A DNA stretch of 64,000 nucleotides from NCBI RefSeq assembly GCF_036588685.1, contig NC_086381.1, forward strand, positions 27,714,001 through 27,778,000, read 5' to 3'. Source of the stretch: Mytilus trossulus. Its lineage: Eukaryota. Below the pieces are notes generated by a model. That model did no database searches and had not been told where the DNA came from. It saw only the letters and a program-made list of their open reading frames with translations. How positions within the stretch are numbered: the first letter of the stretch is position 1; the number at the start of each line of letters is the position of its first letter. The position numbers and the translations under genes were made by a program. Positions 1 to 64,000 of the stretch are shown here, in pieces.

Positions 1-79
1 TTTAGCCGAGTATAAATAGAAATTTTTATTAACGGCCATCATTCACTGATTACATTTCAGAGAGTATACATCTTTCAAA

Positions 80-454
80 ATGCCACCAAAAGTTGGAACC
101 AAAGGAGCCAAAAAGGCCGTAACAAAGGCAAAGACTGCCAGACCCGGCGGTGACAAGAAAAGGAGGAGGAAGAGGAGAGAATCCTATGCCATCTACATCT
201 ACAAAGTCTTGAGACAGGTTCACCCAGACACTGGAGTATCCTCAAAGGCTATGTCTATCATGAACAGTTTTGTCAACGATATCTTTGAGAGAATCGCTGC
301 AGAAGCTTCCCGTCTCGCTCACTACAACAAGAGATCTACCATCACATCTCGGGAGATCCAGACTGCAGTTCGTCTGCTCTTACCCGGTGAATTGGCCAAG
401 CACGCTGTCAGTGAAGGTACCAAAGCCGTCACAAAGTACACCAGCAGCAAGTAA
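80..454 (+). CDS. H2B: Histone H2B
   Basis: 124 aa canonical H2B ([11 protein letters not shown]...KYTSSK), intronless, followed by stem-loop. Confidence 0.99.
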
Positions 455-480
455 ACAACGAGAAGTTTAACTTCACAAAC

Positions 481-534
481 GGCCCTTTTCAGGGCCACCA
501 ATATTTTTCAAAAAGAGTCTTATTATTGTTGTAC
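481..534 (+). terminator. H2B 3' processing signals: stem-loop GGCCCTTTTCAGGGCC (481-496), purine-rich HDE-like CAAAAAGAGTCT, TGTTGTAC motif (representative copy)
   Basis: Matches the SLBP stem-loop consensus; repeated after every histone gene whose 3' end is visible. Confidence 0.95.
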
Positions 535-1217
535 ATAACAAACTTCTAAATGAAGCTGTGTCCCACCCCAAAATGACAAATTTGTTTATATCTGAATTCT
601 GTCTTTTTGTCTTTCTTTCTTTCTTTCTTTCTTTCTTTTTTTCTCTTCTTTATTCTTCATTTTATTAGCCGATTTGAAAAAATATACATACACCAGAATT
701 TAACCTTTTCACGGGTTATACATTTCTTCCCTCTTTTTTTTGGGGGGGGGAGGGGGTCTAGAATCGAACTATACTTGAATATGTATTGAAACATTATATA
801 AAAAAATATCACGAACAGATTAAATTCACACATACGTCGACAGAGAGAAAAAAGGGGGAGGGGGATTGTTTTAGGATATAAAAACAATATAACTAGAGTT
901 TGACAATGGAGAAAAATTCAGCAATATATCTTTTACATAAAAGAATATATATGAAATAAAGAATAATTTTATTTACATTAAAAAAATCAGGAATCATATT
1001 GTATCCAAAGTCTTGCTGGTCTTTTTTTAATAGGCTTAAATAAAAAAAGTGAAAAGAAATTAAAAAAAATAAACGAATAAAAGAAAAAGGAAAGTAAAGA
1101 AAGTTGGACAGGAGAAAGCTATGGTTTTCATTTTAAGTACAACAAAGGCAGATTCTTTTTGAAATATGTTGGTGGCCCTGAAAAGGGCCGTTGTATTTGT
1201 ATTTTTCAGCTGGCTGT

Positions 1218-1583
<366 letters not shown>

Positions 1584-3219
1584 CTATATATCTGATGAAC
1601 GCGGCCCTAAAAGAAATACCACTGAATTTTTGATAGGTTGGACCTGATTGGTTGTTTTCGTCTAAATCCGGGAGGTAACTCTGTAGGAATTCTGTACACT
1701 TTCAATCCACTTTTTGACTGAAGCTCTGAAAATATATGAAAATAAAATATTTCAAACTGTATACAAATAAAAATACAAAGATTATAAGAGATGGACCAAA
1801 TAACTAATGATCTCCATCATCAATTAATACTTCTTATATTTTCCAATGTGAAAGAGATTTATTTCCTTTTACTTAAAATACAAGAACATATCACACTGCA
1901 TACATAAGCAGGAGTTAACAATGTGCAATTGCAATATAAAAACAATTAGTTTAAAGAAAATCTTTTTATACAGTATTTTTCTTGTTCAAAAGATACAGTT
2001 TCAGAGATAGTCCACTCTGCAGACTTAAGAGAGTAAAAGAGTAAAAACTAAACTACAGCATACCAGTCAGTTATTTAAGCATGGACAGATAGATTTGTAA
2101 ATAAAAACAGGTGTGCATGATAATTTTTCTCAAAATCACCTTTACCAGTTTCAATAAAGATGTCCCGGGAAATTCACATTTCAAACATGTTATTATTACA
2201 TGTATACAATCAATGCTCATCTTTTAACAACTAATTAGGAATCTTTCTAAATTTAGCAGCTACTTTATACATGTAGTCATAGGTTTTTGAAATGTACACA
2301 GTGCAGCCTCACTTTTTAAATACCACAATTGGTACATCATTGAATGAATGAATTATTGCGCCTTGTCTATTTTTCTCCACCAATGGGAAAAAAAGATTCA
2401 TCCGCACACATGTTCACATCATTTATAAGGCACATAGAGCACCCAAAATAGATGCATTTTAAGCACAAAATAAAGGTATTCAAGAAAAACTTCTTTCTGT
2501 AACACACAATTGATGGAGACAAAGTTTTCAATGAGAATTTAAGGTGGACTACTTGGACCCGTACCGAAAATATATTTCAGAAATATAAAATAATTGATTC
2601 TTCTCATGTTGTCACAGTAGAATACACAATATGAGTAAAAAATACATAAAAAAAGCATCTAAAAAATAAGTGAGAAAATAAGACCGAGAAAAATGCAATT
2701 TAGAGAAAAATATAACCACAGAAATTAGAAAGAAATACATTTTAATAATTCTGTAATTAGAAGATGGATTGTATTGTTCTTGGAGTATGTTTTTTCTTAC
2801 CTTTTTTTTATTTAAATGTATACATGTATGTTAATTTTTTCAGGAGGGTATACCAGAAAATGTATAACATTCTTGTTTTTTCCGAAGGATTTGGAAGAAT
2901 TAGATAAATAAAAAATATGTATGTCTCTCTATCTCTATTTATCCTTTTATTTCTCTTCTTTGCATGTTATGAAATAAGTTTCTCTATATTTTTCTTCTAT
3001 CAATACAGTAACCCGACTTGTCTAATCTTAAGTGAGTGCAAAAAAAAAAGATAATAAGAAAGAAGAATAAAGAGAGATGTGGAGAGAAAGAAGAATAAAG
3101 AAAGATGTGGAGAGGGGGTTTCAGCTATATTTGATTTTGATGTACAACATATTCAGACTCTTTTTGGAAAATATTGGTGGCCCTTAAAAGGGCCGTTATT
3201 GTATAGAGTAAAGGTCAGT

Positions 3220-3684
<465 letters not shown>

Positions 3685-4116
3685 TCAAATGTTAGTGTAT
3701 TTGTGCTAGCCGCAATGTTTGCAAACACGACACTGATTGGCCTTTCGGGGTAATAAAACTCACGTTGATTGGTTGAAATCTCTGTGTTATGATTGGACTG
3801 ATCTGGAAGTTACTTTCACAGCTTTCGATCCCTTTTTGGACTGAAGCTATGATTGTTCACCCCAAGCTAACAATTGGCACAATTTGTTTCTATTCTGATA
3901 GTGTCAGCGAAAATTTGACATAAGACCAAAAAAAATAATAATCAAGAGTAATGCAGAACTTAATAATAATCTTTATTCAAATAATAAATAATTGTTTAAT
4001 CAACAGTCTGACACGAAATTAATAATTGACAGGAAATGTAAATTAAAGAGCAAAATAGAAGAAGAAAAAAGAGAAAAAAAACATCATCCATCCATTTTCA
4101 TCAATAGCCAGTGGTA

Positions 4117-4216
4117 NNNNNNNNNNNNNNNNNNNNNNNNNNNNNNNNNNNNNNNNNNNNNNNNNNNNNNNNNNNNNNNNNNNNNNNNNNNNNNNNNNNN
4201 NNNNNNNNNNNNNNNN
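4117..4216. other. Assembly gap (100 N)
   Basis: Run of N; array orientation flips across it. Confidence 0.99.
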
Positions 4217-4308
4217 TTCCTCCTCCTTTTCTTGTCACCGCCGGGTCTGGCAGTCTTTGCCTTTGTTACGGCCTTTTTGGCTCCTTTGGTTCCAACTTTT
4301 GGTGGCAT
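4217..4308 (-). CDS. H2B: Histone H2B, 5' part only (cut by gap)
   Basis: MPPKVGTK...KKRRR then N run. Confidence 0.9.
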
Positions 4309-4970
<662 letters not shown>

Positions 4971-5000
4971 AGTCAACACTACAGAAACTTCACTTACAAC

Positions 5001-5053
5001 GGCCCTTTTCAGGGCCACCAACATTTTTCAAAAAGAATCTGACTTTGTTGTAC
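5001..5053 (+). terminator. H2A stem-loop (5001-5016), HDE-like element and TGTTGTAC (representative)
   Basis: GGCCCTTTTCAGGGCC ACCAA ... CAAAAAGAATCT ... TGTTGTAC. Confidence 0.95.
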
Positions 5054-6134
5054 AATTTAGTTGAATGCAGAAAGCAATCTCAAACATAGCTCACTCCCTC
5101 CATTTCTCTTGTCTTTATCTCTTTATTTTTCCTTTTCTTTATAAACAGCATACAGATGTCTACTTTCTAATTATATATATAACAATATTTGATGTGGAAA
5201 AAAAATGAAGAACAGTACGAGTTTCTTTTTTTCCCCTATAAAAGTCCAAGAAAATAAACGAACTATATAACGTAGATTCGATGAAAATGCGCAAGCACGA
5301 GAGGAAGAAAAACTCATAGTTGTTAGTGGTCAATGTTGCATATTTTTTTGGTGTAAATTAAGTTGCAGTCCTATATATTATACTATATAAGCACACACAA
5401 TACAATCTATGACCTTATTTTTATATAATATATATTCGTTCGTTCGTTGTCTGTCTAACTGTGATCTATGTGAATTCTTTTCTTCCTCTTCTGCTGTCAC
5501 ATTCTCTTAGATATATAATATATATTTTGTGTTCCTATACAAAGTACTTATGCGTATGTTTATAGTTGTGTAGATTATTTTTTAGCTCAAATCCTTTGTA
5601 TTTGCAAAATTCGTATATAAACAATAAAGAATACTTCAACAATGTGCAAGTTTCACAGTATGCGTGCAGTATACTATATAGAGAATATCATGGCTTTACA
5701 TGATACAGAGACTAGAGAATACAGAGACTGTATAGCTAGAGAGAACACAAAGACTATAGAGAGGATAAAAAGTGTTCTCTTTGTTTTAAGACACTGAGAC
5801 GAGTGACAATTGTGTACTATAGTAAGCATGTCTATACGAGAAACTAAGAAAACGGCTGCATTTCTATACCACTGGCTATTGATGAAAATGGATGGATGAT
5901 GTTTTTTTTCTCTTTTTTCTTCTTCTATTTTGCTCTTTAATTTACATTTCCTGTCAATTATTAATTTCGTGTCAGACTGTTGATTAAACAATTATTTATT
6001 ATTTGAATAAAGATTATTATTAAGTTCTGCATTACTCTTGATTATTATTTTTTTTGGTCTTATGTCAAATTTTCGCTGACACTATCAGAATAGAAACAAA
6101 TTGTGCCAATTGTTAGCTTGGGGTGAACAATCAT

Positions 6135-6763
<629 letters not shown>

Positions 6764-6788
6764 ACTGACCTTTACTCTATACAATAAC

Positions 6789-6841
6789 GGCCCTTTTAAG
6801 GGCCACCAATATTTTCCAAAAAGAGTCTGAATATGTTGTAC
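6789..6841 (+). terminator. H3 stem-loop (6789-6804), HDE-like element and TGTTGTAC (representative)
   Basis: GGCCCTTTTAAGGGCC ACCAA ... CAAAAAGAGTCT. Confidence 0.95.
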
Positions 6842-6868
6842 ATCAAAATCAAATATAGCTGAAACCCC

Positions 6869-6924
6869 CTCTCCACATCTTTCTTTATTCTTCTTTCTCT
6901 CCACATCTCTCTTTATTCTTCTTT
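6869..6924 (+). repeat. 28-bp pyrimidine-rich tandem duplication downstream of H3 (representative copy)
   Basis: CTCTCCACATCT(T/C)TCTTTATTCTTCTTT x2. Confidence 0.85.
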
Positions 6925-8257
6925 CTTATTATCTTTTTTTTTTGCACTCACTTAAGATTAGACAAGTCGGGTTACTGTATTGATAGAAGAAAAATATAGA
7001 GAAACTTATTTCATAACATGCAAAGAAGAGAAATAAAAGGATAAATAGAGATAGAGAGACATACATATTTTTTATTTATCTAATTCTTCCAAATCCTTCG
7101 GAAAAAACAAGAATGTTATACATTTTCTGGTATACCCTCCTGAAAAAATTAACATACATGTATACATTTAAATAAAAAAAAGGTAAGAAAAAACATACTC
7201 CAAGAACAATACAATCCATCTTCTAATTACAGAATTATTAAAATGTATTTCTTTCTAATTTCTGTGGTTATATTTTTCTCTAAATTGCATTTTTCTCGGT
7301 CTTATTTTCTCACTTATTTTTTAGATGCTTTTTTTATGTATTTTTTACTCATATTGTGTATTCTACTGTGACAACATGAGAAGAATCAATTATTTTATAT
7401 TTCTGAAATATATTTTCGGTACGGGTCCAAGTAGTCCACCTTAAATTCTCATTGAAAACTTTGTCTCCATCAATTGTGTGTTACAGAAAGAAGTTTTTCT
7501 TGAATACCTTTATTTTGTGCTTAAAATGCATCTATTTTGGGTGCTCTATGTGCCTTATAAATGATGTGAACATGTGTGCGGATGAATCTTTTTTTCCCAT
7601 TGGTGGAGAAAAATAGACAAGGCGCAATAATTCATTCATTCAATGATGTACCAATTGTGGTATTTAAAAAGTGAGGCTGCACTGTGTACATTTCAAAAAC
7701 CTATGACTACATGTATAAAGTAGCTGCTAAATTTAGAAAGATTCCTAATTAGTTGTTAAAAGATGAGCATTGATTGTATACATGTAATAATAACATGTTT
7801 GAAATGTGAATTTCCCGGGACATCTTTATTGAAACTGGTAAAGGTGATTTTGAGAAAAATTATCATGCACACCTGTTTTTATTTACAAATCTATCTGTCC
7901 ATGCTTAAATAACTGACTGGTATGCTGTAGTTTAGTTTTTACTCTTTTACTCTCTTAAGTCTGCAGAGTGGACTATCTCTGAAACTGTATCTTTTGAACA
8001 AGAAAAATACTGTATAAAAAGATTTTCTTTAAACTAATTGTTTTTATATTGCAATTGCACATTGTTAACTCCTGCTTATGTATGCAGTGTGATATGTTCT
8101 TGTATTTTAAGTAAAAGGAAATAAATCTCTTTCACATTGGAAAATATAAGAAGTATTAATTGATGATGGAGATCATTAGTTATTTGGTCCATCTCTTATA
8201 ATCTTTGTATTTTTATTTGTATACAGTTTGAAATATTTTATTTTCATATATTTTCAG

Positions 8258-8765
<508 letters not shown>

Positions 8766-8793
8766 ACAGCCAGCTGAAAAATACAAATACAAC

Positions 8794-8846
8794 GGCCCTT
8801 TTCAGGGCCACCAACATATTTCAAAAAGAATCTGCCTTTGTTGTAC
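8794..8846 (+). terminator. H4 stem-loop (8794-8809), HDE-like element and TGTTGTAC (representative)
   Basis: GGCCCTTTTCAGGGCC ACCAA ... CAAAAAGAATCT. Confidence 0.95.
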
Positions 8847-9528
8847 TTAAAATGAAAACCATAGCTTTCTCCTGTCCAACTTTCTTTACTTTCCTTTTTC
8901 TTTTATTCGTTTATTTTTTTTAATTTCTTTTCACTTTTTTTATTTAAGCCTATTAAAAAAAGACCAGCAAGACTTTGGATACAATATGATTCCTGATTTT
9001 TTTAATGTAAATAAAATTATTCTTTATTTCATATATATTCTTTTATGTAAAAGATATATTGCTGAATTTTTCTCCATTGTCAAACTCTAGTTATATTGTT
9101 TTTATATCCTAAAACAATCCCCCTCCCCCTTTTTTCTCTCTGTCGACGTATGTGTGAATTTAATCTGTTCGTGATATTTTTTTATATAATGTTTCAATAC
9201 ATATTCAAGTATAGTTCGATTCTAGACCCCCTCCCCCCCCCAAAAAAAAGAGGGAAGAAATGTATAACCCGTGAAAAGGTTAAATTCTGGTGTATGTATA
9301 TTTTTTCAAATCGGCTAATAAAATGAAGAATAAAGAAGAGAAAAAAAGAAAGAAAGAAAGAAAGAAAGAAAGACAAAAAGACAGAATTCAGATATAAACA
9401 AATTTGTCATTTTGGGGTGGGACACAGCTTCATTTAGAAGTTTGTTATGTACAACAATAATAAGACTCTTTTTGAAAAATATTGGTGGCCCTGAAAAGGG
9501 CCGTTTGTGAAGTTAAACTTCTCGTTGT

Positions 9529-9903
9529 TTACTTGCTGCTGGTGTACTTTGTGACGGCTTTGGTACCTTCACTGACAGCGTGCTTGGCCAATTCACCGGG
9601 TAAGAGCAGACGAACTGCAGTCTGGATCTCCCGAGATGTGATGGTAGATCTCTTGTTGTAGTGAGCGAGACGGGAAGCTTCTGCAGCGATTCTCTCAAAG
9701 ATATCGTTGACAAAACTGTTCATGATAGACATAGCCTTTGAGGATACTCCAGTGTCTGGGTGAACCTGTCTCAAGACTTTGTAGATGTAGATGGCATAGG
9801 ATTCTCTCCTCTTCCTCCTCCTTTTCTTGTCACCGCCGGGTCTGGCAGTCTTTGCCTTTGTTACGGCCTTTTTGGCTCCTTTGGTTCCAACTTTTGGTGG
9901 CAT
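9529..9903 (-). CDS. H2B: Histone H2B
   Basis: Canonical 124 aa. Confidence 0.99.
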
Positions 9904-10181
9904 TTTGAAAGATGTATACTCTCTGAAATGTAATCAGTGAATGATGGCCGTTAATAAAAATTTCTATTTATACTCGGCTAAACGGATTGAAAGTTTTTAC
10001 TTAACGCGAACTTCGGAGAGAGCACCCTTCTAACATTCAACCCTAACTACCTGGAAGAAGCGATGATTTGATTGGTTTAGAACTGAAACATCTTTCAATC
10101 CGTTTTGCGGGTATAAATAGTAAAATACCACCTAACTGGATAATCATTGTTTATACTTGTTCAAGTCAAACAACGTATTAA

Positions 10182-10565
<384 letters not shown>

Positions 10566-11893
10566 AGTCAACACTACAGAAACTTCACTTACAACGGCCC
10601 TTTTCAGGGCCACCAACATTTTTCAAAAAGAATCTGACTTTGTTGTACAATTTAGTTGAATGCAGAAAGCAATCTCAAACATAGCTCACTCCCTCCATTT
10701 CTCTTGTCTTTATCTCTTTATTTTTCCTTTTCTTTATAAACAGCATACAGATGTCTACTTTCTAATTATATATATAACAATATTTGATGTGGAAAAAAAA
10801 TGAAGAACAGTACGAGTTTCTTTTTTTCCCCTATAAAAGTCCAAGAAAATAAACGAACTATATAACGTAGATTCGATGAAAATGCGCAAGCACGAGAGGA
10901 AGAAAAACTCATAGTTGTTAGTGGTCAATGTTGCATATTTTTTTGGTGTAAATTAAGTTGCAGTCCTATATATTATACTATATAAGCACACACAATACAA
11001 TCTATGACCTTATTTTTATATAATATATATTCGTTCGTTCGTTGTCTGTCTAACTGTGATCTATGTGAATTCTTTTCTTCCTCTTCTGCTGTCACATTCT
11101 CTTAGATATATAATATATATTTTGTGTTCCTATACAAAGTACTTATGCGTATGTTTATAGTTGTGTAGATTATTTTTTAGCTCAAATCCTTTGTATTTGC
11201 AAAATTCGTATATAAACAATAAAGAATACTTCAACAATGTGCAAGTTTCACAGTATGCGTGCAGTATACTATATAGAGAATATCATGGCTTTACATGATA
11301 CAGAGACTAGAGAATACAGAGACTGTATAGCTAGAGAGAACACAAAGACTATAGAGAGGATAAAAAGTGTTCTCTTTGTTTTAAGACACTGAGACGAGTG
11401 ACAATTGTGTACTATAGTAAGCATGTCTATACGAGAAACTAAGAAAACGGCTGCATTTCTATACCACTGGCTATTGATGAAAATGGATGGATGATGTTTT
11501 TTTTCTCTTTTTTCTTCTTCTATTTTGCTCTTTAATTTACATTTCCTGTCAATTATTAATTTCGTGTCAGACTGTTGATTAAACAATTATTTATTATTTG
11601 AATAAAGATTATTATTAAGTTCTGCATTACTCTTGATTATTATTTTTTTTGGTCTTATGTCAAATTTTCGCTGACACTATCAGAATAGAAACAAATTGTG
11701 CCAATTGTTAGCTTGGGGTGAACAATCATAGCTTCAGTCCAAAAAGGGATCGAAAGCTGTGAAAGTAACTTCCAGATCAGTCCAATCATAACACAGAGAT
11801 TTCAACCAATCAACGTGAGTTTTATTACCCCGAAAGGCCAATCAGTGTCGTGTTTGCAAACATTGCGGCTAGCACAAATACACTAACATTTGA

Positions 11894-12358
<465 letters not shown>

Positions 12359-13994
12359 ACTGACCTTTACTCTATACAATAACGGCCCTTTTAAGGGCCA
12401 CCAATATTTTCCAAAAAGAGTCTGAATATGTTGTACATCAAAATCAAATATAGCTGAAACCCCCTCTCCACATCTTTCTTTATTCTTCTTTCTCTCCACA
12501 TCTCTCTTTATTCTTCTTTCTTATTATCTTTTTTTTTTGCACTCACTTAAGATTAGACAAGTCGGGTTACTGTATTGATAGAAGAAAAATATAGAGAAAC
12601 TTATTTCATAACATGCAAAGAAGAGAAATAAAAGGATAAATAGAGATAGAGAGACATACATATTTTTTATTTATCTAATTCTTCCAAATCCTTCGGAAAA
12701 AACAAGAATGTTATACATTTTCTGGTATACCCTCCTGAAAAAATTAACATACATGTATACATTTAAATAAAAAAAAGGTAAGAAAAAACATACTCCAAGA
12801 ACAATACAATCCATCTTCTAATTACAGAATTATTAAAATGTATTTCTTTCTAATTTCTGTGGTTATATTTTTCTCTAAATTGCATTTTTCTCGGTCTTAT
12901 TTTCTCACTTATTTTTTAGATGCTTTTTTTATGTATTTTTTACTCATATTGTGTATTCTACTGTGACAACATGAGAAGAATCAATTATTTTATATTTCTG
13001 AAATATATTTTCGGTACGGGTCCAAGTAGTCCACCTTAAATTCTCATTGAAAACTTTGTCTCCATCAATTGTGTGTTACAGAAAGAAGTTTTTCTTGAAT
13101 ACCTTTATTTTGTGCTTAAAATGCATCTATTTTGGGTGCTCTATGTGCCTTATAAATGATGTGAACATGTGTGCGGATGAATCTTTTTTTCCCATTGGTG
13201 GAGAAAAATAGACAAGGCGCAATAATTCATTCATTCAATGATGTACCAATTGTGGTATTTAAAAAGTGAGGCTGCACTGTGTACATTTCAAAAACCTATG
13301 ACTACATGTATAAAGTAGCTGCTAAATTTAGAAAGATTCCTAATTAGTTGTTAAAAGATGAGCATTGATTGTATACATGTAATAATAACATGTTTGAAAT
13401 GTGAATTTCCCGGGACATCTTTATTGAAACTGGTAAAGGTGATTTTGAGAAAAATTATCATGCACACCTGTTTTTATTTACAAATCTATCTGTCCATGCT
13501 TAAATAACTGACTGGTATGCTGTAGTTTAGTTTTTACTCTTTTACTCTCTTAAGTCTGCAGAGTGGACTATCTCTGAAACTGTATCTTTTGAACAAGAAA
13601 AATACTGTATAAAAAGATTTTCTTTAAACTAATTGTTTTTATATTGCAATTGCACATTGTTAACTCCTGCTTATGTATGCAGTGTGATATGTTCTTGTAT
13701 TTTAAGTAAAAGGAAATAAATCTCTTTCACATTGGAAAATATAAGAAGTATTAATTGATGATGGAGATCATTAGTTATTTGGTCCATCTCTTATAATCTT
13801 TGTATTTTTATTTGTATACAGTTTGAAATATTTTATTTTCATATATTTTCAGAGCTTCAGTCAAAAAGTGGATTGAAAGTGTACAGAATTCCTACAGAGT
13901 TACCTCCCGGATTTAGACGAAAACAACCAATCAGGTCCAACCTATCAAAAATTCAGTGGTATTTCTTTTAGGGCCGCGTTCATCAGATATATAG

Positions 13995-14360
<366 letters not shown>

Positions 14361-15123
14361 ACAGCCAGCTGAAAAATACAAATACAACGGCCCTTTTCAG
14401 GGCCACCAACATATTTCAAAAAGAATCTGCCTTTGTTGTACTTAAAATGAAAACCATAGCTTTCTCCTGTCCAACTTTCTTTACTTTCCTTTTTCTTTTA
14501 TTCGTTTATTTTTTTTAATTTCTTTTCACTTTTTTTATTTAAGCCTATTAAAAAAAGACCAGCAAGACTTTGGATACAATATGATTCCTGATTTTTTTAA
14601 TGTAAATAAAATTATTCTTTATTTCATATATATTCTTTTATGTAAAAGATATATTGCTGAATTTTTCTCCATTGTCAAACTCTAGTTATATTGTTTTTAT
14701 ATCCTAAAACAATCCCCCTCCCCCTTTTTTCTCTCTGTCGACGTATGTGTGAATTTAATCTGTTCGTGATATTTTTTTATATAATGTTTCAATACATATT
14801 CAAGTATAGTTCGATTCTAGACCCCCTCCCCCCCCCAAAAAAAAGAGGGAAGAAATGTATAACCCGTGAAAAGGTTAAATTCTGGTGTATGTATATTTTT
14901 TCAAATCGGCTAATAAAATGAAGAATAAAGAAGAGAAAAAAAGAAAGAAAGAAAGAAAGAAAGAAAGACAAAAAGACAGAATTCAGATATAAACAAATTT
15001 GTCATTTTGGGGTGGGACACAGCTTCATTTAGAAGTTTGTTATGTACAACAATAATAAGACTCTTTTTGAAAAATATTGGTGGCCCTGAAAAGGGCCGTT
15101 TGTGAAGTTAAACTTCTCGTTGT

Positions 15124-15495
15124 TTACTTGCTGCTGGTGTACTTTGTGACGGCTTTGGTACCTTCACTGACAGCGTGCTTGGCCAATTCACCGGGTAAGA
15201 GCAGACGAACTGCAGTCTGGATCTCCCGAGATGTGATGGTAGATCTCTTGTTGTAGTGAGCGAGACGGGAAGCTTCTGCAGCGATTCTCTCAAAGATATC
15301 GTTGACAAAACTGTTCATGATAGACATAGCCTTTGAGGATACTCCAGTGTCTGGGTGAACCTGTCTCAAGACTTTGTAGATGTAGATGGCATAGGATTCT
15401 CTCCTCTTCCTCCTTTTCTTGTCACCGCCGGGTCTGGCAGTCTTTGCCTTTGTTACGGCCTTTTTGGCTCCTTTGGTTCCAACTTTTGGTGGCAT
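15124..15495 (-). CDS. H2B: Histone H2B with one-Arg in-frame deletion (123 aa)
   Basis: KKRRKRR instead of KKRRRKRR; one AGG lost from an AGG run. Confidence 0.95.
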
Positions 15496-15773
15496 TTTGA
15501 AAGATGTATACTCTCTGAAATGTAATCAGTGAATGATGGCCGTTAATAAAAATTTCTATTTATACTCGGCTAAACGGATTGAAAGTTTTTACTTAACGCG
15601 AACTTCGGAGAGAGCACCCTTCTAACATTCAACCCTAACTACCTGGAAGAAGCGATGATTTGATTGGTTTAGAACTGAAACATCTTTCAATCCGTTTTGC
15701 GGGTATAAATAGTAAAATACCACCTAACTGGATAATCATTGTTTATACTTGTTCAAGTCAAACAACGTATTAA

Positions 15774-16157
<384 letters not shown>

Positions 16158-17485
16158 AGTCAACACTACAGAAACTTCACTTACAACGGCCCTTTTCAGG
16201 GCCACCAACATTTTTCAAAAAGAATCTGACTTTGTTGTACAATTTAGTTGAATGCAGAAAGCAATCTCAAACATAGCTCACTCCCTCCATTTCTCTTGTC
16301 TTTATCTCTTTATTTTTCCTTTTCTTTATAAACAGCATACAGATGTCTACTTTCTAATTATATATATAACAATATTTGATGTGGAAAAAAAATGAAGAAC
16401 AGTACGAGTTTCTTTTTTTCCCCTATAAAAGTCCAAGAAAATAAACGAACTATATAACGTAGATTCGATGAAAATGCGCAAGCACGAGAGGAAGAAAAAC
16501 TCATAGTTGTTAGTGGTCAATGTTGCATATTTTTTTGGTGTAAATTAAGTTGCAGTCCTATATATTATACTATATAAGCACACACAATACAATCTATGAC
16601 CTTATTTTTATATAATATATATTCGTTCGTTCGTTGTCTGTCTAACTGTGATCTATGTGAATTCTTTTCTTCCTCTTCTGCTGTCACATTCTCTTAGATA
16701 TATAATATATATTTTGTGTTCCTATACAAAGTACTTATGCGTATGTTTATAGTTGTGTAGATTATTTTTTAGCTCAAATCCTTTGTATTTGCAAAATTCG
16801 TATATAAACAATAAAGAATACTTCAACAATGTGCAAGTTTCACAGTATGCGTGCAGTATACTATATAGAGAATATCATGGCTTTACATGATACAGAGACT
16901 AGAGAATACAGAGACTGTATAGCTAGAGAGAACACAAAGACTATAGAGAGGATAAAAAGTGTTCTCTTTGTTTTAAGACACTGAGACGAGTGACAATTGT
17001 GTACTATAGTAAGCATGTCTATACGAGAAACTAAGAAAACGGCTGCATTTCTATACCACTGGCTATTGATGAAAATGGATGGATGATGTTTTTTTTCTCT
17101 TTTTTCTTCTTCTATTTTGCTCTTTAATTTACATTTCCTGTCAATTATTAATTTCGTGTCAGACTGTTGATTAAACAATTATTTATTATTTGAATAAAGA
17201 TTATTATTAAGTTCTGCATTACTCTTGATTATTATTTTTTTTGGTCTTATGTCAAATTTTCGCTGACACTATCAGAATAGAAACAAATTGTGCCAATTGT
17301 TAGCTTGGGGTGAACAATCATAGCTTCAGTCCAAAAAGGGATCGAAAGCTGTGAAAGTAACTTCCAGATCAGTCCAATCATAACACAGAGATTTCAACCA
17401 ATCAACGTGAGTTTTATTACCCCGAAAGGCCAATCAGTGTCGTGTTTGCAAACATTGCGGCTAGCACAAATACACTAACATTTGA

Positions 17486-17950
<465 letters not shown>

Positions 17951-19586
17951 ACTGACCTTTACTCTATACAATAACGGCCCTTTTAAGGGCCACCAATATT
18001 TTCCAAAAAGAGTCTGAATATGTTGTACATCAAAATCAAATATAGCTGAAACCCCCTCTCCACATCTTTCTTTATTCTTCTTTCTCTCCACATCTCTCTT
18101 TATTCTTCTTTCTTATTATCTTTTTTTTTTGCACTCACTTAAGATTAGACAAGTCGGGTTACTGTATTGATAGAAGAAAAATATAGAGAAACTTATTTCA
18201 TAACATGCAAAGAAGAGAAATAAAAGGATAAATAGAGATAGAGAGACATACATATTTTTTATTTATCTAATTCTTCCAAATCCTTCGGAAAAAACAAGAA
18301 TGTTATACATTTTCTGGTATACCCTCCTGAAAAAATTAACATACATGTATACATTTAAATAAAAAAAAGGTAAGAAAAAACATACTCCAAGAACAATACA
18401 ATCCATCTTCTAATTACAGAATTATTAAAATGTATTTCTTTCTAATTTCTGTGGTTATATTTTTCTCTAAATTGCATTTTTCTCGGTCTTATTTTCTCAC
18501 TTATTTTTTAGATGCTTTTTTTATGTATTTTTTACTCATATTGTGTATTCTACTGTGACAACATGAGAAGAATCAATTATTTTATATTTCTGAAATATAT
18601 TTTCGGTACGGGTCCAAGTAGTCCACCTTAAATTCTCATTGAAAACTTTGTCTCCATCAATTGTGTGTTACAGAAAGAAGTTTTTCTTGAATACCTTTAT
18701 TTTGTGCTTAAAATGCATCTATTTTGGGTGCTCTATGTGCCTTATAAATGATGTGAACATGTGTGCGGATGAATCTTTTTTTCCCATTGGTGGAGAAAAA
18801 TAGACAAGGCGCAATAATTCATTCATTCAATGATGTACCAATTGTGGTATTTAAAAAGTGAGGCTGCACTGTGTACATTTCAAAAACCTATGACTACATG
18901 TATAAAGTAGCTGCTAAATTTAGAAAGATTCCTAATTAGTTGTTAAAAGATGAGCATTGATTGTATACATGTAATAATAACATGTTTGAAATGTGAATTT
19001 CCCGGGACATCTTTATTGAAACTGGTAAAGGTGATTTTGAGAAAAATTATCATGCACACCTGTTTTTATTTACAAATCTATCTGTCCATGCTTAAATAAC
19101 TGACTGGTATGCTGTAGTTTAGTTTTTACTCTTTTACTCTCTTAAGTCTGCAGAGTGGACTATCTCTGAAACTGTATCTTTTGAACAAGAAAAATACTGT
19201 ATAAAAAGATTTTCTTTAAACTAATTGTTTTTATATTGCAATTGCACATTGTTAACTCCTGCTTATGTATGCAGTGTGATATGTTCTTGTATTTTAAGTA
19301 AAAGGAAATAAATCTCTTTCACATTGGAAAATATAAGAAGTATTAATTGATGATGGAGATCATTAGTTATTTGGTCCATCTCTTATAATCTTTGTATTTT
19401 TATTTGTATACAGTTTGAAATATTTTATTTTCATATATTTTCAGAGCTTCAGTCAAAAAGTGGATTGAAAGTGTACAGAATTCCTACAGAGTTACCTCCC
19501 GGATTTAGACGAAAACAACCAATCAGGTCCAACCTATCAAAAATTCAGTGGTATTTCTTTTAGGGCCGCGTTCATCAGATATATAG

Positions 19587-19952
<366 letters not shown>

Positions 19953-20715
19953 ACAGCCAGCTGAAAAATACAAATACAACGGCCCTTTTCAGGGCCACCA
20001 ACATATTTCAAAAAGAATCTGCCTTTGTTGTACTTAAAATGAAAACCATAGCTTTCTCCTGTCCAACTTTCTTTACTTTCCTTTTTCTTTTATTCGTTTA
20101 TTTTTTTTAATTTCTTTTCACTTTTTTTATTTAAGCCTATTAAAAAAAGACCAGCAAGACTTTGGATACAATATGATTCCTGATTTTTTTAATGTAAATA
20201 AAATTATTCTTTATTTCATATATATTCTTTTATGTAAAAGATATATTGCTGAATTTTTCTCCATTGTCAAACTCTAGTTATATTGTTTTTATATCCTAAA
20301 ACAATCCCCCTCCCCCTTTTTTCTCTCTGTCGACGTATGTGTGAATTTAATCTGTTCGTGATATTTTTTTATATAATGTTTCAATACATATTCAAGTATA
20401 GTTCGATTCTAGACCCCCTCCCCCCCCCAAAAAAAAGAGGGAAGAAATGTATAACCCGTGAAAAGGTTAAATTCTGGTGTATGTATATTTTTTCAAATCG
20501 GCTAATAAAATGAAGAATAAAGAAGAGAAAAAAAGAAAGAAAGAAAGAAAGAAAGAAAGACAAAAAGACAGAATTCAGATATAAACAAATTTGTCATTTT
20601 GGGGTGGGACACAGCTTCATTTAGAAGTTTGTTATGTACAACAATAATAAGACTCTTTTTGAAAAATATTGGTGGCCCTGAAAAGGGCCGTTTGTGAAGT
20701 TAAACTTCTCGTTGT

Positions 20716-21090
20716 TTACTTGCTGCTGGTGTACTTTGTGACGGCTTTGGTACCTTCACTGACAGCGTGCTTGGCCAATTCACCGGGTAAGAGCAGACGA
20801 ACTGCAGTCTGGATCTCCCGAGATGTGATGGTAGATCTCTTGTTGTAGTGAGCGAGACGGGAAGCTTCTGCAGCGATTCTCTCAAAGATATCGTTGACAA
20901 AACTGTTCATGATAGACATAGCCTTTGAGGATACTCCAGTGTCTGGGTGAACCTGTCTCAAGACTTTGTAGATGTAGATGGCATAGGATTCTCTCCTCTT
21001 CCTCCTCCTTTTCTTGTCACCGCCGGGTCTGGCAGTCTTTGCCTTTGTTACGGCCTTTTTGGCTCCTTTGGTTCCAACTTTTGGTGGCAT
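20716..21090 (-). CDS. H2B: Histone H2B
   Basis: Canonical 124 aa. Confidence 0.99.
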
Positions 21091-21368
21091 TTTGAAAGAT
21101 GTATACTCTCTGAAATGTAATCAGTGAATGATGGCCGTTAATAAAAATTTCTATTTATACTCGGCTAAACGGATTGAAAGTTTTTACTTAACGCGAACTT
21201 CGGAGAGAGCACCCTTCTAACATTCAACCCTAACTACCTGGAAGAAGCGATGATTTGATTGGTTTAGAACTGAAACATCTTTCAATCCGTTTTGCGGGTA
21301 TAAATAGTAAAATACCACCTAACTGGATAATCATTGTTTATACTTGTTCAAGTCAAACAACGTATTAA

Positions 21369-21752
<384 letters not shown>

Positions 21753-23080
21753 AGTCAACACTACAGAAACTTCACTTACAACGGCCCTTTTCAGGGCCAC
21801 CAACATTTTTCAAAAAGAATCTGACTTTGTTGTACAATTTAGTTGAATGCAGAAAGCAATCTCAAACATAGCTCACTCCCTCCATTTCTCTTGTCTTTAT
21901 CTCTTTATTTTTCCTTTTCTTTATAAACAGCATACAGATGTCTACTTTCTAATTATATATATAACAATATTTGATGTGGAAAAAAAATGAAGAACAGTAC
22001 GAGTTTCTTTTTTTCCCCTATAAAAGTCCAAGAAAATAAACGAACTATATAACGTAGATTCGATGAAAATGCGCAAGCACGAGAGGAAGAAAAACTCATA
22101 GTTGTTAGTGGTCAATGTTGCATATTTTTTTGGTGTAAATTAAGTTGCAGTCCTATATATTATACTATATAAGCACACACAATACAATCTATGACCTTAT
22201 TTTTATATAATATATATTCGTTCGTTCGTTGTCTGTCTAACTGTGATCTATGTGAATTCTTTTCTTCCTCTTCTGCTGTCACATTCTCTTAGATATATAA
22301 TATATATTTTGTGTTCCTATACAAAGTACTTATGCGTATGTTTATAGTTGTGTAGATTATTTTTTAGCTCAAATCCTTTGTATTTGCAAAATTCGTATAT
22401 AAACAATAAAGAATACTTCAACAATGTGCAAGTTTCACAGTATGCGTGCAGTATACTATATAGAGAATATCATGGCTTTACATGATACAGAGACTAGAGA
22501 ATACAGAGACTGTATAGCTAGAGAGAACACAAAGACTATAGAGAGGATAAAAAGTGTTCTCTTTGTTTTAAGACACTGAGACGAGTGACAATTGTGTACT
22601 ATAGTAAGCATGTCTATACGAGAAACTAAGAAAACGGCTGCATTTCTATACCACTGGCTATTGATGAAAATGGATGGATGATGTTTTTTTTCTCTTTTTT
22701 CTTCTTCTATTTTGCTCTTTAATTTACATTTCCTGTCAATTATTAATTTCGTGTCAGACTGTTGATTAAACAATTATTTATTATTTGAATAAAGATTATT
22801 ATTAAGTTCTGCATTACTCTTGATTATTATTTTTTTTGGTCTTATGTCAAATTTTCGCTGACACTATCAGAATAGAAACAAATTGTGCCAATTGTTAGCT
22901 TGGGGTGAACAATCATAGCTTCAGTCCAAAAAGGGATCGAAAGCTGTGAAAGTAACTTCCAGATCAGTCCAATCATAACACAGAGATTTCAACCAATCAA
23001 CGTGAGTTTTATTACCCCGAAAGGCCAATCAGTGTCGTGTTTGCAAACATTGCGGCTAGCACAAATACACTAACATTTGA

Positions 23081-23545
<465 letters not shown>

Positions 23546-25179
23546 ACTGACCTTTACTCTATACAATAACGGCCCTTTTAAGGGCCACCAATATTTTCCA
23601 AAAAGAGTCTGAATATGTTGTACATCAAAATCAAATATAGCTGAAACCCCCTCTCCACATCTTTCTTTATTCTTCTTTCTCTCCACATCTCTCTTTATTC
23701 TTCTTTCTTATTATCTTTTTTTTTTGCACTCACTTAAGATTAGACAAGTCGGGTTACTGTATTGATAGAAGAAAAATATAGAGAAACTTATTTCATAACA
23801 TGCAAAGAAGAGAAATAAAAGGATAAATAGAGATAGAGAGACATACATATTTTTTATTTATCTAATTCTTCCAAATCCTTCGGAAAAAACAAGAATGTTA
23901 TACATTTTCTGGTATACCCTCCTGAAAAAATAACATACATGTATACATTTAAATAAAAAAAAGGTAAGAAAAAACATACTCCAAGAACAATACAATCCAT
24001 CTTCTAATTACAGAATTATTAAAATGTATTTCTTTCTAATTTCTGTGGTTATATTTTTCTCTAAATTGCATTTTTCTCGGTCTTATTTTCTCACTTATTT
24101 TTTAGATGCTTTTTTTATGTATTTTTTACTCATATTGTGTATTCTACTGTGACAACATGAGAAGAATCAATTATTTTATATTTCTGAAATATATTTTCGG
24201 TACGGGTCCAAGTAGTCCACCTTAAATTCTCATTGAAAACTTTGTCTCCATCAATTGTGTGTTACAGAAAGAAGTTTTTCTTGAATACCTTTATTTTGTG
24301 CTTAAAATGCATCTATTTTGGGTGCTCTATGTGCCTTATAAATGATGTGAACATGTGTGCGGATGAATCTTTTTTTCCCATTGGTGGAGAAAATAGACAA
24401 GGCGCAATAATTCATTCATTCAATGATGTACCAATTGTGGTATTTAAAAAGTGAGGCTGCACTGTGTACATTTCAAAAACCTATGACTACATGTATAAAG
24501 TAGCTGCTAAATTTAGAAAGATTCCTAATTAGTTGTTAAAAGATGAGCATTGATTGTATACATGTAATAATAACATGTTTGAAATGTGAATTTCCCGGGA
24601 CATCTTTATTGAAACTGGTAAAGGTGATTTTGAGAAAAATTATCATGCACACCTGTTTTTATTTACAAATCTATCTGTCCATGCTTAAATAACTGACTGG
24701 TATGCTGTAGTTTAGTTTTTACTCTTTTACTCTCTTAAGTCTGCAGAGTGGACTATCTCTGAAACTGTATCTTTTGAACAAGAAAAATACTGTATAAAAA
24801 GATTTTCTTTAAACTAATTGTTTTTATATTGCAATTGCACATTGTTAACTCCTGCTTATGTATGCAGTGTGATATGTTCTTGTATTTTAAGTAAAAGGAA
24901 ATAAATCTCTTTCACATTGGAAAATATAAGAAGTATTAATTGATGATGGAGATCATTAGTTATTTGGTCCATCTCTTATAATCTTTGTATTTTTATTTGT
25001 ATACAGTTTGAAATATTTTATTTTCATATATTTTCAGAGCTTCAGTCAAAAAGTGGATTGAAAGTGTACAGAATTCCTACAGAGTTACCTCCCGGATTTA
25101 GACGAAAACAACCAATCAGGTCCAACCTATCAAAAATTCAGTGGTATTTCTTTTAGGGCCGCGTTCATCAGATATATAG

Positions 25180-25545
<366 letters not shown>

Positions 25546-26308
25546 ACAGCCAGCTGAAAAATACAAATACAACGGCCCTTTTCAGGGCCACCAACATATT
25601 TCAAAAAGAATCTGCCTTTGTTGTACTTAAAATGAAAACCATAGCTTTCTCCTGTCCAACTTTCTTTACTTTCCTTTTTCTTTTATTCGTTTATTTTTTT
25701 TAATTTCTTTTCACTTTTTTTATTTAAGCCTATTAAAAAAAGACCAGCAAGACTTTGGATACAATATGATTCCTGATTTTTTTAATGTAAATAAAATTAT
25801 TCTTTATTTCATATATATTCTTTTATGTAAAAGATATATTGCTGAATTTTTCTCCATTGTCAAACTCTAGTTATATTGTTTTTATATCCTAAAACAATCC
25901 CCCTCCCCCTTTTTTCTCTCTGTCGACGTATGTGTGAATTTAATCTGTTCGTGATATTTTTTTATATAATGTTTCAATACATATTCAAGTATAGTTCGAT
26001 TCTAGACCCCCTCCCCCCCCCAAAAAAAAGAGGGAAGAAATGTATAACCCGTGAAAAGGTTAAATTCTGGTGTATGTATATTTTTTCAAATCGGCTAATA
26101 AAATGAAGAATAAAGAAGAGAAAAAAAGAAAGAAAGAAAGAAAGAAAGAAAGACAAAAAGACAGAATTCAGATATAAACAAATTTGTCATTTTGGGGTGG
26201 GACACAGCTTCATTTAGAAGTTTGTTATGTACAACAATAATAAGACTCTTTTTGAAAAATATTGGTGGCCCTGAAAAGGGCCGTTTGTGAAGTTAAACTT
26301 CTCGTTGT

Positions 26309-26662
26309 TTACTTGCTGCTGGTGTACTTTGTGACGGCTTTGGTACCTTCACTGACAGCGTGCTTGGCCAATTCACCGGGTAAGAGCAGACGAACTGCAG
26401 TCTGGATCTCCCGAGATGTGATGGTAGATCTCTTGTTGTAGTGAGCGAGACGGGAAGCTTCTGCAGCGATTCTCTCAAAGATATCGTTGACAAAACTGTT
26501 CATGATAGACATAGCCTTTGAGGATACTCCAGTGTCTCTTTGTAGATGTAGATGGCATAGGATTCTCTCCTCTTCCTCCTCCTTTTCTTGTCACCGCCGG
26601 GTCTGGCAGTCTTTGCTTTGTTACGGCCTTTTTGGCTCCTTTGGTTCCAACTTTTGTGGCAT
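26309..26662 (-). pseudogene. H2B: Frameshifted H2B (pseudogene or contig-end sequencing error)
   Basis: 19-bp deletion near 26537 plus two 1-bp deletions in the CDS; more 1-bp deletions in the promoter; lies ~250 bp from an N gap. Confidence 0.55.
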
Positions 26663-26910
26663 TTTGAAAGATGTATACTCTCTGAAATGTAATCAGTGAA
26701 TGATGGCCGTTAATAAAAATTTCTATTTATACTCGGCTAACGGATTGAAGTTTTTACTTAACGCGAACTTCGGAGAGAGCACCCTTCTAACATTCAACCC
26801 TAACTACCTGGAAGAAGCGATGATTTGATTGGTTTAGAACTGAAACATCTTTCAATCCGTTTTGCGGGTATAAATAGTAAAATACCACCTAACTGGATAA
26901 TCATTGTTTA

Positions 26911-27010
26911 NNNNNNNNNNNNNNNNNNNNNNNNNNNNNNNNNNNNNNNNNNNNNNNNNNNNNNNNNNNNNNNNNNNNNNNNNNNNNNNNNNNNNNNNNN
27001 NNNNNNNNNN
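26911..27010. other. Assembly gap (100 N)
   Basis: Run of N; orientation flips. Confidence 0.99.
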
Positions 27011-28385
27011 AATGTGAAAGAGATTTATTTCCTTTTACTTAAAATACAAGAACATATCACACTGCATACATAAGCAGGAGTTAACAATGTGCAATTGCAA
27101 TATAAAAACAATTAGTTTAAAGAAAATCTTTTTATACAGTATTTTTCTTGTTCAAAAGATACAGTTTCAGAGATAGTCCACTCTGCAGACTTAAGAGAGT
27201 AAAAGAGTAAAAACTAAACTACAGCATACCAGTCAGTTATTTAAGCATGGACAGATAGATTTGTAAATAAAAACAGGTGTGCATGATAATTTTTCTCAAA
27301 ATCACCTTTACCAGTTTCAATAAAGATGTCCCGGGAAATTCACATTTCAAACATGTTATTATTACATGTATACAATCAATGCTCATCTTTTAACAACTAA
27401 TTAGGAATCTTTCTAAATTTAGCAGCTACTTTATACATGTAGTCATAGGTTTTTGAAATGTACACAGTGCAGCCTCACTTTTTAAATACCACAATTGGTA
27501 CATCATTGAATGAATGAATTATTGCGCCTTGTCTATTTTTCTCCACCAATGGGAAAAAAAGATTCATCCGCACACATGTTCACATCATTTATAAGGCACA
27601 TAGAGCACCCAAAATAGATGCATTTTAAGCACAAAATAAAGGTATTCAAGAAAAACTTCTTTCTGTAACACACAATTGATGGAGACAAAGTTTTCAATGA
27701 GAATTTAAGGTGGACTACTTGGACCCGTACCGAAAATATATTTCAGAAATATAAAATAATTGATTCTTCTCATGTTGTCACAGTAGAATACACAATATGA
27801 GTAAAAAATACATAAAAAAAGCATCTAAAAAATAAGTGAGAAAATAAGACCGAGAAAAATGCAATTTAGAGAAAAATATAACCACAGAAATTAGAAAGAA
27901 ATACATTTTAATAATTCTGTAATTAGAAGATGGATTGTATTGTTCTTGGAGTATGTTTTTTCTTACCTTTTTTTTATTTAAATGTATACATGTATGTTAA
28001 TTTTTTCAGGAGGGTATACCAGAAAATGTATAACATTCTTGTTTTTTCCGAAGGATTTGGAAGAATTAGATAAATAAAAAATATGTATGTCTCTCTATCT
28101 CTATTTATCCTTTTATTTCTCTTCTTTGCATGTTATGAAATAAGTTTCTCTATATTTTTCTTCTATCAATACAGTAACCCGACTTGTCTAATCTTAAGTG
28201 AGTGCAAAAAAAAAAGATAATAAGAAAGAAGAATAAAGAGAGATGTGGAGAGAAAGAAGAATAAAGAAAGATGTGGAGAGGGGGTTTCAGCTATATTTGA
28301 TTTTGATGTACAACATATTCAGACTCTTTTTGGAAAATATTGGTGGCCCTTAAAAGGGCCGTTATTGTATAGAGTAAAGGTCAGT

Positions 28386-28850
<465 letters not shown>

Positions 28851-30178
28851 TCAAATGTTAGTGTATTTGTGCTAGCCGCAATGTTTGCAAACACGACACT
28901 GATTGGCCTTTCGGGGTAATAAAACTCACGTTGATTGGTTGAAATCTCTGTGTTATGATTGGACTGATCTGGAAGTTACTTTCACAGCTTTCGATCCCTT
29001 TTTGGACTGAAGCTATGATTGTTCACCCCAAGCTAACAATTGGCACAATTTGTTTCTATTCTGATAGTGTCAGCGAAAATTTGACATAAGACCAAAAAAA
29101 ATAATAATCAAGAGTAATGCAGAACTTAATAATAATCTTTATTCAAATAATAAATAATTGTTTAATCAACAGTCTGACACGAAATTAATAATTGACAGGA
29201 AATGTAAATTAAAGAGCAAAATAGAAGAAGAAAAAAGAGAAAAAAAACATCATCCATCCATTTTCATCAATAGCCAGTGGTATAGAAATGCAGCCGTTTT
29301 CTTAGTTTCTCGTATAGACATGCTTACTATAGTACACAATTGTCACTCGTCTCAGTGTCTTAAAACAAAGAGAACACTTTTTATCCTCTCTATAGTCTTT
29401 GTGTTCTCTCTAGCTATACAGTCTCTGTATTCTCTAGTCTCTGTATCATGTAAAGCCATGATATTCTCTATATAGTATACTGCACGCATACTGTGAAACT
29501 TGCACATTGTTGAAGTATTCTTTATTGTTTATATACGAATTTTGCAAATACAAAGGATTTGAGCTAAAAAATAATCTACACAACTATAAACATACGCATA
29601 AGTACTTTGTATAGGAACACAAAATATATATTATATATCTAAGAGAATGTGACAGCAGAAGAGGAAGAAAAGAATTCACATAGATCACAGTTAGACAGAC
29701 AACGAACGAACGAATATATATTATATAAAAATAAGGTCATAGATTGTATTGTGTGTGCTTATATAGTATAATATATAGGACTGCAACTTAATTTACACCA
29801 AAAAAATATGCAACATTGACCACTAACAACTATGAGTTTTTCTTCCTCTCGTGCTTGCGCATTTTCATCGAATCTACGTTATATAGTTCGTTTATTTTCT
29901 TGGACTTTTATAGGGGAAAAAAAGAAACTCGTACTGTTCTTCATTTTTTTTCCACATCAAATATTGTTATATATATAATTAGAAAGTAGACATCTGTATG
30001 CTGTTTATAAAGAAAAGGAAAAATAAAGAGATAAAGACAAGAGAAATGGAGGGAGTGAGCTATGTTTGAGATTGCTTTCTGCATTCAACTAAATTGTACA
30101 ACAAAGTCAGATTCTTTTTGAAAAATGTTGGTGGCCCTGAAAAGGGCCGTTGTAAGTGAAGTTTCTGTAGTGTTGACT

Positions 30179-30562
<384 letters not shown>

Positions 30563-30840
30563 TTAATACGTTGTTTGACTTGAACAAGTATAAACAATGA
30601 TTATCCAGTTAGGTGGTATTTTACTATTTATACCCGCAAAACGGATTGAAAGATGTTTCAGTTCTAAACCAATCAAATCATCGCTTCTTCCAGGTAGTTA
30701 GGGTTGAATGTTAGAAGGGTGCTCTCTCCGAAGTTCGCGTTAAGTAAAAACTTTCAATCCGTTTAGCCGAGTATAAATAGAAATTTTTATTAACGGCCAT
30801 CATTCACTGATTACATTTCAGAGAGTATACATCTTTCAAA

Positions 30841-31215
30841 ATGCCACCAAAAGTTGGAACCAAAGGAGCCAAAAAGGCCGTAACAAAGGCAAAGACTGCC
30901 AGACCCGGCGGTGACAAGAAAAGGAGGAGGAAGAGGAGAGAATCCTATGCCATCTACATCTACAAAGTCTTGAGACAGGTTCACCCAGACACTGGAGTAT
31001 CCTCAAAGGCTATGTCTATCATGAACAGTTTTGTCAACGATATCTTTGAGAGAATCGCTGCAGAAGCTTCCCGTCTCGCTCACTACAACAAGAGATCTAC
31101 CATCACATCTCGGGAGATCCAGACTGCAGTTCGTCTGCTCTTACCCGGTGAATTGGCCAAGCACGCTGTCAGTGAAGGTACCAAAGCCGTCACAAAGTAC
31201 ACCAGCAGCAAGTAA
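30841..31215 (+). CDS. H2B: Histone H2B
   Basis: Canonical 124 aa. Confidence 0.99.
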
Positions 31216-31978
31216 ACAACGAGAAGTTTAACTTCACAAACGGCCCTTTTCAGGGCCACCAATATTTTTCAAAAAGAGTCTTATTATTGTTGTACATAAC
31301 AAACTTCTAAATGAAGCTGTGTCCCACCCCAAAATGACAAATTTGTTTATATCTGAATTCTGTCTTTTTGTCTTTCTTTCTTTCTTTCTTTCTTTCTTTT
31401 TTTCTCTTCTTTATTCTTCATTTTATTAGCCGATTTGAAAAAATATACATACACCAGAATTTAACCTTTTCACGGGTTATACATTTCTTCCCTCTTTTTT
31501 TTGGGGGGGGGAGGGGGTCTAGAATCGAACTATACTTGAATATGTATTGAAACATTATATAAAAAAATATCACGAACAGATTAAATTCACACATACGTCG
31601 ACAGAGAGAAAAAAGGGGGAGGGGGATTGTTTTAGGATATAAAAACAATATAACTAGAGTTTGACAATGGAGAAAAATTCAGCAATATATCTTTTACATA
31701 AAAGAATATATATGAAATAAAGAATAATTTTATTTACATTAAAAAAATCAGGAATCATATTGTATCCAAAGTCTTGCTGGTCTTTTTTTAATAGGCTTAA
31801 ATAAAAAAAGTGAAAAGAAATTAAAAAAAATAAACGAATAAAAGAAAAAGGAAAGTAAAGAAAGTTGGACAGGAGAAAGCTATGGTTTTCATTTTAAGTA
31901 CAACAAAGGCAGATTCTTTTTGAAATATGTTGGTGGCCCTGAAAAGGGCCGTTGTATTTGTATTTTTCAGCTGGCTGT

Positions 31979-32344
<366 letters not shown>

Positions 32345-33980
32345 CTATATATCTGATGAACGCGGCCCTAAAAGAAATACCACTGAATTTTTGATAGGTT
32401 GGACCTGATTGGTTGTTTTCGTCTAAATCCGGGAGGTAACTCTGTAGGAATTCTGTACACTTTCAATCCACTTTTTGACTGAAGCTCTGAAAATATATGA
32501 AAATAAAATATTTCAAACTGTATACAAATAAAAATACAAAGATTATAAGAGATGGACCAAATAACTAATGATCTCCATCATCAATTAATACTTCTTATAT
32601 TTTCCAATGTGAAAGAGATTTATTTCCTTTTACTTAAAATACAAGAACATATCACACTGCATACATAAGCAGGAGTTAACAATGTGCAATTGCAATATAA
32701 AAACAATTAGTTTAAAGAAAATCTTTTTATACAGTATTTTTCTTGTTCAAAAGATACAGTTTCAGAGATAGTCCACTCTGCAGACTTAAGAGAGTAAAAG
32801 AGTAAAAACTAAACTACAGCATACCAGTCAGTTATTTAAGCATGGACAGATAGATTTGTAAATAAAAACAGGTGTGCATGATAATTTTTCTCAAAATCAC
32901 CTTTACCAGTTTCAATAAAGATGTCCCGGGAAATTCACATTTCAAACATGTTATTATTACATGTATACAATCAATGCTCATCTTTTAACAACTAATTAGG
33001 AATCTTTCTAAATTTAGCAGCTACTTTATACATGTAGTCATAGGTTTTTGAAATGTACACAGTGCAGCCTCACTTTTTAAATACCACAATTGGTACATCA
33101 TTGAATGAATGAATTATTGCGCCTTGTCTATTTTTCTCCACCAATGGGAAAAAAAGATTCATCCGCACACATGTTCACATCATTTATAAGGCACATAGAG
33201 CACCCAAAATAGATGCATTTTAAGCACAAAATAAAGGTATTCAAGAAAAACTTCTTTCTGTAACACACAATTGATGGAGACAAAGTTTTCAATGAGAATT
33301 TAAGGTGGACTACTTGGACCCGTACCGAAAATATATTTCAGAAATATAAAATAATTGATTCTTCTCATGTTGTCACAGTAGAATACACAATATGAGTAAA
33401 AAATACATAAAAAAAGCATCTAAAAAATAAGTGAGAAAATAAGACCGAGAAAAATGCAATTTAGAGAAAAATATAACCACAGAAATTAGAAAGAAATACA
33501 TTTTAATAATTCTGTAATTAGAAGATGGATTGTATTGTTCTTGGAGTATGTTTTTTCTTACCTTTTTTTTATTTAAATGTATACATGTATGTTAATTTTT
33601 TCAGGAGGGTATACCAGAAAATGTATAACATTCTTGTTTTTTCCGAAGGATTTGGAAGAATTAGATAAATAAAAAATATGTATGTCTCTCTATCTCTATT
33701 TATCCTTTTATTTCTCTTCTTTGCATGTTATGAAATAAGTTTCTCTATATTTTTCTTCTATCAATACAGTAACCCGACTTGTCTAATCTTAAGTGAGTGC
33801 AAAAAAAAAAGATAATAAGAAAGAAGAATAAAGAGAGATGTGGAGAGAAAGAAGAATAAAGAAAGATGTGGAGAGGGGGTTTCAGCTATATTTGATTTTG
33901 ATGTACAACATATTCAGACTCTTTTTGGAAAATATTGGTGGCCCTTAAAAGGGCCGTTATTGTATAGAGTAAAGGTCAGT

Positions 33981-34445
<465 letters not shown>

Positions 34446-35773
34446 TCAAATGTTAGTGTATTTGTGCTAGCCGCAATGTTTGCAAACACGACACTGATTG
34501 GCCTTTCGGGGTAATAAAACTCACGTTGATTGGTTGAAATCTCTGTGTTATGATTGGACTGATCTGGAAGTTACTTTCACAGCTTTCGATCCCTTTTTGG
34601 ACTGAAGCTATGATTGTTCACCCCAAGCTAACAATTGGCACAATTTGTTTCTATTCTGATAGTGTCAGCGAAAATTTGACATAAGACCAAAAAAAATAAT
34701 AATCAAGAGTAATGCAGAACTTAATAATAATCTTTATTCAAATAATAAATAATTGTTTAATCAACAGTCTGACACGAAATTAATAATTGACAGGAAATGT
34801 AAATTAAAGAGCAAAATAGAAGAAGAAAAAAGAGAAAAAAAACATCATCCATCCATTTTCATCAATAGCCAGTGGTATAGAAATGCAGCCGTTTTCTTAG
34901 TTTCTCGTATAGACATGCTTACTATAGTACACAATTGTCACTCGTCTCAGTGTCTTAAAACAAAGAGAACACTTTTTATCCTCTCTATAGTCTTTGTGTT
35001 CTCTCTAGCTATACAGTCTCTGTATTCTCTAGTCTCTGTATCATGTAAAGCCATGATATTCTCTATATAGTATACTGCACGCATACTGTGAAACTTGCAC
35101 ATTGTTGAAGTATTCTTTATTGTTTATATACGAATTTTGCAAATACAAAGGATTTGAGCTAAAAAATAATCTACACAACTATAAACATACGCATAAGTAC
35201 TTTGTATAGGAACACAAAATATATATTATATATCTAAGAGAATGTGACAGCAGAAGAGGAAGAAAAGAATTCACATAGATCACAGTTAGACAGACAACGA
35301 ACGAACGAATATATATTATATAAAAATAAGGTCATAGATTGTATTGTGTGTGCTTATATAGTATAATATATAGGACTGCAACTTAATTTACACCAAAAAA
35401 ATATGCAACATTGACCACTAACAACTATGAGTTTTTCTTCCTCTCGTGCTTGCGCATTTTCATCGAATCTACGTTATATAGTTCGTTTATTTTCTTGGAC
35501 TTTTATAGGGGAAAAAAAGAAACTCGTACTGTTCTTCATTTTTTTTCCACATCAAATATTGTTATATATATAATTAGAAAGTAGACATCTGTATGCTGTT
35601 TATAAAGAAAAGGAAAAATAAAGAGATAAAGACAAGAGAAATGGAGGGAGTGAGCTATGTTTGAGATTGCTTTCTGCATTCAACTAAATTGTACAACAAA
35701 GTCAGATTCTTTTTGAAAAATGTTGGTGGCCCTGAAAAGGGCCGTTGTAAGTGAAGTTTCTGTAGTGTTGACT

Positions 35774-36157
<384 letters not shown>

Positions 36158-36435
36158 TTAATACGTTGTTTGACTTGAACAAGTATAAACAATGATTATC
36201 CAGTTAGGTGGTATTTTACTATTTATACCCGCAAAACGGATTGAAAGATGTTTCAGTTCTAAACCAATCAAATCATCGCTTCTTCCAGGTAGTTAGGGTT
36301 GAATGTTAGAAGGGTGCTCTCTCCGAAGTTCGCGTTAAGTAAAAACTTTCAATCCGTTTAGCCGAGTATAAATAGAAATTTTTATTAACGGCCATCATTC
36401 ACTGATTACATTTCAGAGAGTATACATCTTTCAAA

Positions 36436-36810
36436 ATGCCACCAAAAGTTGGAACCAAAGGAGCCAAAAAGGCCGTAACAAAGGCAAAGACTGCCAGACC
36501 CGGCGGTGACAAGAAAAGGAGGAGGAAGAGGAGAGAATCCTATGCCATCTACATCTACAAAGTCTTGAGACAGGTTCACCCAGACACTGGAGTATCCTCA
36601 AAGGCTATGTCTATCATGAACAGTTTTGTCAACGATATCTTTGAGAGAATCGCTGCAGAAGCTTCCCGTCTCGCTCACTACAACAAGAGATCTACCATCA
36701 CATCTCGGGAGATCCAGACTGCAGTTCGTCTGCTCTTACCCGGTGAATTGGCCAAGCACGCTGTCAGTGAAGGTACCAAAGCCGTCACAAAGTACACCAG
36801 CAGCAAGTAA
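36436..36810 (+). CDS. H2B: Histone H2B
   Basis: Canonical 124 aa. Confidence 0.99.
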
Positions 36811-37573
36811 ACAACGAGAAGTTTAACTTCACAAACGGCCCTTTTCAGGGCCACCAATATTTTTCAAAAAGAGTCTTATTATTGTTGTACATAACAAACT
36901 TCTAAATGAAGCTGTGTCCCACCCCAAAATGACAAATTTGTTTATATCTGAATTCTGTCTTTTTGTCTTTCTTTCTTTCTTTCTTTCTTTCTTTTTTTCT
37001 CTTCTTTATTCTTCATTTTATTAGCCGATTTGAAAAAATATACATACACCAGAATTTAACCTTTTCACGGGTTATACATTTCTTCCCTCTTTTTTTTGGG
37101 GGGGGGAGGGGGTCTAGAATCGAACTATACTTGAATATGTATTGAAACATTATATAAAAAAATATCACGAACAGATTAAATTCACACATACGTCGACAGA
37201 GAGAAAAAAGGGGGAGGGGGATTGTTTTAGGATATAAAAACAATATAACTAGAGTTTGACAATGGAGAAAAATTCAGCAATATATCTTTTACATAAAAGA
37301 ATATATATGAAATAAAGAATAATTTTATTTACATTAAAAAAATCAGGAATCATATTGTATCCAAAGTCTTGCTGGTCTTTTTTTAATAGGCTTAAATAAA
37401 AAAAGTGAAAAGAAATTAAAAAAAATAAACGAATAAAAGAAAAAGGAAAGTAAAGAAAGTTGGACAGGAGAAAGCTATGGTTTTCATTTTAAGTACAACA
37501 AAGGCAGATTCTTTTTGAAATATGTTGGTGGCCCTGAAAAGGGCCGTTGTATTTGTATTTTTCAGCTGGCTGT

Positions 37574-37939
<366 letters not shown>

Positions 37940-39575
37940 CTATATATCTGATGAACGCGGCCCTAAAAGAAATACCACTGAATTTTTGATAGGTTGGACC
38001 TGATTGGTTGTTTTCGTCTAAATCCGGGAGGTAACTCTGTAGGAATTCTGTACACTTTCAATCCACTTTTTGACTGAAGCTCTGAAAATATATGAAAATA
38101 AAATATTTCAAACTGTATACAAATAAAAATACAAAGATTATAAGAGATGGACCAAATAACTAATGATCTCCATCATCAATTAATACTTCTTATATTTTCC
38201 AATGTGAAAGAGATTTATTTCCTTTTACTTAAAATACAAGAACATATCACACTGCATACATAAGCAGGAGTTAACAATGTGCAATTGCAATATAAAAACA
38301 ATTAGTTTAAAGAAAATCTTTTTATACAGTATTTTTCTTGTTCAAAAGATACAGTTTCAGAGATAGTCCACTCTGCAGACTTAAGAGAGTAAAAGAGTAA
38401 AAACTAAACTACAGCATACCAGTCAGTTATTTAAGCATGGACAGATAGATTTGTAAATAAAAACAGGTGTGCATGATAATTTTTCTCAAAATCACCTTTA
38501 CCAGTTTCAATAAAGATGTCCCGGGAAATTCACATTTCAAACATGTTATTATTACATGTATACAATCAATGCTCATCTTTTAACAACTAATTAGGAATCT
38601 TTCTAAATTTAGCAGCTACTTTATACATGTAGTCATAGGTTTTTGAAATGTACACAGTGCAGCCTCACTTTTTAAATACCACAATTGGTACATCATTGAA
38701 TGAATGAATTATTGCGCCTTGTCTATTTTTCTCCACCAATGGGAAAAAAAGATTCATCCGCACACATGTTCACATCATTTATAAGGCACATAGAGCACCC
38801 AAAATAGATGCATTTTAAGCACAAAATAAAGGTATTCAAGAAAAACTTCTTTCTGTAACACACAATTGATGGAGACAAAGTTTTCAATGAGAATTTAAGG
38901 TGGACTACTTGGACCCGTACCGAAAATATATTTCAGAAATATAAAATAATTGATTCTTCTCATGTTGTCACAGTAGAATACACAATATGAGTAAAAAATA
39001 CATAAAAAAAGCATCTAAAAAATAAGTGAGAAAATAAGACCGAGAAAAATGCAATTTAGAGAAAAATATAACCACAGAAATTAGAAAGAAATACATTTTA
39101 ATAATTCTGTAATTAGAAGATGGATTGTATTGTTCTTGGAGTATGTTTTTTCTTACCTTTTTTTTATTTAAATGTATACATGTATGTTAATTTTTTCAGG
39201 AGGGTATACCAGAAAATGTATAACATTCTTGTTTTTTCCGAAGGATTTGGAAGAATTAGATAAATAAAAAATATGTATGTCTCTCTATCTCTATTTATCC
39301 TTTTATTTCTCTTCTTTGCATGTTATGAAATAAGTTTCTCTATATTTTTCTTCTATCAATACAGTAACCCGACTTGTCTAATCTTAAGTGAGTGCAAAAA
39401 AAAAAGATAATAAGAAAGAAGAATAAAGAGAGATGTGGAGAGAAAGAAGAATAAAGAAAGATGTGGAGAGGGGGTTTCAGCTATATTTGATTTTGATGTA
39501 CAACATATTCAGACTCTTTTTGGAAAATATTGGTGGCCCTTAAAAGGGCCGTTATTGTATAGAGTAAAGGTCAGT

Positions 39576-40040
<465 letters not shown>

Positions 40041-41368
40041 TCAAATGTTAGTGTATTTGTGCTAGCCGCAATGTTTGCAAACACGACACTGATTGGCCTT
40101 TCGGGGTAATAAAACTCACGTTGATTGGTTGAAATCTCTGTGTTATGATTGGACTGATCTGGAAGTTACTTTCACAGCTTTCGATCCCTTTTTGGACTGA
40201 AGCTATGATTGTTCACCCCAAGCTAACAATTGGCACAATTTGTTTCTATTCTGATAGTGTCAGCGAAAATTTGACATAAGACCAAAAAAAATAATAATCA
40301 AGAGTAATGCAGAACTTAATAATAATCTTTATTCAAATAATAAATAATTGTTTAATCAACAGTCTGACACGAAATTAATAATTGACAGGAAATGTAAATT
40401 AAAGAGCAAAATAGAAGAAGAAAAAAGAGAAAAAAAACATCATCCATCCATTTTCATCAATAGCCAGTGGTATAGAAATGCAGCCGTTTTCTTAGTTTCT
40501 CGTATAGACATGCTTACTATAGTACACAATTGTCACTCGTCTCAGTGTCTTAAAACAAAGAGAACACTTTTTATCCTCTCTATAGTCTTTGTGTTCTCTC
40601 TAGCTATACAGTCTCTGTATTCTCTAGTCTCTGTATCATGTAAAGCCATGATATTCTCTATATAGTATACTGCACGCATACTGTGAAACTTGCACATTGT
40701 TGAAGTATTCTTTATTGTTTATATACGAATTTTGCAAATACAAAGGATTTGAGCTAAAAAATAATCTACACAACTATAAACATACGCATAAGTACTTTGT
40801 ATAGGAACACAAAATATATATTATATATCTAAGAGAATGTGACAGCAGAAGAGGAAGAAAAGAATTCACATAGATCACAGTTAGACAGACAACGAACGAA
40901 CGAATATATATTATATAAAAATAAGGTCATAGATTGTATTGTGTGTGCTTATATAGTATAATATATAGGACTGCAACTTAATTTACACCAAAAAAATATG
41001 CAACATTGACCACTAACAACTATGAGTTTTTCTTCCTCTCGTGCTTGCGCATTTTCATCGAATCTACGTTATATAGTTCGTTTATTTTCTTGGACTTTTA
41101 TAGGGGAAAAAAAGAAACTCGTACTGTTCTTCATTTTTTTTCCACATCAAATATTGTTATATATATAATTAGAAAGTAGACATCTGTATGCTGTTTATAA
41201 AGAAAAGGAAAAATAAAGAGATAAAGACAAGAGAAATGGAGGGAGTGAGCTATGTTTGAGATTGCTTTCTGCATTCAACTAAATTGTACAACAAAGTCAG
41301 ATTCTTTTTGAAAAATGTTGGTGGCCCTGAAAAGGGCCGTTGTAAGTGAAGTTTCTGTAGTGTTGACT

Positions 41369-41752
<384 letters not shown>

Positions 41753-41789
41753 TTAATACGTTGTTTGACTTGAACAAGTATAAACAATG

Positions 41790-41799
41790 ATTATCCAGT
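41790..41799 (+). repeat. Target site duplication, left copy (ATTATCCAGT)
   Basis: Identical to 49127-49136; single copy in empty units (e.g. 30600-30609). Confidence 0.95.
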
Positions 41800-41820
41800 C
41801 AACAAATGGAAGTTTTTAAC

Positions 41821-41853
41821 GACCTTGACTGGCTATACAGCCCTTGCACGGTC
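41821..41853 (-). other. Putative 3'-terminal RNA stem-loop of the LINE
   Basis: RNA GACC-G-UG-CAAG-GGCU-GUAU-AGCC-AGU-CA-A-GGUC, 21 nt from the 3' end; folded by eye. Confidence 0.55.
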
Positions 41854-42173
41854 GGCCCTGGCTTGCGCCTTTTTGGGCATTAAATAATTTATATTTTTAC
41901 CATGTGGTAATTTAAATAATTTAGAATAATAAGAAAGTTTAATAAAAACAAAAAATTTAAAAAGCAAAAATTTGGATAAATAAATGAATAAAAAAAAAAA
42001 AGTTTTAAGATTAGGTAAATAATAAAATAATAAAAAAATAATAAAAGAATATAAAAATAAATATAATAAAATAATATAGAAATAATTTTGTATAAAAATA
42101 AAAATAAAATAAAACAAAATAAATAAATAATTATTAAACACGGAGCCACCGGAAGTAGGAACAGGAGGAAAGC

Positions 42174-42236
42174 TTGGCCAAGCAAACAGCAGTGTACGGC
42201 AGCAACGTTGTCCTGGTACACCAGCAGCCAAGTAAA
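42174..42236 (+). pseudogene. Diverged fragment of the H2B 3' coding end inside the LINE 3'UTR (antisense to the LINE RNA)
   Basis: TTGGCCAAGCA...CAGTG...GTACACCAGCAGC(C)AAGTAAA is collinear with H2B 392-455; ~50/66 identical columns by hand alignment. Confidence 0.75.
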
Positions 42237-42874
42237 GAGCGGATAATTTTGATATGCCAAATTGTGTATGTGAATTTATATGCCAAATATTATGTATAAA
42301 CCACAATAAGCCTAAATTTGTGAATGTGAGTTTTGCAAAAATATTTAGTGGGATGTTTTGTATGTACTAGAAAAATGAAAAGTGAAATAAAATAAAATAA
42401 AATAAATAAAAAACCAAAGGGTGTATGTAAATTTTGACTGCTTTGTGCTAGCCTACCGTAGTTGCAGGACTTTAGAGTGCTAGTACACTGGAACACTTAT
42501 CCGCAGGAAGACAGTGCCCCACGCTAATTAAAACTGGATTAGCGCAAACCAGATCTTGCGAAGTACCATTTTTTAAGTCTTAGATTTGACTTGCGGCTTA
42601 ATGACATGAAAAATTTATATAATGACCAAAAGTAGAAACAAAAATAATTTAGGGTGCCGCGAATTTGGAAGAAAAAAACCAAAGGTTATCGTGCGTTCTT
42701 GTTTAGTTAGCATAATTCTAATAGTTTAATTAACTTATCCCTACATTCTTTTTATTTAATTCTAAATATGTTAAGTTATTTTAAATGATTAATTTTTATT
42801 ATTTTTTTTTAATTTTTTTTTTTTTTTAATCATATTTAATTTGGATTTTATTTGTCTTAAAGATTTAGTTTTTT

Positions 42875-43405
42875 ACTGCCGGTTATGGCCTGACTCCATT
42901 TCTGAGTCACTGACCGGATAACTCTTGCAGTATGTTTTGCCCCTTTAATGATGCTGTGGTAAGTCGTCTTGAAGATCCATCTGTACTGCCGGTTATGGCC
43001 TGACTCCATTTCTGAGTCACTGACCCCGGATAACTCTTGCAGAGTAGTTGGTCTTCTTAACGATCTTTTCTAGTAAGTACGTACTGTATTTGTATTGAAG
43101 ATTTGATTTTTACTGCCGGTTACGGCCTGACTCCATTTCTGAGTCACTGACCTGGATAACTCTTGCAGTGTGTTTTGCCTATTTAAAGATGTTGTGGTAA
43201 GTCGTCTTGAAGAGCCTTCTGTACTGCCGGTTATGGCCTGACTCCATTTCTGAGTCACTGACCCCGGATAACTCTTGCAGCGTAGCTGGTCTTCTTAACG
43301 ATCTTTTCTTTAGTACGTACTGTATTTGAAGTGAAGATTTAGTTTTTGACTGCCGGTTACGGCCTGACTCCATTTCTGAGTCACTGACCCGGATAACTCT
43401 TGCAG
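42875..43405. repeat. 3'UTR repeat array: five 56-58-bp cores with alternating spacers (A-B-A-B)
   Basis: Cores at 42875-42930, 42985-43042, 43112-43168, 43223-43280, 43349-43405; periods 110/127/111/126. Confidence 0.95.
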
Positions 43406-43454
43406 TGTATTTTAATTATTTTATTTCTATGACTGTTTTTTTATATATATATAC

Positions 43455-46400
43455 TTATATAAATTTATGATAATCAATTTCTGTTAAATATTGTACCAAG
43501 CACGACCAGACATATTGTTGTTTGTCTTTAGGAGGATCTAGTAATATTTTGGTATTAATATTTTGTATTTGAACCTTGTCCAAGTTTGATTGCAAATTTT
43601 GTCTCGCTTGTGAATGATTAATACAGTTTACTAGTACGTGTTCTATATCCTCTTTAATGCCGCATGTATTGCATATTGGTGAGACATTGCGTATGTACTG
43701 GCCTAGTTGCCCAGGTAATAAAGTAGTGCCCAACCTAAGTCTAGTTATTGTTTTTGCATGAAATCGATTACCTTGATAAAAGTTGGGTTTTTTATTTACT
43801 GCAGTATTTATAGAACGACTCCATATGGAGCATGTGTTATCCCATCTAGCTTGCCACTTTTTCTTATATAATGCTGTTGTTATTGCAATGAATTCGTTTG
43901 CACTAAGACTCAAGTTAAGGTCAATCTTATCATTACTTAGTGCTAATTTAGCTAGTTTGTCAACCTGTTCATTACCTAGGATACCAACATGCGCTGGTAT
44001 CCATTCTATGGTTACTTCTATATTTTTTTGTTTTAGACGACAAGCCAGTATTTGAATTGGTTCTAGGATATCGGGTCTACTTGATGCATTATTATTTATA
44101 GATTGGATTGCACTATATGAATCAGTTAGAATAACAACTTTTTGCCCTGGCTGTTGATTGGAGAATACCCACTTTAATGATTGATATATGGCCGTCATTT
44201 CTGTGGTGTACACGGAAAGATTGTCTGACGTTCGTTTATAGCTTGCAATCAACTTTGATGGGATTAGAAAAGCATATCCAGTTTTACCCGAAGCTGGGTC
44301 TTTTGAGCCATCGGTGTAAATTTTTAAATGATTTTTATATGCATTGTCGATGTACTCTAACGCTTTAGTCTTAATGATATGCGGATTTTCTTTTTTACTG
44401 AGGCTGTTTTTTATGTTACTGGATGTTTTTGCTTGACCTATTATCCATGGAGGTGGATCTTGAATATTTTTAGTAACCAACTTTATTTTGTCTAGTTCGT
44501 TATCTTTAAGTAGATTTTGGACTCTGAATCCGTAAGGTATGTTATGGTCATTCCATTTATGATTATAAATTTGATATTCAATACAGTCATCTACTAGTTC
44601 ATTGGCTGGATTTGATGGATTTTGTTTAGTACGAGCATAATATTTAAGAGAAAGGTGGTCCCTTCTTAATTGTAATGGCATTTCGCCAGACTCGGCTAGT
44701 ATTGTTTCTAACGGGGTCGATTTATGGGCCCCTAACACTATGCGAAGAGCTTTAGCTTGTATTATATCTAATTTAGATTTTACAGTTATAGATGCTGAAT
44801 TAAACGCTTGACATCCATAGTCAAGTACCGATCTAAGAAGAGATTTATATAGCATGAGAAGAGAATCAGTACCCATGCCATAATTATTTGCTTGAACATA
44901 CCTTAGAACGTTTAATATTGCTTTAGATCTTTCTAGTAAATAGTTTACGTGTTTATTCCATGTTAGCTTTCTATCAAATATGAGACCAAGAAACTTGACA
45001 TGATTCTGGAATTTGATTGGTTCGTTATCTAGCATTAGGTTAACTGAATAAACATGACGATCTCCAAATATTACTCCTATCGTTTTGGTTTTAGATATCT
45101 TAAAACCCCATTTTTTAGACCATGCACTTATATTATTAAGGGTTTCTTGCATTTTTTTTGTTAAGTGTTTAATATTTCCACCTCGGTACCACATTGCACT
45201 GTCGTCAGCAAATTGTGACATAACTGCGGGTTTTTTTGCCAGACCTACTAGATCATTAATCATGATGTTAAATAATGTGGGACTGATGACACTACCTTGC
45301 GGGATACCATTGTTTAGATCATATTCGTCTGAGGATTCTTGATTTACTTTAACTTGAATTTTTCTATCTTGCAGAAAGTCTTTTATGAAGTTAAATAATC
45401 TCCCATTTATACCGTAATCTTTGCACTTTTTTAATAGACCAAAACGCCATACTAAGTCAAATGCCTTTTCAATATCGAGAAATATGGCTAGTAGAAATTG
45501 TTTACGAACTTTAGCTTTTTTAATGTCTGTCTCAAGTCGCAGTAAGTGGTCTAATGTGGAGCGACCTTCACGGAACCCACTTTGTGTTTCATTTATTATA
45601 TTTTTCTCCGTTAGAAGATGTTTAAGTCTAACATTAACCATGCTTTCCATTAGTTTACAAAAATTTGATGTAAGAGAAATCGGTCTGTAGGATTTAGGGT
45701 CAGATTTATTTTTATTAGGTTTTAGTATAGGGATTACATTTGCATGTTTCCAGCTGTGGGGAAGTTGACCAGTTACCCACACTTTATTTATTAATTGTAA
45801 CATAATATCGATCATACTTTCAGGCATATGCTTGAACATTTCATATGTTATACGGTCATCACCGGGCGCAGTTGTCTTTTTGGTCTTAAGCACCTTATAA
45901 AGTTCGTTTTTGTTGAATGGTATATTAAATTTTGACCTATTATGTTGCTCATCATCATCCCTATTAATCGGATTTTCTATTTCGGTTTTTAATTTATGAG
46001 TTCTGAATTTGGGATCTAAGTTATTGTCACTGGATGCTTCTGCAAAAGTTCCGGCGAGCATGTTTGCTTTATCTACATTAGATACCGCTTGTTTGGTGTC
46101 ATTAATAAGTGTAGGTAGGGAGGATGATTTTGCCCCTTTAAGACCTTTAACTGTGTTCCAAACTGTTTTTACGTTAGTTTTATAGTTTAGTTTGTCACAG
46201 AAATTTTGCCAGTAGTCAGTTTTTGCCTTATCTGTGACACGTTTAAACTCCTTGACTGCAGTTTTATATAATTCATGATTTTCTTCTGATTTTGATTTAT
46301 CATATACCCTATGTTTATGACGCTTATTTTTTTTGGCATTCGTACAATTATCGTTCCACCAGGGACAGTTTTTTCTTGTATGTATAGTACCACTAGTTTT

Positions 46401-47273
46401 GGGGATTGTTTCATCTGCGATTTTAGTCACCACTTCACAAAGATTTTGATTAAAGATTTCAATATCGTCATGTTTTATATTATCTATATTTATTTCGTTA
46501 CAAAGGGTAGTGAACCTGTGCCAGTCGGCTTTATCGTACACCCACCTTTGTGGAGTGCAGACTTTATTTTTAACCGGTTTTGCATTTAACACGGTGAGTA
46601 CTGGGAAGTGATCAGAACCTAGTTGCTCATCTAAAACTGACCATTGACTGTCATTGGCTAACGATGCGGAGACTAATGTTAGATCTATTTGTGTTCGGTT
46701 GCCTGTTACAGTTTGATATGTTCCTGTACCGTCGTTTAAAATTATCATGTTATTTTGGTCTATGACTTTTTCAATTATGTTACCATTGCTATCTGTTGTG
46801 CTAGACCCCCACATCGAGGATCTACTATTAAAATCTCCAAGTAGCACTATATTATCTGATAAGTTATGCAAAACTTCTTGATATTCATCAAATTTAATAT
46901 TTTGACTAGGGGGTCTATACACATTAACTATATTTATCTTATTATTTTGACAGTTTACAGATACGCCTACTACTTCTATGTTATCAGTATTAAAATTAAG
47001 TTGTGAAAAATTAACTTGAATCGAAACATAAATTGCTACTCCTCCTCCTATTTGAGGTTTCTTTTTATTTTTACCTTTAGGTTGAATCGGTGTCTTTCTA
47101 TTTCGAATGATTGGTGGGTGGTAGCCTTGTAGTTTTATGTACCTATTATCTTTAAAACGAGTTTCTTGTACACAAATAATTTCTGGGTTATTATGTGTGT
47201 CTAAGTAATGTTTGAGGGAATTTGCGTTCGCATAAAGTGATCGCGCATTCCACTGTAAAATGTGTAGCCCCAT
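43455..47273 (-). CDS. LINE ORF2: APE endonuclease - reverse transcriptase - RNase H - C-terminal CCHC (1272 aa)
   Basis: APE: QWNARSL, CVQET, NVYRPP, GDFN, IDLTL, SDHFP; RT: YRPISLTS, QSGFR, LDIEKAFD, GIPQGSVISP, FADD, KFLG; RNase H: YTDGSK, TEMTAI, LTDS, WIPAHVGILGNEQVD; CNTC..H..C. Confidence 0.98.
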   Translation of the reverse strand: MGLHILQWNARSLYANANSLKHYLDTHNNPEIICVQETRFKDNRYIKLQGYHPPIIRNRKTPIQPKGKNKKKPQIGGGVAIYVSIQVNFSQLNFNTDNIEVVGVSVNCQNNKINIVNVYRPPSQNIKFDEYQEVLHNLSDNIVLLGDFNSRSSMWGSSTTDSNGNIIEKVIDQNNMIILNDGTGTYQTVTGNRTQIDLTLVSASLANDSQWSVLDEQLGSDHFPVLTVLNAKPVKNKVCTPQRWVYDKADWHRFTTLCNEINIDNIKHDDIEIFNQNLCEVVTKIADETIPKTSGTIHTRKNCPWWNDNCTNAKKNKRHKHRVYDKSKSEENHELYKTAVKEFKRVTDKAKTDYWQNFCDKLNYKTNVKTVWNTVKGLKGAKSSSLPTLINDTKQAVSNVDKANMLAGTFAEASSDNNLDPKFRTHKLKTEIENPINRDDDEQHNRSKFNIPFNKNELYKVLKTKKTTAPGDDRITYEMFKHMPESMIDIMLQLINKVWVTGQLPHSWKHANVIPILKPNKNKSDPKSYRPISLTSNFCKLMESMVNVRLKHLLTEKNIINETQSGFREGRSTLDHLLRLETDIKKAKVRKQFLLAIFLDIEKAFDLVWRFGLLKKCKDYGINGRLFNFIKDFLQDRKIQVKVNQESSDEYDLNNGIPQGSVISPTLFNIMINDLVGLAKKPAVMSQFADDSAMWYRGGNIKHLTKKMQETLNNISAWSKKWGFKISKTKTIGVIFGDRHVYSVNLMLDNEPIKFQNHVKFLGLIFDRKLTWNKHVNYLLERSKAILNVLRYVQANNYGMGTDSLLMLYKSLLRSVLDYGCQAFNSASITVKSKLDIIQAKALRIVLGAHKSTPLETILAESGEMPLQLRRDHLSLKYYARTKQNPSNPANELVDDCIEYQIYNHKWNDHNIPYGFRVQNLLKDNELDKIKLVTKNIQDPPPWIIGQAKTSSNIKNSLSKKENPHIIKTKALEYIDNAYKNHLKIYTDGSKDPASGKTGYAFLIPSKLIASYKRTSDNLSVYTTEMTAIYQSLKWVFSNQQPGQKVVILTDSYSAIQSINNNASSRPDILEPIQILACRLKQKNIEVTIEWIPAHVGILGNEQVDKLAKLALSNDKIDLNLSLSANEFIAITTALYKKKWQARWDNTCSIWSRSINTAVNKKPNFYQGNRFHAKTITRLRLGTTLLPGQLGQYIRNVSPICNTCGIKEDIEHVLVNCINHSQARQNLQSNLDKVQIQNINTKILLDPPKDKQQYVWSCLVQYLTEIDYHKFI

Positions 47274-47317
47274 TACGGTTAATTAATTATTTAAATTAAT
47301 TGTTGCTTATATTATCT

Positions 47318-48778
47318 TTAAATGACGTCAACTGTTATTTCTTTACCAAATTGCTCGCTGACAAATTTTTGAAAGAGTCTCATGATGGGAACAGAGATAT
47401 CCCCATGTTTGTCTGCTATATGCCGTATCTCTGTGATTAGGTTTTCCCAGTTTTTTAAATCACTAACGTCTTGACTTGATGGTTCAATTATAGTTTTGCG
47501 GATCTCTGAAATATTTTTTCTATCTTTATTAGGAATAATGGGGGTTTGATCTTCTATTTGTGTATTCTCTGTTTCAATATTTAAATTTTTATCTACGCTT
47601 ATTTCCGGATTATCTACCGGTGCCATAGTGGCTTCATTATCGCTAATTATATCCGTGTCATTGTTAATTACTTTAGATTTAACACTGTCAGCGTATGATT
47701 TACCAGGTGTGACATTTGATGTGCTAATTATTTTAGGTATGGTTTCATCATCTGACACTGGGGAGCTAATTATTTTAGGTATGGTTTCACATTTTTGTTG
47801 TGCCTTTTGTTTAGCTTGGTCAAATGACATTTTATGACTATACATATTTTCCAACACCTGTTTTTGGAATATATATTTGGGGCATGATTTATCTATTGCC
47901 TGATGTTTACCTCCACAGTTGTTACATTTTAAATTTTTTCCATTACAGTTTTTGGTTGCATGTTTACCAGCACATTTAATGCACGTATTAATAGATTTTC
48001 TGCATTGTTTGGCATAATGTCCTAGACTTGCGCATTTAGTACAGAATTTAGGGTTAGGTTTATATGGCAGTAAATCATACTCTATGTTTTGTCCCTGATT
48101 GTTTAAGGGAATAGATTTAAGAATTGAGTCTCTTTCTGATAACGTTACTAATAGATAACCAGCTTTACCTAATTGTTTTACAATTTTTATATCTGCCCCT
48201 GTTTGCCTTAGCATATTTTCCTGCTTTTTAATATTAAGAATTTCAGTATCAACAGGTTTAGGTATAACTTTATAGACTCTATTTTTAGTAACCTTATTTT
48301 CGTTAATTTCCTTTGTAGCAGCTGCTTGAATAGTTATTTTCTGCTTATGGTCAGTATCAAATTTAGACACTTTTATTTGGAAATTACCCAGTTTAGTCAG
48401 GCCTAGTAACTTTCTTTTTATGGTTTCAGATGGTGCGTAAACCAGCACACTGTTTTTAAGTGGTTTTATTTCTATAGCTTGATCATTAACACTTCCTATC
48501 ATGGTTATTAGCAGATAATGGAGAGAGTTAAGGGTCAGAAGCATGAACTTTTTTGCCCTTGATGTTATGATTAGTGTTTCACTAGGGGGAAACATTTTTT
48601 TGCCCTTATCATTGAGTGACACAGGGCTTTTATTTTTGGTTTGGCTTGATTCTTGCCTTTTTGGATATTGTATTGGCGAATTGCCTTGACTTTGTTTGTA
48701 AATTTTGGAATCAGGTGATTCCCCTTGTTGTGGACTTGTTGAGTCGATTTTCCTTTTGTTGTTTGTCATATTGTTCAT
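47318..48778 (-). CDS. LINE ORF1, gag-like nucleic-acid-binding protein (486 aa)
   Basis: Three knuckles CX2CX4HX4C, CX2CX3HX4C, CX2CX3HX6C; ends 44 bp upstream of ORF2. Confidence 0.95.
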   Translation of the reverse strand: MNNMTNNKRKIDSTSPQQGESPDSKIYKQSQGNSPIQYPKRQESSQTKNKSPVSLNDKGKKMFPPSETLIITSRAKKFMLLTLNSLHYLLITMIGSVNDQAIEIKPLKNSVLVYAPSETIKRKLLGLTKLGNFQIKVSKFDTDHKQKITIQAAATKEINENKVTKNRVYKVIPKPVDTEILNIKKQENMLRQTGADIKIVKQLGKAGYLLVTLSERDSILKSIPLNNQGQNIEYDLLPYKPNPKFCTKCASLGHYAKQCRKSINTCIKCAGKHATKNCNGKNLKCNNCGGKHQAIDKSCPKYIFQKQVLENMYSHKMSFDQAKQKAQQKCETIPKIISSPVSDDETIPKIISTSNVTPGKSYADSVKSKVINNDTDIISDNEATMAPVDNPEISVDKNLNIETENTQIEDQTPIIPNKDRKNISEIRKTIIEPSSQDVSDLKNWENLITEIRHIADKHGDISVPIMRLFQKFVSEQFGKEITVDVI

Positions 48779-49091
48779 ATTTAATATATCTTAACTTTTA
48801 ATTAAATTTATTAAAGCAAAAATAGATGAAACTTTAGCCAATTTAAATATTTAATACTTATTTAGCAAAAATATTAAATTATTTAAACTTATTTAGCAAA
48901 AACAAAGTTTAAAACCTAAAGATTAAAAAAAAATTAATTTATGAACTTACAAAGAAATAATAAAAAGAAGTGAAATTGAACTTAAGTAAAAAATAAAAAT
49001 AAAAATTATTTTAAATGCTAACTAAACAATTTAACAAAAAATAAACAACAGACCGTAATCTTCTCCTGTAATTGCTTTGAGATCGACGCGT

Positions 49092-49126
49092 ACGTGTTGA
49101 CTCGACGACGGCAAGCTAAGGAGTGA
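49092..49126 (-). promoter_or_regulatory. LINE internal Pol II promoter: Inr TCACTCC plus DPE ACACGT
   Basis: With A49124 as +1, G lies at +24 and ACACGT at +28..+33, matching DPE consensus DSWYVY at the canonical spacing. Confidence 0.65.
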
Positions 49127-49136
49127 ATTATCCAGT
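49127..49136 (+). repeat. Target site duplication, right copy (ATTATCCAGT)
   Basis: Identical to 41790-41799. Confidence 0.95.
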
Positions 49137-49151
49137 TAGGTGGTATTTTAC

Positions 49152-49159
49152 TATTTATA
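49152..49159 (-). promoter_or_regulatory. H2A TATA box now directly upstream of the LINE 5' end
   Basis: TATAAATA on the minus strand, starting 35 nt upstream of the LINE Inr A. Confidence 0.85.
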
Positions 49160-49367
49160 CCCGCAAAACGGATTGAAAGATGTTTCAGTTCTAAACCAAT
49201 CAAATCATCGCTTCTTCCAGGTAGTTAGGGTTGAATGTTAGAAGGGTGCTCTCTCCGAAGTTCGCGTTAAGTAAAAACTTTCAATCCGTTTAGCCGAGTA
49301 TAAATAGAAATTTTTATTAACGGCCATCATTCACTGATTACATTTCAGAGAGTATACATCTTTCAAA

Positions 49368-49742
49368 ATGCCACCAAAAGTTGGAACCAAAGGAGCCAAA
49401 AAGGCCGTAACAAAGGCAAAGACTGCCAGACCCGGCGGTGACAAGAAAAGGAGGAGGAAGAGGAGAGAATCCTATGCCATCTACATCTACAAAGTCTTGA
49501 GACAGGTTCACCCAGACACTGGAGTATCCTCAAAGGCTATGTCTATCATGAACAGTTTTGTCAACGATATCTTTGAGAGAATCGCTGCAGAAGCTTCCCG
49601 TCTCGCTCACTACAACAAGAGATCTACCATCACATCTCGGGAGATCCAGACTGCAGTTCGTCTGCTCTTACCCGGTGAATTGGCCAAGCACGCTGTCAGT
49701 GAAGGTACCAAAGCCGTCACAAAGTACACCAGCAGCAAGTAA
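49368..49742 (+). CDS. H2B: Histone H2B
   Basis: Canonical 124 aa. Confidence 0.99.
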
Positions 49743-50505
49743 ACAACGAGAAGTTTAACTTCACAAACGGCCCTTTTCAGGGCCACCAATATTTTTCAAA
49801 AAGAGTCTTATTATTGTTGTACATAACAAACTTCTAAATGAAGCTGTGTCCCACCCCAAAATGACAAATTTGTTTATATCTGAATTCTGTCTTTTTGTCT
49901 TTCTTTCTTTCTTTCTTTCTTTCTTTTTTTCTCTTCTTTATTCTTCATTTTATTAGCCGATTTGAAAAAATATACATACACCAGAATTTAACCTTTTCAC
50001 GGGTTATACATTTCTTCCCTCTTTTTTTTGGGGGGGGGAGGGGGTCTAGAATCGAACTATACTTGAATATGTATTGAAACATTATATAAAAAAATATCAC
50101 GAACAGATTAAATTCACACATACGTCGACAGAGAGAAAAAAGGGGGAGGGGGATTGTTTTAGGATATAAAAACAATATAACTAGAGTTTGACAATGGAGA
50201 AAAATTCAGCAATATATCTTTTACATAAAAGAATATATATGAAATAAAGAATAATTTTATTTACATTAAAAAAATCAGGAATCATATTGTATCCAAAGTC
50301 TTGCTGGTCTTTTTTTAATAGGCTTAAATAAAAAAAGTGAAAAGAAATTAAAAAAAATAAACGAATAAAAGAAAAAGGAAAGTAAAGAAAGTTGGACAGG
50401 AGAAAGCTATGGTTTTCATTTTAAGTACAACAAAGGCAGATTCTTTTTGAAATATGTTGGTGGCCCTGAAAAGGGCCGTTGTATTTGTATTTTTCAGCTG
50501 GCTGT

Positions 50506-50871
<366 letters not shown>

Positions 50872-52507
50872 CTATATATCTGATGAACGCGGCCCTAAAA
50901 GAAATACCACTGAATTTTTGATAGGTTGGACCTGATTGGTTGTTTTCGTCTAAATCCGGGAGGTAACTCTGTAGGAATTCTGTACACTTTCAATCCACTT
51001 TTTGACTGAAGCTCTGAAAATATATGAAAATAAAATATTTCAAACTGTATACAAATAAAAATACAAAGATTATAAGAGATGGACCAAATAACTAATGATC
51101 TCCATCATCAATTAATACTTCTTATATTTTCCAATGTGAAAGAGATTTATTTCCTTTTACTTAAAATACAAGAACATATCACACTGCATACATAAGCAGG
51201 AGTTAACAATGTGCAATTGCAATATAAAAACAATTAGTTTAAAGAAAATCTTTTTATACAGTATTTTTCTTGTTCAAAAGATACAGTTTCAGAGATAGTC
51301 CACTCTGCAGACTTAAGAGAGTAAAAGAGTAAAAACTAAACTACAGCATACCAGTCAGTTATTTAAGCATGGACAGATAGATTTGTAAATAAAAACAGGT
51401 GTGCATGATAATTTTTCTCAAAATCACCTTTACCAGTTTCAATAAAGATGTCCCGGGAAATTCACATTTCAAACATGTTATTATTACATGTATACAATCA
51501 ATGCTCATCTTTTAACAACTAATTAGGAATCTTTCTAAATTTAGCAGCTACTTTATACATGTAGTCATAGGTTTTTGAAATGTACACAGTGCAGCCTCAC
51601 TTTTTAAATACCACAATTGGTACATCATTGAATGAATGAATTATTGCGCCTTGTCTATTTTTCTCCACCAATGGGAAAAAAAGATTCATCCGCACACATG
51701 TTCACATCATTTATAAGGCACATAGAGCACCCAAAATAGATGCATTTTAAGCACAAAATAAAGGTATTCAAGAAAAACTTCTTTCTGTAACACACAATTG
51801 ATGGAGACAAAGTTTTCAATGAGAATTTAAGGTGGACTACTTGGACCCGTACCGAAAATATATTTCAGAAATATAAAATAATTGATTCTTCTCATGTTGT
51901 CACAGTAGAATACACAATATGAGTAAAAAATACATAAAAAAAGCATCTAAAAAATAAGTGAGAAAATAAGACCGAGAAAAATGCAATTTAGAGAAAAATA
52001 TAACCACAGAAATTAGAAAGAAATACATTTTAATAATTCTGTAATTAGAAGATGGATTGTATTGTTCTTGGAGTATGTTTTTTCTTACCTTTTTTTTATT
52101 TAAATGTATACATGTATGTTAATTTTTTCAGGAGGGTATACCAGAAAATGTATAACATTCTTGTTTTTTCCGAAGGATTTGGAAGAATTAGATAAATAAA
52201 AAATATGTATGTCTCTCTATCTCTATTTATCCTTTTATTTCTCTTCTTTGCATGTTATGAAATAAGTTTCTCTATATTTTTCTTCTATCAATACAGTAAC
52301 CCGACTTGTCTAATCTTAAGTGAGTGCAAAAAAAAAAGATAATAAGAAAGAAGAATAAAGAGAGATGTGGAGAGAAAGAAGAATAAAGAAAGATGTGGAG
52401 AGGGGGTTTCAGCTATATTTGATTTTGATGTACAACATATTCAGACTCTTTTTGGAAAATATTGGTGGCCCTTAAAAGGGCCGTTATTGTATAGAGTAAA
52501 GGTCAGT

Positions 52508-52972
<465 letters not shown>

Positions 52973-54300
52973 TCAAATGTTAGTGTATTTGTGCTAGCCG
53001 CAATGTTTGCAAACACGACACTGATTGGCCTTTCGGGGTAATAAAACTCACGTTGATTGGTTGAAATCTCTGTGTTATGATTGGACTGATCTGGAAGTTA
53101 CTTTCACAGCTTTCGATCCCTTTTTGGACTGAAGCTATGATTGTTCACCCCAAGCTAACAATTGGCACAATTTGTTTCTATTCTGATAGTGTCAGCGAAA
53201 ATTTGACATAAGACCAAAAAAAATAATAATCAAGAGTAATGCAGAACTTAATAATAATCTTTATTCAAATAATAAATAATTGTTTAATCAACAGTCTGAC
53301 ACGAAATTAATAATTGACAGGAAATGTAAATTAAAGAGCAAAATAGAAGAAGAAAAAAGAGAAAAAAAACATCATCCATCCATTTTCATCAATAGCCAGT
53401 GGTATAGAAATGCAGCCGTTTTCTTAGTTTCTCGTATAGACATGCTTACTATAGTACACAATTGTCACTCGTCTCAGTGTCTTAAAACAAAGAGAACACT
53501 TTTTATCCTCTCTATAGTCTTTGTGTTCTCTCTAGCTATACAGTCTCTGTATTCTCTAGTCTCTGTATCATGTAAAGCCATGATATTCTCTATATAGTAT
53601 ACTGCACGCATACTGTGAAACTTGCACATTGTTGAAGTATTCTTTATTGTTTATATACGAATTTTGCAAATACAAAGGATTTGAGCTAAAAAATAATCTA
53701 CACAACTATAAACATACGCATAAGTACTTTGTATAGGAACACAAAATATATATTATATATCTAAGAGAATGTGACAGCAGAAGAGGAAGAAAAGAATTCA
53801 CATAGATCACAGTTAGACAGACAACGAACGAACGAATATATATTATATAAAAATAAGGTCATAGATTGTATTGTGTGTGCTTATATAGTATAATATATAG
53901 GACTGCAACTTAATTTACACCAAAAAAATATGCAACATTGACCACTAACAACTATGAGTTTTTCTTCCTCTCGTGCTTGCGCATTTTCATCGAATCTACG
54001 TTATATAGTTCGTTTATTTTCTTGGACTTTTATAGGGGAAAAAAAGAAACTCGTACTGTTCTTCATTTTTTTTCCACATCAAATATTGTTATATATATAA
54101 TTAGAAAGTAGACATCTGTATGCTGTTTATAAAGAAAAGGAAAAATAAAGAGATAAAGACAAGAGAAATGGAGGGAGTGAGCTATGTTTGAGATTGCTTT
54201 CTGCATTCAACTAAATTGTACAACAAAGTCAGATTCTTTTTGAAAAATGTTGGTGGCCCTGAAAAGGGCCGTTGTAAGTGAAGTTTCTGTAGTGTTGACT

Positions 54301-54684
<384 letters not shown>

Positions 54685-54962
54685 TTAATACGTTGTTTGA
54701 CTTGAACAAGTATAAACAATGATTATCCAGTTAGGTGGTATTTTACTATTTATACCCGCAAAACGGATTGAAAGATGTTTCAGTTCTAAACCAATCAAAT
54801 CATCGCTTCTTCCAGGTAGTTAGGGTTGAATGTTAGAAGGGTGCTCTCTCCGAAGTTCGCGTTAAGTAAAAACTTTCAATCCGTTTAGCCGAGTATAAAT
54901 AGAAATTTTTATTAACGGCCATCATTCACTGATTACATTTCAGAGAGTATACATCTTTCAAA

Positions 54963-55337
54963 ATGCCACCAAAAGTTGGAACCAAAGGAGCCAAAAAGGC
55001 CGTAACAAAGGCAAAGACTGCCAGACCCGGCGGTGACAAGAAAAGGAGGAGGAAGAGGAGAGAATCCTATGCCATCTACATCTACAAAGTCTTGAGACAG
55101 GTTCACCCAGACACTGGAGTATCCTCAAAGGCTATGTCTATCATGAACAGTTTTGTCAACGATATCTTTGAGAGAATCGCTGCAGAAGCTTCCCGTCTCG
55201 CTCACTACAACAAGAGATCTACCATCACATCTCGGGAGATCCAGACTGCAGTTCGTCTGCTCTTACCCGGTGAATTGGCCAAGCACGCTGTCAGTGAAGG
55301 TACCAAAGCCGTCACAAAGTACACCAGCAGCAAGTAA
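54963..55337 (+). CDS. H2B: Histone H2B
   Basis: Canonical 124 aa. Confidence 0.99.
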
Positions 55338-56100
55338 ACAACGAGAAGTTTAACTTCACAAACGGCCCTTTTCAGGGCCACCAATATTTTTCAAAAAGAG
55401 TCTTATTATTGTTGTACATAACAAACTTCTAAATGAAGCTGTGTCCCACCCCAAAATGACAAATTTGTTTATATCTGAATTCTGTCTTTTTGTCTTTCTT
55501 TCTTTCTTTCTTTCTTTCTTTTTTTCTCTTCTTTATTCTTCATTTTATTAGCCGATTTGAAAAAATATACATACACCAGAATTTAACCTTTTCACGGGTT
55601 ATACATTTCTTCCCTCTTTTTTTTGGGGGGGGGAGGGGGTCTAGAATCGAACTATACTTGAATATGTATTGAAACATTATATAAAAAAATATCACGAACA
55701 GATTAAATTCACACATACGTCGACAGAGAGAAAAAAGGGGGAGGGGGATTGTTTTAGGATATAAAAACAATATAACTAGAGTTTGACAATGGAGAAAAAT
55801 TCAGCAATATATCTTTTACATAAAAGAATATATATGAAATAAAGAATAATTTTATTTACATTAAAAAAATCAGGAATCATATTGTATCCAAAGTCTTGCT
55901 GGTCTTTTTTTAATAGGCTTAAATAAAAAAAGTGAAAAGAAATTAAAAAAAATAAACGAATAAAAGAAAAAGGAAAGTAAAGAAAGTTGGACAGGAGAAA
56001 GCTATGGTTTTCATTTTAAGTACAACAAAGGCAGATTCTTTTTGAAATATGTTGGTGGCCCTGAAAAGGGCCGTTGTATTTGTATTTTTCAGCTGGCTGT

Positions 56101-56466
<366 letters not shown>

Positions 56467-58102
56467 CTATATATCTGATGAACGCGGCCCTAAAAGAAAT
56501 ACCACTGAATTTTTGATAGGTTGGACCTGATTGGTTGTTTTCGTCTAAATCCGGGAGGTAACTCTGTAGGAATTCTGTACACTTTCAATCCACTTTTTGA
56601 CTGAAGCTCTGAAAATATATGAAAATAAAATATTTCAAACTGTATACAAATAAAAATACAAAGATTATAAGAGATGGACCAAATAACTAATGATCTCCAT
56701 CATCAATTAATACTTCTTATATTTTCCAATGTGAAAGAGATTTATTTCCTTTTACTTAAAATACAAGAACATATCACACTGCATACATAAGCAGGAGTTA
56801 ACAATGTGCAATTGCAATATAAAAACAATTAGTTTAAAGAAAATCTTTTTATACAGTATTTTTCTTGTTCAAAAGATACAGTTTCAGAGATAGTCCACTC
56901 TGCAGACTTAAGAGAGTAAAAGAGTAAAAACTAAACTACAGCATACCAGTCAGTTATTTAAGCATGGACAGATAGATTTGTAAATAAAAACAGGTGTGCA
57001 TGATAATTTTTCTCAAAATCACCTTTACCAGTTTCAATAAAGATGTCCCGGGAAATTCACATTTCAAACATGTTATTATTACATGTATACAATCAATGCT
57101 CATCTTTTAACAACTAATTAGGAATCTTTCTAAATTTAGCAGCTACTTTATACATGTAGTCATAGGTTTTTGAAATGTACACAGTGCAGCCTCACTTTTT
57201 AAATACCACAATTGGTACATCATTGAATGAATGAATTATTGCGCCTTGTCTATTTTTCTCCACCAATGGGAAAAAAAGATTCATCCGCACACATGTTCAC
57301 ATCATTTATAAGGCACATAGAGCACCCAAAATAGATGCATTTTAAGCACAAAATAAAGGTATTCAAGAAAAACTTCTTTCTGTAACACACAATTGATGGA
57401 GACAAAGTTTTCAATGAGAATTTAAGGTGGACTACTTGGACCCGTACCGAAAATATATTTCAGAAATATAAAATAATTGATTCTTCTCATGTTGTCACAG
57501 TAGAATACACAATATGAGTAAAAAATACATAAAAAAAGCATCTAAAAAATAAGTGAGAAAATAAGACCGAGAAAAATGCAATTTAGAGAAAAATATAACC
57601 ACAGAAATTAGAAAGAAATACATTTTAATAATTCTGTAATTAGAAGATGGATTGTATTGTTCTTGGAGTATGTTTTTTCTTACCTTTTTTTTATTTAAAT
57701 GTATACATGTATGTTAATTTTTTCAGGAGGGTATACCAGAAAATGTATAACATTCTTGTTTTTTCCGAAGGATTTGGAAGAATTAGATAAATAAAAAATA
57801 TGTATGTCTCTCTATCTCTATTTATCCTTTTATTTCTCTTCTTTGCATGTTATGAAATAAGTTTCTCTATATTTTTCTTCTATCAATACAGTAACCCGAC
57901 TTGTCTAATCTTAAGTGAGTGCAAAAAAAAAAGATAATAAGAAAGAAGAATAAAGAGAGATGTGGAGAGAAAGAAGAATAAAGAAAGATGTGGAGAGGGG
58001 GTTTCAGCTATATTTGATTTTGATGTACAACATATTCAGACTCTTTTTGGAAAATATTGGTGGCCCTTAAAAGGGCCGTTATTGTATAGAGTAAAGGTCA
58101 GT

Positions 58103-58567
<465 letters not shown>

Positions 58568-59847
58568 TCAAATGTTAGTGTATTTGTGCTAGCCGCAATG
58601 TTTGCAAACACGACACTGATTGGCCTTTCGGGGTAATAAAACTCACGTTGATTGGTTGAAATCTCTGTGTTATGATTGGACTGATCTGGAAGTTACTTTC
58701 ACAGCTTTCGATCCCTTTTTGGACTGAAGCTATGATTGTTCACCCCAAGCTAACAATTGGCACAATTTGTTTCTATTCTGATAGTGTCAGCGAAAATTTG
58801 ACATAAGACCAAAAAAAATAATAATCAAGAGTAATGCAGAACTTAATAATAATCTTTATTCAAATAATAAATAATTGTTTAATCAACAGTCTGACACGAA
58901 ATTAATAATTGACAGGAAATGTAAATTAAAGAGCAAAATAGAAGAAGAAAAAAGAGAAAAAAAACATCATCCATCCATTTTCATCAATAGCCAGTGGTAT
59001 AGAAATGCAGCCGTTTTCTTAGTTTCTCGTATAGACATGCTTACTATAGTACACAATTGTCACTCGTCTCAGTGTCTTAAAACAAAGAGAACACTTTTTA
59101 TCCTCTCTATAGTCTTTGTGTTCTCTCTAGCTATACAGTCTCTGTATTCTCTAGTCTCTGTATCATGTAAAGCCATGATATTCTCTATATAGTATACTGC
59201 ACGCATACTGTGAAACTTGCACATTGTTGAAGTATTCTTTATTGTTTATATACGAATTTTGCAAATACAAAGGATTTGAGCTAAAAAATAATCTACACAA
59301 CTATAAACATACGCATAAGTACTTTGTATAGGAACACAAAATATATATTATATATCTAAGAGAATGTGACAGCAGAAGAGGAAGAAAAGAATTCACATAG
59401 ATCACAGTTAGACAGACAACGAACGAACGAATATATATTATATAAAAATAAGGTCATAGATTGTATTGTGTGTGCTTATATAGTATAATATATAGGACTG
59501 CAACTTAATTTACACCAAAAAAATATGCAACATTGACCACTAACAACTATGAGTTTTTCTTCCTCTCGTGCTTGCGCATTTTCATCGAATCTACGTTATA
59601 TAGTTCGTTTATTTTCTTGGACTTTTATAGGGGAAAAAAAGAAACTCGTACTGTTCTTCATTTTTTTTCCACATCAAATATTGTTATATATATAATTAGA
59701 AAGTAGACATCTGTATGCTGTTTATAAAGAAAAGGAAAAATAAAGAGATAAAGACAAGAGAAATGGAGGGAGTGAGCTATGTTTGAGATTGCTTTCTGCA
59801 TTCAACTAAATTGTACAACAAAGTCAGATTCTTTTTGAAAAATGTTG

Positions 59848-59947
59848 NNNNNNNNNNNNNNNNNNNNNNNNNNNNNNNNNNNNNNNNNNNNNNNNNNNNN
59901 NNNNNNNNNNNNNNNNNNNNNNNNNNNNNNNNNNNNNNNNNNNNNNN
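59848..59947. other. Assembly gap (100 N)
   Basis: Run of N; orientation flips. Confidence 0.99.
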
Positions 59948-60173
<226 letters not shown>

Positions 60174-60927
60174 ACAGCCAGCTGAAAAATACAAATACAA
60201 CGGCCCTTTTCAGGGCCACCAACATTTTTCAAAAAGAATCTGCATTTGTTGTACTTAAAAAGAAAACCATAGCTTTCTCCTGTCCAACTTTCTTTACTTT
60301 CCTTTTTCTTTTATTCGTTTATTTTTTTTAATTTCTTTTCACTATTTTTATTTAAGCCTATTAAAAAAAGACCAGCAAGGCTTTGGATACAATATGATTC
60401 CTGATTTTTGAATGTAAATAACATTTTTATTCTTTATTTCATATGTATTCTTTTATGTAAAAGATATATTGCTGATTTTTCCTCCATTGTCAAACTCTAG
60501 TTATATTGTTTTTATATCCTAAAACAATCCCCCTCCCCCTTTTTTCTCTCTGTCGACGTATGTGTGAATTTAATCTGTTCGTGATATTTTTTTATATAAT
60601 GTTTCAATACATATTCAAGTATAGTTCGATTCTAGACCCCCTCCCCCCCAAAAAAAGAGGGAAGAAATGTATAACCCGTGAAAAGGTTAAATTCTGGTGT
60701 ATGTATATTTTTTCAAATCGGCTAATAAAATGAAGAATAAAGAAGAGAAAAGAAGAAAGAAAGAAAGAAAGACAAAAAGACAGAATTCAGATATAAATAA
60801 ATTTGTCATTTTGGGGTGGGACACAGCTTCATTTAGAAGTTTGTTATGTACAACAATAATAAGACTCTTTTTGAAAAATATTGGTGGCCCTGAAAAGGGC
60901 CGTTTGTGAAGTTAAACTTCTCGTTGT

Positions 60928-61302
60928 TTACTTGCTGCTGGTGTACTTTGTGACGGCTTTGGTACCTTCACTGACAGCGTGCTTGGCCAATTCACCGGGT
61001 AGGAGCAGACGAACTGCAGTCTGGATCTCCCGAGATGTGATGGTAGATCTCTTGTTGTAGTGAGCGAGACGGGAAGCTTCTGCAGCGATTCTCTCAAAGA
61101 TATCGTTGACAAAACTGTTCATGATAGACATAGCCTTTGAGGATACTCCAGTGTCTGGGTGCACCTGTCTCAAGACTTTGTAGATGTAGATGGCATAGGA
61201 TTCTCTCCTCTTCCTCCTCCTTTTCTTGTCACCGCCGGGTCTGGCAGTCTTTGCCTTTGTTACGGCCTTTTTGGCTCCTTTGGTTCCAACTTTTGGTGGC
61301 AT
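60928..61302 (-). CDS. H2B: Histone H2B
   Basis: Canonical 124 aa from ATG at 61302. Confidence 0.98.
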
Positions 61303-61579
61303 TTTTGACAGATGTATACTCTCTGAAATGTAATCAGTGAATGATGGCCGTAAATAAAAATTTCTATTTATACTCGGCAAAACGGATTGAAAGTTTTTAC
61401 TTAACGCGAACTTCGGAGAGAGCACCTTCTAACATTCAACCTAACTACCTGGAAGAAGCGATGATTTGATTGGTTTAGAACTGAAACATCTTTCAATCCG
61501 TTTTGCGGGTATAAATAGTAAAATACCACCTAACGGGGTAATCATTGTTTATACTTGTTCAAGTCAAACAACGTATTAA

Positions 61580-61963
<384 letters not shown>

Positions 61964-62407
61964 AGTCAACACTACAGAAACTTCACTTACAACGGCCCTT
62001 TTCAGGGCCACCAACATTTTTCAAAAAGAATCTGACTTTGTTGTGCAATCTCAAACATAGCTCACTCCCTCCATTTCTCTTGTCTTTATCTCTTTATTTT
62101 TCCTTTTCTTTATAAACAGCATACAGATGTCTACTTTCTTATTATATATATAACAATATTTGATGTGGAAAAAAAATGAAGAACAGTACGAGTTTCTTTT
62201 TTTCCCCTATAAAAGTCCAAGAAAATAAACAACTATATATAAACGTAGATTCGATGAAAATGCGCAAGCACGAGAGGAAGAAAAACTCATAGTTGTTAGT
62301 GGTCAATATTGCATATATTTTTGGTGTAAATTTAGTTGCAGTCCTATATATTATACTATATAAGCACACACATTACAATCTATGACCTTATTTTTATATA
62401 ATATATA

Positions 62408-62463
62408 TTCGTTCGTTCGTTCGTTCGTTCGTTCGTTCGTTCGTTCGTTCGTTCGTTCGTTCG
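62408..62463 (+). repeat. (TTCG)14 microsatellite
   Basis: Only 3 copies at the same position in the standard unit. Confidence 0.95.
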
Positions 62464-63308
62464 TTGTCTGTCTAACTGTGATCTATGTGAATTCTTTTCT
62501 TCCTCTTCTGCTGTCACATTCTCTTAGATATATAATATATATTTTGTATTCCTATACAAAGTACTTATGCGTATGTTTATAGTTGTGTAGATTATTTTTT
62601 AGCTCAAATCCTTTGTATTTGCAAAATTCGTATATAAACAATAAAGAATACTTCAACAATGTGCAAGTTTCCCAGTATGCGTGCAGTATACTATATAGAG
62701 AATATCATGGCTTTACATGATACAGAGACTAGAGAATACAGACACTGTATAGCTAGAGAGAACACAAAGACTATAGAGAGGATAAAAAGTGTTCTCTTTG
62801 TTTTAAGACACTGAGACGAGTGACAATTGTGTACTATAGTAAGCATGTCTATACGAGAAACTGGCTACACACACTAAGAAAACGGCTGCATTTCTATACC
62901 ACTGGCTATTGATGAAAATGGATGGATGATGTTTTTTTTTCTCTTTTTCTTCTTCTATTTTGCTCTTTAATTTACATTTCCTGTCAATTATTAATTTCGT
63001 GTCAGACTGTTGATTAAACAATTATTTATTATTTGAATAAAGATTATTATTAAGTTCTGCATTACTCTTGATTATTATTTTTTTTGGTCTTATGTCAAAT
63101 TTTCGCTGACACTATCAGAATAGAAACAAATTGTGCCAATTGTTAGCTTGGGGTGAACAATCTTTAGCTTCAGTCCAAAAAGGGATCGAAAGCTGTGAAA
63201 GTAACTTCCAGATCAGTCCAATCATAATACAGAGATTTCAACCAATCAACGTGAGTTTTATTACCCCGAAAGGCCAATCAGTGTCGTGTTTGCAAACATT
63301 GCGGCTAG

Positions 63309-63794
<486 letters not shown>

Positions 63795-64000
63795 ACTGAC
63801 CTTTACTCTATACAATAACGGCCCTTTTAAGGGCCACCAATATTTTCCAAAAAGAGTCTGAATATGTTGTACATCAAAATCAAAAATAGCTGAAACCCCC
63901 TCTCCACATCTTTCTTTATTTTTCTTTCTCTCCACATCTCTCTTTATTCTTCTTTCTTATTATCTTTTTTTTTTGCACTTAAGATTAGACAAGTCAGGTT

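Follow-up and report, generated by a model that had tools for sequence, protein, structure and literature searches.

A LINE inserted in one histone H2A promoter of the mussel Mytilus trossulus is real and intact, and it belongs to a family, here called A, that repeatedly inserts about 15 bp downstream of TATA boxes, just before the transcription start. Histone promoters are thus one multicopy case of a promoter-directed landing preference. Literature searches found no histone-targeting or TATA-targeting LINE. The DNA analyzed (the window) is a 64,000-nucleotide stretch of the RefSeq assembly GCF_036588685.1, contig NC_086381.1, positions 27,714,001 to 27,778,000 of the forward strand. A preceding sequence-only reading had noted the element in the window and proposed that it may represent a new lineage specialized on histone genes. 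The insertion it described is confirmed by our analysis, whereas its view of the element as a histone specialist is only partly supported.

An intact LINE in an H2A promoter

The element spans 7,327 bp and lies in H2A sense between the TATA box and the initiator of an H2A gene. Profile searches against Pfam identified Exo_endo_phos (6.9e-17), RVT_1 (7.1e-38) and RNase_H (4.7e-16) domains in ORF2, in the order expected of an APE-type non-LTR retrotransposon with an RNase H domain downstream of the reverse transcriptase. In ORF1, a CCHC zinc knuckle scored 17.1 bits against a Pfam cut-off of 20.8, a weak match that does not settle whether the knuckle is genuine. The perfect 10-bp target-site duplication (TSD), ATTATCCAGT, occurs once at each uninterrupted H2A promoter in the window, and the sequences flanking the insertion are identical to those of the empty repeats. 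The sequence-only reading counted 1 of 10 visible H2A promoters as occupied; genome-wide, this becomes 2 filled sites against 24 exact empty H2A sites, although such copy counts are approximate because the histone arrays contain N gaps and orientation flips. Contigs from public sequencing runs showed the empty H2A site, other flanks of the element’s 5′ end and the H2B start site, but none of the contigs listed bridged the junction in the window, so that read-level confirmation of the junction is missing. Features of the element and its surroundings are listed in Table 1.

Table 1 Features of the LINE A insertion and its surroundings (window coordinates)
Position	Strand	Feature	Details
41800..49126	-	LINE A, full length	7,327 bp; the only copy with both ORFs open among the genome matches that were scored
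41790..41799	-	Downstream TSD copy	10 bp, ACTGGATAAT in element sense; ends one base before CATTG of the H2A initiator
49127..49136	-	Upstream TSD copy	10 bp
49152..49159	-	H2A TATA box	TATAAATA in H2A sense; 15 nt upstream of the TSD and of the first-strand nick, 25 nt upstream of element base 1
48779..49126	-	Element 5′ UTR	First bases (TCACTCC) resemble an initiator and occupy almost the position of the displaced H2A initiator; promoter use is inferred
47318..48778	-	ORF1	486 aa; weak CCHC zinc knuckle
43455..47273	-	ORF2	1272 aa; APE endonuclease (aa 6-225), RT (522-765), RNase H (982-1111), C-terminal zinc-finger-like stretch (about 1196-1226)
42849..43413	-	Tandem repeats in the 3′ UTR	Element positions 5714-6278
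42174..42236	+	Short diverged stretch resembling the H2B C-terminal coding end plus stop codon	Antisense to the element; within the 3′ region that aligns in all 12 copies compared there
41800..41855	-	3′ terminal module	About 56 nt, ending in (TTG)n; occurs alone about 616 times in the genome as mini-insertions
41813..41819	-	TTAAAAA in the tail	After insertion about 31 nt upstream of the host initiator A, the usual TATA position; function inferred
41369..41746	-	Histone H2A gene	TATA box separated from the start site by the insertion; putative +1 A at 41788, by analogy with H2B
49368..49742	+	Divergent histone H2B gene	RNA reads end at 49329, the A of TCATTC, which marks its start site
36195..36204	-	Example of an empty target site in a neighboring repeat	Others at 30600 and 54722, and reverse-complemented at 4540, 10135, 15727, 21322 and 26892

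Family A is dispersed through the genome

The sequence-only reading had specified in advance that its proposal would fail if most copies had unrelated flanks without enrichment in histone repeats and if no independent, for example differently truncated, insertions shared the site. When examined, these two conditions gave opposite answers. Family A has at least 118 body-bearing copies and about 616 tail-only insertions on all large contigs, and most flanks are not histone DNA. Of these 734 tails, only a few tens are at histone or X sites (X is a dispersed repeat, described below), and thus A is not a histone specialist, even though its enrichment in histone repeats is real. The later censuses rest on the letters returned by pattern searches. 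The 5′-truncated copies start at element positions 2300 to 6926 and all end at 7327. In contrast, independent, differently truncated insertions do share the H2A site, as shown below. Targeting is therefore real, but the target is wider than histone genes.

Recurrent insertion at the same promoter position

Another H2A repeat, at C9:27655466-27655542, carries a 34-nt insertion of a sister tail type, A′, with the identical TSD. In H1 promoters, a 5′-truncated A was found with its first nick 10 nt upstream of CATTG, the same offset as in H2A, and an A′ copy sits at the same offset at C139:23093. Moreover, an unrelated LINE, B, occupies 10 H1 promoters at that spot; with 10 of its 28 tails in H1 promoters, B comes much closer to a histone (H1) specialist. 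Both array stretches of 60-64 kb that were read, the core-histone window and a 60-kb H1 stretch, show no other break in their regular gene spacing except at assembly gaps, so every insertion found there is at a start site. Searches for the tail next to H2B/H4 or H3 leaders found no real hit; the one match (L042) contains neither a histone gene nor the element. The chance expectation for two random hits at histone -12 sites is about 1e-10.

Repeat X has the histone-type promoter motif, a TATA box and TCATTTG. At least 10 of its copies carry A insertions at T^CATT with 10-bp TSDs, and 33 empty X sites were found. Locus-specific TSD variants are mirrored in both TSD copies and insert lengths differ (48-61 bp, 274 bp, more than 1.5 kb), indicating that these are independent events. 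Rfam found no RNA family in X. A scan of X sites for other families gave a blank result, which is uninformative because the search pattern excluded a preceding G, the base in which both the empty site and the A tail end.

Insertions at a fixed distance downstream of TATA boxes

We next searched the genome for TATAWAWA followed by a gap of 16-40 nt and then the 23-mer of the tail. Of the 67 sites found, 51 fall in a 6-nt band (binomial P about 4e-19), and the DNA between the TATA box and the insert is unrelated from site to site. The mirrored antisense pattern gave 15 sites with no peak. Only exact 8-mer TATA forms were counted, so the targeted share of all insertions was not measured, and whether the TATA sites outside histone genes and X are real promoters was not tested. 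Mini-insertions at L038 and L041 show a TATA box, then 15-18 nt, then a TSD, followed in L041 by CATTC. Among the body-bearing copies that could be checked, L001, L007 and L022/24 have a TATA or TATA-like box 14-16 nt upstream of the nick, and L003 has TATAAATA exactly 25 nt before its 5′ end. However, several body-bearing copies (L002, L010, L018 and L020) have no TATA box at the expected distance, so targeting is a preference and not a rule. A metagenome scan for TATA-plus-tail sites found nothing.

Proposed mode of integration

Based on these findings, we propose, with good but not complete confidence, that integration of family A is directed to TATA-box plus initiator core promoters in the direction of transcription. 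In this model, the first nick, on the template strand, falls about 15 bp downstream of the TATA box, near -12, and the second nick falls about 10 bp further on, immediately 5′ of the initiator CA. The 10-bp duplication would preserve the TATA-to-start spacing, so that the element’s own TCA start takes the place of the gene’s initiator and the host TATA can drive full-length element RNA (promoter capture). Histone H2A and H1 promoters would then be multicopy, tolerant instances of this target and not the target itself. The positions, orientation, duplications and recurrence of the insertions are observed directly in our data, whereas use of the host promoter and the way in which the site is recognized are inferred; transcript, TBP-binding and nicking data do not exist for this element. 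We favor tethering to TBP/TFIID or to the opened pre-initiation complex over direct reading of DNA, because the bases at the nick vary while the distances to TATA and to the start site are kept.

A broader possibility, which we regard as tentative and somewhat less likely than not, is that several LINE lineages in Mytilus read Pol II core promoters through the pre-initiation complex (TBP/TFIID or the opened bubble), nicking the template strand at about -12 and the other strand at -1. They would thereby take over the host TATA box for their own transcription, while their tail supplies a replacement TATA-like box to the host gene. This would be the first Pol II promoter-tethered LINE integration system, with histone arrays serving as its long-term reservoirs of full-length copies.

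Known site-directed LINEs use rDNA, telomeres, small-RNA genes or microsatellites, and known factor-tethered retroelements use Pol III genes. A LINE family that lands with nucleotide precision between the TATA box and the start site of Pol II-type promoters would be a new target class. It would give a route by which a promoter-less LINE obtains transcription, explain why full-length copies gather in histone arrays, and predict hundreds of small insertions that re-wire core promoters in a bivalve genome. It would also offer a natural system for studying how an APE-type endonuclease can be positioned by a transcription complex.

Alternative explanations

The endonuclease or another element-encoded domain might instead read DNA directly (a TATA-like box and/or the CATT initiator) and cut at a fixed distance, with no host factor involved. 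Consistent with this possibility, distances to the TATA box (13-18 nt) and to CATT (10 nt) are fixed while the bases at the nick vary, and tail-only arrays suggest that the tail’s own TTAAAAA re-creates a target. However, no extra DNA-binding domain was detected beyond the zinc-finger-like stretches, and the accepted TATA variants are loose, including the poor H1 box. Furthermore, A and B, which share 34% ORF2 identity and are not sister lineages in a 42-row FastTree of database hits, use the same H1 spot, which fits a property of the target complex better. We consider direct reading possible but less likely.

A true histone-gene specialist, recognizing histone promoter sequence and with other copies off-target or old, is improbable for A. 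The two H2A and two H1 hits by A and A′, the location of the only fully open copy in H2A, the short H2B-like patch in the 3′ UTR and the strong H1 association of B are in its favor. Nonetheless, about 118 body-bearing and about 616 tail-only copies lie outside histone arrays, members of the youngest A subclade (L010, L018 and L020) sit at non-histone sites, many targeted sites share only a TATA box with histone promoters, and no hits were found at H2B, H3 or H4 start sites. The census thus largely refutes this reading for A, whereas for B it holds in part.

Random insertion with survival limited to tolerant tandem arrays is very improbable: histone arrays and X repeats are redundant, so insertions there should be nearly neutral, but tolerance would spread insertions over the spacers, whereas all those seen in the arrays are at one nucleotide position and in one orientation, single-copy TATA sites are also hit at fixed spacing, and the positional precision contradicts chance. 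An assembly artefact or chimera is equally improbable, because, despite three N gaps with orientation flips in the window and the lack of a bridging contig, the insertion lies in gap-free sequence between 27010 and 59848, its TSD is perfect, its flanks match the empty repeats, and an independent insertion with the same TSD exists elsewhere in the array.

Relation to known retroelements

The arrangement is reminiscent of Dictyostelium TRE5-A, an APE-type LINE with fixed-distance, orientation-biased integration next to a transcription complex, whose ORF1 protein interacts with the TFIIIB subunits, including TBP (PMC5911963, PMC3159450). TRE5-A, however, targets Pol III (tRNA) genes, about 50 bp upstream, whereas the targets here are TATA-plus-initiator promoters of protein-coding (histone) genes and repeats, and the insertion lies between the TATA box and the start site; interaction of an element protein with TBP/TFIID was neither assayed nor modeled. 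Yeast Ty3 likewise integrates with nucleotide precision at a transcription start set by a TBP-containing factor, TFIIIB (TBP plus Brf1) (PMC5911963), but it is an LTR element that uses an integrase and targets Pol III genes, whereas the present elements use target-primed reverse transcription.

SLACS/CRE/CZAR and NeSL-1 in spliced-leader genes, R1/R2 in rDNA and Utopia/Keno in U2 snRNA genes are LINEs resident in multicopy tandem genes, which insert in sense, close to or inside the transcribed start, and rely on the host gene’s promoter. Those elements recognize one defined sequence and nearly all copies sit there, whereas family A hits many unrelated promoters and many non-promoter sites. Histone genes do not appear among the targets in two papers that list target-specific LINEs (PMC4640811, PMC5035012; no occurrence of “histone genes”).

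In domain order and short-repeat 3′ ends, (TTG)n in A and (TAA)n in B, the elements match I/Nimb-like LINEs; a CCHC knuckle in ORF1 would match as well, but in A its score lies below the Pfam cut-off. Such elements are usually described as not site-specific, and the remark to this effect in the sequence-only reading does not hold for family A. Clade placement against named reference RTs was not carried out, the database relatives found being unnamed or auto-named.

Further features of the element

The hairpin in the 3′ tail folds no better than shuffled sequence (z 0.23), and no structural claim is made for it. The sequence-only reading had also cited an H2B-like piece in the 3′ UTR as pointing to histone specialization, a claim that needs qualification. 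A protein-level search for H2B inside the element found nothing. At the nucleotide level, only a patch of about 63 nt is present, which is short and diverged but scores above shuffled sequence (43 against a maximum of 32 in 200 shuffles).

An intact LINE between the H2A TATA box and initiator

The 7,327-bp element in the window, designated A, is a non-LTR retrotransposon. Its ORF1 encodes 486 aa with a weak CCHC knuckle, and its ORF2 encodes 1272 aa with APE endonuclease, reverse transcriptase and RNase H domains and a C-terminal zinc-finger-like stretch. The closest named proteins are from Mytilus; no reference RTs were used for comparison, and the element was not assigned to a clade. The element is flanked by a perfect 10-bp duplication, and this 10-mer occurs once at every uninterrupted H2A promoter of the 5,595-bp histone repeat. 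The element lies in H2A sense, with the H2A TATA box 15 nt upstream of the duplication and the end of the duplication one base before CATTG. In an RNA-seq run of a related species, 126 RNA read ends pile up at the A of TCATTC upstream of the neighboring H2B, giving an experimental start site for this gene and indicating that CATT is the initiator in this group. The element ends in (TTG)n, with no poly(A) tail.

The insertion described in the sequence-only reading was thus confirmed in the assembly, although no listed read contig bridged the junction. The recent insertion inferred in that reading is supported by the perfect duplication, the open ORFs and the single occurrence of this junction in the assembly. 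Among the matches scored, the window copy is the only one with both ORFs open.

Coordinates of the features described (contigs are denoted C and genomic loci L)
Feature	Location	Strand
LINE A	window 41800-49126	minus
10-bp duplication copies	window 41790-41799 and 49127-49136	
H2A TATA box	window 49152-49159	
H2B start site (A of TCATTC)	window 49329	
H2B-like piece in A	window 42174-42236	antisense in the element
Variant repeat at the target site	window 61533-61542	
Diverged H2B fragment next to a gap	window 26309-26637	
N gaps with orientation flips	window 4117-4216, 26911-27010 and 59848-59947	
H2A repeat with 34-nt A' insertion	C9:27655466-27655542	
LINE B	C1:4939745-4946166 (L035:3746-10000 plus L031:1-167)	minus
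H1 arrays	C1:4771194-5197383, C139, C442	
Tail-bearing insertion of about 2.9 kb	near C1:4825765	
Repeat X	L046:1170-2357 and L043-L054	
Tail insertion downstream of a TATA box	C1:10524243	
Full-length A copy with extra 5' bases	L002 (C1:71755848-71763112)	
Amplified ORF2 piece	L012-L019 and L026 (for example C13:51258172-51259897)	
Tandem tail arrays	L040 (C10:74252246-74255276); C1:101257381-101257607	

Family A is dispersed, but its H2A insertion is not chance

The proposal that A is a histone-gene specialist was only partly supported. Two observations had been named in advance as counting against it: unrelated flanks for most copies without enrichment in histone repeats, and the lack of independent insertions sharing the H2A site. 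With respect to the flanks, a whole-genome search gave matches on most large contigs, which are typical 5'-truncated copies that all end at element position 7327 and have unrelated flanks. A 23-mer of the tail occurs 734 times, and only 118 of these occurrences carry LINE sequence just upstream. The other roughly 616 are tail-only insertions of about 56 nt, starting near element position 7272 with 1-6 extra bases; these counts rest on exact-match patterns, and most mini-insertion sites were seen only as the letters returned by the pattern searches. In a tree of 3' regions, the window copy groups with the H1-array copy and with three copies at non-histone sites. Family A is therefore not a histone specialist.

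By contrast, independent insertions at the shared site were found. Another repeat of the same array carries a 34-nt insertion of a sister tail type (A', ending in a TA repeat), flanked by the identical 10-bp duplication. Moreover, in a tandem H1 array on contig C1, a 5'-truncated A copy (positions 2300-7327, 99% identical) sits in H1 sense, with its first-strand nick 10 nt upstream of CATTG, the same offset as in H2A. The 5' side of this copy is joined to the preceding H1 coding region, and 1,843 bp of the repeat are lost. An A' copy sits at the same H1 position on contig C139. H1 genes form very large separate arrays with two unit lengths (about 2,342 and 2,360 bp), in which a further tail-bearing insertion has a recurrent foreign flank.

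A different LINE, B, also occupies H1 promoters. B is 6,422 bp long, with open ORFs of 419 and 1273 aa, the same domain order, a (TAA)n tail and the 5' end ATCATTGG; its ORF2 is 34% identical to that of A, and the two are not sister lineages in a tree with database relatives. B is inserted in H1 sense 11-12 nt upstream of the H1 CATTG, and its tail abuts that H1 sequence at 10 places, three of them as head-to-tail B-B pairs. Ten of its 28 exact tails and 8-9 of about 11 full-length copies lie in the H1 arrays. In the two stretches examined (about 124 kb of histone arrays), gene spacing is regular apart from assembly gaps, and every insertion found is at a start site. The counts given here rest on exact-match patterns and on an assembly whose histone arrays contain N gaps and orientation flips; within the window, repeat orientation flips at each of the three N gaps and partial genes abut the gaps, which looks like scaffolding of collapsed arrays and not like real inversions. 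The chance expectation for two random hits at such positions is about 1e-10.

Repeat X is a third multicopy target

Searching for the tail followed by TCATT revealed a strong excess at a 9-nt gap (15 of about 80 sites, P 6e-7). Most of these sites belong to a dispersed repeat, X, which is partly arranged in tandem with a period of about 1.8 kb. X has internal short tandem repeats and a 16-bp-stem palindrome upstream, but no long ORF and no Rfam RNA family, and we did not identify what it is. Its promoter region carries the same 25-nt motif as the H1 and H2B promoters (GGGTGCTCTC...CGCGTT, 378 genome hits), followed by GTATAAATAG, with TCATTTG 24 nt further on, constituting a histone-type promoter.

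Seven X copies carry mini-insertions of 48-61 bp, one carries 274 bp, and one carries more than 1.5 kb of A. In all of them the insert sits at T^CATT, and a 10-bp duplication was found in the eight copies where both flanks could be read. Site variants specific to a locus appear in both duplication copies; each insertion therefore duplicated an already diverged site, which means that the events are independent. B also hits this X site once, and thirty-three X sites are empty.

Tail insertions lie preferentially at a fixed distance downstream of TATA boxes

A search for a TATA box (TATAWAWA) 16-40 nt upstream of the tail 23-mer gave 67 distinct sites, of which 51 fall in a 6-nt band (P 4e-19; still 4e-16 after removing X sites). 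This band corresponds to about 15-16 nt of spacer, a 10-nt duplication and a few filler bases. The DNA between the TATA box and the insert is unrelated from site to site, so the TATA box belongs to the target and not to a transposed unit. The mirrored arrangement, with the TATA box downstream in antisense, gave 15 sites and no peak.

Individual sites support the same geometry. The C1:10524243 site has TATA, 16 nt, an 11-nt duplication and then CAGTC; locus L041 has TATA, 18 nt, a duplication and then CATTC; and locus L038 has TATA, 15 nt and then an 11-nt duplication. Among the body-bearing copies, L007 has TATAAATA 14 nt upstream of the nick, and L003 has TATAAATA exactly 25 nt before its 5' end, as in H2A. 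However, L002, L010, L018 and L020 have no such box. The rule is therefore a strong preference and not an absolute one.

Proposed mechanism of promoter-directed insertion

Our data directly establish the positions of both nicks relative to the TATA box and the start site, the sense orientation, and recurrence across unrelated promoters and across two LINE families that are not sister lineages; what follows from these on promoter use and site recognition is inference. We propose that the 10-bp duplication keeps the TATA-to-start distance, so that the element's own TCA start (A) or ATCATTG start (B) sits where the host initiator was, and the host TATA box can then drive full-length element RNA. 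Such promoter capture would explain why full-length and open copies gather in histone arrays. The tail contains TTAAAAA about 31 nt upstream of the displaced host initiator, which may act as a replacement TATA box for the host gene. It may also re-create a target, which would fit the B-B pairs and the tandem arrays of the tail unit alone (62-68-bp periods), in which units are separated by TATTAG-like spacers and A and A' tail types are interleaved.

The bases at the nick differ between targets while the distances to the TATA box and the start are kept, and both families share the H1 spot. We therefore favor positioning by a promoter-bound complex (TBP/TFIID, or the opened bubble, whose edges lie near -12 and +1), a mode of recognition that was not assayed here, over direct DNA reading.

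This behavior is reminiscent of TRE5-A and Ty3, which show fixed-distance integration next to a TBP-containing complex (PMC5911963, PMC3159450). It also resembles that of spliced-leader and rDNA LINEs. The latter live in multicopy genes and use the host promoter. It differs from TRE5-A and Ty3, and likewise from the spliced-leader and rDNA LINEs, in target class (TATA-plus-initiator promoters, histone genes included) and in being a preference and not an exclusive specificity. We found no description of a histone- or TATA-directed LINE in the literature searched.

Additional features of the element and the histone repeats

The sequence-only reading took an H2B-like piece in the 3' UTR and an altered target in a variant repeat as further signs of histone specialization. 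The H2B-like piece is present: it is short and about 70% identical, with an 11-mer and a 20-of-21 block in register, and it beats 200 shuffles. It sits within the 3' region that aligns at 92-99% in all copies compared. We assign it no meaning, although it may be a relic of past contact with a histone repeat. The variant repeat has ACGGGGTAAT in place of ACTGGATAAT at the target site, which says nothing either way about targeting.

The full-length copy L002 has 26 extra bases, starting with CATTC, between its TSD and the normal 5' end, and it looks as if its template RNA started at an upstream initiator in a parent locus. In addition, a 1,726-bp piece of ORF2 (element positions 3185-4910) occurs at least 9 times at 98-99% identity, always with the same foreign flanks, and seems to have been captured by another repeat and amplified with it.

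What the first reader, a model, noticed from the sequence alone, without database searches (positions are those of the whole stretch)
42174..42236. LINE 3'UTR carries a diverged antisense copy of the H2B C-terminal coding end and stop codon
Seen: element TTGGCCAAGCA-AACAGCAGTGTACGGCAGCAACGTTGTCCTG-GTACACCAGCAGC-C-AAGTAAA versus H2B (392-455) TTGGCCAAGCA-CGCTGTCAGTGAAGGTACCAAAGCCGTCACAAA-GTACACCAGCAGC-AAGTAAA. There are exact blocks of 11, 13 and 7 nt at collinear spacing (42 vs 44 nt), about 75% identity by hand. It lies in a GC island between A-rich tracts, ~400 nt inside the element, so it is not a junction artefact. The divergence implies it is much older than this insertion, suggesting the lineage met histone genes before. 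Inference: because the LINE RNA is minus strand, UUUACUU(G)GCUGCUGGUGUAC can pair with H2B mRNA just upstream of the SLBP stem-loop. It could tether the RNP to nascent H2B RNA from the same divergent promoter (homing), or lower H2B to offset the lost H2A copy. It could also be a neutral relic of template switching.
Basis: partly seen in the sequence, partly recalled or inferred. Interest (0 to 1): 0.88.

Follow-up and report, generated by a model that had tools for sequence, protein, structure and literature searches.

The report
Decayed antisense H2B relic in mussel LINE
A young jumping gene (LINE) sitting in a mussel histone gene array really does carry, in its tail, a worn-down backwards copy of the host histone H2B coding sequence. 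It looks like an old passenger fragment, not a device for finding or regulating histone genes.

Summary
Window 42174-42236 aligns to the last 64 nt of H2B at 50/66 identity. The local score is 43, against 23 +/- 2.2 for shuffles (0/500) and at most 32 in 216 kb of real genome.

The block belongs to the 1655-nt 3'UTR of a Mytilus LINE family (APE-RT-RNaseH, minus strand, 10-bp target-site duplication). All copies examined carry it, down to 78-86% identity, except a few with local deletions, so it predates this insertion.

New here: the 23 nt at 42145-42167, just upstream in the same GC island, resemble the first codons of H2B, most closely in older copies. The island therefore looks like an internally deleted, antisense mini-H2B.

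The functional ideas are not supported:
- About 40 other copies have no core-histone DNA nearby.
- One copy lies at an H1 gene start site, and H1 has no H2B tail.
- An unrelated LINE without the block is inserted at the very same nucleotide there.
- The block is no better conserved than neighbouring UTR.
- It has no significant fold and no Rfam match.
- Its predicted duplex with H2A or H4 mRNA is about as strong as with H2B.

Best reading: a neutral, decaying relic of an old H2B capture. Its antisense orientation argues against a simple template switch onto H2B mRNA.

The parts
41800..49126 (-). Full-length LINE insertion (7327 bp) in the H2A-H2B divergent intergenic region
   Evidence: Comparison with the intact intergenic region 36100-36500 gives exact breakpoints. 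ORF2 has APE, RT and RNase H domains. ORF1 has one CCHC knuckle.
41790..41799 (.). Target-site duplication, 3'-side copy (10 bp)
   Evidence: Intact positions 36195-36204 are present on both sides of the insert.
49127..49136 (.). Target-site duplication, 5'-side copy (10 bp)
   Evidence: junctions printed.
43455..47273 (-). ORF2, 1272 aa, open
   Evidence: It is 86-96% identical to Mytilus edulis and M. coruscus proteins.
47318..48778 (-). ORF1, 486 aa, open
   Evidence: No Pfam hit. One CCHC motif.
41800..43454 (-). LINE 3'UTR (1655 nt), no poly(A), ends ...CCATTTGTTG
   Evidence: At least 55 matches in the window's own genome at 78-98% identity, several spanning positions 1-1655. The terminus is the same in all copies.
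42145..42167 (+). Part of the GC island that resembles the first codons of H2B (window 82-107), antisense to the LINE
   Evidence: Score 22 in young copies (about 30-40 of 1000 shuffles reach it). Score 27-33 in several older copies (0-5 of 1000). The best match is at the same H2B place in most copies.
42174..42236 (+). The reported block: H2B C-terminal codons plus stop (window 392-455), antisense to the LINE
42237..42250 (+). Weak continuation of the alignment into the first nucleotides of the H2B 3'UTR; no stem-loop
   Evidence: The local alignment runs on to 42250 at about 60% identity.
80..455 (+). Reference H2B gene used for the comparisons; 9 further full-length copies plus a 92-nt fragment at an assembly gap (4217-4308) lie in the window, the nearest at 49368-49743
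41369..41746 (-). H2A gene whose ATG lies 53 nt downstream of the LINE 3' end, same orientation

Best explanation
The GC island at about 42143-42250 is a molecular fossil: host H2B coding sequence that an ancestor of this Mytilus LINE family took into its 3'UTR in antisense orientation. What survives is about 25-35 nt from the start of the H2B reading frame. It is joined, near a shared GGCC, to the last 64 nt of the frame plus the stop codon and a few bases of 3'UTR. The middle of the gene, about 280 nt, is gone.

Shown: the fragment has since been copied as a passenger with every retrotransposition, and it shows no sign of selective maintenance.

Inferred: it plays no part in choosing insertion sites or in controlling H2B. 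The family's landings next to histone genes reflect a property of the target, the stretch between the TATA box and the start site of very active tandem histone genes. That habit also explains how an ancestor had the opportunity to pick up H2B sequence. The route of capture is not shown. The antisense orientation and the presence of both ends of the reading frame favour capture of genomic or antisense read-through sequence from a copy resident in a histone array, followed by internal deletion.
For: - Non-random similarity of the 3' block.
- A second, collinear, same-strand similarity to the H2B start within the same island. Three independent older subfamily haplotypes each keep H2B-like states that young copies lack: an exact GCCACCAAAAGT in L035, L039 and L040, and GTGCC/TTGCC in eight copies.
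- The block is present in all copies examined, at every divergence level (down to 78-86%), apart from copies with local deletions (L010, L028).
- Identity of the block in old copies (0.87-0.92) matches that of neighbouring complex UTR (0.85-0.95).
- The run-length pattern is compatible with uniform decay (P 0.04-0.11).
- No structure (z 0.2) and no Rfam family.
- Other copies are dispersed, with unrelated flanks.
- The same insertion point in the H1 promoter is used by a LINE that has no block.
Against: - No relative from another species could be examined, so conservation of the block in the active lineage is untested.
- The 5' part is only marginally significant in young copies (P about 0.03). 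Its better match in older copies could partly reflect subfamily history that I cannot root.
- The mechanism of capture is conjecture.
- Two of roughly 45 loci lie at histone start sites, in the same orientation and the same register (8 nt upstream of ATCATTGT). That is more than chance would give, so some link between this family and histone loci exists, and I cannot prove that the block plays no part in it.
Confidence: 0.7

Rival explanations
1. Functional antisense element. The LINE RNA pairs with nascent or mature H2B RNA through the island. This would either concentrate the RNP at histone loci (the histone locus body), biasing insertion towards histone promoters, or damp H2B expression.
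For: - The complementarity is real, with 13+7 and 11-nt perfect runs.
- Duplex prediction with the H2B 3' end gives -74 kcal/mol against -47 +/- 4.7 for shuffles.
- The family has two independent insertions at histone gene start sites, in the core array and the H1 array.
Against: - The same LINE segment gives -71 kcal/mol with H2A mRNA and -66 with H4, so the energy reflects GC content rather than specificity.
- A LINE lacking any such block uses the identical H1 site.
- About 40 copies lie away from histone genes.
- There is no excess conservation.
- Changes seen in the young lineage reduce the match in the 5' part.
- The block predates the insertion, so it cannot be a response to it.
Confidence: 0.08
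2. Chance resemblance. The block is ordinary UTR sequence that happens to align with H2B, and was picked out because the reader was looking for histone-like strings.
For: - BLAST on its own finds only a 21-nt piece (E 0.003 to 0.02) and an 11-mer (E 1.4).
- The core CAGCAGC is low-complexity and is masked by DUST.
- The scan looked at very many windows.
- Older copies lack one base of the 11-mer.
Against: - The joint collinear score of 43-48 has P of about 1e-6 to 1e-7 for UTR against H2B, and about 1e-4 or less even for the whole LINE against the whole unit (my Karlin-Altschul estimate).
- Nothing comparable appears in 216 kb of real background.
- A second H2B-like stretch lies in the right order and on the right strand in the same island.
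Confidence: 0.07
3. An H2B-derived sequence that the LINE has since put to a use of its own unrelated to H2B, for example a protein-binding or RNA-processing site in the 3'UTR.
For: - The island is the only GC-rich patch in a very AT-rich stretch of about 600 nt, and all subfamilies retain it.
- It holds a 12-nt perfect palindrome, GCTTGGCCAAGC, in young copies.
Against: - No significant fold (z 0.2) and no Rfam match.
- The palindrome is absent from older copies, which read CTAGGCC.
- Two copies have lost the block by deletion, which says nothing about the master copy either way.
Confidence: 0.1

Closest known systems
Host-sequence capture by LINEs (L1 3' transduction; U6/L1 and mRNA/L1 template-switch chimeras)
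   Same: A non-LTR element carries a piece of unrelated host gene sequence that is then copied along with it.
   Different: Here the fragment is internal to the UTR (375 nt from the 3' end) and antisense. It is fixed in a whole active family rather than in single dead copies, and it consists of both ends of a reading frame with the middle missing. Simple template-switch chimeras are sense-to-sense and lie at the 5' side. No flanking duplication or poly(A) marks a nested retrocopy.
Target-complementary RNA ends of site-specific LINEs (R2 and R1Bm, which use read-through or 3' target sequence to anneal at the rDNA nick)
   Different: In those elements the homologous sequence lies at the very end of the RNA and matches the insertion site itself, and the elements are strictly site-specific. 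Here the block is internal, matches H2B coding sequence 300-700 nt away from the insertion point, and the family is dispersed.
Gene-fragment capture by DNA transposons (Pack-MULEs, Helitrons)
   Same: Decayed, often rearranged host gene fragments, sometimes antisense, carried as passengers by a transposon family.
   Different: Those are a different class of element with a different capture mechanism. No transcript or small-RNA evidence is available here.

Membership tests
Captured host-gene fragment carried by a retrotransposon family | Similarity to the host gene beyond chance | tested here: met
   Score 43-48 against shuffles of 23 +/- 2.2 (0/500). Real-genome background reaches at most 32.
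Captured host-gene fragment carried by a retrotransposon family | The fragment is part of the element, present in independent copies, and not flanking DNA of one insertion | tested here: met
   Present at the same UTR position in about 40 listed copies on many chromosomes, at 78-99% identity.
Captured host-gene fragment carried by a retrotransposon family | More than one part of the host gene, in collinear order on one strand | tested here: inconclusive
   The stretch resembling the H2B start lies 7 nt upstream of the block on the same strand. P is about 0.03 in young copies and 0.000-0.005 in several older ones.
Target-pairing guide of site-specific LINEs (R2/R1-like) | Insertions confined to one target sequence | tested here: not met
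   3' flanks of about 35 copies share no motif, and only two are at histone genes.
Target-pairing guide of site-specific LINEs (R2/R1-like) | The complementary sequence lies at the RNA terminus and matches the nicked site | tested here: not met
   The block is 375-437 nt from the 3' end. It matches the H2B coding end, not the insertion site in the H2A-H2B promoter or the H1 promoter.
Natural antisense or small-RNA regulator of H2B | Expressed antisense RNA or small RNAs that map to the block and act on H2B | not testable with these tools
Structured cis-element of a LINE 3'UTR | Fold more stable than shuffles, or a match to a known RNA family | tested here: not met
   z-score 0.20, with 110 of 200 shuffles folding at least as well. 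No Rfam match at E up to 1.

The most novel reading that the evidence does not exclude
The antisense mini-H2B is a tether. By pairing with abundant nascent H2B transcripts it would concentrate LINE RNPs in the histone locus body during S phase. That would explain why this otherwise dispersed family has landed at least twice just upstream of histone gene start sites. It would be an RNA-guided, compartment-level targeting mechanism for a retrotransposon.
Probability: 0.05. Interest if true: 0.85.

Novelty: new member of a known kind. Interest (0 to 1): 0.33.

Why it matters
The result shows that an apparently active mussel LINE family carries a datable trace of an earlier stay in the histone gene arrays. 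The same family, and unrelated LINEs, still hit those arrays at the gene start sites.

This ties a sequence fossil inside the element to an insertion hot spot in the host. It also gives a marker, the mini-H2B island, for following the family's history across mytilid mussels.

It does not provide evidence for RNA-guided homing or histone dosage control, so the striking functional reading should be set aside unless cross-species or RNA data revive it.

Tried and rejected
- **Whole LINE against whole histone unit, with shuffles.** Uninformative, because A-rich low-complexity tracts score 44 +/- 4, and 50 in the real data.
- **A-rich tract 131 nt downstream of the block against the H2B-H4 spacer.** Score 44, reached by 2/500 shuffles. 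Rejected as evidence of a longer genomic capture: the same spacer tract matches another A-rich part of the LINE even better, and the distances are not collinear.
- **Nested retrocopy of a polyadenylated H2B mRNA.** No stem-loop, no similarity of the intervening 130 nt to the H2B 3' flank, and no recognisable flanking duplication. Left open but unsupported.
- **ORFs 41833-42306 and 41889-42260 on the minus strand over the block.** Low-complexity F/L/I/Y translation, not a gene.
- **A more H2B-like source gene in the genome.** All 100 listed hits of a degenerate C-terminal pattern lie in the two core arrays and carry the same GGTACCAAAGCCGTC. The C6 array variant (ACTAAATAC) fits the block slightly worse than the C9 type.
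- **A diverged sister lineage of the LINE in this genome, to compare UTRs.** The hits to P0002 are the same family (98% DNA identity) or are only 35-38% identical in ORF2.
- **Cross-species test.** The metagenome scan returned only a 35% relative.
- **Codon-position pattern of mismatches.** Counted by eye; third positions are not significantly enriched.
- **Literature searches.** No report found of a histone fragment inside a LINE or of histone-targeting LINEs in mussels.

Full report
**Setting**

The window is a tandem array of core histone genes with a 5595-bp unit. It holds 10 full-length H2B copies plus a 92-nt fragment at an assembly gap. The genome is 1.3 Gb. It is a Mytilus mussel: ORF2 of the inserted element is 86-96% identical to proteins named from M. 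edulis and M. coruscus.

Comparing the disrupted H2A-H2B intergenic region with an intact one places the insertion exactly at 41800-49126 (7327 bp), flanked by a 10-bp target-site duplication at 41790-41799 and 49127-49136. The element lies on the minus strand.
- ORF1 is 486 aa with one CCHC knuckle.
- ORF2 is 1272 aa with apurinic-type endonuclease, reverse transcriptase and RNase H domains.
- The 3'UTR is 1655 nt and ends ...CCATTTGTTG without poly(A).

I did not determine the clade beyond this domain set.

**The observation**

The quoted strings are correct. Global alignment of 42174-42236 with H2B 392-455 gives 50/66 identities and 5 gap columns, with exact runs of 11, 13 and 7 nt and 42 vs 44 nt spacing.

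The significance tests agree:
- The best local score between the whole UTR (both strands) and 441 nt of H2B is 43.
- Whole-sequence shuffles, 100-nt block shuffles and shuffles of H2B, all dinucleotide-preserving, give 23 +/- 2.2 with a maximum of 37, and 0/500 reach 43. This null matches Karlin-Altschul expectation for the scoring scheme. My estimate from it is P of about 1e-6 for this search space and about 1e-4 for the whole LINE against the whole unit.
- In 216 kb of other sequence fetched from this genome, the only chunks scoring above 32 against H2B were true histone 3' ends (65) and copies of this block (33-53).
- Two complete LINEs against four histone genes on both strands gave 22-31, apart from this block.
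- Caveats: BLAST on its own reports two separate pieces. DUST masks the CAGCAGC core. The naive LINE-against-unit shuffle test is swamped by A-rich tracts.

I rate the observation confirmed.

**It is a family feature**

The 3'UTR has at least 55 matches in the window's own genome at 78-98% identity, several spanning the whole 1655 nt. The 121-nt island alone has 61 candidate places, of which 40 were scored, all at 86-100%.

In an alignment of 39 copies the block sits at the same UTR position in every one, except two with local deletions. The block is therefore much older than the insertion in this window.

The window copy has a private change. Most copies read CAGTGAACGG, which matches H2B better, so typical copies score 48. 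Many of the more diverged copies read CTAGGCC rather than CTTGGCC, so the exact 11-mer may be partly a later coincidence.

**The island is more than the reported block**

The 23 nt at 42145-42167, in the same island, on the same strand and upstream of the block, find their best match in H2B at 82-107. That is immediately after the ATG at position 80.
- In young copies this is weak: score 22, reached by about 30-40 of 1000 shuffles.
- In several older copies it is clear: scores 27-33, reached by 0-5 of 1000 shuffles. The match falls at the same H2B place in most copies.
- Copies L035, L039 and L040 have an exact GCCACCAAAAGT.
- Eight copies at 86-95% have CCACCAGAAGT, most of them preceded by GTG or TTG where H2B has ATG.
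- Young copies have GAGCCACCGGAAGT.

These states are shared within subfamilies, so they are inherited rather than parallel decay. I could not root the subfamilies, so the direction of change is only suggested.

Taken together, the island reads as H2B codons 1 to about 9-12 joined to the last 21 codons plus the stop. The join lies near a GGCC that occurs in both parts of H2B. The island is thus an internally deleted mini-H2B, antisense to the LINE. Downstream of the stop the alignment continues weakly for about 15-25 nt, and there is no histone stem-loop.

**Tests of function**

*Homing.*
- None of the other roughly 40 loci has core-histone DNA within 1.5 kb.
- The 3' flanks of about 35 copies share no motif.
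- One 5'-truncated copy does lie in a histone array. It is the H1-only array on another chromosome (unit 2342 bp), and its 3' end is 66 nt upstream of the H1 ATG, in the gene's orientation. H1 has no H2B tail.
- A different LINE is inserted at the very same bond, GGTGAT|TTTTGCAT. It has an ORF2 of 1283 aa that is only about 36% identical to this lineage, and an (AAT)n tail. Its best scores against H2B, H2A, H3, H4 and H1 are 22-31, from AT-rich junk.
- An earlier follow-up in this scan (s1-829897) reached the same view of a hot spot between the TATA box and the start site that several LINE families use.

The hot spot is therefore best attributed to the target, not the block.

*Conservation.* In older copies the block is 0.87-0.92 identical to the window copy. 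Neighbouring complex UTR is 0.85-0.95, and only the AT-rich tracts are lower. The distribution of matches along the block is compatible with uniform decay (P 0.04-0.11).

*Pairing energy.* The LINE-sense segment gives -74 kcal/mol with the H2B 3' end, against -47 +/- 4.7 for shuffles. It also gives -71 with H2A mRNA and -66 with H4, so this is GC stickiness and not specificity.

*Structure.* The z-score is 0.20 and there is no Rfam match.

*Dosage.* The genome has 151 H2B copies and the block predates the insertion, so compensation for one disturbed H2A is not a coherent reading.

**Mechanism of acquisition (inference only)**

A reverse transcriptase that switches from LINE RNA to H2B mRNA would give a sense-to-sense chimera. 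The antisense orientation therefore needs either an antisense H2B template or a DNA-level event.

H2B is the only gene on its strand in the unit, and H4 converges on it. A LINE resident in the array and reading towards H2B, or a read-through transcript that ended in a second, truncated LINE copy, could deliver antisense H2B between LINE sequences. Internal deletion at the GGCC microhomology would then leave the two ends.

I found no supporting flank homology. The A-rich match to the H2B-H4 spacer is not credible, because that spacer tract matches other A-rich LINE regions even better.

**Not done**

Copies were compared one by one.

**Verdict**

This is a real, old, family-wide antisense relic of H2B, and probably of both ends of its reading frame, inside an apparently active Mytilus LINE.
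- Neutral passenger: 0.7.
- Functional pairing or tethering: 0.08.
- A use by the LINE unrelated to H2B: 0.1.
- Chance: 0.07.

It is a new example of a known kind of event (host-sequence capture by a transposon). It is of moderate interest, mainly because it fits the family's recurrent landings at histone gene start sites.

Noticed in passing
L052 (G000:C1:4965000-4974999) 2484-7288; L054 (G000:C1:4937500-4947400): A 5'-truncated copy of the window's LINE and a full-length unrelated LINE (ORF2 1283 aa, about 36% identical to this lineage, (AAT)n tail) are inserted at the same bond, GGTGAT|TTTTGCAT, 66 nt upstream of the H1 ATG, both in the gene's orientation. In both the H1 site and the window's H2A site the junction lies 8 nt upstream of ATCATTGT, probably the initiator. 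This is an insertion hot spot at histone start sites.
   Followed up: partly
L052 1-2483 and 7289-10000: Across the H1-array LINE copy the array phase steps back by 517 bp. This is either a 517-bp target duplication or, equally possible in a tandem array, an 1825-bp target deletion.
   Followed up: partly
window 26308-26662 (-): One H2B copy next to the assembly gap at 26911-27010 has a 19-nt deletion and two single-base deletions. It is a pseudogene or an assembly error.
   Followed up: partly
G000:C6:33.65-34.10 Mb and G000:C9:27.63 Mb onwards: There are two separate core-histone arrays, with 151 H2B copies in total. Each is internally homogeneous but fixed for different synonymous codons near the H2B C-terminus (ACTAAATAC vs ACAAAGTAC). 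Both contain several orientation flips and irregular spacings.
   Followed up: no
L044-L047 (four chromosomes): Four loci hold the same internal LINE fragment (element positions 3185-4910, 98% identity) with identical boundaries. This suggests the fragment is now part of another, composite repeat.
   Followed up: no
L028 (G000:C7:26915402-26919088); L009: L028 carries three copies of the LINE 3' terminus, each followed by TTGATTGAT, a local rearrangement or tandem duplication of the tail. L009 and L028 share similar downstream flanks, so both lie in another repeat.
   Followed up: no
window 36825-36891, 37493-37551, 39497-39553, 41289-41346; L052 293-349: A conserved cassette of about 55 nt (stem-loop plus downstream element) is shared at 85-90% identity by the 3' ends of all four core histone genes and the H1 gene.
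   Followed up: no

Follow-up and report, generated by a model that had tools for sequence, protein, structure and literature searches.

A group of related LINEs in this genome very often inserts in the sense orientation at a fixed distance from TATA boxes, so that the target-site duplication (TSD) begins 23 nt past the first T of the TATA box. This targeting rule is held with very high confidence from counts covering two LINE families (A and B) and a non-autonomous partner, with flank shuffles, other distances and the reverse complement serving as controls. The window, meaning the whole 64,000-nt stretch of DNA that was analysed, consists of tandemly repeated 5.6-kb units that carry the core-histone genes H2A, H2B, H3 and H4. 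One of these units is interrupted by a 7,327-nt insert on the minus strand, and its features are collected in Table 1.

On the minus strand, the H2A TATA box starts at 49159, ACTGGATAAT occupies 49136–49127, and the insert begins with TCACTCC at 49126. Its initiator-like (Inr) motif has its A at 49124, which puts this A 35 nt from the first T of the TATA box; it is followed by a G at +24 (49101) and ACACGT at +28 to +33 (49097–49092). Intact units instead run from ACTGGATAAT directly into CATTG, whose A is 34 nt from the first T. All of these letters and offsets agree with a preliminary description of the locus. A second ACTGGATAAT at 41799–41790 precedes CATTG and the H2A frame, and this repetition makes ACTGGATAAT a 10-bp TSD. 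The empty allele was found in contigs from two other DNA runs, out of four runs compared, which join 41789 to 49127 with the 10 letters shared; a third run has a promoter variant.

The preliminary description had read the junction as a LINE Inr plus downstream promoter element (DPE) that replaces the H2A initiator. TCACTCC is the element's own, being common to every copy with a 5′ end. Inr-like starts occur in families A, B and C, the two other families beginning with (T)CATTGG and TCATTCG. Since the proposed +1 A is preceded by TC in 5/5 copies, the transposing RNA would start at or before that T. The DPE consensus is RGWYV at +28 to +32, and the family A ACACGT departs from it by lacking the G at +29. 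Replacement of the initiator is doubtful: the native CATTG was moved 7.3 kb downstream and kept, and an A at offset 30 is retained in the TSD. Offsets of 34–35 are long for a start because the cap motifs of H2B and H4 lie 28–30 nt from the TATA start. Given these offsets, the A at 34 in the H2A motif TCATTG, and the placement of A30 within the TSD, the H2A start may well survive ahead of the element. The description correctly placed the LINE at the H2A start region, in sense orientation and with the upstream elements intact, so that the host promoter could read it. Contigs from one RNA run cover little of the element, and contigs cannot show start positions.

Table 1. Coordinates of features in the window and of one partner copy (C1); offsets are counted from the TATA start.
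Feature	Position	Strand	Remark
H2B gene	49299..49742	+	divergent; own TATA box; upstream region common with H2A
CCAAT-box	49196..49200	-	ATTGG on H2A sense strand; 41 nt upstream of TATA box
H2A TATA box TATAAATA	49152..49159	-	first T 23 nt before first TSD base
5′ TSD copy, 10 bp	49127..49136	-	offsets 23–32; candidate start A at offset 30
Inr-like start of the element, TCACTCC	49120..49126	-	common to all 5 copies with a 5′ end
DPE-like ACACGT, within the element	49092..49097	-	+28 to +33; one mismatch to consensus
LINE, I-group (Nimb-like), family A	41800..49126	-	full-length, 7,327 nt; both frames open
ORF1, 486 aa	47318..48778	-	three CCHC knuckles; two RRM-like folds (low-confidence model)
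ORF2, 1272 aa	43455..47273	-	AP-type endonuclease, reverse transcriptase, RNase H
Imperfect tandem repeats, 3′ UTR	42849..43421	-	without Rfam match
3′ stem-loop and TTG tail, 56-nt unit	41800..41855	-	
3′ TSD copy	41790..41799	-	
H2A cap-like motif TCATTG, native	41785..41790	-	displaced, now without TATA box
H2A coding sequence	41369..41746	-	separated from own promoter by insert
Variant H2A core promoter	61510..61543	+	pieces found at the 5′ ends of L450 and L456, two partner copies located on other contigs
Partner example L185	C1:4768357-4771381		further copies L424-L496

Judged from its sequence traits, the element is an I-group LINE, with a variable TSD, a 3′ tail of short repeats and 5′-truncated copies. 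It probably belongs to the Nimb clade, an assignment based on the range of its relatives. Its nearest protein relatives are from bivalves and fish, which agrees with the clade range given in the available text of PMC4758252, and the named matches to its proteins come from Mytilus (ORF1 up to 96%), which makes a mussel the likely host. The ORF2 domains correspond to PF14529/PF03372 (endonuclease), PF00078 (reverse transcriptase) and PF00075 (RNase H). In ORF1, the Cys and His residues of the knuckles are conserved and match known knuckles, and the tandem-RRM structural matches are those of a poor model (pLDDT 45). A domain search of ORF1 and ORF2 returned ordinary domains only and no additional DNA-binding domain.

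The first cue to targeting was a TATA box about 33 nt upstream of the 5′ junction in other copies. For family A, 163 3′ ends gave 124 unique junction pairs, 69 of which had a clear TSD; collapsing of copies, including seven multi-member clusters amplified in repeats, left 51 independent sites. TATAWA starts 20–26 nt before the TSD at 18 of these 51 sites, compared with about one in other upstream or downstream windows, and no mirror TATA signal was found in their 3′ flanks. Among the 42 held-out sites, which were unseen when the idea arose, TATAWA lies 31–35 nt before the TSD end in 13 (background 0.57), and TATAAA was counted in 9 against none for its reverse complement. With the window copy excluded, an exact TATAWAW is present 22–24 nt before the TSD at 15 of 50 sites (0.26 in 500 flank shuffles), rising to 24 of 50 within one mismatch (3.0 in shuffles). 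The other 26 have more than one mismatch there, so that about half of the family A sites are without a TATA-like motif.

The register was sharpened by a genome-wide search with 832 exact heads of the 3′ unit, in which TATAAA was found at the predicted spacing in 75 cases, at a control spacing 20 nt longer in 7, and as the reverse complement in 20. Forty of the 75 sites were taken in list order, skipping eight already examined and three repeats of one multicopy target; eight lacked a readable 3′ end and three a TSD, leaving 29 usable sites. The search pattern permitted about five TSD start positions, and the TSD starts exactly 23 nt after the first T of the TATA box in 22 of the 29. The TSD ends at 33–34 in 21 of 29, and the seventh TATA base is A or T in 27. 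The window copy, with its TSD at 23 and 33, follows the same register. The fusion at H2A is thus not the one-off event that it had been taken for, as its placement follows a family-wide rule that extends to H1 and to dozens of unrelated TATA boxes. That chance joined the LINE Inr and DPE to the TATA box of H2A, or that AT-rich DNA or amplified copies biased the counts, is very improbable as an explanation. Chance would account for the junction letters, and the seven clusters are a case of amplification; however, the sites had been collapsed to independent ones, the shuffles, other distances and reverse complement are near zero, and a second element lies at the same H2A base with the same TSD.

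The same placement was observed beyond family A. Family B, whose ORF2 is 34% identical to that of family A, provided 18 junctions, 13 with a TSD, and 12 sites, of which 5 have TATAAA in register against a background of 0.10. Family C provided 15 3′ ends and 5 5′ ends, and its agreement with +22–23 at three junctions (L177, L404, L423/L407) is anecdotal, as most of its junctions have no usable TSD. The partner is a non-autonomous element of about 600 nt, with an Inr/DPE-like head and the 3′ stem-loop of family A, the last 51 nt being 92% alike; 177 exact heads were found. Seventy partner copies were examined, 49 with a TSD, representing 41 sites; an exact TATA motif is in register at 10 of the 41 (0.29 expected) and one within one mismatch at 17 (2.8 expected). 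The absence of a tRNA head in 5/5 loci, the 3′ tail shared with a LINE and the TSDs are all as in LP-SINEs. The mollusc LP-SINEs are likewise non-autonomous with a LINE-type head instead of a tRNA head (PMC4758252); however, no target preference is reported for them and TATA is absent from the main text of that source.

Of 71 H2A promoters on the contig, two are interrupted at the same base. One is the window copy; the other, an independent event in a different H2A unit, is a partner-type stub of 34 nt that shares the TSD. A separate array that combines H1 with 5S genes has insertions at H1 and none at 5S. A single site in the H1 promoter was hit, 22–23 nt after the non-canonical slot GATAATTA, and it shows five kinds of 5′ junction (full-length family B, family B with a short deletion, two truncated family B copies and the partner) as well as a family A 3′ end. 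The several full-length family B copies in this array may stem from a single event that recombination then spread through the units. The unit of the H1 array is 2.34 kb and contains one histone H1 gene and two 5S rRNA genes (L165-L174, C1:4.76-5.08 Mb). In two copies in this array (L172:7480 and L185/L388), the 3′ end is at the promoter site and the 5′ flank is within the H1 coding region, which may reflect deletion, duplication or a template jump.

On the whole, insertions occur at the promoters of H2A and H1 and at TATA boxes dispersed elsewhere, not at Pol III genes, and a search for Rfam RNA genes at eight other target loci found none. No sequence preference between the TATA box and the cut was detected in the 29 sites. 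Initiator enrichment at offsets 28–34 was absent from dispersed TATA targets in sets of 19 and 29 sites, and an excess of upstream ATTGG (13/51 against 3) was not repeated in the second set (4/29 against 1–4). For these last two reasons, many of the target sites may not be working promoters.

The register is perhaps best explained by docking of the LINE ribonucleoprotein on TBP or on the Pol II preinitiation complex, which would set the insertion at +23. This reading, drawn by analogy, is modestly favoured because it would explain the precision, the orientation and the tolerance of poor TATA slots, and because TRE5-A offers a precedent. The ribonucleoprotein would contact TBP or the preinitiation complex at the TATA box through a protein tether, as between TRE5-A ORF1 and TBP. 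Under standard target-primed reverse transcription, the template strand would be nicked first, at offset 23, and the coding strand second, at 33–34. The duplicated 10–11 bp would cover the expected start (about offset 30) and keep the host start ahead of the element. The restored TATA-plus-TSD could then be re-targeted, building promoter-proximal stacks. Different elements stacked at one site with the TSD repeated between them were found at L035, L127, L436, L439 and L453, as expected if a restored TATA-plus-TSD is reused. Full-length copies at active promoters, chiefly in histone arrays, would be read from the host start just upstream of their own Inr, and their progeny would bear short 5′ tags of host origin.

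One alternative to docking is that a protein of the element itself recognises TATAWAW and cuts 23 nt away in the manner of sequence-specific LINEs, with no part played by transcription factors. Such direct readout is consistent with the single-base precision and with the dispersed targets, most of which look like TATA boxes standing alone in AT-rich DNA, where neither initiator nor CCAAT is in excess. It is nonetheless unlikely, given that the non-canonical H1 slot was hit repeatedly and that families A, B and C insert in the same register into a repeat that has a histone-type upstream box but no TATA. This evidence consists of four or five junctions, all in the one repeat, and for two of them no TSD was mapped; it agrees better with positioning by a host complex than with recognition of TATA by an element protein. 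The lack of any preference between TATA and cut, and of an extra DNA-binding domain, also speaks against direct readout. In sequence-specific LINEs of the R1, R2 and Tx1 type the target around the cut is conserved, unlike here, where TSDs and flanks vary and the upstream TATA alone is common.

A second alternative is passive cutting, in which the endonuclease or host nicking acts at the open complex with no protein contact, the TATA box setting the upstream edge and the TSD corresponding to the initial bubble. The initial bubble spans about -9 to +2, with which offsets 23–33 agree, and a mechanism of this kind would apply to TATA-less promoters. TSDs of 10–11 bp are unremarkable for the I group, however. 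Polymerase should moreover protect the bubble, and targets with no initiator signal may never open. While the bubble's upstream edge is described as set relative to TATA rather than to +1 (PMC5055313), as passive cutting would have it, this explanation too has a low probability.

Among the closest known systems to the docking proposed here is TRE5-A of Dictyostelium discoideum, for which binding of ORF1 by TBP in vitro, fixed orientation and tandem formation are reported (PMC5391098). It is likewise a non-LTR element with an AP endonuclease that inserts at a fixed distance and orientation to a transcription complex, forms tandems and has a non-autonomous partner. TRE5-A belongs to another LINE group, however, and inserts about 46–47 bp upstream of Pol III genes, facing the gene and leaving it intact, whereas the present elements insert across the start site of Pol II TATA promoters in sense orientation and sever the gene. 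Ty3 of Saccharomyces cerevisiae also integrates in a narrow window at start sites (PMC6673722; 10.1101/2021.07.27.453949), but is an LTR element that uses an integrase at Pol III genes. The fixed distance and orientation of TRE5/Ty3-type tethering are found here, but its Pol III targets are not.

Among systems associated with Pol II, the Drosophila I factor is of the same I group and has an internal promoter of the Inr and DPE type (PMC4748587). Its de novo insertions are moderately enriched in active promoters, but in a broad peak 100–200 bp upstream of the start with no strand preference, in data where breakpoints were unresolved (PMC10018349). Mu, P and Tf1 are also associated with Pol II initiation; they are not LINEs, their windows are at least tens of bases and a fixed single-base register is unreported in the portions of the source available (PMC7337890). 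HeT-A transcripts begin upstream of the element's 5′ end and thus outside it (PMC1636488), yet from a promoter in the adjacent telomeric copy and not in a host gene. Full-text searches, which had Repbase reports, subscription papers and supplements outside their scope, found no LINE that inserts at a constant spacing from the TATA boxes of Pol II promoters, nor is such targeting mentioned in the available parts of PMC9341512 and PMC11481361.

Base-precise, factor-guided targeting by retrotransposons is known for Pol III genes (TRE5-A and Ty3), where the genes are spared, and the Pol II promoter preferences reported to date are broad. Their counterpart for Pol II would be a LINE group with its cut 23 nt past TATA and with insertion in sense orientation, whose members would detach genes from their promoters while acquiring those promoters. 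How host factors aim a LINE endonuclease thereby becomes directly testable. The finding is also relevant to the gathering of these elements in histone arrays and to the transcription of promoter-poor partners.

The 5′ ends of partner copies provide some insight into the use of host promoters. Between TSD and head they have 0–31 nt, mostly chains of CATT, CAT, CAATC and CATATC units, and one family A copy has a similar chain. After removal of three mis-called tags, 2 of 31 tags of at least 9 nt have an 11-nt exact match to the H2A core promoter, at offsets 22–32 of the variant H2A and at offsets 30–40 of both H2A forms; the latter is what transcription from A30 would produce. In 600 trials, the observed matching was not attained under either of two nulls. 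A directed search identified a partner copy on another contig, with its own TSD, that has 31 nt of the variant H2A promoter (offsets 3–33) before its head, making three partner copies elsewhere with such pieces at their 5′ ends. To judge from these letters, H2A promoter DNA or RNA does enter progeny, and the tags suggest that histone promoters may launch progeny and that promoter-inserted copies may give heritable offspring. Read-in from upstream starts and template jumps are both possible origins. The tags may be template jumps because that of L493 extends past the insertion register and that of L456 would require a start within the TATA box. The ATAT letters at the 5′ end of the family B copy L198 agree with the H1 cap region, although they could be untemplated.

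In an unrooted reverse transcriptase tree, the midpoint split (99/96) separates family A from families B and C, with fish sequences beside B and C. A tentative extension, which is rather less probable than not, is that Nimb-like LINEs clade-wide dock on TBP or the preinitiation complex, insert in sense across the start, retain the start of the host within the TSD, launch from histone arrays in S phase or in the germline and in each generation carry a 5′ tag from the previous host promoter. The trait would then span bivalves to fishes, since A and B/C flank the deepest sampled split and the fish elements lie with the latter. If true, these elements would preserve, at base resolution, a fossil record of where TBP was bound, and would provide a natural enzyme for TATA-anchored gene insertion. 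A look across 80 metagenome and 31 viral loci returned few near-complete relatives, and both ends and a TSD could not be defined in the seven inspected.

The commonest insertion product of family A is the 56-nt unit alone (64 of 87 copies sampled by pattern). This unit begins precisely at the base of the 3′ stem-loop, and its family B equivalent is a 46-nt unit. Such short 3′ units may reflect a strong reverse transcriptase stop, an RNA cut or a minimal mobile unit. Self-propagation of the 56-nt stubs through their initial A is unsupported, as an extra A is found at other truncation points as well. The abundant 3′ end was also considered as a tRNA-SINE tail, an identity rejected when 15 of the 30 first matches proved to be one amplified 241-nt insertion in another repeat. 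The 3′ UTR repeats of the element are imperfect with a core of about 55 nt, look self-complementary and are kept in other copies. An Rfam search around the element identified histone stem-loops only, and the 3′ UTR repeats match no known RNA.

Several repeats have accumulated insertions. One hotspot (8 of 9 matches) is a non-coding repeat, present in many copies, that combines a histone-type upstream box with TATAAATA (L013, L054, L094, L137, L153, L495). At L022-L040, one 241-nt truncated copy lies 23 nt after a CCAAT/CATAAATA promoter-like site and was amplified inside a high-copy repeat; L089 is an independent insertion at a related site. Tandem arrays with a stub or partner copy in each unit are present at L108 (C1:76.57-76.65 Mb, periods of about 3.7 and 1.9 kb) and L496 (C14:43.26-43.29 Mb, 2.36-kb period), and no Rfam gene was found in either.

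The layout of the histone array is uncertain, as the window has three 100-N gaps and orientation switches. Single-frame TBP-like matches occur at L395, L396 and L398 besides the intron-bearing TBP gene. A second core-histone unit variant, about 96% identical, occupies 59948–64000 of the window and is also present at L384 and L385; it differs in sequence between the H2A TATA box and the cap.
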